Assembly: GCA_964523395.1 (NCBI GenBank)
Contig: CAZFXS010000004.1
Location: forward strand, 141,581 to 205,580
Source of the DNA: an uncultured Chlorobiaceae bacterium
Lineage (GTDB): Bacteria; Bacteroidota; Ignavibacteria; UBA10030; SZUA-254
Direction of reading: 5' to 3'
DNA: 64,000 bases
The position numbers and the translations under genes are program-made. Each line of letters begins with the position of its first letter. The stretch's first letter is position 1. Below the pieces are notes generated by a model. It was not told where the DNA came from. It saw only the letters and a list, made by a program, of their open reading frames with translations, and did not search any database. Positions 1 to 64,000 of the stretch are shown one piece after another.

Positions 1-4
1 ACAG

Positions 5-2734
5 ATGGCATATAACCGCGTGTTCCGCGAATTCAGAACGTGGAAACGTTACCGCGGCGGACAGGCGGATGATATCTGGATCTATGATTTCACTACCAAA
101 AATATCACCAACATCACCAACAACCCCGCACAGGATATTATCCCGATGTGGAGCGGCAACAAAATCTATTTCGCCTCCGATCGCGATGAAATCAAGAAGA
201 TGAACCTCTACTCGTATGATCTTACAACGAAAGAAACAAAGAAACTAACAAATTTTACCGCATACGATGTGAAGTTCCCTTCACTTGGAAACAATGCGAT
301 CGTATTTGAAAACGGCGGTTACATTTACAAGCTTGATCTTGCCTCGGAACAAGCCATGAAAATCCCGATCTATATCCAGGAGGATTTAGCCATAGGCCGC
401 GGAGGATTAAGGGACGTCAGCAAAGAAGTGACAAACTTTGAAATTTCTCCTGATGGCAACCGTGCGCTTTTCGGCGCACGGGGGGATATTTTCACCGTGC
501 CGGCAAAATATGGCAACACGCGCAACCTGACCAACACGCCGGGGGTTCATGAACGCAACTCCAAATGGTCACCCGACGGGAAGTACATCGCGTATGTCAG
601 CGATGCTTCGGGAGAGGATGAAATCTGGATTGAACCGCAGGATGGAAACGGAACACCGGTGCAACTGACAAAGAACGGAGACACCTACAAGTTTCAGATT
701 GCGTGGTCACCCGACAGCAAGAAGATCATGTGGGCGGATAAAAAATTACGTCTGCAGTATGTAGACATCGATTCAAAATCGATAACGACCATCGCGCAAG
801 CAACGGCATTTGAGTTCAATGATTACAACTGGTCGCCTGACAGCAAGTGGATTACATACGCGAAGCCTGAAGAAAAAAGTATGATTACCGTTCAGCTTTA
901 TTCACTCGACAAAAAAGAAACGCATCAGGTAACCGATGGTTGGTTTGATTCTTATCAACCTACATTCAGTTCCGACGGTAAATATCTGTTCTTCGTTTCC
1001 GACAGAACATTTAATCCGACCTTCAACAACGTTGAATTGAACGCGAACTTCAATGACATGTCTGGTGTTTTTCTTGTTACTCTCTCAAAAGACACCAAAT
1101 CCCCCTTCGCGCCCAAAAGTGATGAAGTAAAAATCGCTGCTGCGAAAACAGAAGGGAAAAAAGAAGATGATAAAAAGAAGGATAAAGAAGAACCGAAATT
1201 GACGGTGAAAGTGGATGTGGCCGGACTTCAAAGCCGAATCACTTCTCTACCCATCGGGGCGGGGAATTACCGCAACCTGCAGTCTGTCGGCGATAAGCTC
1301 TATTATGTTCGCACAAGCGCGAAGGAAGATAAGGCCACACTTTATCTGTATGATCTTGACAAGCAGAAAGAAACTTCGCTCGGGAATTTCAACGGCTATG
1401 AAATATCTTCCGATACAAAAAAAATGTTAATCGGCGGTGACGGCAGTTATTATATCATTGATCTTCCGACAGGAAAGATCGATGCAAAGGACGCTTTGAA
1501 CCTGAGTGACATGAAAGTCAATCTTGACCGCCGCGCTGAATGGAACCAGATGTTCAACGAAAGCTGGCGCCAGATGCGTGACTTCTTCTTCGACCCGAAC
1601 ATGCATGGCGTTGACTGGCCGAAAATGAAAGCACGGTATGCGGAGCTTCTTCCCTATGTTTCTCACCGCGCCGATCTTACCTATATCATTGGTGAAATGA
1701 TCAGCGAAATAAGCGTCGGGCACGCGTATGTTGGTGGCGGAGATTATCCGAAAGCGGATCGTATTCAACAGGGGTTGCTCGGTGCGAAAATTGAACGCGA
1801 CGCGACCTCGAAATATTACCGCATCAAAAAAATTCTCAAAGGGCAAAACTGGGACAGAAGTGTCCGTTCACCATTAACGGAAATCGGTGTTGACGCGCGT
1901 GAAGGTGATTACATTATTGAGGTAAACGGTAACCCGACCAACGGTATGAACGATCTTTATGAAGCGCTTGTGAACACCGTGGGCAAACAGGTGACGCTTA
2001 CCCTGAATTCCGAACCGAAGAGCGCCGGAAGCCGTACCACTGTTGTGGTTCCCACAGGCGATGAACGCTCTCTCTATTACTATAACTGGGTTCAGGACAA
2101 TATTGATAAAGTTTCCAAAGCTACCGATGGTAAAGTCGGTTATTTACATATCCCCGATATGGGAACCGGCGGGCTTATTGAATTCACAAAATACTTTTAC
2201 CCTCAGCTCCGCAAGGAAGCGCTTATCGTCGACGTGCGCGGCAATGGCGGCGGATTTGTCTCGCCGATTATCATTGAACGCTTACAGCGCCAGCTTGCGA
2301 TGATCGACATCGCGCGCAATACCGCGGCAACGCTTGATCCCGCCGGCATGGTCCTCGGGCCAAAAGTTTTGCTCGCCGATGAATTTTCCGCATCCGACGG
2401 TGACATCGTTACGTACCGTTTCAAAAAATATAAACTCGGACCGGTCATTGGTAAACGCACGTGGGGCGGCGTGGTCGGCATCCGAGGATCGCTTCCGCTG
2501 CTTGACGGTGGTTTCCTGAACCGCCCCGAGTTTTCCAGATATGATACCGAAGGGACGTCCTGGATCATGGAAGGATACGGCGTAGATCCCGATATCTTTG
2601 TTGACAATGACCCGGATCGTGAGTTCAACGGCATCGATGACCAGTTGAACAAAGCAATCGAAGTCATTAAAGAAGAAATGAAAAAGAATCCGGTCAAATT
2701 GCCGCCTCCGCCGAAATATCCGGACAAACATTAA
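5..2734 (+). CDS. Tricorn-like protease (S41 family; PD40 propeller, PDZ, C-terminal catalytic domain), 5'-truncated by the window edge
   Basis: WSPDG/PD40 repeats; VGYLHIPDM, LIVDVRGNGGG, SASDGD and GKRTWGGVVG S41/tricorn motifs; frame is open to the window start. Confidence 0.93.
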   Translation: MAYNRVFREFRTWKRYRGGQADDIWIYDFTTKNITNITNNPAQDIIPMWSGNKIYFASDRDEIKKMNLYSYDLTTKETKKLTNFTAYDVKFPSLGNNAIVFENGGYIYKLDLASEQAMKIPIYIQEDLAIGRGGLRDVSKEVTNFEISPDGNRALFGARGDIFTVPAKYGNTRNLTNTPGVHERNSKWSPDGKYIAYVSDASGEDEIWIEPQDGNGTPVQLTKNGDTYKFQIAWSPDSKKIMWADKKLRLQYVDIDSKSITTIAQATAFEFNDYNWSPDSKWITYAKPEEKSMITVQLYSLDKKETHQVTDGWFDSYQPTFSSDGKYLFFVSDRTFNPTFNNVELNANFNDMSGVFLVTLSKDTKSPFAPKSDEVKIAAAKTEGKKEDDKKKDKEEPKLTVKVDVAGLQSRITSLPIGAGNYRNLQSVGDKLYYVRTSAKEDKATLYLYDLDKQKETSLGNFNGYEISSDTKKMLIGGDGSYYIIDLPTGKIDAKDALNLSDMKVNLDRRAEWNQMFNESWRQMRDFFFDPNMHGVDWPKMKARYAELLPYVSHRADLTYIIGEMISEISVGHAYVGGGDYPKADRIQQGLLGAKIERDATSKYYRIKKILKGQNWDRSVRSPLTEIGVDAREGDYIIEVNGNPTNGMNDLYEALVNTVGKQVTLTLNSEPKSAGSRTTVVVPTGDERSLYYYNWVQDNIDKVSKATDGKVGYLHIPDMGTGGLIEFTKYFYPQLRKEALIVDVRGNGGGFVSPIIIERLQRQLAMIDIARNTAATLDPAGMVLGPKVLLADEFSASDGDIVTYRFKKYKLGPVIGKRTWGGVVGIRGSLPLLDGGFLNRPEFSRYDTEGTSWIMEGYGVDPDIFVDNDPDREFNGIDDQLNKAIEVIKEEMKKNPVKLPPPPKYPDKH

Positions 2735-2759
2735 GCCTGTACGATCTATTTGCTACCGA

Positions 2760-2795
2760 GAGCCCCGCTCCTCCGAGCGGGGTTCTTTTTGTTTT
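2760..2795 (+). terminator. Rho-independent terminator
   Basis: GAGCCCCGCTC-CTCC-GAGCGGGGTTC followed by TTTTTGTTTT, 25 nt after the tricorn stop. Confidence 0.9.
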
Positions 2796-2816
2796 AGTGG
2801 AGCGGTATTTTTCCTG

Positions 2817-2845
2817 TTGAACCAGAACCAATATTTTACTACCTT
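2817..2845 (+). promoter_or_regulatory. Putative sigma70 promoter for the kinase locus
   Basis: TTGAAC-N17-TACCTT; same TTG...N17...TANNTT pattern as several other promoters in the window. Confidence 0.5.
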
Positions 2846-2940
2846 TCTACTCACAGAATTGAGCACTCCGTAATAATCACACGAGCTGTTCTGCTGTTTC
2901 TCGCTGAACTTAAGCAAAATATTATCAATGTATTTACTCT

Positions 2941-2982
2941 TTGAATGATTTCTTCATTGATTCAATGAAGAAATGAACAAAT
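2941..2982. repeat. Octamer-period palindromic array
   Basis: Perfect IR TTCTTCATTGA-T-TCAATGAAGAA (2950-2972); ends in AAATGAACAAAT, also at 5290-5301. Confidence 0.7.
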
Positions 2983-2994
2983 CACCCTATTACT

Positions 2995-3096
2995 ATGATC
3001 GGCACAACAATATCCCACTACAAAATTCTGGAAAAATTGGGCGAAGGCGGACCTGACCGCCGAAGCAGTGCACCTTATTGGAAAGTAACATTATGA
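2995..3096 (+). CDS. 33-aa uORF or kinase 5' relic (MIGTTISHYKILEKLGEGGPDRRSSAPYWKVTL); stop overlaps the kinase ATG
   Basis: First 19 codons encode 18/19 residues identical to the downstream kinase N-terminus; ATGA overlap at 3093-3096. Confidence 0.6.
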   Translation: MIGTTISHYKILEKLGEGGPDRRSSAPYWKVTL

Positions 3097-5222
3097 TTGG
3101 CAGCACGATTTCTCATTATAAGATACTCGAGAAGCTCGGCGAAGGCGGCATGGGCATTGTGTACAAGGCCCAGGACCTGACCTTAGACCGAATGGTCGCA
3201 CTTAAATTTCTTCCACCTCATCTTTCAGCATCGGAAGAAAACAAAGCCCGCTTCATGCGCGAAGCGAAAGCAGCCGCGGCGCTCAATCACCCGAATATTC
3301 TCGGCGTCTACGAAATTGATGAGCAAGATGGTACGCTTTTCTTCTCCATGGAATACGTGGAAGGAAAAACACTGAAGGCCCACATTGCCAGTCTGAAATC
3401 GGGATCCGGTATCCCCTTCGATGACGCAATCAGATGGACAAAACAAATTGCTCACGGATTAAAATCCGCTCACGACAAAAATATTATTCACCGCGATATC
3501 AAACCCGAGAATGTGATGCTGACGAAAGACGGGCAGCTTAAAATCATGGACTTCGGCATCGCGAAACTTACCGGAAGCACCGGTGTGACGAAAACCGGTG
3601 TTTCTATCGGTACGCTCGCGTACATGTCGCCGGAACAGGCGCAGGGCATTGCCGCCGACCACCGTTCCGATATCTGGTCGCTTGGTGTAATATTGTATGA
3701 AATGCTCACCGGCGAAGTCCCGTTCAGAGCGGAACATGAAGCAGGGTTGCTTTACCTCATTGTGAATGAAAATCCTCCTCTTCCGAGCGCGATGGATAAG
3801 AAAATCCCGCGCCAGATTGATTCGGCGGTCATGAAAATGCTCGAAAAAGACCGTGAAAAGAGATTTGGTACAACGGAAGATGTCATCATCAGCCTCGACC
3901 AGGTCCGCAAAGAAATTGAAGCGGCTGCCTCCGGGCCAAAGACTAAAAGCGTGGCAGTTCTTCCCTTCGGCAACATCAGTCCCGACAAGGAAAGCGATTA
4001 CTTCGGCGACGGGTTAACCGAAGAACTCATTGTCAACTTATCCAAACTGAAGGAAATCCGCGTTGTACCGCGCGCGACATCCATGCAATACCGCGGTTCA
4101 AACAAAGACGTAAAAACCATCGGACGGGAACTCGGCACACGGTACATCCTTTCCGGCAACGTGCGCAAGTTTCAGGATAATCTACGCATCAGCGTCGAAC
4201 TCATAGACAATGAAACGGAAGAACAAATCTGGGCGGAAACATATAAAGGAAAACTTGCCGATGTTTTTGATATTCAGGAACAGGTATCGAAGCAAATCGT
4301 CGAAGCATTAATGGTAAAATTATCGCCCAAGGAAAAAATCGTACTGACGAAACGTTCGACAGATAATCCTGAGGCATTTGATTGTTACCTGCGGGCAAGG
4401 GATTTCCTGTATAAACTTACAAAGAACAATGTGCAGTTCTCCATCCAGCTGTTCCAGCGCGCAATAGAACTGGATAACCGCTACGCTGTTGCATACGCTG
4501 GACTTGGCGAGGCATACGCGACGATGTATAATTATTTTGAATCGAGCGAAAGCTTACTCGACAAAGCGATTGAAGCAAGCTTGAAGGCGTTGATGTATGA
4601 TTCGACGCTATCGGAGGCGTACGCTGCGCTTGGTCTCGCGTACTTTGACAGGAAAGAACTGGATGAAGCGGTTACGGCTACTCAAAAGGCAATAGAGCTC
4701 GATCCAAACAATTATATTGCCTACTGGATCCTGGGGCGTATCTATCATTCCACCGACCGCGACATCGAAGCGGCTGATCTGTTCAAGAAAACTATAGAGT
4801 TGAATGAATCTTTTTATTCGGCATTGAACGACCTTCTCAACGTGTACGAACGTCTGGGCGACAAGGTGAAATGGATGGAAACCATGGATTCGCTGCTAAA
4901 ATTCTTTCCTGTCTATCTTTCTCAACATCCTGATGACGCTCGCGGGCAAATGTATTACGCCATCCATCTTGCCGCGGCAGGAAGAAAAGAAGAAGCAAAG
5001 ATCCAGGGTGCGAAAGCTCTGGAATTAAATCCCGGCGATTCACTTATGATGTACAACGCCGCGTGCATGTATGCGCGTCTTGGTGAAACCAAACTTGCGG
5101 CGAAAACACTTAAGGATGCCGTTGCCGCAGGGCAGGAAGATTTTGAATGGATTAAGAGAGATTCGGATCTCGATTCAATCCGTAACGAACCCGATTACAT
5201 TGAAATGATGGAAGGGAGATAG
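3093..5222 (+). CDS. Hanks-type Ser/Thr protein kinase with TolB-like domain and TPR repeats
   Basis: LGEGGMG, VALK, HRDIKPEN, DFG, YMSPEQ; SVAVLPFGNIS...DGLTEELI domain; TPR helices. ATG 3093 preferred over the TTG at 3078. Confidence 0.93.
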   Translation: MIGSTISHYKILEKLGEGGMGIVYKAQDLTLDRMVALKFLPPHLSASEENKARFMREAKAAAALNHPNILGVYEIDEQDGTLFFSMEYVEGKTLKAHIASLKSGSGIPFDDAIRWTKQIAHGLKSAHDKNIIHRDIKPENVMLTKDGQLKIMDFGIAKLTGSTGVTKTGVSIGTLAYMSPEQAQGIAADHRSDIWSLGVILYEMLTGEVPFRAEHEAGLLYLIVNENPPLPSAMDKKIPRQIDSAVMKMLEKDREKRFGTTEDVIISLDQVRKEIEAAASGPKTKSVAVLPFGNISPDKESDYFGDGLTEELIVNLSKLKEIRVVPRATSMQYRGSNKDVKTIGRELGTRYILSGNVRKFQDNLRISVELIDNETEEQIWAETYKGKLADVFDIQEQVSKQIVEALMVKLSPKEKIVLTKRSTDNPEAFDCYLRARDFLYKLTKNNVQFSIQLFQRAIELDNRYAVAYAGLGEAYATMYNYFESSESLLDKAIEASLKALMYDSTLSEAYAALGLAYFDRKELDEAVTATQKAIELDPNNYIAYWILGRIYHSTDRDIEAADLFKKTIELNESFYSALNDLLNVYERLGDKVKWMETMDSLLKFFPVYLSQHPDDARGQMYYAIHLAAAGRKEEAKIQGAKALELNPGDSLMMYNAACMYARLGETKLAAKTLKDAVAAGQEDFEWIKRDSDLDSIRNEPDYIEMMEGR

Positions 5223-5233
5223 GAGGATTTGCA

Positions 5234-5301
5234 CATTGAATCATGTATTCATTGAATCATTGGAAAAGCTTTTCAATGTAACAATGATTAAATGAACAAA
5301 T
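5234..5301. repeat. Inverted pair of octamer arrays between convergent genes (possible terminator)
   Basis: CATTGAAT CATGTATT CATTGAAT CATTG, central palindrome AAAAGCTTTT, then CAATGTAA CAATGATT AAATGAAC. Confidence 0.7.
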
Positions 5302-5306
5302 AACTC

Positions 5307-5792
5307 TCATTCTTCCGCCATCGCCTCCAGCAACACAATGTTGAATGACCGGTACACATCGATACCGGCGAAAATAATTCCAACAAACACGCCGACCATT
5401 CCTGTAAGAAACAGCACCAGCGGAAGAACTCCCGCAAACACCACTCCGCTTACAAGGCTTAACCCGATACTTACCGAGGTAAGAACGAACAAAGCAATCG
5501 AAGACTGCATCGCGAGTATCGCGTTGCGTACGATTCGGCTGCGGACAAGTAGTTCCTCCGTTTGTTTCCGTATGTTCATGAATCTCGCGTTGTCGGTATA
5601 ATTAAGGTCGTGCTCTTCGCCAAGTTGTTTGGTCAGCTTCCGCTTTTCATCGTTCAGTAATCTGATGCGATTGATGATGGCGGAGTACCTGTTGCTCATC
5701 CCGAGCAGAAGCAGTCCCACCGCCGAAATGCCCACGGCAGGCGCCAAAATCGCCTGAATTGCCTGAATTGCCGTTACTGAGATCTGTTCCAT
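5307..5792 (-). CDS. DUF2721-like membrane protein
   Basis: ILAPAV.ISA.GLLLL...NRY..IINRIR N-terminus and three hydrophobic segments. Confidence 0.75.
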   Translation of the reverse strand: MEQISVTAIQAIQAILAPAVGISAVGLLLLGMSNRYSAIINRIRLLNDEKRKLTKQLGEEHDLNYTDNARFMNIRKQTEELLVRSRIVRNAILAMQSSIALFVLTSVSIGLSLVSGVVFAGVLPLVLFLTGMVGVFVGIIFAGIDVYRSFNIVLLEAMAEE

Positions 5793-5897
5793 TGTTTACT
5801 TCCTGATTAACTTGCATCCAATCTAAATATTTCCATATTATTTACAAAGGAAGGAATTGAGTCATCGAGCCATTGAATCAATGAGTAAATTCTAATT

Positions 5898-6245
5898 ATG
5901 CCTCAACCCGGATATACACTATCTTCTCTCGTCGAAAATGCTGACCACCTCCGGCAGCTTCCCAAATCGAGTTTACAACCGGGCACATGGGTATTTGTGA
6001 AAACTGCAAACTCGGTGTACACAGTTCATATTCTTCAGGATGGCTTCTGCAAAGTGTCGGGAGGATGGTTCGACCGCAAAGGACTTTCACCGGCCACGAC
6101 ACGTATCAGCGGATGCACGTGGGGTGGAAGCACGATTAAAATCGATATCGCAGCAGCGTGCGGGCTCTGCATGGAGTTCGGCAACCGTCTCGTTACAACA
6201 CCCATTCAGAAAATTGTTGTTCTTCCCGGGGGATGTGAGAATTAG
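5898..6245 (+). CDS. Hypothetical protein (115 aa, beta-rich)
   Basis: ATG-started ORF filling the gap; candidate promoter TTGCAT-N18-TATTAT at 5812-5841; family not recognised. Confidence 0.6.
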   Translation: MPQPGYTLSSLVENADHLRQLPKSSLQPGTWVFVKTANSVYTVHILQDGFCKVSGGWFDRKGLSPATTRISGCTWGGSTIKIDIAAACGLCMEFGNRLVTTPIQKIVVLPGGCEN

Positions 6246-6248
6246 GAG

Positions 6249-6326
6249 AGCATTGAGACATTGATTCATTTGTTCATTGGTTCATTTTCTAATGTCCAAA
6301 TGATTCGATGAATCAATGATTCAATT
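6249..6326. repeat. Inverted pair of octamer arrays
   Basis: CATTGAGA CATTGATT CATTTGTT CATTGGTT CATT...CAAATGAT TCGATGAA TCAATGAT TCAAT. Confidence 0.7.
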
Positions 6327-6335
6327 TTAAAAGCG

Positions 6336-7535
6336 ATGATCTCCCCCGACCTTTCTTCACCTCAAAAAAACACTCTCATTCTTCCCGTAATTGTCCTCTC
6401 TCAGTTCGCCGGTACTTCTCTCTGGTTTGCTGTCAATGCTATTCTTCCCGATTTACAACACGACTGGAACTTGCCCGCCGATGCTGTCGGCAACATGACT
6501 TCGGCGATTCAACTCGGATTTATTACCGGGACATTGCTCTTCGCGTTTCTGAACATTGCCGACCGCTTTTCTCCGCGGAAAATATTTTTGATTTGTTCTC
6601 TTGCCGGATCAGTAAGCAATCTCCTGATCTACGGTATCGCGCATGACCTGACAACGCTCCTGTTCCTTCGTTTCCTTACCGGCATTGCTCTGGCAGGCAT
6701 TTATCCGGTTGGAATGAAGATAGCGGCAGGATGGTACAAAGTCGGACTCGGAAACGCGCTCGGTTTTCTTGTCGGGGCATTGGTGTTGGGCACTTCGTTT
6801 CCTCATTTTCTGCGGAGCTTTGAGTCGGATGTTCATTGGGAAACAGTGATCGTCACTATTTCAATGATATCTGCCGCAGGCGGCGCATTAATGTGGCTCT
6901 TTGTGCCCGACGGGCCGTTCTTGACGAAGGGAACTTCATTTAACCCGAAGGCGCTGGCAGTGATTTTCCGGTCACGCGATTTGCGCGCGGCGGCGTTCGG
7001 ATATTTCGGACATATGTGGGAGCTCTACACGTTCTATGCGTTCGTGCCGTTTATGCTCTCGGCATATCTGGCAATGCATCCGGAAGTGAATTTTAATATT
7101 TCGTTTTGGTCATTTTGCATAATCGCCGCGGGAAGCATCGGTTGCGCAGTTGGCGGAGTGATTTCTCAGCGTACCGGTAGTGCCCGTGTCGCGTTTATCC
7201 AGTTGCTCGGCTCCGGATTATTATGTCTCTTTTCCCCCCTGCTCCTCCACTCCCCATCACCGGTGTTTCTTTCTCTCTTTATTGCCTGGGGTGCTCTCGT
7301 TGTTGGCGACTCCCCTCAATTCTCCGCTCTGATCGCCCGCTACGCACCGAAAGAGCTTGTCGGCTCTGCGCTCACGATCGGCAACTCCATTGGGTTCAGT
7401 ATTACGATTGTGAGTATACAGACGATTTCGTATCTGATGAAATTTGTTCCGGCTGAGTATCTGTTTATGTTTCTTGCGGTTGGACCGTTGGTTGGGTTGA
7501 TTTCTTTTTCTCCGTTACTCAAAAACGAACACTGA
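6336..7535 (+). CDS. MFS transporter
   Basis: About 12 hydrophobic segments; IADRFSPR loop motif; RFLTG..LAGIYP. Confidence 0.9.
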   Translation: MISPDLSSPQKNTLILPVIVLSQFAGTSLWFAVNAILPDLQHDWNLPADAVGNMTSAIQLGFITGTLLFAFLNIADRFSPRKIFLICSLAGSVSNLLIYGIAHDLTTLLFLRFLTGIALAGIYPVGMKIAAGWYKVGLGNALGFLVGALVLGTSFPHFLRSFESDVHWETVIVTISMISAAGGALMWLFVPDGPFLTKGTSFNPKALAVIFRSRDLRAAAFGYFGHMWELYTFYAFVPFMLSAYLAMHPEVNFNISFWSFCIIAAGSIGCAVGGVISQRTGSARVAFIQLLGSGLLCLFSPLLLHSPSPVFLSLFIAWGALVVGDSPQFSALIARYAPKELVGSALTIGNSIGFSITIVSIQTISYLMKFVPAEYLFMFLAVGPLVGLISFSPLLKNEH

Positions 7536-7662
7536 TATATCGGTAGAACTATTTACTTGCGTTATCATGGATTTCGTGTATATTTAGACGAATTAAAAGC
7601 TATATTCAAAAGTATTTCACTTTCTTTCGGATATGCTCGAACTAACATCAGGAATTATCTGA

Positions 7663-8292
7663 ATGATTAAGTTTCGTTTTGTTTGGTTCTGGGGTAAAAT
7701 ATTTGGATATCTTGATTGCCACAAAGAGCGATTTGAATTGTTCTTGATCGCCGGCACAATAATAATGGGAGTACTCGTCTATCGAGAAACTAAAAACCAG
7801 GTCCAAGAAATGCGAGATGCTTTAAACTTTCAAAAGAACATCATCTCAGCAGATATTAACTTCGAAATTCTTGGTACACGGGATACCTCATATAAGTCTG
7901 GTTACGTCCAGGAAGAATGGCTTAAACTTCGGCTTAGTAATGATGGACAATCCCCTGCTCGCAACGTTAACTATTCCAATGTAGTTGTCGTACCCGCAAG
8001 AGGAGCTATGGATTTCACTATGGAGGAGATTGCTCAATGCAGACTAAATAAGCCTCCGTTCAAATATACTCTTGGTTCCAAGAGTACAATGGAAATTGAA
8101 ATGCTCAACTATTCAGAAGTCATAGAGTCTGCAAAATTTGGGGATACTAACAATGCTCAATTTGATGTTATGTTTTGTGGAATAATTACTTATTCAGATG
8201 TCGTTGGCGAAGCCCATGAGATTACCTTCTGTGGACTTTATAATGCTAATAGGAAACCAGTTTTTATCGGTGAATGTAACACCCGTAAATAG
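7663..8292 (+). CDS. Hypothetical protein with one N-terminal TM segment, AT-rich
   Basis: 209-aa ORF with AGGA upstream; hydrophobic LFLIAGTIIMGVLVY; visibly more AT-rich than neighbours. Confidence 0.65.
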   Translation: MIKFRFVWFWGKIFGYLDCHKERFELFLIAGTIIMGVLVYRETKNQVQEMRDALNFQKNIISADINFEILGTRDTSYKSGYVQEEWLKLRLSNDGQSPARNVNYSNVVVVPARGAMDFTMEEIAQCRLNKPPFKYTLGSKSTMEIEMLNYSEVIESAKFGDTNNAQFDVMFCGIITYSDVVGEAHEITFCGLYNANRKPVFIGECNTRK

Positions 8293-8379
8293 AAAAAATT
8301 TTTTCTTAATAACTGCTGAATTCATTCCACAAACATCAATTTCTATATAAGAATTAGCAAAAAACGAGGTTTTATTGAT

Positions 8380-8419
8380 GTAAAGTATGCTTGACTTTTA
8401 GTAAAGCATGCTGTATATT
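8380..8419 (+). promoter_or_regulatory. Sigma70 promoter overlapped by two candidate XRE operator sites
   Basis: TTGACT(8391)-N17-TATATT(8414); GTAAAGTATGCTTGAC (8380) and GTAAAGCATGCTGTAT (8401), 21 bp apart. Confidence 0.7.
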
Positions 8420-8461
8420 CCTTGTGTCATTACATTCATCACTAACACAAGGAATCGCACC

Positions 8462-8857
8462 ATGAAAACAACACCGAAGAAACGCAGTATCTCCGCCGCG
8501 CTGGTGAGCGGCATACTTTTTTTCCTCCTTTATTTTACCGCGCGGGCGTTCCTTGAATCGCCCGACATGAGTCCAACCAACAAAGTCCTGATCGCGCTTA
8601 TGCCCGTGCCGGTGTTCGCGGTATTTCTCTGGACGTTCATCAAAGAACTCCGCGGCGCGGATGAGCTGCACCGCCGTGTTCACCTCGAAGCGCTCGCCGT
8701 CGCGTTCCCGCTTACGTTATTACTGCTGATGATCCTCGGGCTCCTCCAGCGCGCCATCGAACTGCCGTTCGAAGACTGGAGCTACCTGCACGTGTGGCAG
8801 TTTCTCCCAATCTTTTATTTTGGCGGGCTGGCGCTGGCATGGAGGCGCTACAAATGA
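8462..8857 (+). CDS. Small multi-pass membrane protein coupled to an XRE regulator
   Basis: ATG 8462 with AAGGA upstream; four hydrophobic segments; ATGA overlap with the next gene. Confidence 0.8.
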   Translation: MKTTPKKRSISAALVSGILFFLLYFTARAFLESPDMSPTNKVLIALMPVPVFAVFLWTFIKELRGADELHRRVHLEALAVAFPLTLLLLMILGLLQRAIELPFEDWSYLHVWQFLPIFYFGGLALAWRRYK

Positions 8858-9060
8858 AAAACCGGTTGCGCGTCCTCCGCGCCGAAAAGAACTGGTCGCA
8901 GGCCGACCTCGCCGACAAGCTCGAGGTCTCACGCCAGACCATCAACTCCATCGAAACGGAAAAATACGAACCGAGCTTGAGCCTGGCTTTTAAAGTCGCT
9001 GCGTTGTTTGGAATGACGATCGAAGAGATTTTCCAGGCTGACGGGAAAGAAGGCACATGA
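8854..9060 (+). CDS. XRE-family helix-turn-helix transcriptional regulator
   Basis: MKNRLRVLRAEKNWSQADLADKLEVSRQTINSIETEKYEPSL; GGAGG upstream. Confidence 0.93.
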   Translation: MKNRLRVLRAEKNWSQADLADKLEVSRQTINSIETEKYEPSLSLAFKVAALFGMTIEEIFQADGKEGT

Positions 9061-9075
9061 TGGCTCTTATAAATA

Positions 9076-9138
9076 TCACCACAGAGACTCAGAGAACACA
9101 GAGTAATTTTCTCTGCAGACTTTGCGTCTCAGCGGTGA
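9076..9138. repeat. Nonamer-period imperfect inverted repeat
   Basis: TCACCACAGAGACTCAGAGAACACAGAG, 7-nt spacer, reverse copy (20/28 match); third arm at 22812-22839. Confidence 0.7.
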
Positions 9139-9227
9139 ATAATAAATCGTAGCCGCAACTATTTCAGGCATGCTCAAGTCCAACATACAAGCCACTGTTT
9201 CTCGTCTTAGACTACGGGGTTAACACC

Positions 9228-10967
9228 ATGATATTTATCCGCTCTTTGGTTCTCACTATACTTATCGCGATCTCGTTCTCCGGCTGTAACAGCGGAGAAA
9301 ACAAACAACAACTCACACCTTCGGCAATCCTCGAAAAGAAAAACGAATGGATTCCCTACTTCCAGGAAAATGCCGTCAATAAACTGTTACAGGAATCTTC
9401 CCACAAATTCAAACCATCGACTGTCGCGTTTACGAATGTCAATCTTATCTCAATGGAAGATGCTTCCGTACGGAAAAATAAAACAGTCGTAATTGAAAAC
9501 GGGAAATTTAGTGCCATCGGAAATTCCGGAGAGGTTACGATTCCCACAGGCGCGACAAGGATAGACGGAACGGGACAATATCTTATCCCCGGCCTTACCG
9601 ATATGCACATCCACTCGCTCGTCAGCAATAGTCAGAAATTGCTGAACCTTGCCTGCGGCGTTACGACCGTCCGCGATATGGACGGCTTTCCGTGGCTATT
9701 GAAGGAACGCGACATGATTGCAAAGAATGCCATGCTCGGTCCCACAGTATACCAGACAGGTCAAATCCTGAATTACAATGCTATGGATTACTATGCCCGT
9801 GTCATTAAAACTTCCGAAGAAGCGCGTGCCGCGGTCCGCGCGGATAAAGAAGCTGGATATGATTTCATAAAAGTGCACAATAACGTTCCACCCGAAATCT
9901 ATGCCGCAATCTGCGACGAAGCGAAAACGCTCTCCATCGACGTTGTCGGCCATATCCCTCACCGTGTGACGCTTCAGCAGGCAATTGCCTCCGGGCAAAG
10001 AACGTTCGAACACATGAAGGGATACTACAGTGACCGCACGCTCGAAATGACGACGGAAGATTACATGGCGTTGACCAAAGGCGCCGATGTCTGGAACTGT
10101 CCGACCTTCTATACGAGAAGAATCGGAGAGTCAAAAAATTTTGTAACCGGTCTGCTTACGACTGAGGAAGCAAAATACGCACCGGCATTAGACAGAAAGC
10201 GGTGGCTTGCGAACGCTCCGGAACATGCCGAGGAAAACGGACAAAAGATTTTTAATCAGTCCAAAAAAATATTTTCCGAGCTGTTAACAATCAACGCGAA
10301 ATTTATCGCAGGAACTGATTGCGGCGGCGGATACGGCAAGATGATTCCTGGCTTCGCCTTGCTCGATGAGATTGAAACAATGGAAAGCTTTGGTATGACG
10401 CCGTTCCAGGCATTGCAGTCGGCGACAATCAATGCCGCGCTCGCAATGCGGAAGGAAAAAGAATTCGGTACCATCGCCGTCGGCAAACGGGCCGACTGTG
10501 TTCTACTGCCGGGGAATCCGCTGGAGAACATAAAAAGCTTGCGGTCCAATAACGGTGTCATGGTACGGGGAATATGGCTTTCCAAAAATGACATTGCCGG
10601 AATGTTAAAGCAAATTGAAGATCTGTACTCAGAAGAATACGATTTCCTCGGCAGTGATCCTGTTCATGCGGTAACTGTCATGCCGAAAGAATACAATGAA
10701 CTCCGCATGGCCGGCTTTTGCGGAAGGCGTGATGTTACAGAGCATCTGGGAAGGATGCTGATCGAACTCGGAATGACGGACGATGCAACAACGATGTTCT
10801 CGTATCAGAAAGAAGATTTCCCAGCCATGCCGGACGGTTACCTGAACCTCGCCGAAGTATACTCCGCATCAGGAAAGAAATCACTCGCAGAAAAAGAATG
10901 CGAACAGGTGTTAAAAATAGACCCTGCAAATGAAAAAGCAAAGGAAATCTTGAGGTCAATTAAGTAA
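9228..10967 (+). CDS. Amidohydrolase-family lipoprotein with C-terminal TPR
   Basis: Lipobox-like ISFSGC; PGLTDMHIH, IKVH, VGH, FEH and AGTD metal-site motifs; TPR-like C-terminus. Confidence 0.85.
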   Translation: MIFIRSLVLTILIAISFSGCNSGENKQQLTPSAILEKKNEWIPYFQENAVNKLLQESSHKFKPSTVAFTNVNLISMEDASVRKNKTVVIENGKFSAIGNSGEVTIPTGATRIDGTGQYLIPGLTDMHIHSLVSNSQKLLNLACGVTTVRDMDGFPWLLKERDMIAKNAMLGPTVYQTGQILNYNAMDYYARVIKTSEEARAAVRADKEAGYDFIKVHNNVPPEIYAAICDEAKTLSIDVVGHIPHRVTLQQAIASGQRTFEHMKGYYSDRTLEMTTEDYMALTKGADVWNCPTFYTRRIGESKNFVTGLLTTEEAKYAPALDRKRWLANAPEHAEENGQKIFNQSKKIFSELLTINAKFIAGTDCGGGYGKMIPGFALLDEIETMESFGMTPFQALQSATINAALAMRKEKEFGTIAVGKRADCVLLPGNPLENIKSLRSNNGVMVRGIWLSKNDIAGMLKQIEDLYSEEYDFLGSDPVHAVTVMPKEYNELRMAGFCGRRDVTEHLGRMLIELGMTDDATTMFSYQKEDFPAMPDGYLNLAEVYSASGKKSLAEKECEQVLKIDPANEKAKEILRSIK

Positions 10968-10981
10968 AAAATTTTGTACAC

Positions 10982-13900
10982 TTAGTGTCCTGGTGTCTGT
11001 GTGGTAATATTTTTATCCACATGTTCTACTGAACTCGATGTTATCACTTTTTCTAAGGTTAACTTCGCATTCAACAATCGTTGGGAGTTATCCGTCGCTT
11101 TCGGTTGCGCAAACACGAGCAATAACGCTTTGCCTTCCTGTTTTAGTTGAACGTTGGAAATCTTCCCATCAGTAATCAGCTTCATGATCCGCTGAAACGG
11201 TGAATCGGTGGTATCCGGCGTTCCATAAAACGCGGTGTCCGAACTTTCCGGCAATGTCAGCACAAGCGTACCGCCACGAAGCGAAACTTTCTGTGCGCGG
11301 ATATTTGATGCGGCAAGCCTGAGTTCCACCAGTCCGCACAAATGCTCAACTTCTTTGGGATATTCCCCGAACCTGTCACGCAATTCCGTTCTCATCGCCT
11401 GAAGCTCACCCGGTTCCTTCGCGGCATACAGCCTACGGTACACATCGAGCCGCTCGGCGTCGGATTCGATGTACAGATCGGGAATCAGCGCCTCGATGTC
11501 AGACTCCACAACTGCCTCTTTTGAATTCGAAATTCGAGATTCGACATTCGAAATTTCCCTGAATTCTTCCTGCCTCAATTCCTCCACTGCTTCCCGCACA
11601 ATCCTTTCATACATCTCAAATCCCATATCCATGATGAATCCGGATTGTTCGCCGCCGAGCAGGTTGCCCGCGCCACGGATTTCCAGATCGCGCATGGCAA
11701 GATTAAATCCCGAGCCAAGCTCTGTAAATTCTTCAATCGCCTGAAGCCTGCGAAGTGTTTGCTTTGGTATCACGGTAAGCGGCGGTGTCAGCAGATAACA
11801 ATATGCCTGCACATTTGACCTGCCCACCCTGCCGCGCAGCTGATATAATTCAGCCAACCCAAACATATCAGCGCGATTAATAATAATGGTATTTACGCTC
11901 GGGATATCGACACCGGACTCGATGATTTTAGTGCATACAAGTACGTCATATTTCTTTTCCAAGAAATTGAGCATTGTTTTTTCGAGCTCGTGCCCGCTCA
12001 TTTGTCCATGCGCTACATGCACTTTGGCTTCCGGCACCTGCGTTCTGATTTGATCGGCGATAGCGTCGATATTGCTGACGCGGTCGTGGATAACATAGAC
12101 CTGTCCGCCGCGGTGCAGTTCTTTGAGAATAGCTTCTTTGGTGATTTTCCACTGTGTTTGTTTCCCGCCTGTATCGGCCGGAATAATTTCCGTGATAATG
12201 GGAATACGGTTTCGCGGCGGTGTATTAATTAATGAAAGATCGCGGGCACCGATCAGTGAGAAATGCAATGTTCGGGGAATCGGCGTTGCCGTCATCGCCA
12301 GCGTATCGACGCTTGCTTTCCATTGCCGCAGTTTCTCTTTCGCCGCGACTCCAAAACGATGCTCTTCATCGATGATCAGCAATCCGAGATCTTTGAATGC
12401 AATATCTTTCGACAAAATTCTATGCGTTCCGATGATGATATCAATAGCACCCTGCTTCAGCGTTTCAACTATTTTTTTCTGCTCCTTCACCGATTTGAAC
12501 CGCGTCAAGTTTTCAATCCGCGCCGTATAGCGCGAGAGCCGGTCCTGAAACGTGTTGTAATGCTGGAGCGCGAGTATCGTCGTCGGGACAAGTATCGCGA
12601 CCTGTTTTCCATCCATCACCGCTTTGAACGCGGCGCGCACCGCAACTTCCGTTTTCCCGAACCCGACGTCGCCGCAGATGAGCCTGTCCATCGGTGACGG
12701 GCTTTCCATATCGCTCTTCACATCAAGCGTCGCGCGCGCCTGATCGAGCGTATCTTCATACATGAAAGATGCTTCCAGCTCTTTCTGCCAGTGCGTATCC
12801 GACGAGAACGCGAATCCCTGTTCCTGTTTTCTTCTGGCGTAGAGCGTAATGATATCGCGGGCAATATCTTTTATGCGTTTCTTTGCCCTCTCTCTCATCC
12901 GGTCCCACTCACCCGTGCCAAGCCTGGTGAGTTTCGGGACATGCCCGTCCTGCGAAGAATATTTCTGAACCCGGTTGACAAAATTCAGATTTACATAGAG
13001 CACGTCGTTTTCCAAAAACAGAAGTTTCAACACTTCCTGTTCTCCCCCTGCGACATTAATTTTTGTCAGGCCGCTGAATGTCCCGATACCATGATCGACG
13101 TGCACAACATAGTCACCGCGTTTAAGCTGTTGGAGTTCTTTTTGAGAGATTCCTTTGAAACGGCGGCGCATGGGAAGTCCGCGGCGCTTGAGCCGGTTGA
13201 AGATTTCGTGTTCTGTGAAAACGGCAATGCGAGCCGAAGGATAGATGAAACCGGAATGGATGGTTTCGGAGAGAAATGTTGGTTTGATGGTCGATATCGG
13301 ATGTTCGTCAACCGTTGATTCGGATATTGCGTTTTGAGTATCAAGTGAAAATTTTTGAGGAGAATCAATCGCTTCATTAATCAGTTCGTTAAGCCTGTCG
13401 GTTTCCGCCTTTGTATCGCTTGTCAGATACACAGAATACCCGTCATCAAATAATTTCTGTAATGACTCGATAAGAATATTCACGTTGCCGTTGTACGCCG
13501 GCTGCGGTTGCGTGTGTGTATCAATTGCATTCCCGCCGCCGCCGAACGACGTACAAACGATAGCGGGAAATTCTTTTACCCGCTGAAATATATATTCGGA
13601 TGAAAAAAGCTCTTTCTCATGTTCCTTCGTCGCTTCGTTTATCTCGCGCTCCACCTGCTCCGGTTCATCAAGAACAATCAGCGCGTGACCGGCAAGATAA
13701 TCAAAGACGGATGCTGAATGTTTACTCTCTGCGCCATCTGCTCTCTGCGCTTCATCCGCGGAATCTGTTTCATCAGTCATTAGAGACGGAACAATGCTTG
13801 CGAACTGCAGTTCACGGATGGAGCGTTGTGAGAGAACATCGAACTCGCGGATAGATTCCACGGTATCCCCCCAGAATTCGATTCGTATGGGATTCTCCCC

Positions 13901-14461
13901 GACAAAAGGAAAAAGGTCGATAATACCGCCGCGCACAGCGTATTCACCATATCCTCCCACAAAATCTTTTCTCTCGAATCCGAGCTGATCAATTTGTCCG
14001 ACAAGCTGTTGAAAGGCGTACTCTTTTCCTTTCGTTATCTCAATAATTGTCTGACGAAATGCCTGTTGTTCAGGAAGGTGTCCTGCCACCGCTTGCGGCG
14101 AAGCGACAACAAGAACTGCCGCGCCGGATGAAAGCGCCTTGAGAGTTTCGATTTGCGCAATAGATGTGCTGACATCAAGAGATTGTCCGTGATGTGAAGG
14201 CTTCTCTCCAAAAAAGCGGACATGTTGTTCCCCCAGCAGCAACGCGCAATCGTCGCGCAGTTTTTCGGCCCTGTCTTCATCCGAAGCCACAAGAAGAACC
14301 TGCCGTTGTGCAGACTCAAATACATTGACAGCGGCGAACGCGATAAGCGATCCCACAACGCTTCGTAATTCGAAACGCTCTCCCGGCGTGAATGACTGCA
14401 GCTTGTCGTTTAATTGCCGAAATTCTCCGGACCGAAATATTTTTTCCTTAATCTTGTCCAA
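10982..14461 (-). CDS. mfd: Transcription-repair coupling factor
   Basis: GDYVVHVDHGIG CarD-like domain; GDVGFGKTEV Walker A; DEEH; LYQLRGRVGRS; TRG motif DLEIRGAGNLLG; TTG start. Confidence 0.97.
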   Translation of the reverse strand: MDKIKEKIFRSGEFRQLNDKLQSFTPGERFELRSVVGSLIAFAAVNVFESAQRQVLLVASDEDRAEKLRDDCALLLGEQHVRFFGEKPSHHGQSLDVSTSIAQIETLKALSSGAAVLVVASPQAVAGHLPEQQAFRQTIIEITKGKEYAFQQLVGQIDQLGFERKDFVGGYGEYAVRGGIIDLFPFVGENPIRIEFWGDTVESIREFDVLSQRSIRELQFASIVPSLMTDETDSADEAQRADGAESKHSASVFDYLAGHALIVLDEPEQVEREINEATKEHEKELFSSEYIFQRVKEFPAIVCTSFGGGGNAIDTHTQPQPAYNGNVNILIESLQKLFDDGYSVYLTSDTKAETDRLNELINEAIDSPQKFSLDTQNAISESTVDEHPISTIKPTFLSETIHSGFIYPSARIAVFTEHEIFNRLKRRGLPMRRRFKGISQKELQQLKRGDYVVHVDHGIGTFSGLTKINVAGGEQEVLKLLFLENDVLYVNLNFVNRVQKYSSQDGHVPKLTRLGTGEWDRMRERAKKRIKDIARDIITLYARRKQEQGFAFSSDTHWQKELEASFMYEDTLDQARATLDVKSDMESPSPMDRLICGDVGFGKTEVAVRAAFKAVMDGKQVAILVPTTILALQHYNTFQDRLSRYTARIENLTRFKSVKEQKKIVETLKQGAIDIIIGTHRILSKDIAFKDLGLLIIDEEHRFGVAAKEKLRQWKASVDTLAMTATPIPRTLHFSLIGARDLSLINTPPRNRIPIITEIIPADTGGKQTQWKITKEAILKELHRGGQVYVIHDRVSNIDAIADQIRTQVPEAKVHVAHGQMSGHELEKTMLNFLEKKYDVLVCTKIIESGVDIPSVNTIIINRADMFGLAELYQLRGRVGRSNVQAYCYLLTPPLTVIPKQTLRRLQAIEEFTELGSGFNLAMRDLEIRGAGNLLGGEQSGFIMDMGFEMYERIVREAVEELRQEEFREISNVESRISNSKEAVVESDIEALIPDLYIESDAERLDVYRRLYAAKEPGELQAMRTELRDRFGEYPKEVEHLCGLVELRLAASNIRAQKVSLRGGTLVLTLPESSDTAFYGTPDTTDSPFQRIMKLITDGKISNVQLKQEGKALLLVFAQPKATDNSQRLLNAKLTLEKVITSSSVEHVDKNITTQTPGH

Positions 14462-14493
14462 TTGAAAATTGCAAATTGTAAATCGTAAATTGT
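14459..14493. repeat. Heptamer array abutting and including the mfd TTG start
   Basis: CAATTGA AAATTGC AAATTGT AAATCGT AAATTGT on the + strand. Confidence 0.75.
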
Positions 14494-14692
14494 ACAGTTA
14501 CCCTCTGACCCCTTATCATCGGTTGCATTTCCAACACTGCGTTCATCATTTCCGTAACTACAAAACACTCCACCCCTACCGCAAAGATTCGCCAGAACTT
14601 TCGCAGTAAGGGTGAACTAACATACGCAAGAAGAGATCGATTTGCAAGACTTCGGAATGAAATTCATATAACAATTTTGTATGTTGGATGCC

Positions 14693-15118
14693 ATGACACC
14701 CAAACTTATCATCACAAAAACGGTCTCCATACCACTTTCAGAGCTGGAATTCCGGTTCGCGCGCGGCAGCGGCCCCGGCGGACAGAATGTTAACAAGGTG
14801 GAAACGCGTGTGGAATTATTGTTCGACGCGGCTCATTCCCCGAGTCTTACGAATGAAACCCGGGAGATGGTTTTTCATTCAATCGGATCACGAATTGACG
14901 CAAACGGGATACTGCATCTCGTTGTTGGTACGTCGCGGAGTCAGTGGAAAAACAGACAGGAGGCAATCAAACGTTTTCTTGAGTTAATGCAGAAAGCACT
15001 CACACCAAAGAAAAAACGGGTAAAAACAAAACTGCCGCAAGTGGCAAAACAAAAAAGGCTTGAACAGAAGAAACGCAGGGGAGAGAACATACGGATGAGA
15101 AGAATCATACCGGACTGA
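14693..15118 (+). CDS. arfB: Alternative ribosome-rescue peptidyl-tRNA hydrolase
   Basis: IPLSELEFRFARGSGPGGQNVNKVET (GGQ), SRSQWKNR and a basic C-terminal tail; start may be 14681. Confidence 0.92.
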   Translation: MTPKLIITKTVSIPLSELEFRFARGSGPGGQNVNKVETRVELLFDAAHSPSLTNETREMVFHSIGSRIDANGILHLVVGTSRSQWKNRQEAIKRFLELMQKALTPKKKRVKTKLPQVAKQKRLEQKKRRGENIRMRRIIPD

Positions 15119-15131
15119 CATTCGCATTCAT

Positions 15132-15163
15132 GAATTGACTTTGCTGTTGTCAATTCTTAGATT
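15132..15163 (+). promoter_or_regulatory. Sigma70 promoter with an overlapping palindrome
   Basis: TTGACT(15135)-N17-TAGATT(15158); GAATTGAC-N9-GTCAATTC at 15132-15156 covers the -35. Confidence 0.55.
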
Positions 15164-15206
15164 AGCCAAACTTTTGACAGCAAACATATAGTGAAAGGGA
15201 GATCCT

Positions 15207-17525
15207 ATGGTTGGTTTGCTCTTCTTGCTCCTTCTTGTGTTAATTATCCTGGTAGCTACGTTATTTTCAAGAATAACTTCGCTCAGCAACAGAATTGACA
15301 TCGTCGAGTGGAGCATCCGCGACATCCGGAAATCCCTTCCCAAAGAACCGGAGACACCTCAACAGAAAGTTTCACCACAACCTGCCGCATCGGTTCCGCC
15401 AACTACCGCTTCTCAATCACCGGCTCCGCAGGTATTGCCTCCACCGGTTCTTCAGCAGACTGCAGCTCCAAAACCTGCGTCAATCCCAATACCCGAACCG
15501 AAACCTTCACGCACGCGGGAAGAACTTGAAGCATTTATCGGCGGAAAACTTCTCAACCGCATCGGCGCTCTCGCTCTTGTGATCGGGATTGGTTTCTTCC
15601 TCAAGTACGCATTTGACAATAACTGGATTTCCGAAACGATGAGAATTGTCATCGGAGCTATTGTTGGAATCGGAGTATTGTTTGGCGGTGTCCGTACACA
15701 TCGCAAGGGATTTGAGATCTTCGCGCAGGGACTTTTCGGGGCGGGAATTTCCATTCTTTATCTTTCCGTGTATGCTTCATTTAATTTTTATCATCTCGTT
15801 GCACAGCCCGTCGCTTTTGGCATGATGTCGCTGGTTACCATTGTGGCGTTTGTGTTCGCGTTCAAATATAATTCACTCGCGATTTCAGTTCTGGCGTGGG
15901 CCGGAGGATTTCTGACTCCCTTTCTTCTCAGCACCGGGAGTGCAAATGAAGTAGGATTATTTACTTACGTAACATTGCTTGAAGCCGGATTGCTTGCCAT
16001 CGTTATGAAAAAACATACATGGGCCGTGCTTGAACCGTTAACACTGCTTGCGACATACTCGGTATTTTTGCTTTGGAAAAACGAATATTATACCGACAAT
16101 GAACTCGGTATTACCCTCTTTTTTGTTTCTGTCTTCTGGATACTGTTATACTTATCAAGCTTCTATCAGACGATCAACGGAAAGATGTCCCAACCAATTT
16201 TCCTTCAACTTTCAAGCTTGTTTAACGCGGTAATATATTATTCCATCATCTATAATCTGATCGACCCCCTTCATCATGAATGGATGGGAGCTACATCGCT
16301 GATCCTGTGTCTCGCATATGCCGTGCAGATTTTCGTGTTCAGGAAATACGCGGAGAACACCGCAATGATCGCCCAAACGACATTCATCAGCATGGCACTC
16401 CTCGTATTCGCGACAGGTATTCAGTACAAGGGTTTCACCGTGGCGATATTCTGGTCAATTGAAGCGTGCGTGCTGGCATGGTGCGGACAACGGTGGAACA
16501 TTCGCTATGTAACATTTTTTGCCGCAGGACTTCTTGCATGTGCTATGGTAAAACTTGGAACTACGTACGGAGCGTTCAATTATATTCCGCTAAGTGATTT
16601 TTCATTATTGCTGAATTACCGTGCGCTCACATATATGGTTGCCGCTGCATCGTTGTATATCTGCGCCCGAATCCTCAGAAACAATACTGAACAGCCTCTG
16701 CCTCTCATTGTCACCGGCCTCCATGCAATGTGGATTATTGTTTTGTTATGCTTTCTTACCGTTGAGATTAACGATTTCTTCAATCAAAAGATTGCAAACA
16801 CTGATCACCTGCAGCAGCAATATCTGAATTTTTCCAGGTTTATGGTCATGGCTGTTGCGTGGATACTGTATTCTCTGCCTCTTGCATATCTTGGCGTAAA
16901 GAAACAACTGCTTCCGGTGTTAACCCCGGCGCTGATGATCGTTGCGATATCGACCTTCCTTGTATTTTTTCAGGGGATAGCCTTTTCGCCGATTGATTAC
17001 TTTGCTGCCATAATAAACATCAGAGCTCTCGCGTTTGGTATTGTTCTGAGTGGAATGGTCATTCATATTCTTATGCTGATGAAAGAAAAATCCCGCTACG
17101 AATGGTCGGGCGAAGTCGGTGCTGCGCTGGGAATTTCAGCGGTGTTGCTCCTGCTGGCATTGCTTACCGGAGAAACACGTGACATTTTCGAATTGCAGAT
17201 TAACAATTTGCACGCAATAGCTCCTGAAGATCATGAAAACATTTCGCGGATAGAAAATCTGAAACAGCTATTTCTTTCGGGGTTGTGGATGGTATACGGA
17301 GGATTGCTGATGGCAATCGGTATTTGGAAACGGCAGCGCGGCATGCGGATGCTTTCCATAGTGCTGTTGGGAATTGCAATCCTGAAAATATTTATTTACG
17401 ACTTGTCGTTTCTCGAAACATTGTATCGCATCTTCTCTTTTATCGGGTTGGGGATTATCCTTTTGACGGCGTCGTATCTGTATCAAAAATATAAAGCCAT
17501 AATTTTCGAAGGGACCACCATGTAG
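15207..17525 (+). CDS. DUF2339-like large membrane protein
   Basis: Pro-rich linker, then LEAFIGGKLLNRIG...GIGFFLKYAF; many TM segments; K.F.YDLS.L..LYRI.SFIGLG C-terminus. Confidence 0.88.
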   Translation: MVGLLFLLLLVLIILVATLFSRITSLSNRIDIVEWSIRDIRKSLPKEPETPQQKVSPQPAASVPPTTASQSPAPQVLPPPVLQQTAAPKPASIPIPEPKPSRTREELEAFIGGKLLNRIGALALVIGIGFFLKYAFDNNWISETMRIVIGAIVGIGVLFGGVRTHRKGFEIFAQGLFGAGISILYLSVYASFNFYHLVAQPVAFGMMSLVTIVAFVFAFKYNSLAISVLAWAGGFLTPFLLSTGSANEVGLFTYVTLLEAGLLAIVMKKHTWAVLEPLTLLATYSVFLLWKNEYYTDNELGITLFFVSVFWILLYLSSFYQTINGKMSQPIFLQLSSLFNAVIYYSIIYNLIDPLHHEWMGATSLILCLAYAVQIFVFRKYAENTAMIAQTTFISMALLVFATGIQYKGFTVAIFWSIEACVLAWCGQRWNIRYVTFFAAGLLACAMVKLGTTYGAFNYIPLSDFSLLLNYRALTYMVAAASLYICARILRNNTEQPLPLIVTGLHAMWIIVLLCFLTVEINDFFNQKIANTDHLQQQYLNFSRFMVMAVAWILYSLPLAYLGVKKQLLPVLTPALMIVAISTFLVFFQGIAFSPIDYFAAIINIRALAFGIVLSGMVIHILMLMKEKSRYEWSGEVGAALGISAVLLLLALLTGETRDIFELQINNLHAIAPEDHENISRIENLKQLFLSGLWMVYGGLLMAIGIWKRQRGMRMLSIVLLGIAILKIFIYDLSFLETLYRIFSFIGLGIILLTASYLYQKYKAIIFEGTTM

Positions 17526-17548
17526 CCCGACCTGCATGCCAATCATAT

Positions 17549-17572
17549 GTCCATTTGAGAAATGGACGCTAC
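17549..17572 (-). repeat. GTAG-family REP
   Basis: Reverse strand GTAGC GTCCATTT CTC AAATGGAC. Confidence 0.9.
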
Positions 17573-17598
17573 ACCTCGCAGGCTAAAAATGTAATCAT

Positions 17599-17622
17599 GT
17601 AACATCCGCTTGGTAATTGGAT
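17599..17622 (+). repeat. Degenerate REP at the 3' side of the RAYT gene
   Basis: GTAAC ATCCGCTT GGT AATTGGAT, preceded by CAT like the copies at 18284 and 41749. Confidence 0.6.
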
Positions 17623-17650
17623 GATGATTATTGTTTTATTAACAAAGTAT

Positions 17651-18187
17651 TTATTCTTCGTATAACCCTCGAAATGGAAATTCATTTTCATCAAAATCAC
17701 AAAAGTCGATTTCTAACCTTCCCTTCTGAACAACTTCTATAAAATTGTGAAACGGAAAATCCTTTGGTTTGACTCGAAGATGTTTGTATGAGTTATAGAA
17801 AATATATTCAAGGTGATTTTGAAAATCCTTGTTTTCCCAGCTTACACGTATGCAATGATCCATGGTTCCCCGTTGCCACACATGCTCCTCTTCGAACAAT
17901 AGCTTTTTTTTAATTTCCTTTGATGTGTGTTTTTTAAAGTCTCGCAAGAAGGCAGAGAGATCCTTTATACTTTCAATCTCAACAAGCGCGTGAATATAAT
18001 CGGGCATAATTGTAAATGCGATTAACTCCTTTATTTTTTCCTCATAGAATTTTAGATTATCAATAAGCATCTCAGGTACAGAGTGGTAATGTAACAACAT
18101 TCTACGCTTATCCGTGCAAAAGGTGAGAAAATAAATTGAGTAATCCTGGTGATAACGTGGCGGTTTGCCTGAAAAGAGAATTTTCAT
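17651..18187 (-). mobile_element. REP-associated tyrosine transposase (RAYT, IS200-like Y1 HUH), HUH motif altered
   Basis: YFLTFCT, MPDYIH (canonical MPDHIH), LRDFKKHTS, VWQRG..DHCIR, EYIFYNS; flanked by REPs; GGAGG before ATG 18187. Confidence 0.88.
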
Positions 18188-18230
18188 AATTCCTCCCATT
18201 ATGACTTAATTGATTTGGCTAAACCCTAAA

Positions 18231-18344
18231 GTCCATTTATGAAATGGACGCTACCCCTGCCTTATGGGGAAAAAAAGAAACATGTAGCATCCGATTCTCA
18301 ATCGGATTATTGCTTCGTGAGTCCATTTACGAAATGGACGCTAC
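18231..18344. repeat. REP cluster: single REP 18231-18254 and REPIN 18284-18344
   Basis: (-)GTAGCGTCCATTTCATAAATGGAC; (+)GTAGCATCCGATTCTCAATCGGAT; 13-nt spacer; (-)GTAGCGTCCATTTCGTAAATGGAC. Confidence 0.92.
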
Positions 18345-19198
18345 GCTTTTAAATTCTTTAACTTTCCTAAAAACTCCTCCGCTTCACGCTTACCAAGCCC
18401 TTTTGATTCGAGATATTCCTGTGTGATCGGTTTCGTGTCAAGGTGATCGGCAAGGACATTGAGCTCAAGACGGGAAAACTTTTCACTCTTCAGCATATAA
18501 TCTTCAAATGCTTCCCAGGCCATCGGTGCGATTATTTTTGTTATTGCCGCCATCGCTTCACCGTAGACCCTGATTTCATACTGCGCGTGCGGATCAATGC
18601 GTAAACGGAGGAAATGAAAAAGATTGTGCAGGTCAATCTTCCAATACCATTCTGTATATAACGATAACGGAAGATTAATACGTGCAAGCTCGCGCGCAAT
18701 ATCTGATTCGAGCATTTGCTCGTACTCGCTGTACATCTGCTGTTGAGATGACGTAAGAATATTTAACACTCTTCCGCGGAGCTCGGCGGGAACATCTTCT
18801 TCACTTCGCCCCTGCTTGTTGCGAAGACTTTGAAAATGAATCGCATGGTGTTCCGGAATGTAAAATTCATCCTTCATCACCGAATATCTTCCCGAATACT
18901 CATTCACATTCGCCGTGCGGTGGCGAATCCACTGCCGCGCGACAAAAATGGGGAGCTTCACATGGAATTTCAATTCCACCATCTCGAACGGTGTCGTATG
19001 CAAATGACGCATGAGATAGCGGATCAATCCGCGGTCTTCGTTGACTGTCTTCGTCCCTTTGCCGTACGAAACGCGTGCAGCCTGGACGATTGCTTCGTCC
19101 CCGCCCATGTAATCGACAAGACGGACAAAGCCGGCGTTGAGACATTTGAATTCTTTATCGAGTATTTCTTCTGCCTGAGGATTGGTAACGTGAGCCAA
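18341..19198 (-). CDS. thyX: FAD-dependent thymidylate synthase
   Basis: IVQAARVSYG, HTTPFE, ARQWIRHRTANVNEYSGRY (RHRX7SXR), NLFHFLRLR; TTG start 19198 after AAAGGA. Confidence 0.96.
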   Translation of the reverse strand: MAHVTNPQAEEILDKEFKCLNAGFVRLVDYMGGDEAIVQAARVSYGKGTKTVNEDRGLIRYLMRHLHTTPFEMVELKFHVKLPIFVARQWIRHRTANVNEYSGRYSVMKDEFYIPEHHAIHFQSLRNKQGRSEEDVPAELRGRVLNILTSSQQQMYSEYEQMLESDIARELARINLPLSLYTEWYWKIDLHNLFHFLRLRIDPHAQYEIRVYGEAMAAITKIIAPMAWEAFEDYMLKSEKFSRLELNVLADHLDTKPITQEYLESKGLGKREAEEFLGKLKNLKA

Positions 19199-19358
19199 AC
19201 GTAGGGTTCCTTTAAAATTTGTGCGACACAATGTAAGGAATACACAAGAAAAATGCCATGAAAAACTGAAGACTGTTTGGAGGTTTGAATTTTGGGTATT
19301 GAGTAATCTTTGGCAACTCAAAACTCACATCTCAAAATTCAAAACATTATTCCCTCTT

Positions 19359-19387
19359 TTGTATTTCCCTCCCTCTTTCCTTATCTT
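19359..19387 (+). promoter_or_regulatory. Sigma70 promoter, probably giving a leaderless mRNA
   Basis: TTGTAT-N17-TATCTT ending 5 nt before ATG 19393; pyrimidine-only upstream tract, no SD. Confidence 0.55.
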
Positions 19388-19392
19388 TTCCC

Positions 19393-19806
19393 ATGATTAA
19401 AGTCGCAGTCGGCATCATCATTCAAAAAGAACATGACGCAAATTCAAAATCTTGCCGTGTGTTATTGTGTCAGAGGAAAAAATCCGCAAGGTATGGATTG
19501 AAGTGGGAATTTCCAGGCGGTAAACTTGAAGATGGCGAAACACCGGAATACTGCCTCCGGCGCGAATTGCGTGAAGAACTGAGTATTTCCGCCGAGATAG
19601 GCCAATTATTCCACCAACAGCATTATGTGTACCCCGACAGCGGCAAATTTGATGTCTTCTATTATAAAGTGGATACTTTCACCGGCACGATTATCAATCA
19701 TGTTTTCGAATCGTTTGAATGGGTTCCAGTCGCTGAGCTGTTCCAATATGATATTCTCGATGGCAATCGAGATGTGGTCGCCAAATTGTTAAAAGAGTAT
19801 GCGTAA
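19393..19806 (+). CDS. mutT: Nudix hydrolase, MutT-like (d)NTP pyrophosphohydrolase
   Basis: WEFPGGKLEDGETPEYCLRRELREELSI Nudix box; operonic with mutY. Confidence 0.8.
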   Translation: MIKVAVGIIIQKEHDANSKSCRVLLCQRKKSARYGLKWEFPGGKLEDGETPEYCLRRELREELSISAEIGQLFHQQHYVYPDSGKFDVFYYKVDTFTGTIINHVFESFEWVPVAELFQYDILDGNRDVVAKLLKEYA

Positions 19807-20734
19807 GATATCTCCCAGGAAAGTTTCCTCACTGCATAGAAAGGTCATCAGCTGGTACCGCTTGCATAAGCGCGAACTGGAGTGGAGAAAAACGCGCGAT
19901 CCGTATGTCATTTTGATATCCGAAATCATGCTTCAGCAAACACAGGTCAGCCGTGTCAGGGAAAAGCTTCCGCTGTTTCTGAAATCATTCCCGACATTGC
20001 GCAGACTCGCATCCTCTTCAAAAGCAGACGTTCTTCGCGCATGGAAAGGAATGGGTTACAATAACAGAGCAATTCGTTTACGTGATATGGCTCGTGCAAT
20101 CCGGGACAACCATCATGGAACTATTCCATGTGACATTGAAACATTGCTTACACTTCCCGGGATCGGGCCATATACAGCACACGCGCTTTCCTGTTTTGCA
20201 TTTAAGAAATCTGTCCCTGTTGTCGACGTAAATATTCGTCGGGTTCTTTCGCGGGTTTTCAGAAAATCAAAAAACCTGACCGATGCATTTGATGAACCGA
20301 CTTCCTGGAAGCTTGCAAAAGATATTTTACCTCAAGATGCTTATACATGGAATCAGGCGCTGATGGACATCGGCGCAACAATTTGCACTGCGCGACAACC
20401 ATCATGCAACAGTTGCCCTATCGCAACTCTTTGCAGTTCACGAACTTCACTGCAACATATTTCAACCAAACATCCGAAGCTTCAATCGAAAAAAACCGAG
20501 CCGATGCACGATGGGGTTCCACGCCGTATCTGGCGCGGACGGATTGTTGAAGCACTGCGGAATGTCAACAGCAAAGGTTCGATAAGCCTGCCGAGTCTTG
20601 GTAAAATAATTAAACCGGGTTTCACAAAAGCTGATGATAAATGGTTGATGTCACTTATCTCGTTATTGAAAGATGATGGTATTGTTGAAACGAGAAATCA
20701 TCAATCCGCTACATTCGTTTCTCTCGCATCATGA
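19799..20734 (+). CDS. mutY: A/G-specific adenine glycosylase, short form lacking the C-terminal MutT-like domain
   Basis: DPYVILISEIMLQQTQV, WKGMGYNNRA, LPGIGPYTA, VVDVNIRRV, NQALMDIGATICTARQPSCNSCPIATLC (4Fe-4S). Confidence 0.9.
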   Translation: MRKISPRKVSSLHRKVISWYRLHKRELEWRKTRDPYVILISEIMLQQTQVSRVREKLPLFLKSFPTLRRLASSSKADVLRAWKGMGYNNRAIRLRDMARAIRDNHHGTIPCDIETLLTLPGIGPYTAHALSCFAFKKSVPVVDVNIRRVLSRVFRKSKNLTDAFDEPTSWKLAKDILPQDAYTWNQALMDIGATICTARQPSCNSCPIATLCSSRTSLQHISTKHPKLQSKKTEPMHDGVPRRIWRGRIVEALRNVNSKGSISLPSLGKIIKPGFTKADDKWLMSLISLLKDDGIVETRNHQSATFVSLAS

Positions 20735-21369
20735 AAAAGAAGCCGGATAAAATTACCATACAAGAGTTGAAAGCACTTCATCATGAACAGCAGAACGCCA
20801 TACACGAGCGACTGACTGAATTTTCGCAAGTACTGCAAAGCGAATATTTTTACGAATTACTCTATTGCCTGCTCACACCGCAATCAAGCGCTGTCAATGC
20901 CGACAAAGCAGTGAAAGTTCTCCGCGAGAACAATATTTTTTATGATGATATAGATCCTGAACCGCTCCTCCACCACAAGGAGTATTACATCCGTTTTCAC
21001 AAAACAAAAGCAAAACATATTTCCGGAATGAAGAAGCAATTTTCCATTATCGAAAGCCATCTTTCCAATGGAAGTACCGGAATTGAAATACGCGAATGGC
21101 TCGTCAACAATGTTAAAGGGCTGGGGTGGAAAGAGTCATCGCATTTTCTCCGCAATATTGGTTATCGCAATCTTGCCATTCTGGACAGGCATATTCTGAG
21201 AAACCTTGTCCGGACGGGCGCTCTTCGCATGCTTCCGAAAACCCTTACCGCCAAAAAATATCTGAGCATTGAGAAAAAATTTCGTACATTCTCTGATTCC
21301 GTTGGCATACCGATGGACGAACTGGATTTGCTGTTCTGGAGTATGGAAACGGGGGAAATTTTAAAATGA
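20731..21369 (+). CDS. ogg: 8-oxoguanine DNA glycosylase/lyase, Ogg2 type
   Basis: VKGLGWKESSHFLRNIG, AILDRHILR, YLSIE, ELDLLFWS; C-terminal Lys. Confidence 0.88.
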   Translation: MKKKPDKITIQELKALHHEQQNAIHERLTEFSQVLQSEYFYELLYCLLTPQSSAVNADKAVKVLRENNIFYDDIDPEPLLHHKEYYIRFHKTKAKHISGMKKQFSIIESHLSNGSTGIEIREWLVNNVKGLGWKESSHFLRNIGYRNLAILDRHILRNLVRTGALRMLPKTLTAKKYLSIEKKFRTFSDSVGIPMDELDLLFWSMETGEILK

Positions 21370-21488
21370 TTTCGAAATTCGGATTTGGGATTGCGAATTT
21401 AAGATATTTATAACTTTCAATCGCCGATTTACAATTTATTGGTTCTAAACTTTTTTAATTTTGAATTTTTACTTTTGACTTATTGCTT
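21370..21488. repeat. Two heptamer arrays
   Basis: GATTTCG AAATTCG GATTTGG GATTGCG AATTTAA after ogg; TTTTAAT TTTGAAT TTTTACT TTTGACT TATTGCT directly before ATG 21489. Confidence 0.75.
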
Positions 21489-22628
21489 ATGAAACCTCTC
21501 GTAATCGGCGCCGGCATGATGGGAAGCGCGATGGCGTACGACCTTGCGCATTCTCCGGGCGTTGACCTGGTTCTTCTTGCCGATATTAATGAAGAACGCG
21601 CGCAACAAGTTGCATCGTCTATCGGGGGTAACGTCAAAGCTTGCCGCATCGATACCAACAACATGAAGGACGTTATTCAGCTCATGCGGCAGGCGAACGT
21701 CGCCATCGGAGCTACGAGTTATACGCACAACGTCGGATTGACGAAAGCTGCAATTGAGGCAAAGATTCATTTCTGCGACCTTGGCGGCAACATGGATGTT
21801 GTCTATGAACAGATGAAGCTGAATGATCTGGCCCGCGCCGCAAATGTATTGATCCTTCCCAACTGCGGACTTGCCCCGGGAATGGCGTGTGTCATTGCGG
21901 CAGGCGGGGCGAAAAAATTTGATACGGTCAACGCTATTCATATCCGCGTCGGCGGACTTCCACAGCATCCACAACCTCCGCTGAACTACCAGCTTGTATT
22001 TTCCGCGGAGGGATTAATTAATGAATATCTTGAGCCGGCAGAAGCCATCCGCAATGGTGAACTGCAACAGCTTGAATCTATGACCGATCTTGAAGACCTG
22101 GAATTTCCACCACCGTTCAATAAGCTTGAAGCGTTTAACACATCCGGAGGTATTTCCACGCTCACAGGAATGTACAAGGGCAAAATTAACAATCTTGATT
22201 ACAAAACAATCCGGTACAAAGGGCACTGCGAAAAATTCAAAATGCTGCTCGACCTCGGATTCGCAAGCGCCGAGCCGATCATGGTCGGGAACTCCGTCCG
22301 CACCGCACGTGAATTGTTCGAAGAAATGCTGAGGCGCAAGCTTCCGGCAAATGGTCCTGATGTTGTGCTCACCCGGGTGACCATCAAAGGCACGATGAGT
22401 GGTTCACCGAAAACACTTGCGTATGAAATGGTAGATTATTATGATGATACCGTGAAAATAACATCGATGATGCGGACCACCGCGTTTCCGACGTCAATTA
22501 TCGCGCAAATGGTTGTGGATGGGACAATTTCGTCGCGGGGTGTTTTTCCTCCAGAGCAATGCGTACCGCTTGAACCGTTCATCGCCGAGCTTAAAAAGAG
22601 AAATATCATTATTAAAGAAACTTCATAA
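21489..22628 (+). CDS. Saccharopine dehydrogenase / lysine 6-dehydrogenase family protein
   Basis: VIGAGMMG Rossmann motif, DLGGN, NCGLAPG, VGGLPQ, LEAFNTSGG, YKTIRYKGH. Confidence 0.88.
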   Translation: MKPLVIGAGMMGSAMAYDLAHSPGVDLVLLADINEERAQQVASSIGGNVKACRIDTNNMKDVIQLMRQANVAIGATSYTHNVGLTKAAIEAKIHFCDLGGNMDVVYEQMKLNDLARAANVLILPNCGLAPGMACVIAAGGAKKFDTVNAIHIRVGGLPQHPQPPLNYQLVFSAEGLINEYLEPAEAIRNGELQQLESMTDLEDLEFPPPFNKLEAFNTSGGISTLTGMYKGKINNLDYKTIRYKGHCEKFKMLLDLGFASAEPIMVGNSVRTARELFEEMLRRKLPANGPDVVLTRVTIKGTMSGSPKTLAYEMVDYYDDTVKITSMMRTTAFPTSIIAQMVVDGTISSRGVFPPEQCVPLEPFIAELKKRNIIIKETS

Positions 22629-22811
22629 CCCCGAGCGAAACCGAGGGGTAGAATACAAGAGACTTTTATGAAACGTCCGTTATCTGTCGTCATTATTTCA
22701 AAAGACCCAAAGACACTGCAGGAAACCCACAACCGGTTTGATGTGCAGACAAGTTTTCCGAGGTTGAAGCTGTTTTCAATATTTTTGAAGGCCTTTTTTT
22801 CACTGTAATTT

Positions 22812-22839
22812 TCACCGCGAAGACGCAGAGAACACCGAG
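22812..22839 (+). repeat. Single arm of the nonamer-period repeat
   Basis: TCACCGCGAAGACGCAGAGAACACCGAG; 23/28 identical to 9076-9103. Confidence 0.65.
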
Positions 22840-22853
22840 AAAGAATTTTCACT

Positions 22854-23351
22854 ATGGCTGATACAAATTCATTTGATATTGTTTCCAAAGTCGATATGCA
22901 GGAAGTCGACAATGCGCTCAATCAGGCACGGAAAGAAATTATCCAGCGCTATGATTTCAAAGGATCAAAAACATCAATCGATCTGAAAGAAAAGGAAAAT
23001 CAAATTATCCTTATTTCTGACGATGATTTCAAAATGAAAGCAGTGGTGGATATACTTCAGTCGAAATTTGTAAAGCGCAACGTTCCGTTGAAAGCTCTTT
23101 CGTACGGCACGGTTGAACCGGCGGCGGGCGGAACCGTACGGCAGGTTATTACGTTACAGAATGGCATCGACAAGGAAAACGCGAAGCTTATTGTAAAAAT
23201 GATTAAAGATTCCAAGTTAAAAGTGCAGGCACAGATCATGGATGACCAGGTACGTGTCAGCGGAAAAAGCAAAGATGATCTCCAATCGGTCATGGCTCTG
23301 CTTCGCGGAGCCGATCTTAAATTCGCAGTGCAATTCACGAACTACCGATAA
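22854..23351 (+). CDS. yajQ: YajQ-family nucleotide/c-di-GMP-binding protein
   Basis: [16 protein letters not shown]...[35 protein letters not shown]. Confidence 0.96.
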
Positions 23352-23362
23352 GTGTTGCGCTG

Positions 23363-24934
23363 ATGCGAAAATTTTCTCTGGCCATTTTTCTCTTTGTTTG
23401 TTGCCTCTCCTCATTCGCACAGAACAGTATTCCGCTTCAGTTTTTACAGGACCCCAAGCGCGACCGCCAAATTGCAGCAATCAACCGACAGGGGGCAACC
23501 TTCATTTCCCTTAAAGATATCTCACAGGCATTCAGGCTTTCCGTTTCTCAGACAATCGAATCCCAGAAAGCGGAAATCAACACACCCTCGTTTACTCTTA
23601 AAGTCACGGCAAACAACCCGTTTATTATTGTCGTAGATAAACTGCAGAACGCAAGCATTGTTCAGCTTCCGCTGAGTGTCCTGTTTAACAATAAAACTTT
23701 CTATCTTCCTGTTGAACAATTTCTCCCTGTCTTCAATACTATTGTCTCAGAGGAACTTTCTTACGACAAGCTCAGGAACAGTATCATCGTGGGGCGGGCG
23801 CCCGCTCCGTCGAAATTCGATGTTGCCGGATTGATGTTCGAACAAAAATCCAATGGATTCCTGATCCGCATTCAATGCGGCAAAAAACTGACGGATTACG
23901 AAAGCTTCCTCAAACCGATCGGCGAAGATACGTGGCTGTATGTGACAATCGCAAACGCCAAAGCTGACCTCAAAACAATTAACGCGATGAAACCGTACGG
24001 CGCCGTAAAGAAAATTCTTGTCTTCCAGTCACCGACATCAGTACAATTAACATTCCGTTTGAAGGGACAAGTGACAAATACTGAGCTGATCCCCGCGGAA
24101 GGAAGCAACGACATTCTTGTTGCGGTCCACATGCCGACGGAAGAACAACTTGCGCTCAGAAAGCGTGAGCAGGAACGCAATCTCGATCGCGAACGGAACA
24201 GATGGAAGCTTGATGTAGTCGTGATCGATGCAGGGCACGGTGGAGATGACCCCGGAACCATCGGCGTAACAAAAACAAAAGAAAAAGATATTACTCTTTC
24301 AATTGCCTTAAAACTGGGAAAGCAGATTGAAAAGAATCTTCCCGATGTTAAAGTTGTGTACACAAGAAAGACTGATGAATTCGTAGAGTTATACCGGCGC
24401 GGACAAATCGCGAACCAGGCTGAAGGCAAACTGTTTATCAGCATTCATTGCAATTCTACGCGGCGAAAGCCGAGCGACGCAAACGGATTTGAAATTTATC
24501 TGTTGCGGCCCGGCAAAACCGATGCTGCTATTCAGATTGCGGAGCAGGAAAACGCGGTTGTAAAATTAGAAGAAGGCTACGAACAACGCTATCAGCAACT
24601 GACAGAAGAAAATTTCATACTGCTCACCATGGCGCAAAGCGCGTATGTCAAGTACAGCGAAAAGTTCGCGGCAATCCTGCGCCAGGAAATCGGCAAACAT
24701 CTCGACATTGAAAACAGGGGAGTCAAACAGGCCGGATTTTATGTTCTTGTCGGCGCTTCAATGCCAAATGTGCTTGTGGAGACGGGGTACCTCTCCAACC
24801 GCAAAGATGAACGAATTTTAAAAAGCAGTAAAGGTCAGCAAAAGATCGCCGAGGCGATTTTTAACGGGGTAAAGAAATATAAACAGGATTATGAAAAATC
24901 ATTATTAGAAGGAACTGACATCGGCTCACAATGA
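23363..24934 (+). CDS. N-acetylmuramoyl-L-alanine amidase (Amidase_3, AmiC-like)
   Basis: Signal peptide; VVIDAGHGGDDPG, KEKDITL, FISIHCNS, PNVLVETGYLSN. Confidence 0.92.
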   Translation: MRKFSLAIFLFVCCLSSFAQNSIPLQFLQDPKRDRQIAAINRQGATFISLKDISQAFRLSVSQTIESQKAEINTPSFTLKVTANNPFIIVVDKLQNASIVQLPLSVLFNNKTFYLPVEQFLPVFNTIVSEELSYDKLRNSIIVGRAPAPSKFDVAGLMFEQKSNGFLIRIQCGKKLTDYESFLKPIGEDTWLYVTIANAKADLKTINAMKPYGAVKKILVFQSPTSVQLTFRLKGQVTNTELIPAEGSNDILVAVHMPTEEQLALRKREQERNLDRERNRWKLDVVVIDAGHGGDDPGTIGVTKTKEKDITLSIALKLGKQIEKNLPDVKVVYTRKTDEFVELYRRGQIANQAEGKLFISIHCNSTRRKPSDANGFEIYLLRPGKTDAAIQIAEQENAVVKLEEGYEQRYQQLTEENFILLTMAQSAYVKYSEKFAAILRQEIGKHLDIENRGVKQAGFYVLVGASMPNVLVETGYLSNRKDERILKSSKGQQKIAEAIFNGVKKYKQDYEKSLLEGTDIGSQ

Positions 24935-24946
24935 TCATTGATCGCC

Positions 24947-26401
24947 ATGTTCCGCAACCTTAGCATTTCGACTAAACTCCTCATCACCATGGTGCCGCTG
25001 GTGTTTCTCGCCATCGGCCTCAGCGCTTACCTAAACAATCTCTACCAAGAAAAAGAAATGCTGAACCAGGCGCGATCAGCCGCACAGACAAACGCCGACC
25101 TTATCCGGGAATCGCTTGTCGATATGATGGTAACAAAATACAAAATCGATGACGAATACCTTGAACGCCTCAATAGTATCCGCGACATCCATGATGTGGA
25201 AATTTATTTCCTTCTCGACAGCCTCCGCTTAAATCTGACGTATCAATCCGAAGAACGAACACGCCGGCTAACTGAGCGACAGCGACTCATGCCGGCAAAT
25301 GCCGATGTTATCGGAGTATTTCGGACCGGTGAATCATTATGGAAACGCAGGGACAACATTTATAATACCGTTATTCCGTTCCTCGCTACGCCAAAGTGCA
25401 TGAAATGTCATGATGTTCAGGAAGGCGCCGTCCTTGGCGCGATCACGATGGACATCTCGATCGACAGGATCGAAGCAGCTATCAGAAATAACTGGGGACG
25501 TTCGTTTATTATCTTTCTCGTGTTCACTGCCGCGGGAATATTCGCCACGGTTCTTCTGTATCAATTGTTAATAGCTAAACGCCTCTCGAACCTGGTCGAA
25601 GCCACAAAGGCAATCGGCAGCGGAAACCTTGACAAACCCCTGCATGATTTTTCTTCGCGTGACGAGCTTGGAGAGCTGCGCATAGCGATTGAGACCATGC
25701 GCCAGCAGTTAAAAAATGCTCAGGCAAAACTGATTCATGGCGAGCGATTATCAATGATCGGCCAGATGGCAAGCTCTATTATCCATGATTTCCGCACACC
25801 AATGAGCACCATCAATCTTGCGGTAGCAAACCTGCAGCAGGGACAGGATGTCGGGCGCGAAAAAATGGAACTCTGGTATGGTATGATCCGAGACTCTGTT
25901 CAGAAAATGATCACTATGGCGCAAGAGCTGCTGGAATTTTCGCGCGGTGAGGCAACACTGAATAAACAGGAGCATTCAGTTCCGGAATTTGTTGATTTGA
26001 TAACGCGCAGTGTTTCACTTCACCTTGAACAGGCGCATATCCGTTTAACAGTAGAACAGGAATATGGCGGCAAGTGTGTATTTGATATGGACAGGTTTCA
26101 CCGGGCATTGGTGAACATCATTACAAACGCACAGGATGCCATGAGCAACGGCGGCGAGCTTCGCATCAGTTCATCGTTCAGAAATGGTTACGTCTGCTTT
26201 ACCATCAGCGACACCGGGCAGGGCATCCCGGCTGAAATCAAAGACAAGATATTCGATGCGTTTGTAACAAAGGGAAAGAAAAAAGGTACCGGCCTCGGGC
26301 TCGCAATTACAAAACGGATCATTGACCAGCATGGAGGTATGATCGATGTAAAGAGCGAAGCCGGGAGAGGGACAACGTTTGAGGTAATGATACCGGCGTA
26401 G
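24947..26401 (+). CDS. HAMP sensor histidine kinase with an extracytoplasmic CxxCH heme-c motif
   Basis: Two TMs flanking KCMKCHDV; HAMP (RDELGEL); H-box IIHDFRTP; NAQDAM, DTGQG, GTGLGL; ATG 24947 preferred. Confidence 0.9.
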   Translation: MFRNLSISTKLLITMVPLVFLAIGLSAYLNNLYQEKEMLNQARSAAQTNADLIRESLVDMMVTKYKIDDEYLERLNSIRDIHDVEIYFLLDSLRLNLTYQSEERTRRLTERQRLMPANADVIGVFRTGESLWKRRDNIYNTVIPFLATPKCMKCHDVQEGAVLGAITMDISIDRIEAAIRNNWGRSFIIFLVFTAAGIFATVLLYQLLIAKRLSNLVEATKAIGSGNLDKPLHDFSSRDELGELRIAIETMRQQLKNAQAKLIHGERLSMIGQMASSIIHDFRTPMSTINLAVANLQQGQDVGREKMELWYGMIRDSVQKMITMAQELLEFSRGEATLNKQEHSVPEFVDLITRSVSLHLEQAHIRLTVEQEYGGKCVFDMDRFHRALVNIITNAQDAMSNGGELRISSSFRNGYVCFTISDTGQGIPAEIKDKIFDAFVTKGKKKGTGLGLAITKRIIDQHGGMIDVKSEAGRGTTFEVMIPA

Positions 26402-26483
26402 CTACTTGTTGCGAAAACTGCTTTGCAAGTTACTTAAATGTCACCCCGATTACACCCGATCCGAACGCTTGAATTCGCATGTA

Positions 26484-28355
26484 TCATTGTACAACGAGTA
26501 CCGGAATTGAAAGCTTGTGTCTCACCTCCGAGATGGAAGCACCAAAAAGCACATCTTTAAATCCCCGATGGCCATGCCCGCCCATCACCAGCAAATCAAT
26601 TTCGTATTCTCCGGAAAGCTTAACAAGCTGATCCGGAACGCGACCAAACCCTAACGCGGGAATAGCATCAATGTTTTTTTCCTTTAGCTGCTTCGCGATG
26701 GCATTTAGTTTCTCCCTGTCACTGCGTGCTTCGTCATCATTTGCTTCCTTACCATACAACTGGCCGCTTACGCCCTCTACAATATGAAACAAGTACATTG
26801 ACGCCCCATGCTGTAGAGCAAGTGTTTGCGCATGCGACAAAACTTTCGCGTCCACCGGACCATAATCGAGAGCAACTCCTATTCGTGCATAGGTTTGAGG
26901 GGCAACAGCGACTGACTTTTCCGGCGAAGAAACAACGGGGGTTTTCTTACGCAATGCCACCGGAAGTGCAACATATATTAACAGAAACGCGCAACCGACG
27001 GCAACCGGGACAACGGTTATCCACAACCAAATTGCATCAGGTCCCGCATTTTCTATCCAACCGGAAATTGTCGAAAGAACCAGTTTCGCGTTTAACCCGA
27101 CGATAATTGTGGCTGAAACCCAGGCAAGGATTTTTACCCATGTTTTATTGGCAAATTCTCCCATCTTCTCTTTATTGCTTGTATACTGAATGAGAGGTAT
27201 GACAGCAAACGGGAGCTGAAGACTTAAAATAACCTGGCTGAGAATAAGAAGTCCATAGGAACCCTCTTCTCCTTTGATTGAAATGACAAGGACTGCAGGA
27301 ACGATGGCAATTAATCTTGTGATCAGCCTTCGTAAAACCGGCCGTATTCTGAATTGCAGAAACCCTTCCATAACAATTTGACCGGCAAGCGTTCCGGTAA
27401 GCGTTGAACTTTGTCCCGCTGATAGCAGAGCAACTGCGAAGAGCGTGCTGGCAATCGCGGAACCGAGAAGAGGAGAGAGCAGTTCATGCGCCTGTTGAAT
27501 TTCTGTTACAACCACTCCATTTTTGAAAAACACAGCCGACGACACAATGAGAATTGCTGAGTTGACAAAGAACGCGGCGTTAAGCGCGACTGCGGTGTCA
27601 ACCAGATTGTACTTGCATGCTCTGCGCTTCGCATCAGTAGTTTGCTGTACTTCACGGGTTTGCACAAGCGCGGAATGAAGATACAGATTGTGCGGCATCA
27701 CGGTTGCGCCGAGAATACCGATTGCCACATACAGGCTCTCGGAGGACAGCCGCGGAACAAATCCTGTCACCACATCGCCCCACACAGGTTGTGAAAGAAA
27801 AACCTCTATGCCGAAACAGACACCTATAGTTGTGACGAGTGCGAGGATAAAGGCTTCCATTTTCCGGATGCCGAAACTCTGAATCACCAGAAACAGCATT
27901 GTGTCAAAACCGGTAATGATGACGCCATACAGAAGCGGTATATCAAACAGCAGATTTAATCCGATCGCTGTACCGAGAACTTCGGCAAGGTCGCATGCGG
28001 CAATAGCCACCTCACAAAGAATCCAGAGAATAATTGCGACCGGTTTGGGATAGCTTTCACGGCAGGCCTGCGCGAGATCGCGCCCGGAAACAATCCCCAT
28101 CCTCGCTGAAAGTGTTTGCAGTAACACGGCCATGAGATTCGACATTGCCAAAACCCAGATCAGCTGGTATCCAAAGCGGGCACCGCCTTCAAGATCCGTT
28201 GCCCAGTTTCCGGGATCCATATATCCGACACTCACAAGATATGCCGGCCCTGCAAATGCGAACATGCGTTTAAAGATCCCCGCACTCCACGGGATGGAAA
28301 CACTCCGATGTACTTCGGAGAGTGAAACAGATGTATGTTCAGTTTTTATCTTCAT
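26484..28355 (-). CDS. mntH: Nramp divalent-metal transporter with a C-terminal universal-stress domain
   Basis: GYMDPGNWATD, GATVMPHNLYLHS, GQSSTLTGT; USP motif DLLVMGGHGHRG. Confidence 0.93.
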   Translation of the reverse strand: MKIKTEHTSVSLSEVHRSVSIPWSAGIFKRMFAFAGPAYLVSVGYMDPGNWATDLEGGARFGYQLIWVLAMSNLMAVLLQTLSARMGIVSGRDLAQACRESYPKPVAIILWILCEVAIAACDLAEVLGTAIGLNLLFDIPLLYGVIITGFDTMLFLVIQSFGIRKMEAFILALVTTIGVCFGIEVFLSQPVWGDVVTGFVPRLSSESLYVAIGILGATVMPHNLYLHSALVQTREVQQTTDAKRRACKYNLVDTAVALNAAFFVNSAILIVSSAVFFKNGVVVTEIQQAHELLSPLLGSAIASTLFAVALLSAGQSSTLTGTLAGQIVMEGFLQFRIRPVLRRLITRLIAIVPAVLVISIKGEEGSYGLLILSQVILSLQLPFAVIPLIQYTSNKEKMGEFANKTWVKILAWVSATIIVGLNAKLVLSTISGWIENAGPDAIWLWITVVPVAVGCAFLLIYVALPVALRKKTPVVSSPEKSVAVAPQTYARIGVALDYGPVDAKVLSHAQTLALQHGASMYLFHIVEGVSGQLYGKEANDDEARSDREKLNAIAKQLKEKNIDAIPALGFGRVPDQLVKLSGEYEIDLLVMGGHGHRGFKDVLFGASISEVRHKLSIPVLVVQ

Positions 28356-29005
28356 AGTTTTTGTACAAAAATATTTTTAGCCATCTGACGGCTCAGGGAA
28401 ATCTGTTTTTTTTTGAATTGAACGATAACCGAGCCGTCAAACTCTATTCGTTGTTTTATGAGAAATGTGGTGTTCAGTCGAAGTCCTACCGAATCAAGAT
28501 ATTGCAACGCCTCAGGGCTTTCGTCGCTGACGCGAACTATAACATATTTTTCTCTCACCTCACATTCATCAAGACTTTGATAGTTGAGTTCAACCAATTC
28601 ACCATCGGCAGTTGGAATCGGATCCCCGTGCGGATCTACCTTTGGATAGCCAAGCATTTTGTCGAGGCGTTTATCGAGCTCATCGGAAGTCACATGCTCA
28701 AGACGTTCCGCTTCCTCGTGCACTTCATCCCAGGTATAGCCGAGGTGTTGCACAAGAAACATCTCCCATAAACGGTGGCGGCGCATCATTTTCATCGCCA
28801 GACGTCTTCCGGATTCGGTAAGATTAACCCCCTGGTAAGGGACATAATGAATCAATTTTCTCTCAGAAAGTTTTTTCATCATGTCGGTAACAGAACCATC
28901 GCCGATGTTAAGATGCTTGGCAAGTTCTGAGGTACCTACAGATTTGCCCCTTTTCCCCAGTTTATAGATACTTTTGATGTAGTCTTCGGTTGATTGATTG
29001 AGCAT
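28352..29005 (-). CDS. mntR: DtxR/MntR-family metal-dependent repressor with FeoA-like domain
   Basis: TEDYIKSIY, SVTDMMKKL, RRHRLWEMFL, VHEEAERLEH, DPHGDPIP. Confidence 0.9.
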   Translation of the reverse strand: MLNQSTEDYIKSIYKLGKRGKSVGTSELAKHLNIGDGSVTDMMKKLSERKLIHYVPYQGVNLTESGRRLAMKMMRRHRLWEMFLVQHLGYTWDEVHEEAERLEHVTSDELDKRLDKMLGYPKVDPHGDPIPTADGELVELNYQSLDECEVREKYVIVRVSDESPEALQYLDSVGLRLNTTFLIKQRIEFDGSVIVQFKKKQISLSRQMAKNIFVQKL

Positions 29006-29018
29006 AATGTCGTTATTA

Positions 29019-29063
29019 ATATTTAGGCTTACCTAAATATATATTTTGGTATGTAAAAGTCAA
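29019..29063 (-). promoter_or_regulatory. DtxR/MntR operator and promoter of mntR-mntH
   Basis: Perfect ATATTTAGG-CTTA-CCTAAATAT (29019-29040); minus-strand TTGACT-N16-TATATT (29063-29036) overlaps it. Confidence 0.8.
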
Positions 29064-29214
29064 ATCTTAAATAAGGAAATCATTCCCTGTCTCTTGATTG
29101 GCTTAGATTTTTCATAGTAATTGTGTGAAGGCAATCACATTTGTCATTTGAGATTGCCCTATTTTTGGTTAATCTGTTTACGCTTCACGAATTAATACAA
29201 ACAACGGAGATTGT

Positions 29215-29598
29215 ATGGGTCAACAGCAAATATTGATGATTGTGTTGGGAGTGATAATTGTGGGGATAGCGATTGCTGTCGGTATTGCTCAGTTTGGTTC
29301 AGATAGTATCTCCTCCGCGAAAGACGGACTTATTAACGACCTGAACAATCTTTCAATCAACGCGTTTCAGTATAAATCTCTTCCGCGTTCTATGGGAGGG
29401 GGAAGCGGATCGTACGTGGGGTACAGAATTCCGACAAAGCTTCAGTCTAATGAAGATGGGACTTTTTCCGTAAGCACATCAACCTCATCCCGTGTAACAT
29501 TTGTTGCAACCTCGGCAATTGGATACGGGACAATTACAGTAATATGTGACAGCCTGGGGCAACTCGGAGCTTTTACATACGCGGGCCAGTTTCAATAA
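29215..29598 (+). CDS. Pilin-like small protein (possible class III signal peptide)
   Basis: MG|QQQILMIVLGVIIVGIAIAVG: Gly-Gln, then a long hydrophobic helix; GGAG upstream. Confidence 0.55.
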   Translation: MGQQQILMIVLGVIIVGIAIAVGIAQFGSDSISSAKDGLINDLNNLSINAFQYKSLPRSMGGGSGSYVGYRIPTKLQSNEDGTFSVSTSTSSRVTFVATSAIGYGTITVICDSLGQLGAFTYAGQFQ

Positions 29599-29619
29599 CA
29601 ATAGTTTCTCTCTTACCCT

Positions 29620-29704
29620 GTAACATCCGGACTATCCGCCATCTCTCTGGCGGATTCGCAACCGAATTATAGCAATATATGTCCATTGAAGAAATGGACA
29701 CTAC
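29620..29704. repeat. REPIN whose left REP is split by a 24-nt hairpin insertion
   Basis: GTAACATCCG | GACTATCCGCCATCTCTCTGGCGG | ATTCGCAACCGAAT, 13-nt spacer, (-)GTAGTGTCCATTTCTTCAATGGAC. Confidence 0.75.
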
Positions 29705-29714
29705 CGCTTTCCTG

Positions 29715-30980
29715 CTATACATTATTCTCCTTCTTTACAAGGAAGAAATTATAAGCGATCATTAACAACGTTGATCCAAACCCTATTCCGGCAAGAATAT
29801 ACCACATCATCGTCGGGTTAAAGGAAGATTTAATATACGTTTCCACCAACCAGCCGGCCAGCGGACCCGCAACAAACGAACCGATCGCAACCGGCAAAAA
29901 AGCAAATCCCATGAACGTCCCTACCTGGTCTTTTGGAGCAAGCGCGCTTACATACTCATAAAAACGAGGCGCTTGTGTTGCCTCTCCGATCGCGAACAAC
30001 ATCATCGCAATAATCGCACCGGTCACCGAACCCGTAACAGCAATAATCAACCACGAACAACTAGCGATGAGGAAGCCCAGGGTCATTGCAGTAATCGGTT
30101 TCCATTTTTTTACCATTGCAGTAATTGGAACACCCACAAGAATAATTGTCCATGCATCCACTGTCTCCAGTATTTCGAATTGTTCAAAATGCAGCACATC
30201 GGTGACATAAAACGGGAATGAGTAAAAAATCTGCCAGAACATGATCCAGAAACCGGAAAAGATTACCAGAAATGCTATAAAACGCCCGTTTGCGAATACC
30301 ATAAACATGTCAATGATAACCTGTCCCATTGTTTTTCCGCTTGCCTGTTCATTTGATTCTACAGGCTCTTTGAAAAATAATAATGTTCCGATAAACAACA
30401 GCAATGATGTCAGGGACGACATAACCAAAACAAATTCAATTCCCAGCCCTTCGCGCACCTGCAGAGCGAGTATCGGGCCAATCGCTCCGCCGATATTGAC
30501 AAGTGTATAGTAAATTGAGAATCCCAACGACCGTGACTCAGGTTTCGATGTTCTCGCAACCGTCCCTACAATACATGGCTTAATAAGTGATCCTCCGACA
30601 GCAGTAAGAAACAGCACCGCAATGATGTAGGGAGTTTTGCCAATTGCGCCGACGATTTCCTGACCAAACTCCATTCCCGCCAAACCTATTAAAAAATATC
30701 CAACAGTGAAGAACGCAAAGCACGCCGAGAGGGTCCGCTTAAAACCGTAGCGGTCGACGAAGGTTCCAGCAAGAATTGGAAGTGAATACAACACTCCGGA
30801 AAAAAGGCCGGCGAGTGACCCCGCAACCTGAGGACCCAATCCCACTTTTGTGGCGAGATACACGGTCAGTACCGCCTTCGCCCCGTAAAAGGCAAACCGT
30901 TCAAAAAGTTCAAGCGTATTGGCTATCCAAAACGTTTTGTGAAAGCCGGTACGGACATTCTGTATCCAGGAGTTGCTCAT
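29715..30980 (-). CDS. POT/PTR-type MFS peptide transporter
   Basis: ELFERFAFYG (ExxERFxYY-like), GSLIKP, FSIYYTLVNIG; about 12 TMs. Confidence 0.85.
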   Translation of the reverse strand: MSNSWIQNVRTGFHKTFWIANTLELFERFAFYGAKAVLTVYLATKVGLGPQVAGSLAGLFSGVLYSLPILAGTFVDRYGFKRTLSACFAFFTVGYFLIGLAGMEFGQEIVGAIGKTPYIIAVLFLTAVGGSLIKPCIVGTVARTSKPESRSLGFSIYYTLVNIGGAIGPILALQVREGLGIEFVLVMSSLTSLLLFIGTLLFFKEPVESNEQASGKTMGQVIIDMFMVFANGRFIAFLVIFSGFWIMFWQIFYSFPFYVTDVLHFEQFEILETVDAWTIILVGVPITAMVKKWKPITAMTLGFLIASCSWLIIAVTGSVTGAIIAMMLFAIGEATQAPRFYEYVSALAPKDQVGTFMGFAFLPVAIGSFVAGPLAGWLVETYIKSSFNPTMMWYILAGIGFGSTLLMIAYNFFLVKKENNV

Positions 30981-31109
30981 GAATTCCTCTATACTATTGA
31001 TAGATTATCCAAATTTATAATCCATGAAAGTAGCGAAACGGTTTCATAGAAGCAACAGATTGCCCGTGAAAGTGCTGCCTAAATGTTTGGCCTGTTGAGG
31101 TTTCCTCAA

Positions 31110-31138
31110 TTGTTCATCTCCGTTTTTTTCAGTATCTT
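31110..31138 (+). promoter_or_regulatory. Putative sigma70 promoter of pckG
   Basis: TTGTTC-N17-TATCTT. Confidence 0.5.
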
Positions 31139-31183
31139 GATTCACTTTTTATCAAAAATCAACTTTATTTTTAAAGGAATAGC

Positions 31184-33022
31184 ATGGATTCATTTCCGGA
31201 ATATGTAAAAAACGCAAAATTAGTTAGATGGGTTGGAGATATGGCAAGATTATGCCAGCCGAAAAATATTCACTGGTGCGAAGGAACTAATCAGGAATAT
31301 CAGTCGCTGTGCGATCAGCTTGTGGCATCGGGAACGTTTATAAAACTGAACGAACAGAAACGCCCGAACAGTTTTTTGGCAAGATCAGACGCAGGTGACG
31401 TTGCCCGTGTTGAAGACCGGACATTCATTTGCAGTATGAGAAAAGAAGACGCCGGCCCGACCAATAACTGGGTACACCCAAAGGAAATGAAAGCCACGCT
31501 GTCAACACTATTCGAAGGCTGTATGCAGGGAAGAACAATGTATGTTATCCCGTTCAGCATGGGTCCGCTTGGATCAGAGATAGCTCACATTGGCGTTCAG
31601 GTAACCGATTCACCCTATGTTGTTGTAAGCATGAAGATTATGACGCGCATGGGAAGAAAAGTATTGGACGTCCTCGGCAATAATGAATTTGTCCCGTGCC
31701 TGCACTCTGTCGGCATGCCGTTGCAGCCCGGACAGAAGGATGTTCCGTGGCCATGTAACAAAGACAAAAAGTATATTGTCCATTTCCCCGAAGAACGTTC
31801 AATCTGGTCATTCGGCAGCGGGTATGGAGGAAACGCGTTGTTGGGGAAAAAATGTTTCGCGCTCCGCATCGCGTCAGCGATGGCACGCGATGAAGGCTGG
31901 CTTGCCGAGCACATGCTCATTCTCGGCGCCGAATCCCCCGAAGGAGAAAAAACATACATCGCAGCAGCTTTTCCCAGCGCGTGCGGTAAAACAAATTTTG
32001 CCATGCTCATTCCGCCAAAATCTTTTAAGGGTTGGAAAATTACCACTGTTGGTGATGACATCGCATGGGTGAAGCCGGGTGCAGACGGAAAATTGTACGC
32101 GATTAACCCGGAAGCCGGTTACTTTGGGGTGGCGCCGGGGACTTCTGTCAAGACAAACCCGAACGCGATGGAATGCATTCGCGCAAATACCATTTACACA
32201 AATGTTGCTCTTACGCCAGACGGGGATGTATGGTGGGAAGGAATGACAGACGCGCCACCGGCAAAACTTATTGACTGGCGCGGCGAAGAATGGACCCCGG
32301 CATCCGGCAAACCTGCGGCGCATCCAAACGCCCGTTTCACCGCCCCCGCGCATCAAAATCCCATCATCGATCCCGCGTGGGAAGATCCTAAAGGTGTTCC
32401 TATCAGCGCTCTGATTTTCGGGGGAAGAAGAAGCACTGTCGTTCCGCTCGTATATCAATCCGCAAACTGGAACTTCGGCGTATACATGGCTGCCACAATG
32501 GGGTCGGAAACAACAGCGGCCGCTGCGGGCGAAGTGGGAAAAGTCCGCCGCGATCCGATGGCAATGATTCCGTTCTGCGGCTATCATATGGCGGATTATT
32601 TCAATCACTGGCTCGAATTCGGCCGGCATTTACCCAATCCGCCTCGCATTTTTGCCGTGAACTGGTTCCGCAAAGATGAAAACGGAAAATTCCTTTGGCC
32701 CGGTTATGGTGAGAACATGCGTGTGTTAAAGTGGATTGTTGACCGTGCGAAAGGGCATGGCCACGCCATTGAAAGCCCGCTCGGATGGATGCCGCAATAC
32801 GAGGATATTTCATGGGAAGGACTGGAAGAATTTACGCCCGAAAAATTCAAGATGCTCATGTCGGTGAAAAGCGAAGATTGGAAAAACGAGCTCCTTTCAC
32901 AGCAGGAATTTTTCTCAAAGCTCTATGATAAACTCCCGAAAGAATTTATCTTTATGCGCGAACTTATCCTTTCGAGCCTCTGGCGATCACCTGAACATTG
33001 GGAGCTCGCGCAAGAAAGATAA
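31184..33022 (+). CDS. pckG: Phosphoenolpyruvate carboxykinase (GTP)
   Basis: [56 protein letters not shown]. Confidence 0.97.
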
Positions 33023-33036
33023 CAAGGTGAATAATC

Positions 33037-33083
33037 TTTAGAATTTTTTACTTTTTAATTTTGAATTTTTACTTGCTTTTATC
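33037..33083. repeat. Heptamer array directly before a start codon
   Basis: TTTTTAATTTTGAATTTTTACTT (33052-33074) is identical to 21452-21474. Confidence 0.75.
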
Positions 33084-34118
33084 ATGAAGGCTGTCCGTTT
33101 CCATACATTCGGTGATGCATCGGTACTTCGGTATGAAGAAGCACCGACGCCGGCTATTGGCCCGAATGATGTGTTACTGCAAATGAAAGCCGCCGCGCTG
33201 AATCATCTGGATATTTGGGTACGGAGCGGTGCGCGCGAACGCAATATCCCGCTGCCGCACATTCCCGGATCGGATGGAGCCGGCATTATCGCAGAAACCG
33301 GAAGCGCAGTTGACTGGCTGAAGCAGGGAGACCGCGTGCTGATATCGTCGGGACTTTCATGCGGTCATTGCGACAAATGTTTAAGCGGACGTGATAATAT
33401 CTGCCGTGATTACCGCGTGCTCGGGGTCAGAGAAGACGGAACCTACGCAGAATTTGTCAAACTCCCTGCCGTCAATGTATTGCCTATTCCGGAAGGAATG
33501 GACTTCCCCGAAGCCGCAGCTGCACCGCTTGTTTTTCTTACCGCATGGCACATGCTTGTTACACTCGCTAAAATCCAACCCGGTGAAACTGTGCTCGTAC
33601 ATGGCGCCGGAAGCGGTGTTGGTTCTGCTGCTATTCAAATTGCAAAACTATTCGGCTCCCATGTTATCACAACAGCAGGCGCAAACGATAAGCTTCAGAA
33701 AGCAAAATCACTCGGTGCGGATGAACTGATTAATTACCGCGAAAAAGATTTTACCGAAGAAGTAAAACGTCTTACCGATAAAAAAGGCGTTGATGTTGTT
33801 TTTGAACATATCGGCGGGGAAGTACTGGAAAAAAGCATTACTGTTCTGACAAAAGGCGGACGACTTGTCACCTGCGGAGCCACCACTGAATTTGTCGCGA
33901 AGATGGATATACGCTATATTTACTCCCGCCATCAGACTATTTACGGTTCATGGATGGGAGGAAAGCAAGAGTTAGTCGAAGTGATGAAGTTTTTCAAAGG
34001 ACCGAATCCAAAATTTCACGCCGTCATCGACAAAACATTTCCATTAGCTCAGGCTGCAGAAGCTCATAGAAGAATTGAAGAGCGGAAAAATTTCGGAAAA
34101 GTTGTTCTCACGATCTAA
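33084..34118 (+). CDS. Zinc-binding MDR alcohol dehydrogenase / quinone oxidoreductase
   Basis: ALNHLD, PHIPGSDGAG, CGHCDKC...C structural Zn site, VHGAGSGVG, FGKVVL. Confidence 0.9.
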   Translation: MKAVRFHTFGDASVLRYEEAPTPAIGPNDVLLQMKAAALNHLDIWVRSGARERNIPLPHIPGSDGAGIIAETGSAVDWLKQGDRVLISSGLSCGHCDKCLSGRDNICRDYRVLGVREDGTYAEFVKLPAVNVLPIPEGMDFPEAAAAPLVFLTAWHMLVTLAKIQPGETVLVHGAGSGVGSAAIQIAKLFGSHVITTAGANDKLQKAKSLGADELINYREKDFTEEVKRLTDKKGVDVVFEHIGGEVLEKSITVLTKGGRLVTCGATTEFVAKMDIRYIYSRHQTIYGSWMGGKQELVEVMKFFKGPNPKFHAVIDKTFPLAQAAEAHRRIEERKNFGKVVLTI

Positions 34119-34156
34119 CGTGTTCTCGTACAAAGAGGATAGCACTGCAAATTAAC

Positions 34157-35104
34157 ATGGTTACTTTCTCAGATATTGAATCCGCCTACAATACCGTAAA
34201 GCCAATCGTTCACAAAACCCCGCTTCTTTCCTCACGGACGTTTAATCAACTCAACGGCAACGAAGTATATTTTAAAGCAGAAAATTTCCAGCGCATCGGC
34301 GCGTTCAAAATCCGCGGCGCGTACAATAAAATTGCCTCACTGACAGATGAAGAACGAAAACGGGGAATTATCGCGCATTCATCAGGCAATCATGCACAAG
34401 GCGTGGCACTCGCCTGCAAACTATTCGGCGCGAAGGCTACTATTGTTATGCCGCACAATTCCGTCACTGCAAAAGTTGAAGCCACCAAAGGGTATGGCGC
34501 CGAAATAGTTTTTTGTGAAGATTCCACCGACGACCGTGAGCGGGTCACGAAAATCCTCATCAACAAACATAATTATGTTCTTATCCATCCTTACGAAGAC
34601 GAAGTACTGATCGCCGGACAGGGAACTGTAGCCCTGGAAATATTTCAGGATATGAAAGAACTTGATTATCTGTTCGTACCGGTCGGCGGAGGCGGGCTGA
34701 TTTCCGGCTGTGCTATAGCTTCAAAGAACCTTTTTCCTGGAATTCGTGTAATCGGCGTCGAAACAGAAGGGGCTAACGACTGCTATCAATCCTTCCGCGC
34801 TAACCGCATCGTCAAAATTGAATCTGCGAAAACCATTGCCGACGGCATACGCACACTCTCGGTCGGAACTCTCAATTTTGAGATAATGAAAAAGTATGTT
34901 GACGATATTGTTATTATAAAAGACGATGCGATTGGTCCCATGATGAAATTTTTTTACGAAAGAATGAAAATTGTTGTCGAACCTACGGGCGCCGTCGCTT
35001 CTGCCGCAATTTTCGACAATGGTTTAGGCCTTTCCGGAAAGAAAATTTGTGCCGTCGTCAGCGGAGGTAATGTCGATGCAGAAGCATTCAAAAAACTTAT
35101 TTAA
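34157..35104 (+). CDS. PLP-dependent threonine/serine dehydratase family protein
   Basis: KAENFQRIGAFKIRG, SSGNHAQG, PVGGGGLISG, VVEPTGA, SGGNVD. Confidence 0.92.
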   Translation: MVTFSDIESAYNTVKPIVHKTPLLSSRTFNQLNGNEVYFKAENFQRIGAFKIRGAYNKIASLTDEERKRGIIAHSSGNHAQGVALACKLFGAKATIVMPHNSVTAKVEATKGYGAEIVFCEDSTDDRERVTKILINKHNYVLIHPYEDEVLIAGQGTVALEIFQDMKELDYLFVPVGGGGLISGCAIASKNLFPGIRVIGVETEGANDCYQSFRANRIVKIESAKTIADGIRTLSVGTLNFEIMKKYVDDIVIIKDDAIGPMMKFFYERMKIVVEPTGAVASAAIFDNGLGLSGKKICAVVSGGNVDAEAFKKLI

Positions 35105-35123
35105 GCCCCCGGCGGTTTTCCTC

Positions 35124-35152
35124 TTGACAAAGCAATTCAATTCTTGTATCTT
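35124..35152 (+). promoter_or_regulatory. Sigma70 promoter
   Basis: TTGACA-N17-TATCTT. Confidence 0.7.
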
Positions 35153-35200
35153 TACGCAATTCTAAACCCACTATCCACCATTTTTCTAAGAGGAGTTAGT

Positions 35201-35875
35201 ATGAAGAAGCACGTTTCATTTTTGTTTATCATTCTTGCAGTGCTGGCACTGGTGGCCGGATGTAAGAAAGATGAAAACCCGGTAAATCCCGGAGGCGGCG
35301 GAACCACCTCAACGACATATACCGGCGTATTTTCCAATCCTGCGGAGACAGGAAGGTTGACACTTGAGGTTCCCACGGCTAAAGTTTTAGCCGGCGATAC
35401 CACTCTTATTTCCGGGAAAATATTTCTGGCAACAGGAGATACCGTTCTTCTCTCAGGATTCTTTGTTCATTCCACCGGTCAGATTCATGTTGCCGGCGGC
35501 GGCTACGTTTTTGACGGCACATATGCGGCCGGCCAGATCACGGGCAGCTACACAGGTCCAAATGGAAACGGCGGTTTCACCGTGCGTGAAGCAACCGGAG
35601 AAAATACAATCAAAGTGTATTGCGGCCACTACCAGCAAAACTCTCCGGGAACAAACAGCGGAAGTTTCACTATGATTGTCGACGGAACCTCGGTAACAAT
35701 TATGGTCGACGGAGATGATCCGCTCTACGGTACAGTCGATGGCTCCACCGTGAATATTTATTTCCCTGGAACTACAGTGGTTCTCGCTACTGGCACAATT
35801 AGCACAGAAGGTGCCTCCGGACAATATAATACGGGCGACGAACAGGGTACCTGGTCAGCAACACCCTGCCAGTAA
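35201..35875 (+). CDS. Hypothetical lipoprotein, Gly/Thr-rich beta protein
   Basis: AGGAG SD; MKK...LALVAGC lipobox. Confidence 0.8.
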   Translation: MKKHVSFLFIILAVLALVAGCKKDENPVNPGGGGTTSTTYTGVFSNPAETGRLTLEVPTAKVLAGDTTLISGKIFLATGDTVLLSGFFVHSTGQIHVAGGGYVFDGTYAAGQITGSYTGPNGNGGFTVREATGENTIKVYCGHYQQNSPGTNSGSFTMIVDGTSVTIMVDGDDPLYGTVDGSTVNIYFPGTTVVLATGTISTEGASGQYNTGDEQGTWSATPCQ

Positions 35876-35909
35876 TACCATACTGACCGGTTGTTGATTT
35901 AATTTCTGC

Positions 35910-35946
35910 AATCCCGCTTCCGGATAACGGAAGCGGGATTTTTTTT
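35910..35946 (+). terminator. Rho-independent terminator
   Basis: AATCCCGCTTCCG-GATAA-CGGAAGCGGGATT followed by a T run. Confidence 0.92.
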
Positions 35947-35954
35947 ACCTTTTC

Positions 35955-35983
35955 TTGAGATTCACTAAACGCTTCAGTATATT
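35955..35983 (+). promoter_or_regulatory. Sigma70 promoter
   Basis: TTGAGA-N17-TATATT upstream of 36031. Confidence 0.6.
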
Positions 35984-36030
35984 TCGCAAGACATTTCAAG
36001 CCGCATTCAATCACTATCACCGGAGGTTGT

Positions 36031-36327
36031 ATGTTTGTCATTAGAGATATTATGTACTGCAAGCCGGGACAAGTCCGCGCAATGGTTGAGAAGTTCAAGG
36101 AGCTCAACAAAGTGTTGAAAAAATTCGGATACCCGCCCGGGAGAATCCTTACCGACGTCTGTGCTGAACGGTACTGGACGGTTGTCTCGGAGATGGAGGT
36201 TAAGAACCTCGAAGAGTACACCGAGATGTCGAGAAAAACCATGAAGGACAAAAAACTCCAGCAAGCCATGAAAAACTATCACGACCTTGTAGACCACGGA
36301 CGTCGTGAGATTTATATGGTGGAATGA
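36031..36327 (+). CDS. NIPSNAP-like / dimeric alpha-beta barrel small protein
   Basis: GGAGG SD; F.IRD..YCKPG...RILTD....YWTVV.E pattern; fold assignment is inference. Confidence 0.65.
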   Translation: MFVIRDIMYCKPGQVRAMVEKFKELNKVLKKFGYPPGRILTDVCAERYWTVVSEMEVKNLEEYTEMSRKTMKDKKLQQAMKNYHDLVDHGRREIYMVE

Positions 36328-36376
36328 TCCTGCCATAATCAAGATCCGGCATTCTTATTATTTCCCCTTAACGAAG

Positions 36377-39300
36377 ATGGTGACAACACGTATTGATAAC
36401 AAACGGAACGCCATCTTCATTTTTTTTCTTCTCTGTCTGCTAGGATTCAACACCGGATCTCCGGCTCAACAGGCAAATCCTGCGTTAACGTTTTACACCG
36501 CAACTTCATTTTCACAAGGTGAATTCGGGTTCGGCCTTTCTGTCGTATCGGATTCTTCAATCTGGTATACTACAAATACCGGTGTGTTTCATTTTGACGG
36601 CCGCCGTTCGATGAAACATCTCGACGCATCCCGGTTTCATACATCGCAAATAGAAGTCCTTCTAATCGATGCCGTCTCCGATAACAACGTCTGGGTTCTC
36701 GGGCACGATTCGAAAACGTGGAAAAAAACAATGTTCCACTTCGATGGAAACACATGGAAGTCAGTTTCGTTTCCCCAGGTATTCACCGATCCGAATGATG
36801 ACCTCGTCGTCTTCAGACTGCGGATGTATTCATACAATAATCGTACACTCGGTTACGCCGCGGGACAGGATGGCCTTGTCTATATGTATGACGGAACCAC
36901 ATGGAAGATTATCCCGAGGTTTACCAACGAAACACTCCGCGGACTGCGGATCTATGCGCCAAACAATGTGTGGGTGGGCGGAAAAAACGGAGCAATATTT
37001 CATTACGACGGTCAGCGCTGGATTCCCGCCCAGTTTTCTGACGCCTCAAACAACATTTACTATTTTGATCTGGCATTTCCGTCACAAACAGACGGGTGGG
37101 CAGTTGGAAAAGGAGGCATAGCACATTTCAACGGACAAAGCTGGCGGACCGTTTCTACCCCCACTACATCTACAATTACCACAATCACCATGATTGCGGG
37201 GGATAACGGATGGGCGGTGACAGACAATGGTACGGTTCTCCATTATGATGGAATGCATTGGAACATCTTCAAACAAATGTCCCGGGATGCCGGCCTTACT
37301 TCTCTGCAGGCATTGGAACAACACGAAAAGTTTACTTTATATTTTCTTAATACGGAAGGGGTGGTCGTTTCGTATTGGGGAATTGTTCCTTCGTTTACCG
37401 ATGCGTCGGCATCTTCAAATATTCATCTGTATGGCGGAGACGCATTACTTGCTGATTTCGACAACAATCAAACTGAAGATTTGATAACATCGGCTTTCAC
37501 TTCCTTCCCCGACAGAATATACTCAAATCGTGGCGACGGTTTTTTTACTGAAATGACAAACCAATTACACACTACAAATACTCCTCTTGCAACCGCAACC
37601 CGGCTTGCAGACCTGGATAACAATGGATTTGTCGATGTGTACCAGACACAATCCCCGGCGCGCGACGTTTGGTACAGAAATTTCGGGTCGTGGAAATTTG
37701 AGCCTGTGACATCACCTGTTGCATTCCCCACCCTCGATGGCCGCTGTGTCTCAAAATTCGCCGACATGGACTGCGATGGCGACTTGGATTTAGTCTATAT
37801 GCAGAGCCAGGCATCGGAAGTTCAATGGCCATTTGCAATTTTTACAAACGACGGGATTGGAAATTTTTCACCCCCGAGAACTATTGGCCGGCCAATAGCT
37901 GCCGGGGGAATCACATACTCATTTTTTATTGCCAACCTTAATGACGACAACATCCCTGATCTCTTTAAATTCAATCTCGGCGATAAATGTGAATTATATT
38001 TTTATAACAGCGGTGAGGTGCGCGATACGGCAACCTGGGCTGGAGCTGACGGCACATTCTTCGCTGCATCTCCAAACATTACCTGGGCCGCCCCAATCGA
38101 TATCAATAATGATGGTTCAATGGATATTTGTATGGTCTCCAGAACAGGCCAGGCCGCGTTCTTCCTGAATAATGGGAAGGGAAAATTTACTCCCGCAAAT
38201 TCTCTTGCCTTCGATCCCCGTGGAGAAAATCCCATGGGAAATTTTACCGATATCGATTGCGACGGTGACATGGATTTATTTCTTGTCGATCGCTTTTATA
38301 AAAACGACAACGAAGCGTTCTCTGAGTACAGGGAAGTTTCGTTTCGCCAAACTTCTTTTCCAACGTTCAGCGACTTTGATGGCGACGGCGATCCTGATAT
38401 TATCACTTCGGCATATCGCGACAATGGCAGGTTGTATGTCCTGAAAAATGAGCTCAACCCCTCCGGCGCAGTCCGCATTTCCGTGAACGGCATCAGAAGC
38501 AATTCTTTTGGAGTTGGCGCCCGAGTCAATCTCTGGAAATATCATGATGCCGGCAAGGAACTTGTTGATGTCCGCGAAGTTATTTCGCCCGGCCCGCTCT
38601 ATTTCTACGTTGATTCCACCAACCGGTATGATCTTGATGTAAAGTTCCCAAGCGGAATCGAAGTTCATTCGGCTTCGATTCAACCCGGGACGCATGAAAT
38701 ATCAGAATTCTCTTTTCCGATGAATTACGTGTGGGATTTTTATTACTCGCTTCAGCGATCATGGAAATACACAAACGGAATACTGGAGCTCGTAAAACTC
38801 GGAATTTTTGGCGGGATGTTTATTGTCGCTTTTCGGGTTTCCAAAAAATTCAAAGCCGACCGGTACGTGCGCCATCCGTTATTTATTGCCGCCATGTTGC
38901 TTTTGTATATCCTCATCATCCATGCGACGGTTCGGAACGGAACGGTCATGGCAACAATTCTTCCGCTGGGAGCTGTACTTCTTATCAATGCCGGATGGGT
39001 TGCAACAACGCGCAACATCGTGCTTCGGCGGGAAGCAAATTATGTTTCTCATTTCAGATTGCTGGAACTCCTCGGCGAAGGAGGAATGGGAAAAGTATAT
39101 AAAGCCGCTGACAGCATCACAAAGAATATCGTAGCGGTAAAAGTTCTCAATCCGGCAATTATGAAAGATGTCGAAAACCGGAAACGGCTGAGAAACGAAG
39201 GCAATATTCTTTCGTCGTTTTCTCATCCGAACATTGTGAAAGTATTTGAGGTCGGAGAAACAGAAACACAAAGTTTTATCGCGATGGAATATCTGCCGGG

Positions 39301-39841
39301 CGGCACACTCCGGCAGCATCTCGAGAAAACGTATCCACTCCCCACACAAGAACTTGGCAGGATATTTTTACAGATATGCGACGGCGTGTCAGAAATTCAT
39401 TCGCGCGATATCGTCCATCGCGACCTGAAAACCGGCAACATTATGCTCGACGACAATACTAACATCCGCATTATGGATTTTGGATTGTCAAAGTCGCCGC
39501 TGGTAACAACCATGACCACACTTGGCACTGTCATCGGAACACTCGGCTATGTTTCACCGGAGCAAGTGACAAGTATGAATGTGGACCGCCGTGCCGATAT
39601 TTTTTCGCTCGGCGTGGTATTGTATGAATTACTCACAAACCAGCTTCCGTTCAAAGGTGAAAATGAAATTGCCGTTATCCACTCCATCTTCAATACGATT
39701 CCTCCTGCTCCTTCCACACTTACCACCGGTATTCCTTCCTCACTCGACGGAATTATCTCAACGTGTCTTCAAAAAAATCCCGACGACCGCTATCAGTCTG
39801 TCGCAGAACTCCGCGTTGCTCTTGAAAAGGAATTTTGCTAA
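36377..39841 (+). CDS. Receptor-like Ser/Thr kinase: signal peptide, (H/M)(Y/F)(D/N)G repeats, seven FG-GAP-like repeats, ASPIC/UnbV-like domain, three TMs, kinase
   Basis: Six H(F/Y)DG..W-type repeats; DFDNNQ, DLDNNG, DMDCDG, NLNDDN, DINNDG, DIDCDG, DFDGDG; GIRSNSFGVGARV; LGEGGMG, VAVK, HRDLKTGN, DFG, SPEQ. Confidence 0.88.
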   Translation: MVTTRIDNKRNAIFIFFLLCLLGFNTGSPAQQANPALTFYTATSFSQGEFGFGLSVVSDSSIWYTTNTGVFHFDGRRSMKHLDASRFHTSQIEVLLIDAVSDNNVWVLGHDSKTWKKTMFHFDGNTWKSVSFPQVFTDPNDDLVVFRLRMYSYNNRTLGYAAGQDGLVYMYDGTTWKIIPRFTNETLRGLRIYAPNNVWVGGKNGAIFHYDGQRWIPAQFSDASNNIYYFDLAFPSQTDGWAVGKGGIAHFNGQSWRTVSTPTTSTITTITMIAGDNGWAVTDNGTVLHYDGMHWNIFKQMSRDAGLTSLQALEQHEKFTLYFLNTEGVVVSYWGIVPSFTDASASSNIHLYGGDALLADFDNNQTEDLITSAFTSFPDRIYSNRGDGFFTEMTNQLHTTNTPLATATRLADLDNNGFVDVYQTQSPARDVWYRNFGSWKFEPVTSPVAFPTLDGRCVSKFADMDCDGDLDLVYMQSQASEVQWPFAIFTNDGIGNFSPPRTIGRPIAAGGITYSFFIANLNDDNIPDLFKFNLGDKCELYFYNSGEVRDTATWAGADGTFFAASPNITWAAPIDINNDGSMDICMVSRTGQAAFFLNNGKGKFTPANSLAFDPRGENPMGNFTDIDCDGDMDLFLVDRFYKNDNEAFSEYREVSFRQTSFPTFSDFDGDGDPDIITSAYRDNGRLYVLKNELNPSGAVRISVNGIRSNSFGVGARVNLWKYHDAGKELVDVREVISPGPLYFYVDSTNRYDLDVKFPSGIEVHSASIQPGTHEISEFSFPMNYVWDFYYSLQRSWKYTNGILELVKLGIFGGMFIVAFRVSKKFKADRYVRHPLFIAAMLLLYILIIHATVRNGTVMATILPLGAVLLINAGWVATTRNIVLRREANYVSHFRLLELLGEGGMGKVYKAADSITKNIVAVKVLNPAIMKDVENRKRLRNEGNILSSFSHPNIVKVFEVGETETQSFIAMEYLPGGTLRQHLEKTYPLPTQELGRIFLQICDGVSEIHSRDIVHRDLKTGNIMLDDNTNIRIMDFGLSKSPLVTTMTTLGTVIGTLGYVSPEQVTSMNVDRRADIFSLGVVLYELLTNQLPFKGENEIAVIHSIFNTIPPAPSTLTTGIPSSLDGIISTCLQKNPDDRYQSVAELRVALEKEFC

Positions 39842-39900
39842 CATTGCCTACCGTATTCCCTGAATTCGGGATATTTACTAATAGTAACTACGACATTTTC

Positions 39901-41631
39901 ATGGCACAAACACCGAAATCATTCACCGACATCCAAAAACAAATCGGCGATAACATCAGCAGGCTTTCAACGATGTTTATGGAGGTTTCCGCCCTGGTAA
40001 AAACCGGCGGCAATTCAGCTGACATCCAGAAAAAAATCGACAAGCTTTTCATGGTTGTTATGGATTCTCATCGCTCGCTCGGCAATGAAATCGGTTCGAT
40101 GACCACTAAAGACGAAAAGATGGAAGAGCGATATGCTATTCTGCTGGAAGAAAAGCGACGCCTCGAAGTATTATATACATCGGGTATTGTGTTCTCTTCC
40201 GAAACGGAAATGCAAACATTAATGGAAAAAGCCATCGATATTGTTGTACATGAACTGAAAGCGGATGCGGGTTTTATTGTGCTGACTGACGCGAAAGGTG
40301 AAGTCGAATCTGTGTACGCCCGCAATATGAATCCCGACGACGCCACGGCGAAAGAGATGAGCATGTCAGTCATCCGAAATACCATCGGCCATTCAGCGCC
40401 GACGCAAGTAAATGACATCAACACCGAAGTACAGTTTTCCAAACAGCATAGTATCGTAAAGTTGGGCATTACTGCCGTTGTCTGTGTGCCTCTTGTATCG
40501 GGACAGCGCGTACTCGGCGCGGTCTATCTGGACCGCCGAAACAAAAACCTGCCGTTCACAGAAACCGACCTTGTGTTCCTTCTCGCGTTCGCCCGGCAGA
40601 TTGTGCGCGGGCTCGCGGTATCCTCGGAAATCGCGGCACTCGAGCAAAAATTGCTTGCCGAAGCGGCAATGAATTTTGATGACCTGAGAAAAGAGTTCAA
40701 TTGTACCAACATTATCGGCTCAAGCAAGAAACTGTTCGACGTGCTGAAAGTAGCGTCAAAAATCGCACCCACCGACGCATCCGTCGTGATCCTCGGCGAG
40801 AACGGCACGGGAAAAGACCTTCTCGCGCATGCGATTCACCGCAACAGCCCACGCGCGGACAAACCGTTTGTGACTATTAACTGCGGGGCAATACCGGCGG
40901 ATTTGCTGGAGTCGGAATTATTCGGGTATGATCCCGGCGCGTTTACCGGCGCGACGAAGTCAAAACCGGGAAAGCTTGAACTTGCCGACAGCGGTACAGT
41001 ATTCTTTGACGAAATCGGTGAGCTCAGCACCAATCTTCAGGCAAAACTCCTCCGTGTAATTCAGACAAAAGAGATTGAGCGGTTGGGCGGCGTTCTTCCT
41101 AAAAAAATTGACGTACGGATACTTTCCGCGACAAATAAAAACATCAAGGAAATGATTGCGAAAGGAGAGTTCCGCGAAGATCTTTATTATCGATTGAAAG
41201 TCATTGAACTGTCAATGCCCCCGCTCCGGGAGCGGAGGGAAGATATCGCGGATCTTGCCGGTGCATTTCTAAAAAAATATTCGACATCATCAGCGTTAAA
41301 CTTTTCTCCTGAAGCTCTTGACATCCTCGAGCAATATCCCTGGCACGGCAACGTGCGTGAGCTGGAAAATGTCATTCACCGGTGCACGGTGCTGGTGAAA
41401 AACAATACAGTGGAAGTTTCCGATCTGCCGCCTGAACTCATTCAGCAGGCAGAACAGGAACCGGGTATCAAGGTGGGAAAACCTCTGCTTGACGCGGAAA
41501 CTGAATTCCGCAGAATGTACATCATAAAAACCCTCCGCAAGTGCGGTTCCGTTGCCGAAGCGGCAAAAGAACTTGGCATCAACCGCACGCACTTCTATAA
41601 ACTCCTCAGCCAGTTGGAAATAGAATACTAA
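39901..41631 (+). CDS. Sigma54-dependent enhancer-binding protein (helical N-terminus, GAF, AAA+, Fis HTH)
   Basis: GAF (VCVPL...GAVYLD); GENGTGKD; GAFTGA; FFDEIGE; FREDLYYRL; AEAAKELGINRTHFYK. Confidence 0.94.
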   Translation: MAQTPKSFTDIQKQIGDNISRLSTMFMEVSALVKTGGNSADIQKKIDKLFMVVMDSHRSLGNEIGSMTTKDEKMEERYAILLEEKRRLEVLYTSGIVFSSETEMQTLMEKAIDIVVHELKADAGFIVLTDAKGEVESVYARNMNPDDATAKEMSMSVIRNTIGHSAPTQVNDINTEVQFSKQHSIVKLGITAVVCVPLVSGQRVLGAVYLDRRNKNLPFTETDLVFLLAFARQIVRGLAVSSEIAALEQKLLAEAAMNFDDLRKEFNCTNIIGSSKKLFDVLKVASKIAPTDASVVILGENGTGKDLLAHAIHRNSPRADKPFVTINCGAIPADLLESELFGYDPGAFTGATKSKPGKLELADSGTVFFDEIGELSTNLQAKLLRVIQTKEIERLGGVLPKKIDVRILSATNKNIKEMIAKGEFREDLYYRLKVIELSMPPLRERREDIADLAGAFLKKYSTSSALNFSPEALDILEQYPWHGNVRELENVIHRCTVLVKNNTVEVSDLPPELIQQAEQEPGIKVGKPLLDAETEFRRMYIIKTLRKCGSVAEAAKELGINRTHFYKLLSQLEIEY

Positions 41632-41670
41632 GGAAATGTCATTGCGAGATTGAAGCTGCAGTTGAAAAAC

Positions 41671-41807
41671 GTAGTACCCGTTTTGCAAAAGGGTTTTACG
41701 CCTGTGTCCGATTAAGAATCGGACGCTACGCGTATGCGCGGAGATCATGTAGCATCCGTTTCGTAAACGGATCTTACACCTAAGTCCGATTGAGAATCGG
41801 ACGCTAC
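41671..41807. repeat. Two tandem 59-nt REPINs (period 78)
   Basis: (+)41671-41694, (-)41706-41729, (+)41749-41772, (-)41784-41807; related 11-nt spacers TTTACGCCTGT and CTTACACCTAA. Confidence 0.9.
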
Positions 41808-41826
41808 TCTGCCCAAGAACAATAAC

Positions 41827-41844
41827 CCCATGCTTCAGCATGGG
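41827..41844. other. Perfect small hairpin between convergent genes
   Basis: CCCATGCT-TC-AGCATGGG. Confidence 0.5.
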
Positions 41845-41883
41845 AACTAATAGACAACAAGGAAAGAAGGCTTTAGCCCTGAC

Positions 41884-42858
41884 TTACGGAACCGCTTTCC
41901 CTCTTGCCGCCACAAACAATGCATACCACTCCTCACGGCTCAGTTCCACTTTATCTGCCAGACAACTTGCAATGATACGTTCCGGGTTTGTCGAACCGAT
42001 AATCGGCTGAATGCCTGCCGGATGCCGTAAAAGCCATGCGAGCATAATCGCCTCTTGAGAAGTTTGCTTTGTTTTTGCCATTGACGAAATCATTTCCGTA
42101 AGATTCCTCAATCGATCATCAGCTTGTTGAGTCTGATTAAACAGCCTACCGCCTGCAACCGGCGCCCATGCCTGAATCATAATATTGTTCAACCTGCAAT
42201 ACTCAAGTGTCCCCGGCGCGGACGTGTATTGTCCGCCTTCCATATTTGCCACAACACCTTCATTAATAAGATGATTGTGAAGAAGGTTCAGCTCGACCTG
42301 GTTGATAACAAGCGGCTGTTGTACGTATTTTTGCAGCAGCGCAATTTGTCCGGCGGTATGATTGCTTACACCGAAGTGGTGCACTTTTCCGTTTTTATGA
42401 AGCTCGTCGAATGCCCTTGCGACTTCCTCCGGCTCAACAAGCGGATCCGGACGGTGCAATAACAAAACATCAACATACTCTGTCCGGAGACGGCGCAGAC
42501 TTCCTTCAACCGCAGAGATGATATGTTCATAACTGAAATCATATCGTCCGGGAACACCGGCAGACGGATCGTCCTTGCGGCGGATGCCGCATTTTGTCTG
42601 GAGAATAATATTCGCGCGCATGCCGGGATGTTCTTGCAGAATTTCACCAAAGACCTGTTCCGATTTCCCGCGTGAATAAATATCCGCATGATCGAACAGC
42701 GTAATACCCTGTTCATATGCCGTCATAACAGCCGCAACCGCTTTCGACTTCTGATCAACGGATATGGGATTCCCATCCCACGATCCGCCGATGTTCATAC
42801 AGCCGTAGGCAATGCGAGAGAGAGTGAGATCGGTATGATAGATATGAAAAGTTCGCAT
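41884..42858 (-). CDS. Aldo/keto reductase (YdhF-like)
   Basis: YGCM, FDHADIY, TKCGI, DVLLLHRPDPL, GVSNH, PIIGS. Confidence 0.92.
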   Translation of the reverse strand: MRTFHIYHTDLTLSRIAYGCMNIGGSWDGNPISVDQKSKAVAAVMTAYEQGITLFDHADIYSRGKSEQVFGEILQEHPGMRANIILQTKCGIRRKDDPSAGVPGRYDFSYEHIISAVEGSLRRLRTEYVDVLLLHRPDPLVEPEEVARAFDELHKNGKVHHFGVSNHTAGQIALLQKYVQQPLVINQVELNLLHNHLINEGVVANMEGGQYTSAPGTLEYCRLNNIMIQAWAPVAGGRLFNQTQQADDRLRNLTEMISSMAKTKQTSQEAIMLAWLLRHPAGIQPIIGSTNPERIIASCLADKVELSREEWYALFVAARGKAVP

Positions 42859-42903
42859 GGTAGTTTTTCTTACCTTGGCCGTGACGCAGATTATTCCGTC
42901 AAT

Positions 42904-44139
42904 TTACTTAGTATCGGATTTTGGATCAACAATAGCTCCGACAAAAAGTATTAGACCGGTCTCATCATCTACAATTGCGAAGAAAAAAGGGTGGTCAACT
43001 ATCATTTCAAACGGCTTTGGTGGATCCGATCTAAGCGGCATGGTAGCGCAAACATCTAGCAACGTAATTGCGGCAGCTTCTGTCCCTTCTTCGTTCACGT
43101 CAAGATATGTTTTATGAATTACATCACTTATCATTACTGAAGATTGCGTCATTCGACTAAAATCCGCGCCCCCGTCGAACGCAATGCTCATGCCAAAGCT
43201 TTTCAACACATCAACCAAAGACGCAGCGTAATTTATCTTATACTTTGGCACACCGATTAGTCCGTATCGCCGAGAAACCGCGGATGTTGCCCTACTCCAC
43301 CCTGCCGTACTAAGACCTTCCAAAAAAAGGTGGATACCCTCTCGTTCTTGAGGAAGAACAATGCACATGCTAAATCGTTTACCATACGGAATGCTGACCA
43401 ATTGAAATTCTGAGCTTTCAAAATATTCAAATGTACCATATTGATGCATCCGTGGATATTTTTTCTCAGACCCACCAAGCAACATAAACGGCATCATTTC
43501 TGTTTGGATGGTTTCAAACGGTTTTGTCCATTCACCATTGAAGTAAATCGCGTTAAGAATGACCAGGAGATCATCTTTCTTAAATTGATCGATAATTTTA
43601 TCGATCTTCCCATGTGTCTTATTCCTCACCCATTCATTTATTTCTTCTGTCGCGGATGGTTGCGCAAAATCCTTCACGAAGGTTTCAACAGAATACTGTT
43701 CATTGCAATCTTTCACAAACTCTGGCTTGAGTTCAAACGGTTCGTTTAACCAAAGTGAGTTCGCGATGTTGAGCTCTGCCGAACTATCTGGTACCATTAA
43801 TAAATTCATTAAAAGGGAATTTGACTTGTTAATCCTGTCTTGTGTAAACTCCTGGAGCTGTAGCGCTGTCTTGATTGAAGTTTCCGTTGCCCCGGCTGCA
43901 CCGTTGTTGATAATAGAAAGCGCGTAAAAGATACTTACAGGGGAAATAAATATGTTTTTTTCTGGTTCCCGTGAAGCCAAGGTTTTCAGAAGTTTAAAAC
44001 CAAATTCATTGACGGCGGATATGTAATCGATGTTGATTTCTGATTTCCGAGTACCGTCTTGAAAAGCAGCGCTTTGCTTCGCGCAAAAAGGTAGGAGGGT
44101 CACAAGTGCCGCAAGATATTTGACTGTATCAATGTTCAT
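42904..44139 (-). CDS. Secreted serpin (serine protease inhibitor)
   Basis: NIFISPVSI, LNAIYFNGEW, hinge EEGTEAAA, DHPFFFAI...LFVG; N-terminal signal-like segment. Confidence 0.93.
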   Translation of the reverse strand: MNIDTVKYLAALVTLLPFCAKQSAAFQDGTRKSEINIDYISAVNEFGFKLLKTLASREPEKNIFISPVSIFYALSIINNGAAGATETSIKTALQLQEFTQDRINKSNSLLMNLLMVPDSSAELNIANSLWLNEPFELKPEFVKDCNEQYSVETFVKDFAQPSATEEINEWVRNKTHGKIDKIIDQFKKDDLLVILNAIYFNGEWTKPFETIQTEMMPFMLLGGSEKKYPRMHQYGTFEYFESSEFQLVSIPYGKRFSMCIVLPQEREGIHLFLEGLSTAGWSRATSAVSRRYGLIGVPKYKINYAASLVDVLKSFGMSIAFDGGADFSRMTQSSVMISDVIHKTYLDVNEEGTEAAAITLLDVCATMPLRSDPPKPFEMIVDHPFFFAIVDDETGLILFVGAIVDPKSDTK

Positions 44140-44166
44140 GGGGTATATCTCCTTTGTTAAGATTTT

Positions 44167-45006
44167 TTAAACCACCTTCCAATATGCCGCGCTGTCATCA
44201 ATCTTTTCAAGATTGCATTGAATAGAATTCAACGCAATAAATTCCGTCACAGCACGCCTGCACGCTGGCCAAGAGTAGTAATCATCCACAATAACAAATC
44301 CGCCCTTGTTGACTTTGTGATAAAGATTCGTTAACGCATCCATCGTTAATGAGTAGAGGTCGCCGTCGAGACGGAGAACCGCAAGCTTGTCAACCGGCGC
44401 GCTCGGAAGAGATTCATTAAACCACCCCGGAATGAATTTCACGTTGTCATCCAGCAATCCGAAACGTTCAAAATTCGATTTTACTTTTTCCATGGAAACT
44501 TTCAGGTAATCGTTTTGGCTCATATCCCAACCATCATCACCCGATTTCGGTGCCGGCAATCCTTCGAATGAATCCGCCGGCCAGATATTCCGTTCGGTGA
44601 TATTGTGCGCTTTCAAAAGCGCGCGGAAGAAAATTGCAGTTCCGCCGCGCCAGACTCCGGTTTCAATAAAATCGCCTGGAACGTTGTTGCGCAACACTTC
44701 TTCAACACAATACTGGACGTTATCCAGCCTCCGGTGTCCCACCATAGTATAACAGACAAGCGGCCAGCCGCTTCCTTCGTCGCGTTCATGCTGACTGAAC
44801 GCGCGTTGTTTCACCAGCAAAAGATTTTTCTTCTTCAGAAACTTCACAAGCGCGTCACGGAGAGGCACAATGACCGGCCGCAGTACCGGTGGAACCGCAA
44901 ACCCCGGTGTCCCCGAATGAATCAGTGCCCACGAACTTTCATCGTAGATGGAGCCTGTAAGAATTTTTTTCAACAGCTCGAGATATTGGTGGTCAGCTTC
45001 TGTCAT
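44167..45006 (-). CDS. TylF/MycF/NovP-family O-methyltransferase
   Basis: TMVG.RRLDN, GDFIETGVWRGG, DSFEGLP, PGWF.ESLP, LRLDGDLY, VDDY; start at ATG 45006. Confidence 0.92.
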   Translation of the reverse strand: MTEADHQYLELLKKILTGSIYDESSWALIHSGTPGFAVPPVLRPVIVPLRDALVKFLKKKNLLLVKQRAFSQHERDEGSGWPLVCYTMVGHRRLDNVQYCVEEVLRNNVPGDFIETGVWRGGTAIFFRALLKAHNITERNIWPADSFEGLPAPKSGDDGWDMSQNDYLKVSMEKVKSNFERFGLLDDNVKFIPGWFNESLPSAPVDKLAVLRLDGDLYSLTMDALTNLYHKVNKGGFVIVDDYYSWPACRRAVTEFIALNSIQCNLEKIDDSAAYWKVV

Positions 45007-45529
45007 TTTTTTTAGATGTGTGATTTGAACGGTCATCGATAACAATCGTTTCGGCAATGCGGTCGTGAACAGTACGGCGATCTGTTCGGAGAAAGTACTG
45101 GAAAAACCCAAAGCCGAGCTCCAGCGCTGACGCGCCATACCCGAGCGAGCGCTCGAATGAATGCCAGAGACTCATCTGTTCATGCACCAGCGAAACGATG
45201 CGGATGCGGCAGATTTTTTTACCAATCGTTTGTCCGTTAAAGAAATAAACGCTCAGCGTGAAGTAGCCAACCAGCCAGACAATGCTGTACCAGTTCTTAA
45301 AGAATGTAAATTGCAGATTAATATGCTCATCGGAAGAAATGATTCCCGTTTTCTGAATAAGAATCCCGCCGCCGACAGTGATCCCGACGAATAAAATTCC
45401 CGCGATCAGAAAATCGAGCAGAAGCGCAATCGCCCGGCGCGGGAATGATGCCAGAGGCAAACCTGAAAGCACTGACTCCCGAGAAGGATCTGGAGGACAA
45501 TAATTATTTTGATTAATATTTCCACTCAT
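44993..45529 (-). CDS. RDD-family membrane protein
   Basis: LASFPRRAIALLLD, GQTIGKKICRIRIV, HDRIAETIVI; start 45529 or 45592. Confidence 0.9.
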   Translation of the reverse strand: MSGNINQNNYCPPDPSRESVLSGLPLASFPRRAIALLLDFLIAGILFVGITVGGGILIQKTGIISSDEHINLQFTFFKNWYSIVWLVGYFTLSVYFFNGQTIGKKICRIRIVSLVHEQMSLWHSFERSLGYGASALELGFGFFQYFLRTDRRTVHDRIAETIVIDDRSNHTSKKNDRS

Positions 45530-45601
45530 TTTTTTTGGAACATGCTCTCGAATGTACCCATAACTTTGCAGAAACTCAATGCTTTCCTTCATGCCGGTGT
45601 G

Positions 45602-45663
45602 TGTCGCCCGATACCGACATCAACACGCCAATCAGCCATCTCTTTTGTCGCCCTGTAACGACA
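45602..45663. promoter_or_regulatory. Two candidate enhancer (UAS) palindromes
   Basis: TGTCG-CCCGATAC-CGACA (45602-45619) and TGTCG-CCCTGTAA-CGACA (45646-45663), 44 bp apart. Confidence 0.7.
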
Positions 45664-45684
45664 GATTTTATCGATTTTCTTTAA

Positions 45685-45697
45685 AATCAATTATTTC
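45685..45697 (+). promoter_or_regulatory. IHF-like site
   Basis: AATCAATTATTTC versus WATCAANNNNTTR (1 mismatch), in an AT-rich stretch between the UAS and the core promoter. Confidence 0.45.
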
Positions 45698-45723
45698 AGC
45701 TCTTTTTCTCCACTTTTAAGCAA

Positions 45724-45738
45724 CGGCACGGGATTTGT
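45724..45738 (+). promoter_or_regulatory. Putative sigma54 (-24/-12) promoter
   Basis: CGGCACGGGATTTGT versus consensus TGGCACGnnnnTTGC; GG-N10-GT, so the -12 C is replaced by T. Confidence 0.6.
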
Positions 45739-45777
45739 CAGTATCTCACCTGTTCATTCACGCACATTAAACAGTTC

Positions 45778-45972
45778 ATGCAAAAACACATACTCATCAT
45801 CGATGATGATACACAGGAGCTTCGCAAGTTAAGAGAGATTCTTACACGCGAAGGGTACGATATCATGACGGCAACTGATAAGCAGACGGCAATTCAGATT
45901 TCCGAGAAAGTACCAATCGGTTTTATCCTTGCAAAAGCATCGATGCTCGGTTTTCCCAATGAAAAACAATAA
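45778..45972 (+). CDS. Half-receiver micro-protein (64 aa) lacking the phospho-acceptor Asp
   Basis: ILIIDDD...LREILTREGYDI.TA; third strand GFILAK has no Asp; protein ends there. Confidence 0.75.
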   Translation: MQKHILIIDDDTQELRKLREILTREGYDIMTATDKQTAIQISEKVPIGFILAKASMLGFPNEKQ

Positions 45973-46002
45973 TCATTCACATTCATTTATAAGGTAATCT
46001 CT

Positions 46003-48096
46003 ATGAACACTTTGTTGAAAACGATTTGTATTGCTCTTTGCGTTTATACAACCGGTCTGTCTCAATGGCTGCAAACTTCGGGTCCGGAAGGCGGCGCCGC
46101 CTTCGCAATCTTTGCCGACGGCAGTAATCTCTACGCGGGTATGGCGGGAAATGCCGGAGTGTTCCGGTCAACCGACGGCGGTGCGACCTGGGAGCAAAAA
46201 ATCAACGGCATGAACTATCAGTCCACCACTGTTATTAGCAAAAGCGGTTCCTATCTTCTCGCCACCGGAACTGTCGGTTTGTACCGCTCAACCGATAACG
46301 GCGACACCTGGGTTGCGGCTACAGGATTACCGCCGGGACACGGCGTGAACTCACTGGCAGTTGACGGAGCGAATGTTATCGCGGGAACATCCGGAAAAGG
46401 CATTTATGTTTCAACCGATAATGGCGATACATGGACACCTGCAAGCACAGGACTTCCCGGCGCAGGCGCCACCACCACGGTCGGAAATGTTGTTATCAAC
46501 GGTTCAACCATTCTCACCAGCGCTTCGGATTTCGGTACGACAACAACAATGTACCGTTCCACAAATTTTGGCGCTTCATGGACAGCGGCTGCGACCGGCC
46601 TTCCCGCCGATTATTCATTGTATTACGGAATGTGCATCGACGGATCTACAATCTATGCCGGCGGCGCGTATCTTTATAAAACTACCAACAACGGCGACAC
46701 CTGGACACCGGTCGAGAATGGAATTCCCAACTACTCCAGCATCATGAGTATTTCCGCAAACGGGACTTCCATCTTCGCGGCTGCAATGAATTACATCTAC
46801 CGCACTACGGATGGCGGCTCTAACTGGAGTCCAGCAACCGGCGGTTTGCCGTTTATGAATTTCATGTCGGTACGGATTGCAGGTTCAACTGTCTACGCCG
46901 GTTCAATTGCCAATGGTATATACAGTTCAACGGATAATGGGGTCACGTGGACACAAAAAGTCAACGGTTTAAAGGCAAGAGATATGAGTGGATTCCTTAT
47001 CGACGGGACGACGCTCTATGCCAACGGCAACAGCATATTCAAGACTTCAGATAACGGAGATACGTGGGAGAATGTTCGCGGCAATCTTAAAGACTCCTCA
47101 AGCATGCCTACACTTGTGTATGTCAACGGTTCAACGATGTTCGAACGCGATTTCCCGGCGACAGGCCTCGAGCGTTCAACGGACGGCGGCGCTACATGGA
47201 CTGTCGTTGGCAACGGTTTGTCACCATTCGGCACTGTCACCGGAATCGTCGATGTCCCTGGCGGATTGCTGACTGCCAGCAACCGTGTCTATAAAAGCAG
47301 TGATAACGGCGATAACTGGGTGCAGGTTGATTCATCGCTTGGATTGTTTGTCAGTTTTTCAGCTTTGACAAAAATCGGCACTACTGTTTATGCATATGGA
47401 CTCGGGGTTGCCAAATCCACAGACGACGGGGCAACATGGGTAAAAGCCGATTCTGGTTTGCCGGCGTTTTATTCACCGTCTACTCTTGTCGGAAATGGTT
47501 CAGGTTTATACGTATCAAGCGGGTTTACGTCTGGCATCTATCGTTCAACCAATGACGGGCAATCATGGTCGTTGTGGACCAGCGGCGCTTATTCACAACT
47601 GCTCATTCACGGAAACGACCTTTTCGGATGCCGGGACAATGACGGCATCTTCATTCGTAAAAACTTCACAGGCGCTTTTACCAGAATTTCTACCGGGCTG
47701 CCGAGCCCTAATTTCCTTTACACGTTTGTCATCCACAATGGATGGATGTTTGCAGGTACCGGCGGTAATAGTGTCTGGCGCAGGCCTTTGTCGGATGTTA
47801 CGGCTGTGGAAGAGATCGCCGGAACTCTTCCAACGGAGTTTATGCTTTCTCAGAATTATCCAAACCCGTTTAATCCAATGACAAACTTCGAATTACGAAT
47901 TGCGGATTTCGGATTTGTGACGCTTCGGGTGTACGATGTACTTGGAAGGGAAGTTACATCTCTGGTGAACGAGACGCTTCAACCCGGGACCTACAAAGTA
48001 TCGTGGGACGCAGGCAATCAGACCAGCGGAGTTTATTATTATAAACTACAGGCGGGAAATTATTCCGAAACGAAAAAGATGTTGCTCGTCAAATAA
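46003..48096 (+). CDS. T9SS type A sorting-domain protein with BNR/Asp-box propellers
   Basis: Signal peptide; many S(T/S)D(N/G)G.TW Asp-boxes; QNYPNPFNP...VYDVLGREV...GTY...GVYYYKL...KKMLLVK. Confidence 0.9.
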   Translation: MNTLLKTICIALCVYTTGLSQWLQTSGPEGGAAFAIFADGSNLYAGMAGNAGVFRSTDGGATWEQKINGMNYQSTTVISKSGSYLLATGTVGLYRSTDNGDTWVAATGLPPGHGVNSLAVDGANVIAGTSGKGIYVSTDNGDTWTPASTGLPGAGATTTVGNVVINGSTILTSASDFGTTTTMYRSTNFGASWTAAATGLPADYSLYYGMCIDGSTIYAGGAYLYKTTNNGDTWTPVENGIPNYSSIMSISANGTSIFAAAMNYIYRTTDGGSNWSPATGGLPFMNFMSVRIAGSTVYAGSIANGIYSSTDNGVTWTQKVNGLKARDMSGFLIDGTTLYANGNSIFKTSDNGDTWENVRGNLKDSSSMPTLVYVNGSTMFERDFPATGLERSTDGGATWTVVGNGLSPFGTVTGIVDVPGGLLTASNRVYKSSDNGDNWVQVDSSLGLFVSFSALTKIGTTVYAYGLGVAKSTDDGATWVKADSGLPAFYSPSTLVGNGSGLYVSSGFTSGIYRSTNDGQSWSLWTSGAYSQLLIHGNDLFGCRDNDGIFIRKNFTGAFTRISTGLPSPNFLYTFVIHNGWMFAGTGGNSVWRRPLSDVTAVEEIAGTLPTEFMLSQNYPNPFNPMTNFELRIADFGFVTLRVYDVLGREVTSLVNETLQPGTYKVSWDAGNQTSGVYYYKLQAGNYSETKKMLLVK

Positions 48097-48130
48097 TGCT
48101 GTTTATCCTTTAGAAGGAAGGAAAATTGAA

Positions 48131-50230
48131 ATGAAAATGTTTGTGTGTGTGCTCGCGACTATTGTGCTCTGTAACATTGCAGCGGCTCAATGGATACAAA
48201 CAAATGGTCCATCCGGCGGTACTGTGACACGTCTTGTCACTAATGAGACAAACGGTTACCTTTTTGCGCTGGCAAGCGGTGACGCGTACCGTTCAACCGA
48301 TCAAGGTACCACCTGGACGCGAAGCACTGCCAGTCTTCAGGCAAATCTCGGCGCTACTACAATAACAGCATCGGGAACATCGGTCTATATCGGCATCGGA
48401 AGCGGAAATACCACATATATCCTCTCCCGTTCGACCGATAACGGCGACACATGGACACCGGCAACCGCAACAGGCATACCGGCATTCTATATTCCTTCCG
48501 CAATGACAGTTACCGGTTCCAGACTGCTGCTCTACGCAACCTACCTTCTTGGTGGAGGAAAAATGTTCGCTTCCACCGACGGAGGTGAAAATTTTACCGA
48601 ATCCGGAGCAGGTTTACCGACCAATTTCGCCGCAGGATATTTTACGCAGAAGGGTTCAACAATCTTTGCCAGCAACACTAACCCGGGAATCTATCAATCG
48701 ACTGATAATGGAGTAAACTGGACAAAATCCAATTCTACCATCGGAGGCATCACCGGATTGACATCAAACTCTTCAGGAGTCTTTGTTTCTACCAGCACAA
48801 CCGGAGTTTACCGATCTAATGGCACGGATACGGTCTGGACAAAAATTAATCCCGACACTCCGTCGAACTTTACTTCTTCGATTCTCGCGACATCCACAAA
48901 TCTTTTCATTGCTCTTGGCGGCGCGATGATGCGCGCAGACCAAAATGGTGGCTCGTGGGACAGTGCACGCGTCGGACTCCCACCGTATAACGCAGGCACA
49001 GCCATCAGCGCCATTACTAAAACCGGTTCAAGCATCCTCTGTGCGTACGCAAAGCACGGCATTTACCGCACTACCGATAACGGCGTAAACTGGTTTCAGT
49101 CTCACGAGGGAGTGAAGTCGTTAAAAATCAACGGCATTCATGCAAGCAATGGATATTTATTTGCAGCGGGAGATCAATATGGGAATTTCAGAAGCGCCGA
49201 TCACGGAGACACGTGGACAGAAATCAACAATGGTATTTCCGTAACAGCTGGCTGGTTTTGTTTTGCGCGCGTCGGATCAGATGTGCTCGCAGGCGCCGGT
49301 TCATCTCTGCTGTACCGGAGTTCAGATAACGGAAATAACTGGACATTAAGCAACTCCGGATTCGCTCTTACCAACTCATTCGCGTTTTATGTTGAAGGCA
49401 ACACCGTCTACACCACAGGAGCAGCCGGTGTATCGAAATCGACAGATGGCGGATTGACGTGGAACACGCTTCCTGCGGGTTATCTCTTCTATGAAGGAGG
49501 GCTCGATATCTGGAAAGACGGTTCGAACATCCTGACCGGGTCTAATGTCGCAAGTCATCGCTCAACCGATGACGGTGCGTCATGGACAACAACCGCCGGA
49601 GCGATAGGAGCATTTACACAAATGGATTCAGTTCTTTTCAACGCTTCGCTTACTCTTGGTGTAAGAAAATCAACAGATCATGGTGCGAGCTGGACGGCGA
49701 CAGGAAGTTTTCCGTTTACGGTTGGCCCGCAATGTCTTACGGCCAAAGGGCAGGATCTTTATGCCGGAACGAATGACGGTGTTTATCGCTCAACAAATTA
49801 CGGAACTACGTGGACTGCAATTAATGACGGCTTTGCCCCGAAAACCTCTATCTACAAAATAACATTTGACGACCAGTATCTTTATGCGGGGACAGTTACG
49901 CGCAGTGTCTGGCGGCGGCCGCTTTCCGAAATCACTGACGTGAAGGAAATCTCTCAGGAAATTCCCTCTTCATATTCTCTCAGCCAGAATTATCCGAACC
50001 CGTTTAATCCAACGACAAATTTCGAATTACGAATTGCGAATTTCGGATTTGTGTCGGTGAAAATATTTGATGTGCTTGGAAACGAAATAACGACGCTGGT
50101 AAATGAATCGCTACAACCCGGAACTTACAATGTATCTTGGAATGCAAGCAATCAGCCCAGCGGCGTGTATTATTACAGGCTTTCGTCAGGGTCATTTTCC
50201 CAAACAAAAAAATTATTACTGATGAAATAA
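48131..50230 (+). CDS. T9SS type A sorting-domain protein with BNR/Asp-box propellers (paralog 2)
   Basis: Same architecture; GGAAG upstream. Confidence 0.9.
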   Translation: MKMFVCVLATIVLCNIAAAQWIQTNGPSGGTVTRLVTNETNGYLFALASGDAYRSTDQGTTWTRSTASLQANLGATTITASGTSVYIGIGSGNTTYILSRSTDNGDTWTPATATGIPAFYIPSAMTVTGSRLLLYATYLLGGGKMFASTDGGENFTESGAGLPTNFAAGYFTQKGSTIFASNTNPGIYQSTDNGVNWTKSNSTIGGITGLTSNSSGVFVSTSTTGVYRSNGTDTVWTKINPDTPSNFTSSILATSTNLFIALGGAMMRADQNGGSWDSARVGLPPYNAGTAISAITKTGSSILCAYAKHGIYRTTDNGVNWFQSHEGVKSLKINGIHASNGYLFAAGDQYGNFRSADHGDTWTEINNGISVTAGWFCFARVGSDVLAGAGSSLLYRSSDNGNNWTLSNSGFALTNSFAFYVEGNTVYTTGAAGVSKSTDGGLTWNTLPAGYLFYEGGLDIWKDGSNILTGSNVASHRSTDDGASWTTTAGAIGAFTQMDSVLFNASLTLGVRKSTDHGASWTATGSFPFTVGPQCLTAKGQDLYAGTNDGVYRSTNYGTTWTAINDGFAPKTSIYKITFDDQYLYAGTVTRSVWRRPLSEITDVKEISQEIPSSYSLSQNYPNPFNPTTNFELRIANFGFVSVKIFDVLGNEITTLVNESLQPGTYNVSWNASNQPSGVYYYRLSSGSFSQTKKLLLMK

Positions 50231-50274
50231 ACGGGAGTGCGGGGGCAACAACAAACAATAGGAGGAAACATTGT

Positions 50275-52440
50275 ATGAACATACTGTTACAGATCTGCCT
50301 GATTATCGTTGCAACATCGCTGACAGTTGCACAGCCTTTTTGGGAACGGTTGCCGGGACCAAATGCTACTCACAGCATTAATTGCCTTAAGGAGGATGCC
50401 GCCGGTGGAAAATTGTATGCCGGTACTGCCCTCGGTGGCGGGATATATGTATCGGCCGATAACGGGGCTACGTGGTCCCTTAAAGCTTCTGGTTTGGATC
50501 CGAACGCTTCAATCCTTGATATTGAAACCGATAACGCCGGCAACGTGTACGCCCTTGGTGTTAAAACATACAAATCAACAAACGGAGGCGATACATGGGA
50601 AAAACTTGACAATAGCACCGACGGCATGACTACATTACATATTACATCCGGAGGAGTTATTTTTGCAGGGCAAGAAACAGCTGTAGGAAACGGGATTACC
50701 AGATCAACCGATGGCGGAACTACCTGGGAATTTGCCAGAACCGGCCTTCCCACAACCATTCTCGGCCCATTCACCTATTATCGCAGTGTCTCGAGTATTA
50801 CCTCCGATGGTTCCGGAAATCTCTACTGCACAGTAAATGGCGGAAATGCGTCCACTGAAGCCGGAGTGTACAAATCAACAAACAATGGCGATACATGGAC
50901 ACGCACAAGCAACGGTTTGCTTGCAAACGTTAGCGTCGAGCCGGTACTGTACAGTCCGAACGGAATGATATATGCCGCGGTCAGAAACCGGGTGTACCAC
51001 AGCACTGACGCAGGCGCAAGCTGGGTTCTCGGCGATTCCATTCCAATGGCGAACTCCACCCTCATCAGCCGGCTGGCGGTGAATTCTTCGCATCAGATTT
51101 TTGCAGGTACAACGGCCGGAGTCTTCCGTGCCGCGAAAGGCGGAATTGGCTGGGCTTCAATCAACGTTCCTTCAAGCAGTAATTACGATTTCATTGTTAC
51201 TTCAGCAAACGCATACCTTGCGGCACCCCTTGAGATCTGGGGAACGCACGGCGGCATTCACCAATCAACCGACGATGGGGCTACATGGAACACATTAAAC
51301 AACGGCATAAATAACACACCGACATTCGCTCTCAAAGTCGGCTCCTCCGGCGTTATTTTGAACGGACTTGGCGGCGGCAGAGTTGAATTCTCTTATGATA
51401 ATGGTGCCACATTTACGCGGGCGTATCTTTCATACACCGGCCTCTTCACATTTGCTGCTCTTGCCGCGTTTGAAGAGAATCCTTCCGGCACCATTGTCGC
51501 AGCAACCGGAGAAGGGCTGCACACATCAACTGATCAAGGTGTTACGTGGACTAAAACATCGTCAGTCTCAAATCAGCGCGCATTGACATTAGACCAGAGC
51601 GGGAATTTTTTCGCAGCCAACGGAAGCGGCGCGTACAAATCAACAGATAACGGACAAACGTGGAATTCACTCGGCGGGGGCGGTGATGCCTATGGCATAT
51701 TGGTAACACAGGCCGGTACAATTCTGACAGGAACGTATAACAGCGGTGTTAACCGCACAACCGACGGCGGTACAACATGGACGAATTCGGGTACCATCGT
51801 GTTTGGTAATGTAACGATAGGAAAATTTGTTCAGCTTGACAATGGAACGATTTATACGCACGCTCTTCTCGGAATTTTCAAATCGACGGATGACGGCGCA
51901 ACATGGGCAGCCCTGACAGGAACACCCATTGGCGTACAATCCAGGAAAATTGAAAGCACCGGCAATATATTACTGCTTGGTACTCCGGAGGGGCTTTACA
52001 AAACCATAGACGGCGGCGCAAACTGGACAAAACACGCCGACGGCCTCATGAATACTGTTCTCGATCATCTTTCTGTTGGACCCGATGGACGGTTGTACGG
52101 CGCAGGCGGCGCCGGAATTTACCGCACAACAAATCCGATTACCACCGGCGTCGAACTATCATCCAATATCATTCCATCAGCGTTCGAACTTACACAGAAT
52201 TATCCGAACCCGTTTAACCCAATGACAAATTTCGAATTACGAATTGCGAATTTCGGATTCGTGACGTTACGTATTTACGATATGCTTGGAAAAGAAGTCG
52301 CATCGCTGATTAACAAAACGCTTCAACCCGGAATATACAAAGTTTCGTGGGACGCGGGTGCACAACCCAGCGGTGTATATTTTTACCGTCTCACCGCAGG
52401 TGAATTTAATCAAACAAAACAAATGATACTCATCAAATAA
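50275..52440 (+). CDS. T9SS type A sorting-domain protein with BNR/Asp-box propellers (paralog 3)
   Basis: GGAGG SD before ATG 50275; Asp-boxes; NYPNPFNP C-terminal domain. Confidence 0.9.
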   Translation: MNILLQICLIIVATSLTVAQPFWERLPGPNATHSINCLKEDAAGGKLYAGTALGGGIYVSADNGATWSLKASGLDPNASILDIETDNAGNVYALGVKTYKSTNGGDTWEKLDNSTDGMTTLHITSGGVIFAGQETAVGNGITRSTDGGTTWEFARTGLPTTILGPFTYYRSVSSITSDGSGNLYCTVNGGNASTEAGVYKSTNNGDTWTRTSNGLLANVSVEPVLYSPNGMIYAAVRNRVYHSTDAGASWVLGDSIPMANSTLISRLAVNSSHQIFAGTTAGVFRAAKGGIGWASINVPSSSNYDFIVTSANAYLAAPLEIWGTHGGIHQSTDDGATWNTLNNGINNTPTFALKVGSSGVILNGLGGGRVEFSYDNGATFTRAYLSYTGLFTFAALAAFEENPSGTIVAATGEGLHTSTDQGVTWTKTSSVSNQRALTLDQSGNFFAANGSGAYKSTDNGQTWNSLGGGGDAYGILVTQAGTILTGTYNSGVNRTTDGGTTWTNSGTIVFGNVTIGKFVQLDNGTIYTHALLGIFKSTDDGATWAALTGTPIGVQSRKIESTGNILLLGTPEGLYKTIDGGANWTKHADGLMNTVLDHLSVGPDGRLYGAGGAGIYRTTNPITTGVELSSNIIPSAFELTQNYPNPFNPMTNFELRIANFGFVTLRIYDMLGKEVASLINKTLQPGIYKVSWDAGAQPSGVYFYRLTAGEFNQTKQMILIK

Positions 52441-52455
52441 TCAGGAGAACAATCA

Positions 52456-55038
52456 ATGCGTACAGTACTCTTCTTCCTCACTGTTGTTGCTCTGCTTGTT
52501 GCTTTGCCGGTCGATCTTCCCCTTCTGGCCCAGGCAAAAGCGCCGGTGTGGAAAGAAAACCTCGGGGAAAAAATCATCGATTATCACTTCCTCCAGGATG
52601 GAAAATACCTTTTCTTTATTAACGGTAAATGGATGTGGTTGTATGACGCCAAGACCGGACAGAATATCTACAAGCACGAAGTTGATGATTTTGAGGGCGA
52701 CGGTATTCACAACCTTGTGGACAATAATAAGAAGTATCTTGTTAGCTCAGGGAATAAATTGCTTTGCTACGACCCTCTTACCGCCAAAATCATCTGGCAG
52801 CAGGAATATAAAGATATCAGCCAGGACGATTTTACGGATTTTGATTATGCCGGCAACAACGCGGTGATGCGATACGGGAATAAGCACATCGGCTTCAACC
52901 TTGAAACGGGGAATGAAGTATGGCGGAATGAAATAGAATACAACGGCGATTTGATGTTAAAGGGATCGGCAAACTGGTTTGAAGTATATGATTACGACCG
53001 CTTTATCGTCTGCGCGCCCGGGGATAACGTCCGCTTCTACAAACTTAGTGACGGACAGATGTTCCACGAGGAAAAGGACATTGAACCGAACGGCGATATT
53101 GTCGATGCGGGCAATAACTGGTACTACCGTACTGATGATGACAAATTTCTTCTGATGGTTGTGAATGACGGGGCATTATTGCTGGACATCCCGAATAATA
53201 AAATCGTTGCAAGACATAAATTCGGTGTCGGCGGCGATAAACCTGTGCTGGTGCCAACCACTGTTGGCTGCGCGATTCTCGGGAAAGAAAAAATCGTCCA
53301 CTTTAATTTTGCAACAATGCAGGTAACCGAAGTAGCATTTCCTCTGGACGATGTCCGCACCCTTCACACGTACAACGTTGCTGGAAAAGATTTGATGGTC
53401 TTCGGCGGTGACAGCAAAATGGCTGCCGTCGATCTCGTCGCCGGCAAACTGCTCTGGCAATCCGTAAAGGATGATAAGAACTTCGAAGGTTACGCGCACC
53501 ATTACGAAGAATCATTAGACGGAAAAACGCTTGTGTACGGCAACAATATCGTCTTCACATACAATAATCCGAACATCAGCGGTGATGAAAAAGGGACAAA
53601 TCTTTATCTTATGAGCGTCGATGCGCTTTCAGGAAAAGTAAATTACCGCGTGAAGGTAGGGCTCGGTGCATTCGTTATGACAAGCTTCACGCGCGGGCTT
53701 GCGAAAGTTATGACAAGCCTGTCAACCGGTTTTATGGCTGTTGCCTCAGCAGGAATGGCGGCAAACCCCGCCATGGCCGCGCAGGCACGTGTCAACGATA
53801 TGCTCGGATGGAACAACATCGGTTTTGATTATGAACTTGTTCCATTCAACGGCAATATACTCGTCGTTCTCAATACGACTGCGCACATGCAAAATCCTGA
53901 CACCAAAGATGATGGCGGTGAAGGATTTGTGTTAGTTGATCCCAACTCTGGAAAAATAATCTACAAGGATTACTTTGAACTCAGTGATGACGGCCAGGGA
54001 GGATTGGAACCGCCGCCGGTACGCGGCGATTTCGTCATCGAAAAGAACATCGCGTATATGACAGGGAAAAACCGTGTTGTTGCGTTCGATCTTAGTGCGG
54101 GAAAACGGCTCTGGACACTCGAAAAAGAAATGAAGAAAGATTTTCCTGTCGACCTTGCGTACATCGACGGTACATTGTTCTGCAAGTTCGGTAAAATCGA
54201 ATACAGCACCGCACTGGAAAAAGACGATATCAAGGTAACCGAAGGATGGAAAAAAGATCCGTATGGTTTCTGCGCGATTGATCCCTCCAGCGGAAAAATC
54301 CTCTGGCGTGTCGAAACGAAGAAAGATCCCGGGTTCTCTACTCCGTACTTCTCAATCGAACGCTACTATAATCCAAACACAAAGCAGCTTTATTTTGCCG
54401 ACGAAGAAAATGTGTACGGATTAAAACTTTCGAAGGATGGCGGCAAATATGACTGGACATACAACCTCGAGAAGAATAAAGTCGGAAAAATCAAACAGGA
54501 TGAATCGTACGCCATTAATAAAACGTGGCTCGGCATGGACCGCAAGGTTACGCAAACCGATTATTACTTCGGCGGAAGTTTCGCGTACAGCGTGAAAACA
54601 GATATCGGCGGCGTCAGCCAGAAAGGCGTTGCGGAATTTATGGACGACGCCATGAACGCCGAACTTTCTTCAACATACGAAAGCTGGGGAAACCACTGGG
54701 GCGTCAGCGCCAACCATTGCCTGCGCGTGTTATTTAACGGGAGCAGAATTCTTGCGATCGGTCCTGATGGTGTCGGTTACATCGATCCCGTCACCGGAAA
54801 AGGAGAGTGGGTGCATGATTGGAATTACGATAAAGGCGAAGTCCGCCTCCTTCCTCAGGTTATCGGCAGTAAATTTCTCTACTGTATTAAACAAAAACTG
54901 ACGCTGGTGGATTTGCAGAATGGTTCAAAAGTCTGGCAAGCGGAAGAAGCATCACATCCCGGCTTTTTCTTTGCGCCGGATGAGTCCGGGTTATACTCAA
55001 TCGATGACGAGGATATTTCGGGATACAATCTTAAGTAA
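52456..55038 (+). CDS. Exported PQQ-like (BamB-type) beta-propeller repeat protein
   Basis: Signal peptide; repeated .D..TG(K/N)..W motifs; GGAG SD; no T9SS CTD. Confidence 0.82.
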   Translation: MRTVLFFLTVVALLVALPVDLPLLAQAKAPVWKENLGEKIIDYHFLQDGKYLFFINGKWMWLYDAKTGQNIYKHEVDDFEGDGIHNLVDNNKKYLVSSGNKLLCYDPLTAKIIWQQEYKDISQDDFTDFDYAGNNAVMRYGNKHIGFNLETGNEVWRNEIEYNGDLMLKGSANWFEVYDYDRFIVCAPGDNVRFYKLSDGQMFHEEKDIEPNGDIVDAGNNWYYRTDDDKFLLMVVNDGALLLDIPNNKIVARHKFGVGGDKPVLVPTTVGCAILGKEKIVHFNFATMQVTEVAFPLDDVRTLHTYNVAGKDLMVFGGDSKMAAVDLVAGKLLWQSVKDDKNFEGYAHHYEESLDGKTLVYGNNIVFTYNNPNISGDEKGTNLYLMSVDALSGKVNYRVKVGLGAFVMTSFTRGLAKVMTSLSTGFMAVASAGMAANPAMAAQARVNDMLGWNNIGFDYELVPFNGNILVVLNTTAHMQNPDTKDDGGEGFVLVDPNSGKIIYKDYFELSDDGQGGLEPPPVRGDFVIEKNIAYMTGKNRVVAFDLSAGKRLWTLEKEMKKDFPVDLAYIDGTLFCKFGKIEYSTALEKDDIKVTEGWKKDPYGFCAIDPSSGKILWRVETKKDPGFSTPYFSIERYYNPNTKQLYFADEENVYGLKLSKDGGKYDWTYNLEKNKVGKIKQDESYAINKTWLGMDRKVTQTDYYFGGSFAYSVKTDIGGVSQKGVAEFMDDAMNAELSSTYESWGNHWGVSANHCLRVLFNGSRILAIGPDGVGYIDPVTGKGEWVHDWNYDKGEVRLLPQVIGSKFLYCIKQKLTLVDLQNGSKVWQAEEASHPGFFFAPDESGLYSIDDEDISGYNLK

Positions 55039-55066
55039 GCTAACCCCAACTAAGTGAGGTGAAGTC

Positions 55067-55106
55067 AGAAGAGGGTGAAGCATTTCTTTCGCCTTCTTCT
55101 TATTTT
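55067..55106 (+). terminator. Putative terminator of the 45778-55038 unit
   Basis: AGAAGAGGGTGAAG...CTTTCGCCTTCTTCT stem with G-U pairs, then TATTTT. Confidence 0.55.
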
Positions 55107-56305
55107 ATCTGCTTGAGTGCCTGGCGGAAATCTTCAATCAAATCATTAATTCCTTCAACGCCGACCGAAATTCTTATCATCCCGGGCGTAACGCCATGCT
55201 GAGCCAGTTCCGCTTTCGTCATGTTGATGTGGGATGAATAGACCGGAATGCTCACAAGTGTTTCCACACCGCCCAATGACATCGCGTTAAGCGCCACACG
55301 GAGTGAATCACATACTTTTGCAGCCGCTTTTACACCGCCTTTTACTTCAATTGTCACCATCCCGCCAAACCCGGCCATCTGTTTCTTGGCAATTTTATGT
55401 TGAGGATGTGAAGGAAGTCCGGGATACAGTACTCGGTTGACTTTAGGATGCTTTTCCAACGCACGCGCGAGCGCCATCGCGTTTCGATTTTGCCGCTCTA
55501 CACGGAGTTCAAATGTCTTCAGGCTACGATCGAGCAGATATGCCGCGAACGGATCGGCGCACCCGCCGAGCGACTTTGCCGTGTCTTTTACTTTCTTAAC
55601 AAACTCTTTTTTTCCGATGATAACGCCGCCCATGATATCGGCATGGCCGGATAAATATTTCGTTGTGCTTTCCATAATAACATCAGCACCAAACCCGAAC
55701 GGCTGCTGATTAAGAACAGACGCGAACGTATTGTCGATCATAACGATTATCTTTGTCCGGTGTTCACGCTCTACTTTTCTTGTGTATTTGACTAATTCTG
55801 CAATATCAACCAAGCCAAGCGTCGGATTTGTGGGTGTTTCGAGATAGAGAAGTTTCGTTCTTGGTGTGATGAGATACAGCAGGTCTTCAAGCGATTTCGG
55901 ATCGACATACTTCACCGTAACACCGTATTGGGGAAGTTCATCACGGAAGAATCTGTATGTGCCGCCATACAATCCCGGCGTGCTTACAATCTCATCGCCG
56001 CTTTTACATATTGTAAGTACTGCCGTTGATATTGCCGCCATACCGGAAGAAAACAGCGCCGCTGCTTCTCCCTCTTCCATCAGCGCAATACGCTTTTCAA
56101 CTTCGTTGACTGTTGGATTGTGATACCGCGTGTACACAAGAACATTCGGATCACCTTTCGCGTACCGGATTGCGTCGTTGGAGTTTTGGAGCCGGTACGT
56201 ACTCGTTTGGTAAATTGGAGTTGTCACAGGCCCGCGGATGCCGGAAGCATGTTTTCCGTGAATGGCGATTGTGGAAAGAGAGAGGGAGGGTTTTCTTTTT
56301 TTCAT
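55100..56305 (-). CDS. PLP-dependent trans-sulfuration enzyme (cystathionine gamma-synthase / methionine gamma-lyase family)
   Basis: PIYQTSTY, YTRYHNPT, FSSGMAAI, ETPTNPTL, DNTF, ESTTKYLSGH, SLGGVETL. Confidence 0.92.
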   Translation of the reverse strand: MKKRKPSLSLSTIAIHGKHASGIRGPVTTPIYQTSTYRLQNSNDAIRYAKGDPNVLVYTRYHNPTVNEVEKRIALMEEGEAAALFSSGMAAISTAVLTICKSGDEIVSTPGLYGGTYRFFRDELPQYGVTVKYVDPKSLEDLLYLITPRTKLLYLETPTNPTLGLVDIAELVKYTRKVEREHRTKIIVMIDNTFASVLNQQPFGFGADVIMESTTKYLSGHADIMGGVIIGKKEFVKKVKDTAKSLGGCADPFAAYLLDRSLKTFELRVERQNRNAMALARALEKHPKVNRVLYPGLPSHPQHKIAKKQMAGFGGMVTIEVKGGVKAAAKVCDSLRVALNAMSLGGVETLVSIPVYSSHINMTKAELAQHGVTPGMIRISVGVEGINDLIEDFRQALKQIK

Positions 56306-56321
56306 TTGTAAAACCGAAAAG

Positions 56322-56632
56322 TATATGAGTAATTGAGATTATGAGTATATGAGACTGAAAATATTACACCAATCGTTTTTGTAATCCGTAAACCATAGCA
56401 ATTACCTCATTCACCGAGTTCGTGGTTTTCAAATATACAGCCATCGCAATGAATTCATTTTCAAGCGCAATATAATGAGTGCTTTCCGATAAACGTTCAA
56501 CTCTTTTAAGCGATGCATATTACTCCTCCCTGCTTTGTTTGTAAAGTTGACTTCTTTATTCTTAAATACTTATTATCTTCCATGCTACGGTGCTCACAAT
56601 CTCATATACTCCACTACTCATCATCTCACATA
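56322..56632. repeat. Inverted octamer arrays flanking the four-helix-bundle relic
   Basis: Left TATATGAG TAATTGAG ATTATGAG TATATGAG (56322-56353); right CTCACAAT CTCATATA CTCCACTA CTCATCAT CTCACATA (56593-56632). Confidence 0.75.
56364..56518 (-). pseudogene. Internally deleted, frameshifted four-helix-bundle (23S-IVP/Avd-like family) gene
   Basis: GGGAGGAG SD; MHRLKELNVYRKAL N-terminus joined out of frame to HYIALENEFI...NEVIAMVYGLQKRLV*. Confidence 0.65.
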
Positions 56633-56633
56633 C

Positions 56634-57401
56634 CTATCTCGCGCACGTCTGCGCCCTTCCGCCATCAATACTGAAGCTTCCGCCTGTGACCCATCCTGCC
56701 TTATCGGATGCAAGGAAGAGAATCAGTTCCGCAACATCTTCCGGTGTACCAACGCGGCCAAGCGGGTGCGTTGACTTACTGTGCTCGAGAAATTTCGTGT
56801 AAACATCTTCCTGCATTCCGCTGGTGCGGTGAAGATTCGTCACAACCACGCCGGGATCAACGGCATTCACTCGTACACCTTTGGGTCCGAGTTCCAGCGC
56901 CGCACAGTGCGTCATCTGGTCAACGCCCGCTTTGCTCACGCAATACGCCAGAACATTGGGAAAAGAGCGGATACCTGTAACGCTGGAAACATTGACGATA
57001 TTTCCTTTCCGTTCTATAATAGAAGGAAGCGCAAGCTGGGTCAGATGAAACACTGACCGCAGATTGATATCGAACATTGCATCCCATTGCTGAAGCGTGG
57101 TGTTCTCAATCGTTCCGTTGCCGATGATACCTGCGGCATTTACAAGGACGTCGATCCCGCCGAAATGGGAGAGAGTTTTTTCGACAACCATCTTGCGGTC
57201 ATCGAGTTTTGTCAGGTCCGCAGCGATAATTAGAACCTGAGCCGGTTTGAGGTTTGAGGTTTGGGATTTGAGTTCGTTACCTCTGCGCGCGACAAACACC
57301 ACGTTCGCGCCACGCTCTACAGCCATGCGCGCCGTGGCTTTGCCGATACCGCTCGATGCGCCGGTAACGATGAAGGTTTTGTTGAAGAATTCTTTGGTCA
57401 T
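56634..57401 (-). CDS. Short-chain dehydrogenase/reductase
   Basis: TGASSGIG, NAAG, NVSS, YCVSK, GGSFSIDGG. Confidence 0.93.
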   Translation of the reverse strand: MTKEFFNKTFIVTGASSGIGKATARMAVERGANVVFVARRGNELKSQTSNLKPAQVLIIAADLTKLDDRKMVVEKTLSHFGGIDVLVNAAGIIGNGTIENTTLQQWDAMFDINLRSVFHLTQLALPSIIERKGNIVNVSSVTGIRSFPNVLAYCVSKAGVDQMTHCAALELGPKGVRVNAVDPGVVVTNLHRTSGMQEDVYTKFLEHSKSTHPLGRVGTPEDVAELILFLASDKAGWVTGGSFSIDGGRAQTCAR

Positions 57402-57402
57402 A

Positions 57403-57474
57403 AGTAAAAATTAAAAAGTAAAAAGTCAAAAAGGAATAGATCTTATTTTTTGCTTTTTCCTTTTGACTTTTTAA
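57403..57474. repeat. Inverted heptamer arrays; one arm encodes the UDG C-terminus
   Basis: AGTAAAA ATTAAAA AGTAAAA AGTCAAA (57403-57430) and TTATTTT TTGCTTT TTCCTTT TGACTTT (57443-57470). Confidence 0.7.
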
Positions 57475-58162
57475 TTAAACATGACTTTGCTTTGCTGAAA
57501 ATTTCATCAAACATGCTTTCTGTTAGCTTCCCCGTAAACGTATTCTGCTGGCTTGGGTGAAAGGACGTAATTAGTGTCTGGTGCTCATTGAGCTCGCACT
57601 GAATTCCATGACCGAACGCCGGCCGCTTTTTCATTGCGGTTCGTCCTGATGCTCTGAATGTATCAAAGATTGTATCGGCCGCGACTTTTCCGAGAGCAAT
57701 AACAACGCGAACATTCACGAGAAGCTCAAGTTCTTTCAGCAAAAACGGGCGGCAGTTCATCAGCTCTTTCGGCAGAGGTTTATTCTGCGGCGGTGCACAA
57801 CGGGCTGAAGCAGTGATGTAACAATCTTTCAGTGTTAACCCGTCGTTACGTGAAATCGATTCAGGCTGATTCGCAAACCCCGCCTTATACAATGCACGAT
57901 AAAGCCAGTCGCCGCTCCGGTCGCCGGTAAACATACGGCCGGTGCGGTTTGCGCCATGCGCGGCTGGCGCAAGTCCGATGATAAGAAGTCTTGCCTTCGG
58001 ATCACCGAAACCCGGCACGGCTTTTCCCCAGTAATTCTCCCCGATGAAACGGGAAACTTTAGTGCGTGCGACTTCTTCACGCCATTTCACAAGACGAGGA
58101 CATGCTTGACATGCTATAACAGTCTTGTAAAGCTTTTGAATGGCGCTGGAGTTATTCGTCAT
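57443..58162 (-). CDS. Uracil-DNA glycosylase, family 5 (UDGb type, 4Fe-4S)
   Basis: CQACPRL, GLAPAAHGANRTGRMFTGDRSG, RCAPPQNKP, FHPSQQNT. Confidence 0.92.
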   Translation of the reverse strand: MTNNSSAIQKLYKTVIACQACPRLVKWREEVARTKVSRFIGENYWGKAVPGFGDPKARLLIIGLAPAAHGANRTGRMFTGDRSGDWLYRALYKAGFANQPESISRNDGLTLKDCYITASARCAPPQNKPLPKELMNCRPFLLKELELLVNVRVVIALGKVAADTIFDTFRASGRTAMKKRPAFGHGIQCELNEHQTLITSFHPSQQNTFTGKLTESMFDEIFSKAKSCLIKKSKGKSKK

Positions 58163-58287
58163 AGTGTTTGCTTGAGGTCAAAAGTACGGAAAAAGAAATT
58201 GTAATCAAATCGTGTATACATCAACTAGTCGCTATCAAGCACTAAATGGGTTAGAATCTGCACTAGTCATTAACCCAGCAAAAGCTC

Positions 58288-58316
58288 TTGATTCGGTGTT
58301 ACATTTTCAGTAAGTT
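58288..58316 (+). promoter_or_regulatory. Sigma70 promoter, probably giving a leaderless mRNA
   Basis: TTGATT-N17-TAAGTT ending 6 nt before ATG 58323. Confidence 0.5.
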
Positions 58317-58322
58317 CTCCTG

Positions 58323-59456
58323 ATGAAAAAGAATCTTTCTCTCTTCGCGGGTTCATTAACCCTTGCAATTATTCTTGCGGAGGTGATTTTGCGTTTCTTT
58401 CCCATTATCGACCCGTACGGCACACTGAAAGGCAAACAGCATTTGTTCATCCCTTCGCAATTCCCGGTGAATGCAAGACTTTCCTTTTGCACAGAACCAG
58501 GACTTCCCGGGTTCACCGGAGATACCACGCACTTTACAGTAAATAATATGGGTTTCCGTGGTGACTCATTGCTATCGCCGAAACCGGAAAATGAATTCAG
58601 AATTTTTGTTCTAGGCGGCAGCACGGCTGAATGTTTGTATCTTGACGATGCAGATGCCTGGCCGGCAATTCTGCAACAAGAATTACAAGGCAACACGAAC
58701 CGAAGTGTTAAAATCTACAATGCGGGAAAGTCTGGCGATTTTTCACCCGACCATCTTGCGATACTTGCTCACCGCATCGTCCAGCTTCAACCGGATATGA
58801 TTGTGGTGATGGCCGGCGTTAATGATTTGTTACGATCGATCGTCCACTCTGATTATCTTCACTTTCCTGTGAACTCGGATTTCGACAGGTGGGGAACCGG
58901 TTACTGGGCCAAGCTGTTCCTGACAGAATTCCAGGTTAGCCGAAGAGCATTTTTCCTCCTGAAAAAAATTCATCCATGGGCAACACCAGACCAACAGTGG
59001 ATTACTATTATGTCGGGGTACCGTGCAAATGCCGATCTGCTATCAGATATGGAGTATTCCGATTCTATTCCGGTAATTCAGCTTCAACCATACGCGAGTA
59101 ATCTCACTAGCATTGCCGGACTCTGCACAGCTTTTAACGCAAAACTCATATTCATGCACCAGCAGTCCACGTGGAATAATCCTTCCGACTCTGTCATCAA
59201 CCGATGGCACTGGTTGAACAACCGCGATAATGTAAAGTACAGAGAACCGGTGATGGATTCGTTATTGCAGGAATATAACAGGACGATGGACGCCGTCGCA
59301 ATTCAATTTGCCATTCCGATTTTCCTTACGGATACGGTTGTGCCGAAAACACACGAGTATTTTTATGACGATTGCCACTTTAATCCGCGTGGTTCGCGAT
59401 TTGTGGGGAAGAAGTTAGCAGAATTTGTTGCTGATTATGTTCCAACACCCAAGTAG
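58323..59456 (+). CDS. SGNH/GDSL hydrolase-family protein with an N-terminal membrane anchor
   Basis: NNMGFRG, FVLGGST, YNAG.SG, MAGVND, DDCHFN..GS. Confidence 0.88.
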   Translation: MKKNLSLFAGSLTLAIILAEVILRFFPIIDPYGTLKGKQHLFIPSQFPVNARLSFCTEPGLPGFTGDTTHFTVNNMGFRGDSLLSPKPENEFRIFVLGGSTAECLYLDDADAWPAILQQELQGNTNRSVKIYNAGKSGDFSPDHLAILAHRIVQLQPDMIVVMAGVNDLLRSIVHSDYLHFPVNSDFDRWGTGYWAKLFLTEFQVSRRAFFLLKKIHPWATPDQQWITIMSGYRANADLLSDMEYSDSIPVIQLQPYASNLTSIAGLCTAFNAKLIFMHQQSTWNNPSDSVINRWHWLNNRDNVKYREPVMDSLLQEYNRTMDAVAIQFAIPIFLTDTVVPKTHEYFYDDCHFNPRGSRFVGKKLAEFVADYVPTPK

Positions 59457-59476
59457 ATACCGAGAAAGATTTGACA

Positions 59477-59776
59477 ATGTCATCGCATAAACTTTCGGTT
59501 GTCCTGCAATTCTTCGGATTGATTCTTGCCATCGTTGCCATCGGCTGGGGCGTTTTTGCAGATTATTCAATTGCGTTTCCCGGCCCAAGCGGTGAATGGG
59601 CCTCGCTCTCGCTGCTCGCTGGTTACGTAGTAAATGTTCCCGTTGGCATTATTTCACTCATTATCTTCTCAACTGTCAAGCGGGGCAATTCGAAACTTCG
59701 CCTCGCCGGCATCATCGCGTCAGTTACTGTGCTTGCTCTGCCGATTATAGGGAGCTTAATTCGCTGGCTGCGTTGA
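59477..59776 (+). CDS. Small hypothetical membrane protein
   Basis: Three hydrophobic segments; start 59471 (TTG) or 59477. Confidence 0.6.
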   Translation: MSSHKLSVVLQFFGLILAIVAIGWGVFADYSIAFPGPSGEWASLSLLAGYVVNVPVGIISLIIFSTVKRGNSKLRLAGIIASVTVLALPIIGSLIRWLR

Positions 59777-59790
59777 TCTCTTAGGCGTGA

Positions 59791-59883
59791 TCATTTGAGT
59801 GCCAAGTATACTGCGAGAGCCAGCAAAGCAAAACTTATCGCCCGGATCAAGAACAAAATAATATTCTCTGTATTTTTATTCAT
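59791..59883 (-). CDS. Candidate 30-aa single-TM peptide (MNKNTENIILFLIRAISFALLALAVYLALK)
   Basis: ATG-to-TGA ORF below the track cutoff; almost entirely one hydrophobic helix. Confidence 0.35.
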   Translation of the reverse strand: MNKNTENIILFLIRAISFALLALAVYLALK

Positions 59884-59906
59884 TTGCTCAAGCCCTTCTT
59901 CTCTTG

Positions 59907-59945
59907 AAAAAGATCTGAGCGGAGACAAACGTCTTTTCCGCTCAG
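59907..59945 (-). terminator. Terminator after the 59989-60804 gene
   Basis: Minus strand CTGAGCGGA...TCCGCTCAG, then ATCTTTTT. Confidence 0.65.
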
Positions 59946-59988
59946 CCTGCAATACCACAGATAGTATTCACTTTTCAGAACCCTGAAT

Positions 59989-60804
59989 TTAGAAGTTCAC
60001 GCCAACTTTGAATGACAGGGTGTTTACTGTCGCGAAGTTATACTCTGCTGCTAACCTGAACAATGAAATTTGCGTGACGGCTCCAAGAGTTGCTTGTGAA
60101 CCTGATACAAGTTCATCATCCAGATTGACTGCATTGGTTGTTTCATGAGCGCGTGCCGCGTATGTTGAAACAACGGCATATGGTGAAACTGAAATCAGAC
60201 TAGACAACGCAAACCGTTTGCTTGCCAGAACGTCAAGGCCGGTAACCGCGTAATCGAAATCATCGGGACCGTACAGTGACATAAGGCTCAGGCGTGTTGA
60301 GGCGGCCCAGTCGTTTTCCTGGTCATTCACAAAGCTGTACTGAATCTGTCCACCCCAGACACCATAGTTCGCGCCGGGCCGCCGTGTCCAGTACGCGCCA
60401 AGATCTATGTTGTCTGATACTCCTGCCCGCAACATAAGTCCGGGGAATCCCAGTCTGCTTCCTTCCATCAGCCAGTGGACTGAATCGGGATGAACAAATG
60501 TGTCATTCCACGCATTTTCGTTGGAATTGATTCCGGTTTCCCACTGCACGATGGAAAATTCGAAGTTACCCGCTCCCATTGGTTTTGCATCGGTAAGCGG
60601 GCGGAAATAGATTACCATTGCCGCCTCCTGCGCGAATTGATGCCACGCTTTCTGTGTCAGTGACGGATCGAGCTGAAATGAGCATTCTTCCCAACGGGGA
60701 TTGACATGAAGTTTTACCGTGTGGACGTCCTGGGCAAATCCGATTGATTGAATTGCCATCAGCACGAGTGCCATTGCGATTGTGGTGAATATGTTGTGTT
60801 TCAT
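59989..60804 (-). CDS. Hypothetical exported protein, outer-membrane beta-barrel-like
   Basis: Signal peptide; alternating amphipathic strands; C-terminal Phe (KVGVNF). Confidence 0.65.
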   Translation of the reverse strand: MKHNIFTTIAMALVLMAIQSIGFAQDVHTVKLHVNPRWEECSFQLDPSLTQKAWHQFAQEAAMVIYFRPLTDAKPMGAGNFEFSIVQWETGINSNENAWNDTFVHPDSVHWLMEGSRLGFPGLMLRAGVSDNIDLGAYWTRRPGANYGVWGGQIQYSFVNDQENDWAASTRLSLMSLYGPDDFDYAVTGLDVLASKRFALSSLISVSPYAVVSTYAARAHETTNAVNLDDELVSGSQATLGAVTQISLFRLAAEYNFATVNTLSFKVGVNF

Positions 60805-60859
60805 AACGAACTCCTTTTGTGTATTGGTTTGTTGATGCGATACCGGTCCGAAATGAGAA

Positions 60860-60901
60860 CCGCCGTATCTTTGAATTAATTTCTGGATAAAGATACGGCG
60901 G
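60860..60901. promoter_or_regulatory. Perfect 13-bp inverted repeat
   Basis: CCGCCGTATCTTT-N16-AAAGATACGGCGG between the araC-type stop and the next start. Confidence 0.5.
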
Positions 60902-60986
60902 ATTTGAAGCGATTTCGCTTCAGCCTGGAAGTTGAGACCAAAGTTGTGGTCCCGCCTTGTAGGTTGATACTGTGGAAAAAGGGGGG

Positions 60987-62114
60987 TTACTGCTTAGTTA
61001 TGAAATCGAAGTATTCTGAAGGGGTTTGGCCGGTGCTTTTCTTGAAATACCGGTTAAATGAGGATTTTGAATTGAAACCGCAATCTAATGCTAAAGAAAG
61101 GAGTGTGAGATTCCTGTTTTTGGGAATAGAAAGCAACCGCTTGAATTCTTCCACGCGATAGTGGTTGACAAAATCGTAGAAGTTCTTTCCTTCTTTTTCG
61201 TTGATGACCTGCGAAACATAATTGGGATGCGCTTTTAGCCGCGTTGCCAGATCGTCAGCGGAAAGATCATTTTTCTTATAGATTGCATCTTCTTTCATCA
61301 GGCGCATCAGCTCTTCATACAATTTCTCTGATTGCTCTTTGCTCAATCCCGACTTGGCATATTTCACCTTTCCCTGTTCTTCAGACACCGGAATATTTTC
61401 AGGTTCGGGGGGAGGGGGTAGTTTTTCCTGCTCCGGCGCAATAGCCTGATCCGCATCAAAAATCCTGATCTGACGAATACCGAAAAATCCGATAAGGAAC
61501 ACAAACACCGCAACTCCCATGAAGAGAACGGTTTCAGTCTGGAAGAACACAAGCAGCCAGATTCCCCCCATTCCCCAGGTAAGGATGCGGAGCCATTGCA
61601 AATCGATTTTATCCTGATATGAGAATTGATCCAGAATCCGGCGGCGGTGTTTTCTGAGAAGAAGAATTGACCATGTAATATAAACAATTCCTGATGCGCC
61701 TATGGCAAACGTTCTTATCGTGTTAAATACCTCATATCCCGCTCCCTGGTTTTTGTAGACCCAAATTTTCTGTTCTGCGGGAAGAATAAAGAACGTGATA
61801 AGATAGAGATACATCATACCCGCAGGAAGAAAATGAAAATAGAGGATGTTCCTCCGCGCCGGGAACTGATTCGTTACTGACCCGACATATAAATAGAGGA
61901 ATACGCCATGGAGAAGAGGAAACGGCAAGCTGACACCAAGTAGGAACGGGTAGTTATAAAGCTCTCCGGTATACGACAAGTAAAACATGAAGAGATGAAC
62001 CGTAATGACAAACATCCACAGCGCCAGAATTTTGTCCGATTCTGATTTGTTCTTCTTGCCGAGAAGCAAGAATTCAAAGAACACCGCTATGGTCATTCCC
62101 GCGATAAATATCAT
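60987..62114 (-). CDS. Membrane-anchored AraC-family transcriptional regulator
   Basis: N-terminal multi-TM region; YAKSGL, LSADDLA..L, NFYDFVNHYRVEEF, CGFNSKSSFNRYFKK.TG.TPS. Confidence 0.92.
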   Translation of the reverse strand: MIFIAGMTIAVFFEFLLLGKKNKSESDKILALWMFVITVHLFMFYLSYTGELYNYPFLLGVSLPFPLLHGVFLYLYVGSVTNQFPARRNILYFHFLPAGMMYLYLITFFILPAEQKIWVYKNQGAGYEVFNTIRTFAIGASGIVYITWSILLLRKHRRRILDQFSYQDKIDLQWLRILTWGMGGIWLLVFFQTETVLFMGVAVFVFLIGFFGIRQIRIFDADQAIAPEQEKLPPPPEPENIPVSEEQGKVKYAKSGLSKEQSEKLYEELMRLMKEDAIYKKNDLSADDLATRLKAHPNYVSQVINEKEGKNFYDFVNHYRVEEFKRLLSIPKNRNLTLLSLALDCGFNSKSSFNRYFKKSTGQTPSEYFDFITKQ

Positions 62115-62209
62115 GGTCTTCTCATAGAATGAACCGAATATGCACATGCTTTTGGAAAAAAGCAATTGCCGTATATCTAGCATCAGGCCGCACACCGCTT
62201 ACTTTTCTG

Positions 62210-62238
62210 TTGACACCCATAAATTATTTCCGTATGTT
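62210..62238 (+). promoter_or_regulatory. Sigma70 promoter
   Basis: TTGACA-N17-TATGTT. Confidence 0.65.
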
Positions 62239-62294
62239 CGCTTACGATTGTATAGAACACTTCCACCTCAGTACGTTCCGCCTAAAACTATCTT

Positions 62295-63452
62295 ATGAAA
62301 TATTCGTTCATCGTTGTTATCGCGGTATTCATATGCGGTTGTACCGAACACCCGGATCGTTCAATCGGCGACAGGAACAAACGCGTAACAAATTTTCTTG
62401 ACAACTCCATACGCGCGGATCACTTTCCCGGCATCCAGTATATCGTAACCGATTCCTCGGGGATAATATTCGAGTACTTCGGCGGAAACGCTGATATCGG
62501 GAATAACATTCCCATGTCACCATCAACGACGATGATGGCGTATTCGATGACGAAAACGTTTACCGCTGCGGCCGTCCTTCAGTTAATTGAACGGGGAAAA
62601 TTATCTCTTGATGATAGTGTCTTCAAATATTTCCCCGCCACCCCATACGGCAACTCAATGACAATACGGCACCTGTTGTCGCAAACATCCGGCATACCGA
62701 ATCCTATTCCGTTACGATGGGCTCATCTTGCAGGTGAACACGCCTCTTTTGACGAACATCGTGAGCTCGAGAAAGTGCTTGTGGAGCATCCTGATTTGGA
62801 ATTTCCTCCCGGAAGCAAGTACGCTTATTCAAATATTTCCTACTGGATTCTTGGAAAGATTATTGAGCAGGTGAGCCGACAATCATATCCTGATTACATG
62901 CGAGATCATATTTTTACGCCATTGGGTCTATCGGCGTCGGATGCAGGGTTCATCATCCCGGATGCTTCAAAACATGCCAAGGGGTATCTGAAAAAATATT
63001 CGCTGATGAATCTGATTAAAGGCTTTCTCATCGACGATAAATTCATCGGGGAATACGAAAGCAACTGGCTTCATATCAATGATCATCATTTGAACGGACC
63101 CGGCTTTGGCGGCCTGGTGATAACGGCGCGGGGTGTTGCCGCATTTCTTCGCGATCAACTCAAAGATTCGTCGGTGCTGATGGACAAGAAAACACACGAA
63201 CTTTTCTTCACACGACAAAAGACAACCTCCGGCGAATTCATTGACATGACACCCGGCTGGCATATCGGCAAACTCAACGAGACTGAGTATTATTTCAAAG
63301 AAGGAGGGGGCGGGGGATATCACGCCGAAATGCGGATCTATCCTGAACAACGGATTGCAACGGTGGTAATGGTGAATGAAACCAGTTCAGATTGTACAGA
63401 ACTTTACTCTGAAGCAGATAGGGAATTTGTTTTGACAGAAATAAGACAATAA
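62295..63452 (+). CDS. Serine hydrolase, class C beta-lactamase-like lipoprotein
   Basis: VFICGC lipobox; SMTK (SxxK); YSN; LLSQTSG. Confidence 0.9.
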   Translation: MKYSFIVVIAVFICGCTEHPDRSIGDRNKRVTNFLDNSIRADHFPGIQYIVTDSSGIIFEYFGGNADIGNNIPMSPSTTMMAYSMTKTFTAAAVLQLIERGKLSLDDSVFKYFPATPYGNSMTIRHLLSQTSGIPNPIPLRWAHLAGEHASFDEHRELEKVLVEHPDLEFPPGSKYAYSNISYWILGKIIEQVSRQSYPDYMRDHIFTPLGLSASDAGFIIPDASKHAKGYLKKYSLMNLIKGFLIDDKFIGEYESNWLHINDHHLNGPGFGGLVITARGVAAFLRDQLKDSSVLMDKKTHELFFTRQKTTSGEFIDMTPGWHIGKLNETEYYFKEGGGGGYHAEMRIYPEQRIATVVMVNETSSDCTELYSEADREFVLTEIRQ

Positions 63453-63462
63453 CCGCATTTCC

Positions 63463-63521
63463 GCAGCATTCGATTTACAACCGGACAGAGGCAGAAAATC
63501 CATTTTCGAAATGGATGCTAC
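63463..63521. repeat. REPIN (degenerate left REP, intact right REP)
   Basis: GCAGCATTCGATTTACAACCGGAC, 11-nt spacer, (-)GTAGCATCCATTTCGAAAATGGAT. Confidence 0.75.
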
Positions 63522-63550
63522 GCTTTCTAATAACACGCCCTAAGTTAAAC

Positions 63551-63582
63551 AAAAAACCCGATTCTTTCGAACCGGGTTTTTT
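63551..63582. terminator. Bidirectional Rho-independent terminator
   Basis: AAAAAACCCGATTC-TTTC-GAACCGGGTTTTTT between convergent genes. Confidence 0.88.
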
Positions 63583-63603
63583 AATTTGCTAGTAAGATAT
63601 TCG

Positions 63604-63927
63604 TTAATACCGCGGCACTTTTTTATCGATCTTCACCGACCATGCGTCAATACCGCCGGCGAGGTTCTTCACATTCTTGAATCCCTTCTCATATAAAAAC
63701 TCCACCGCGCGCTGACTTCTGTTGCCGTGATGGCACTGCACCACAATTTCTTGCTCGGGATTCAGCTCGTTGAACCGCCGGGGAATCTCGCCAAGCGGTA
63801 TCAGCACCGCGCCGGCAATGTTCGCCATTTTGTATTCCATCGGTTCGCGCACGTCTAAGATAAACGGCTTCTCGCCGCGGTCAAGCTTTTCCTTCAACTG
63901 TTCGACGGTCATCTGCAGTGACTGCAT
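63604..63927 (-). CDS. Rhodanese-like domain protein
   Basis: ILDVREPMEY, CHHGNRS active loop, NLAGGIDAWS; AAAGGA SD. Confidence 0.9.
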   Translation of the reverse strand: MQSLQMTVEQLKEKLDRGEKPFILDVREPMEYKMANIAGAVLIPLGEIPRRFNELNPEQEIVVQCHHGNRSQRAVEFLYEKGFKNVKNLAGGIDAWSVKIDKKVPRY

Positions 63928-64000
63928 ATCGTACGTCCTTTCAATGGGCGGTTCCGCGAGGAAGCCCAGGTTAAACTGCCGTACTTTCTGAAAGCGCGGC

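What the first reader, a model, noticed from the sequence alone, without database searches (positions are those of the whole stretch)
56322..56632. Four-helix-bundle gene relic enclosed by inverted octamer arrays: a possible cassette-type mobile element
A strong SD and the N- and C-terminal family-like segments remain, while the middle is deleted with a frameshift. The flanking arrays are reverse complements (TATATGAG versus CTCATATA). Together with gene-less inverted arrays elsewhere in the window, this suggests an array-gene-array unit that inserts between genes and decays to an empty hairpin. The family's function is unknown apart from the related DGR accessory protein Avd.
Basis: partly seen in the sequence, partly recalled or inferred. 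Interest (0 to 1): 0.65.

Follow-up and report, generated by a model that had tools for sequence, protein, structure and literature searches.

The report
Decayed IVS-like four-helix-bundle gene cassette
The spacer between two housekeeping genes holds the broken remnant of a small "four-helix-bundle" gene enclosed by mirror-image short tandem repeats, and the same gene-between-repeats layout recurs in six bacterial phyla and in 23S rRNA intervening sequences, so the two probably belong to one kind of element.

Summary
The 328-bp spacer 56306-56633 lies between an SDR gene and a Cys/Met PLP-enzyme gene, both on the minus strand. It carries two inverted octamer arrays, five TGAGnnnn units and four CTCAnnnn units. 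This pattern gives 5 matches against 0.18 expected and occurs nowhere else in the window. Between the arrays are an SD, an ATG, 15 N-terminal codons, a frameshift and about 36 C-terminal codons.

Sequence searches alone do not prove family membership (best E about 1). Context does the work:
- Relatives carry an intact TIGR02436/PF05635 gene, flanked by inverted heptamer arrays, in exactly this spacer.
- A metagenome holds a longer allele that continues the N-terminus in frame and in family register.
- Both fragments match family proteins in the correct register.

In 12 independent loci the family's genes sit co-oriented inside operons, or in 23S rRNA, between inverted 7-8-nt arrays that fold into a stem enclosing the ORF. 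This is the architecture of 23S intervening sequences.

At this locus the gene was ancestral and was lost several times by ordinary deletion. Active mobility is not shown. I rate it a new variant of a known kind, of moderate to high interest.

The parts
56594..56633 (-). SDR-proximal array: five octamer units (GTATGTGA GATGATGA GTAGTGGA GTATATGA GATTGTGA) that start directly after the SDR stop codon. It forms the 5' arm of the predicted stem.
56523..56530 (-). Shine-Dalgarno sequence GGGAGGAG, 4 nt upstream of the remnant's ATG (56516-56518).
   Evidence: Other genes of the window also have SD-like sequences.
56474..56518 (-). N-terminal remnant, 15 codons (MHRLKELNVYRKALI). The frame-1 ORF runs on out of register to a stop at 56429-56431.
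56473..56474 (-). Left edge of the internal deletion. About 190-205 nt are missing (profile positions about 16-80), which shifts the frame. Two unitigs in run X3 leave the window sequence here and continue in frame as ...ALNLTKEVRTVA and ...ALILTKEVRTGAK.
56364..56470 (-). C-terminal remnant in frame 0 (IALENEFIAMAVYLKTTNSVNEVIAMVYGLQKRLV, stop at 56364-56366). It aligns without gaps to profile positions 82-115 of 119.
56321..56354 (-). PLP-proximal array: four octamer units (TCTCATAT ACTCATAA TCTCAATT ACTCATAT AC), G-poor, ending 15 nt before the PLP-enzyme ATG. It forms the 3' arm of the predicted stem and aligns with the array of relative L018.
56306..56633 (-). The whole spacer, i.e. the decayed cassette. 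In both the minimum-energy and the centroid RNA fold the two arrays pair into a long interrupted stem that encloses the remnant.
   Evidence: -82.2 kcal/mol, z = -2.1
56634..57401 (-). Upstream neighbour: short-chain dehydrogenase/reductase gene, same strand.
55100..56305 (-). Downstream neighbour: Cys/Met-metabolism PLP enzyme gene, same strand.

Best explanation
The spacer is the decayed remnant of an IVS-like cassette. Such a cassette is a ~119-aa gene of the PF05635/TIGR02436 family (also called S23p or four-helix-bundle protein, and homologous to the DGR protein Avd), bracketed by inverted tandem arrays of 7-8-nt units.

Shown:
- The arrays, the SD and ATG, and the two out-of-frame end fragments are in the sequence.
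- Intact cassettes occupy the same SDR-PLP junction in relatives.
- The same layout occurs at 12 independent loci, including a 23S rRNA intervening sequence.
- Array copy number varies between strains that encode identical proteins.

Inferred:
- The cassette has no clear promoter or terminator of its own and is transcribed with the UDG-SDR-PLP gene run.
- In the transcript the G-containing, C-free 5' array pairs with the C-containing, G-poor 3' array. This forms a stem that encloses the ORF.
- As in rRNA intervening sequences, this stem is probably a double-strand RNase (RNase III) substrate that cuts the small cistron out of the host transcript. That would let the cassette reside in transcribed spacers at little cost.
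- The arrays grow and shrink by replication slippage.
- In the window's lineage, an internal deletion of about 200 nt with a frameshift inactivated the gene.
- The arrays persist either because the event is recent or because the PLP-proximal array also serves as the unstructured leader of the PLP gene.

The remnant resembles a different branch of the family (the 'ELxVWxKA' type) more than the resident gene of the sister lineages. The slot may therefore have been refilled by exchange between similar arrays.
For: Same junction in relatives:
- L014, L018, L081, L083/84 and L088 carry intact genes. TIGR02436 E = 1e-29 for the L018 and L014 proteins; the genes in L081 and L083/84 are on record as PF05635. 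L085-L087 have a ~490-nt spacer of the size that holds the gene; I did not read their sequence.
- They are flanked by TTATGAG-type arrays upstream and CTCATAA-type arrays downstream.
- L001 has a 92-aa, internally deleted copy.
- L104 keeps only the PLP-proximal array. L106, L089 and L108 have lost the cassette and carry no TATGAG/CTCATAA-type arrays.
- In a PLP-enzyme tree the gene-bearing loci are scattered over the clade.

The remnant:
- The C-terminal fragment ranks first or second among 2356 window fragments and is in register. The N-terminal fragment aligns from its Met.
- The same real protein, P0208, matches the N-terminal fragment at its residues 1-17 and the C-terminal fragment at its residues 82-115.
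- Unitigs in X3 extend the N-terminus in frame, raising the fam2 profile score from 2.6 to 8.0 bits over positions 1-21.

Generality:
- Arrays flank the family's genes at L082, L165-170, L171, L177, L178 (two genes), L182, L183, L184, L185 (a 23S IVS) and L186 (octamers).
- The statistics against 184 control genes are, the 12-locus table, and the strand polarity of the arms.
- All 8 first-sampled family genes are co-oriented with both neighbours.

Folds: the arrays pair in the window, in L018 and in L182.

Literature (PMC4990558): the Coxiella IVS has a 28-bp terminal stem, is excised by RNase III, carries 2-3 tandem GACAGAT heptamers before the S23p ATG, and its ORF is under reductive evolution.
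Against: - No database search with the remnant reaches significance.
- Neither a pairwise comparison of the spacer interior nor a DNA profile of the orthologous cassette finds it; only the PLP-proximal array aligns with L018's.
- There is no RNA evidence for co-transcription or cleavage. The only candidate runs are of unknown kind and low depth.
- The fold z-scores are modest (-2.1 to -2.7).
- The locus of the longer allele in X3 cannot be fixed from unitigs of 94 and 107 nt.
- Many genes of this genome have their own 7-8-nt arrays, so some arrays may belong to the neighbours rather than to the cassette.
- The sample of 12 loci is small and was not drawn at random.
Confidence: 0.75

Rival explanations
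1. Active mobile cassette. The array-gene-array unit inserts between genes by a dedicated mechanism, and gene-less array hairpins are its empty footprints or its targets.
For: - The same architecture is found in unrelated operon spacers, in a CRISPR cmr operon and in 23S rRNA across six phyla.
- The remnant is closer to another family branch than to the resident gene of the sister lineages (fam 2.5 bits against fam2 5.0 bits). This suggests the slot's content was exchanged.
- A unitig in X2 joins TTATGAG-type and CTCATAA-type arrays with only 25 nt between them.
- L177, L178 and L186 have gene-less array hairpins right beside a cassette.
Against: - At this locus the gene looks ancestral and was lost repeatedly.
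- The L104 deletion junction shows ordinary AAAAT microhomology.
- I saw no target-site duplication, no transposase or integrase next to the cassettes, and no near-identical copies at different sites.
- The window's other hairpins use different repeat units.
Confidence: 0.3
2. The arrays are this lineage's ordinary gene punctuation (leaders, terminators or stabilising hairpins of the SDR and PLP genes). They have nothing specific to do with the small gene, which merely sits between them.
For: - Arrays lie right upstream of several start codons and right after stop codons elsewhere in the window (14462, 19322, 21370, 21452, 33045, 57402).
- L104 keeps the PLP-proximal array without the gene, and L118 has a different heptamer leader before the same PLP gene.
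- Heptamer arrays before start codons are described in other bacteria (PMC4679880), and convergent heptamer pairs are described in Xanthomonas (PMC4692102).
Against: - Arrays are about seven times more frequent around family genes than around 184 control genes of the same loci.
- The TATGAG/CTCATA unit type accompanies the gene at unrelated loci: L082, L171 and L177.
- L106 and L089 lost both arrays together with the gene, while the PLP-enzyme gene stays open over the stretches held.
- The two arrays are reverse complements of each other, which independent leaders would not be.
Confidence: 0.15
3. The remnant is not dead. The frame-0 reading frame (a 26-aa ORF from the ATG at 56444, or a product made by re-initiation or frameshifting after the 29-aa ORF) is still translated and under selection.
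For: - Two haplotypes that both carry the deletion differ at 5 sites. All five are third-codon-position, synonymous changes in frame 0. The chance of this is about (1/3)^5.
- A strong SD is retained.
- The 29-aa ORF ends 13 nt after the frame-0 ATG, a layout that allows termination-reinitiation.
Against: - There are only five differences.
- They could have been inherited by recombination from intact alleles that still circulate in the same community.
- A single C-terminal helix is unlikely to form the bundle.
- The frame-0 ATG has no SD.
Confidence: 0.15
4. Chance. The two short ORFs only mimic amphipathic helices and the spacer never held a family gene in this lineage.
For: All direct searches are non-significant, and the interior has no DNA similarity to the orthologous gene.
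Against: - The top-scoring fragment of the whole window falls in the one spacer where relatives carry the gene.
- The register is correct at both ends: the Met aligns to profile position 1, and the stop comes one residue after the aligned stretch, which reaches position 115 of 119.
- The longer in-frame allele continues the family match.
- The arrays are of the family-associated type.
Confidence: 0.08

Closest known systems
23S rRNA intervening sequences that carry an S23p (PF05635) ORF, as in Coxiella, Leptospira, Brucella and Xanthomonas-type S23p (PMC4990558). One example was read here: Azospirillum lipoferum plasmid AZO_p2, locus L185.
   Same: - Same gene family.
- The ORF sits inside a stem made by terminal inverted repeats.
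- Tandem heptamers stand in front of the ORF, with copy number that varies between strains.
- Expression depends on the host transcript.
- The ORF is prone to reductive decay.
   Different: - Here the element lies between protein-coding genes of an operon-like run, not in helix 9, 25 or 45 of 23S rRNA.
- The units are octamers in the window (heptamers in relatives).
- RNase III excision is shown for the rRNA elements and only inferred here.
Intergenic heptamer simple-sequence repeats: STRR of heterocystous cyanobacteria (from my own knowledge, Mazel et al. 1990), TAACTGA arrays (PMC4679880) and GGGAATC arrays with 70-75 convergent pairs in Xanthomonas (PMC4692102).
   Same: - Tandem 7-nt units in intergenic spacers, often just upstream of start codons.
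- Variable copy number.
- Convergent pairs able to form hairpins.
   Different: Those papers do not mention the S23p/four-helix-bundle gene ('four helix' and 'S23' each occur 0 times in their text). Here the arrays bracket that gene far more often than they bracket other genes.
Avd, the accessory protein of diversity-generating retroelements (PMC10053308 notes its homology to PF05635).
   Same: A homologous four-helix-bundle fold. The Avd pentamer is from my own knowledge (Alayyoubi et al. 2013); PMC4990558 reports the pentameric ring for the Xanthomonas S23p.
   Different: None of the neighbours identified here is a reverse transcriptase: the remnant's neighbours are UDG, SDR and the PLP enzyme. 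The cassette stands alone inside housekeeping operons.
MITEs and other small elements with terminal inverted repeats; integron gene cassettes.
   Same: A short unit bounded by inverted sequences, found in intergenic spacers. One promoterless ORF per unit, oriented with the host transcript.
   Different: - The ends are tandem arrays of a 7-8-nt unit, not unique terminal repeats or attC sites.
- I saw no target-site duplication.
- There is no integrase and no array of cassettes.

Membership tests
PF05635 / TIGR02436 (23S rRNA-intervening-sequence protein, four helix bundle protein) | Significant match to the family profile | tested here: inconclusive
   The remnant has no Pfam or NCBIfam hit at E<=10. 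Local profiles give 5.0-6.6 bits, E about 1-3, in correct register. The longer X3 allele scores 8.0 bits over profile positions 1-21. Genes at the same junction in relatives score E = 1e-29.
PF05635 / TIGR02436 (23S rRNA-intervening-sequence protein, four helix bundle protein) | Complete ORF of about 110-130 aa that forms four helices | tested here: not met
   Only about 15 N-terminal and about 36 C-terminal codons remain, in different frames. It is therefore a pseudogene of the family, not a member in working order.
PF05635 / TIGR02436 (23S rRNA-intervening-sequence protein, four helix bundle protein) | Pentameric ring of four-helix bundles | not testable with these tools
   PDB 2rld matches the relatives' subfamily at E = 7e-48; that entry holds 5 chains. 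PMC4990558 cites Lin et al. 2006 for the pentamer.
23S rRNA intervening sequence (IVS) with S23p ORF | Located inside a 23S rRNA helix | tested here: not met
   The element lies between an SDR gene and a PLP-enzyme gene. Rfam finds no rRNA there.
23S rRNA intervening sequence (IVS) with S23p ORF | Terminal inverted repeats that pair into a stem enclosing the ORF | tested here: met
   Inverted arms are reported. They pair in the minimum-energy and centroid folds, and likewise in the intact cassettes L018 and L182.
23S rRNA intervening sequence (IVS) with S23p ORF | Tandem short repeats ahead of the ORF, with variable copy number | tested here: met
   The window has five octamers and relatives have heptamers. 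Copy number is 1.5, 3.5, 5.5 and 17 units among contigs that encode the identical protein.
23S rRNA intervening sequence (IVS) with S23p ORF | Excision of the stem-loop by RNase III | not testable with these tools
   No usable RNA runs were found.
Transposable element / MITE | Target-site duplication, and a transposase in cis or in trans | tested here: not met
   I saw no direct repeats flanking the arrays. The neighbours are housekeeping genes.
Diversity-generating retroelement (Avd context) | Adjacent reverse transcriptase and a TR/VR repeat pair | tested here: not met
   The neighbours are UDG, SDR and the PLP enzyme. The local family HMM found no other family gene in the window.
Intergenic heptamer SSR (STRR-like) | Tandem units of about 7 nt in intergenic DNA | tested here: met
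   The period is 8 in the window and in L184 and L186, and 7 elsewhere.

The most novel reading that the evidence does not exclude
PF05635 genes bracketed by inverted heptamer or octamer arrays are one widespread class of self-propagating 'intervening-sequence' elements. They colonise transcribed spacers, in mRNA operons as well as in rRNA. The pentameric ring protein recognises its own tandem units, roughly one unit per subunit, and promotes array formation, cassette exchange or insertion. This would explain both the function of this large orphan family and the origin of STRR-type heptamer repeats.
Probability: 0.2. Interest if true: 0.85.

Novelty: new variant of a known kind. Interest (0 to 1): 0.62.

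Why it matters
Three long-standing loose ends may be one phenomenon:
- the function of the very large S23p/'four helix bundle' family, for which each of two searches filled its 8000-candidate limit with hits;
- the origin of 23S rRNA intervening sequences;
- the unexplained intergenic heptamer repeats of cyanobacteria, Bacteroidota, Xanthomonas and others.

If the association holds genome-wide, it gives direct experiments. One can ask whether the ring protein binds its own repeat units, and whether RNase III cuts the array stem. It also gives a way to recognise decayed elements in annotation. The relic in this window is by itself an ordinary pseudogene. Its value is as one stage in a series of decay states seen at a single locus.

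Tried and rejected
- Pfam and NCBIfam scans of the two fragments and of a joined read-through found nothing.
- A word-indexed protein search with the read-through found no candidate.
- phmmer against 1.84 billion representatives gave 0 hits.
- A PDB search gave only a chance hit, 2qgq, at E = 1.6.
- hhalign against the relatives' subfamily gave E = 0.19, not significant.
- A metagenome scan with the read-through found pattern matches but no confirmed relative.
- Pairwise DNA alignment and an nhmmer profile of the orthologous cassette showed no similarity in the interior. The remnant is therefore not a recognisable copy of the sister lineages' gene.
- Exact-protein look-ups of the window's SDR and PLP enzyme found them not on record. 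The source genome is also absent from the species collection; the best match is 77%.
- I looked for intact family genes in the window and found none.
- I looked for the family in 860 kb of fetched loci and found only the three copies at this junction.
- Rfam on the spacer gave only a sub-threshold BsrC match.
- The promoter and terminator scan found nothing above chance inside the spacer, and no terminator between UDG, SDR and PLP on the minus strand.
- RNA evidence: the runs found are of unknown kind and too shallow.
- A first automated flank comparison used wrong ORF boundaries and was redone with the called gene coordinates.
- I first counted the heptamer-like stretches at 47887, 50018 and 52228 as arrays. 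I rejected this because they are coding sequence of T9SS C-terminal domains.
Full report
**What is in the sequence.** Coordinates 56306-56633 are the spacer between two minus-strand genes. One is a short-chain dehydrogenase (SDR, 56634-57401). The other is a Cys/Met-metabolism PLP enzyme (55100-56305). A uracil-DNA glycosylase family gene lies further upstream on the same strand.

Read on the minus strand, five octamer units (GTATGTGA GATGATGA GTAGTGGA GTATATGA GATTGTGA, 56633-56594) start directly after the SDR stop codon. Four units of the reverse-complementary type (TCTCATAT ACTCATAA TCTCAATT ACTCATAT AC, 56354-56321) end 15 nt before the PLP ATG. The repeat finder gives arms of 29 nt at 76% complementarity and a perfect 10-mer. 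TRF sees the 8/16-nt period in one array. The pattern CTCA-N4-CTCA-N4-CTCA with up to one mismatch occurs five times in 64 kb, only in these two arrays and on opposite strands, against 0.18 expected.

Between the arrays lie the SD GGGAGGAG, an ATG (56518), a 29-codon ORF (MHRLKELNVYRKALIILRLKMNSLRWLYI*) and, in another frame...IALENEFIAMAVYLKTTNSVNEVIAMVYGLQKRLV*.

**Is it a relic of the family? Direct tests.**
- No Pfam or NCBIfam match at E<=10.
- No word-sharing homologue.
- No hit at E<=0.001 among 1.84 billion representative proteins.
- No confirmed relative in the metagenome scan.
- hhalign E = 0.19.
- No intact family gene exists anywhere in the window.

I built local profiles from real database proteins. 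One uses 120 members of the Bacteroidota-type subfamily. One uses 120 members of the 'DLxVWxKA' type, retrieved with a probe sequence written from memory. The third combines both.

With the combined profile, the frame-0 fragment is the best of all 2356 six-frame fragments of the window (6.6 bits, E = 1.1). With the second profile it is second best (5.0 bits). It aligns without gaps to positions 82-115 of 119, with its stop one residue further on. The N-terminal fragment aligns to positions 1-13 from its Met.

**Independent evidence.**

(a) The source genome is not in the species collection. The closest relatives are Ignavibacteriota/'Chlorobiaceae' MAGs with 74-77% identical PLP enzymes. In L014, L018, L081, L083/L084 and L088, the same SDR-to-PLP spacer holds an intact 116-aa gene; the L018 and L014 proteins score TIGR02436 E = 1e-29, and the L081 and L083/84 genes are on record as PF05635. 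L085-L087 have a spacer of about 490 nt, the size that holds the gene, but I did not read it. Where read, it is flanked by TTATGAG-type heptamers upstream and CTCATAA-type heptamers downstream. Only the PLP-proximal array of the window aligns with that of L018.

(b) In run X3, a bioreactor metagenome that holds this organism, two unitigs share the remnant's first 14-15 codons. They then leave the window sequence at 56474/56476 and continue in frame: MHRLKELNVYRKALNLTKEVRTVA and ...ALILTKEVRTGAK. This extension raises the profile score from 2.6 to 8.0 bits, gapless over positions 1-21.

(c) One real protein, P0208, matches the N-terminal piece at its residues 1-17 (47% identity) and the C-terminal piece at its residues 82-115 (35% identity).

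Together these make a deleted family gene the best reading. About 190-205 nt (profile positions about 16-80) are missing, which changes the frame. The deleted allele is the only one assembled across the locus in runs X1 and X2 (identical to the window). It also occurs in X3 as a variant with five substitutions.

**A twist.** All five substitutions between the two deletion-bearing haplotypes are third-position, synonymous changes in the frame of the C-terminal fragment. There are two possibilities. That frame may still be under selection. Alternatively, the differences arose in intact alleles and reached the deleted allele by recombination. I cannot decide between these with five sites.

**History at this locus.** The junction shows a full series of states in relatives:

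| State | Loci |
|---|---|
| Intact cassette | L014, L018, L081, L083/84, L088 (L085-87 by spacer size only) |
| 92-aa copy with an internal deletion of about 95 nt | L001 |
| 365 nt of unrecognisable sequence with array remains | L002 |
| Only the PLP-proximal array | L104 |
| No TATGAG/CTCATA-type arrays, spacer of about 20-90 nt | L106, L089, L108 |

In a rough neighbour-joining tree of 160 PLP-enzyme residues, the gene-bearing loci are scattered over the clade, and each gene-less locus is nested among them. This indicates ancestral presence and several independent losses. By my reading of the sequences, the L104 junction is a deletion between two AAAAT microhomologies. That is ordinary deletion, not site-specific excision.

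Decay is therefore well supported, but insertion is not seen here. One hint of exchange remains: the remnant is closer to the second family type than to the resident subfamily of the sister lineages.

**The general architecture.** I sampled family genes at unrelated loci. They are flanked by tandem arrays of a 7-nt unit (8-nt in L184 and L186) on at least one side, and in most by reverse-complementary arrays on both sides:

| Locus | Context | Arrays |
|---|---|---|
| L082 | Ignavibacteria, before a release-factor gene | GATATGA/GATGAGA upstream, CTCATAA downstream |
| L165-170 | Bacteroidales, Fic-gene-HsdM | TTCATAA/TTCAAAA downstream |
| L171/172 | acyl-CoA dehydrogenase-gene-3HCDH | GTTATAA upstream, ACTTATA before the next gene |
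| L177 | dehydrogenase-gene-DUF1015 | AATTATG upstream, ATAACTC downstream |
| L178 | Methylomirabilis, two copies | GGGTTTG/CCCCAAA and ATCAGCG/CCGCTGA |
| L182 | before a DNA polymerase IV-like gene | TCAGC/GCTGA |
| L184 | Picosynechococcus, between cmr2 and cmr3 | AGGAGAT/ATCTCCT |
| L186 | Gemmatirosa | octamers GGGCAGGA/CTCCTGCC |
| L183 | Nostoc PCC 7120 plasmid | CTCTGCC downstream only |
| L185 | a true 23S rRNA intervening sequence on an Azospirillum plasmid | CAGAGGA/TCCTCTG |

Against 184 other genes of the same loci and the window:
- The flanking inverted-repeat score is higher (Mann-Whitney p = 3e-6).
- 6 of 8 family genes exceed the control 95th percentile.
- Period-7/8 arrays occur at 87.5% of family genes against 12% of controls.
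- With 12 loci, 8 exceed that percentile. The inverted arrays of L171 and L186 lie beyond the 110-nt flanks scored; L165 and L183 show an array on the downstream side only.

Further regularities:
- The upstream arm is C-free in 8 of 12 loci and purine-rich in 10 of 12.
- All eight first-sampled genes are co-oriented with both neighbours.
- Among contigs that encode the identical protein, array copy number is 1.5, 3.5, 5.5 and 17 units. The arrays therefore behave as slippage-prone repeats.
- In RNA folds of the window spacer and of intact cassettes, the arrays pair into a terminal stem that encloses the ORF, in both the minimum-energy and the centroid structures (z = -2.1, -2.7 and -2.4).

**What is known.** Warrier et al. 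(PMC4990558) describe the Coxiella 23S intervening sequence as a selfish element. It has a 28-bp terminal stem, is excised by RNase III, and carries two or three tandem GACAGAT heptamers (the number differs between strains) just before the S23p ATG. Its S23p ORF is in reductive evolution. They also cite the old idea that such elements were mobile, with the ORF serving mobility.

Heptamer arrays before start codons are described in PMC4679880. Convergent heptamer pairs in Xanthomonas are described in PMC4692102. Neither paper mentions this gene family. My searches of the paper library found no description of the family's genes outside rRNA being bracketed by such arrays. That is absence of evidence in one library only.

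PF05635 is homologous to the DGR protein Avd (PMC10053308). The Xanthomonas S23p forms a pentameric ring of four-helix bundles (cited in PMC4990558). PDB 2rld matches the relatives' subfamily.

**Mechanism, with status of each step.**
- Shown: the anatomy, the recurrence of the layout, the copy-number variation and the decay series.
- Inferred: transcription with the host operon. No terminator-like site separates UDG, SDR and PLP on the minus strand, and the promoter-like matches are at chance level.
- Inferred: pairing of the arrays in the RNA.
- Inferred: cutting of that stem by RNase III, by analogy with rRNA intervening sequences.
- Inferred: retention of the PLP-proximal, G-poor array as an unstructured leader.
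- Speculative: binding of the ring protein to the tandem units, and exchange of cassettes by recombination between similar arrays.

**Gene-less hairpins.** The window does contain array hairpins without a gene: 5227-5301, 6251-6325, 57409-57476 and 2948-2974, with fold z-scores from -2.3 to -4.7. Their units (CATTGAAT, TTTTTAC) differ from the TATGAG type. Nothing ties them to the family, so the 'empty footprint' idea is open. A unitig in X2 does join TTATGAG-type and CTCATAA-type arrays with only 25 nt between them, but its genomic origin is unknown.

**Verdict.** The thing itself is a pseudogene inside an IVS-like cassette. The wider pattern is the interesting result and needs a proper census.

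Noticed in passing
window 5856-6325: A 115-aa ORF without any Pfam match (5898-6245) is also bracketed by inverted octamer arrays of the CATTGA type (arms 5856-5884 and 6299-6325). It is followed by a strong array hairpin (6251-6325, -30.6 kcal/mol, z = -4.7). This may be a second array-gene-array unit with a different cargo.
   Followed up: partly
window 47887-47916, 50018-50050, 52228-52252: The heptamer-periodic stretch AATTTCGAATTACGAATTGCGAATTTCGG lies inside coding sequence. It encodes ...TNFELRIANFGFV... in the C-terminal secretion (T9SS-type) domains of three tandem paralogous genes, so these TRF hits are not intergenic arrays.
   Followed up: partly
window 17550-17580, 18230-18260, 18318-18340, 29682-29705, 41708-41800, 63510-63535: A family of short palindromic intergenic repeats of the form GTCCAnTTnnGAAnTGGACGCTAC (and the variant GTCCGATTnAGAATCGGACGCTAC) recurs in at least six spacers, three copies in one of them. 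It looks like a REP-like element.
   Followed up: no
window 14462-14494, 19322-19345, 21452-21482, 33045-33075, 57402-57433: T- or A-rich heptamer arrays (TTTTGAA, TTTTTAC, AATTGTA, AACTCAA) lie immediately upstream of start codons of ordinary genes. Two contain TAATTTTG, which resembles the Bacteroidota -7 promoter motif TAnnTTTG (from my own knowledge).
   Followed up: no
L165-L170 (downstream of the four-helix-bundle gene, before hsdM): The TTCATAA/TTCAAAA array between the small gene and the restriction-modification methylase gene has 1.5, 3.5, 5.5 or 17 units in contigs that encode the identical small protein. This variable-number repeat sits right in front of hsdM.
   Followed up: partly
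L184 (Picosynechococcus sp. PCC 7003 plasmid, NZ_CP016476.1): A four-helix-bundle gene with inverted AGGAGAT/ATCTCCT arrays sits between cas10/cmr2 and cmr3 of a type III-B CRISPR operon.
   Followed up: no
window 56367, 56385, 56406, 56430, 56439: The five differences between the window and a second haplotype in run X3 are all synonymous third-position changes in the frame of the C-terminal remnant.
   Followed up: partly
window 45139-46002: This 864-bp stretch has no long ORF. It contains a short receiver-domain-like ORF (MQKHILIIDDDTQELRKLREILTREGYDIM...) and what look like degraded coding segments on the other strand.
   Followed up: no
L118 (metagenome contig Ga0247727_10431707): This is the closest relative of the window's PLP enzyme (87% identity). 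It has a different gene upstream instead of the SDR, and a seven-unit AATCATG/AAACCTA-type heptamer leader before the PLP start.
   Followed up: no
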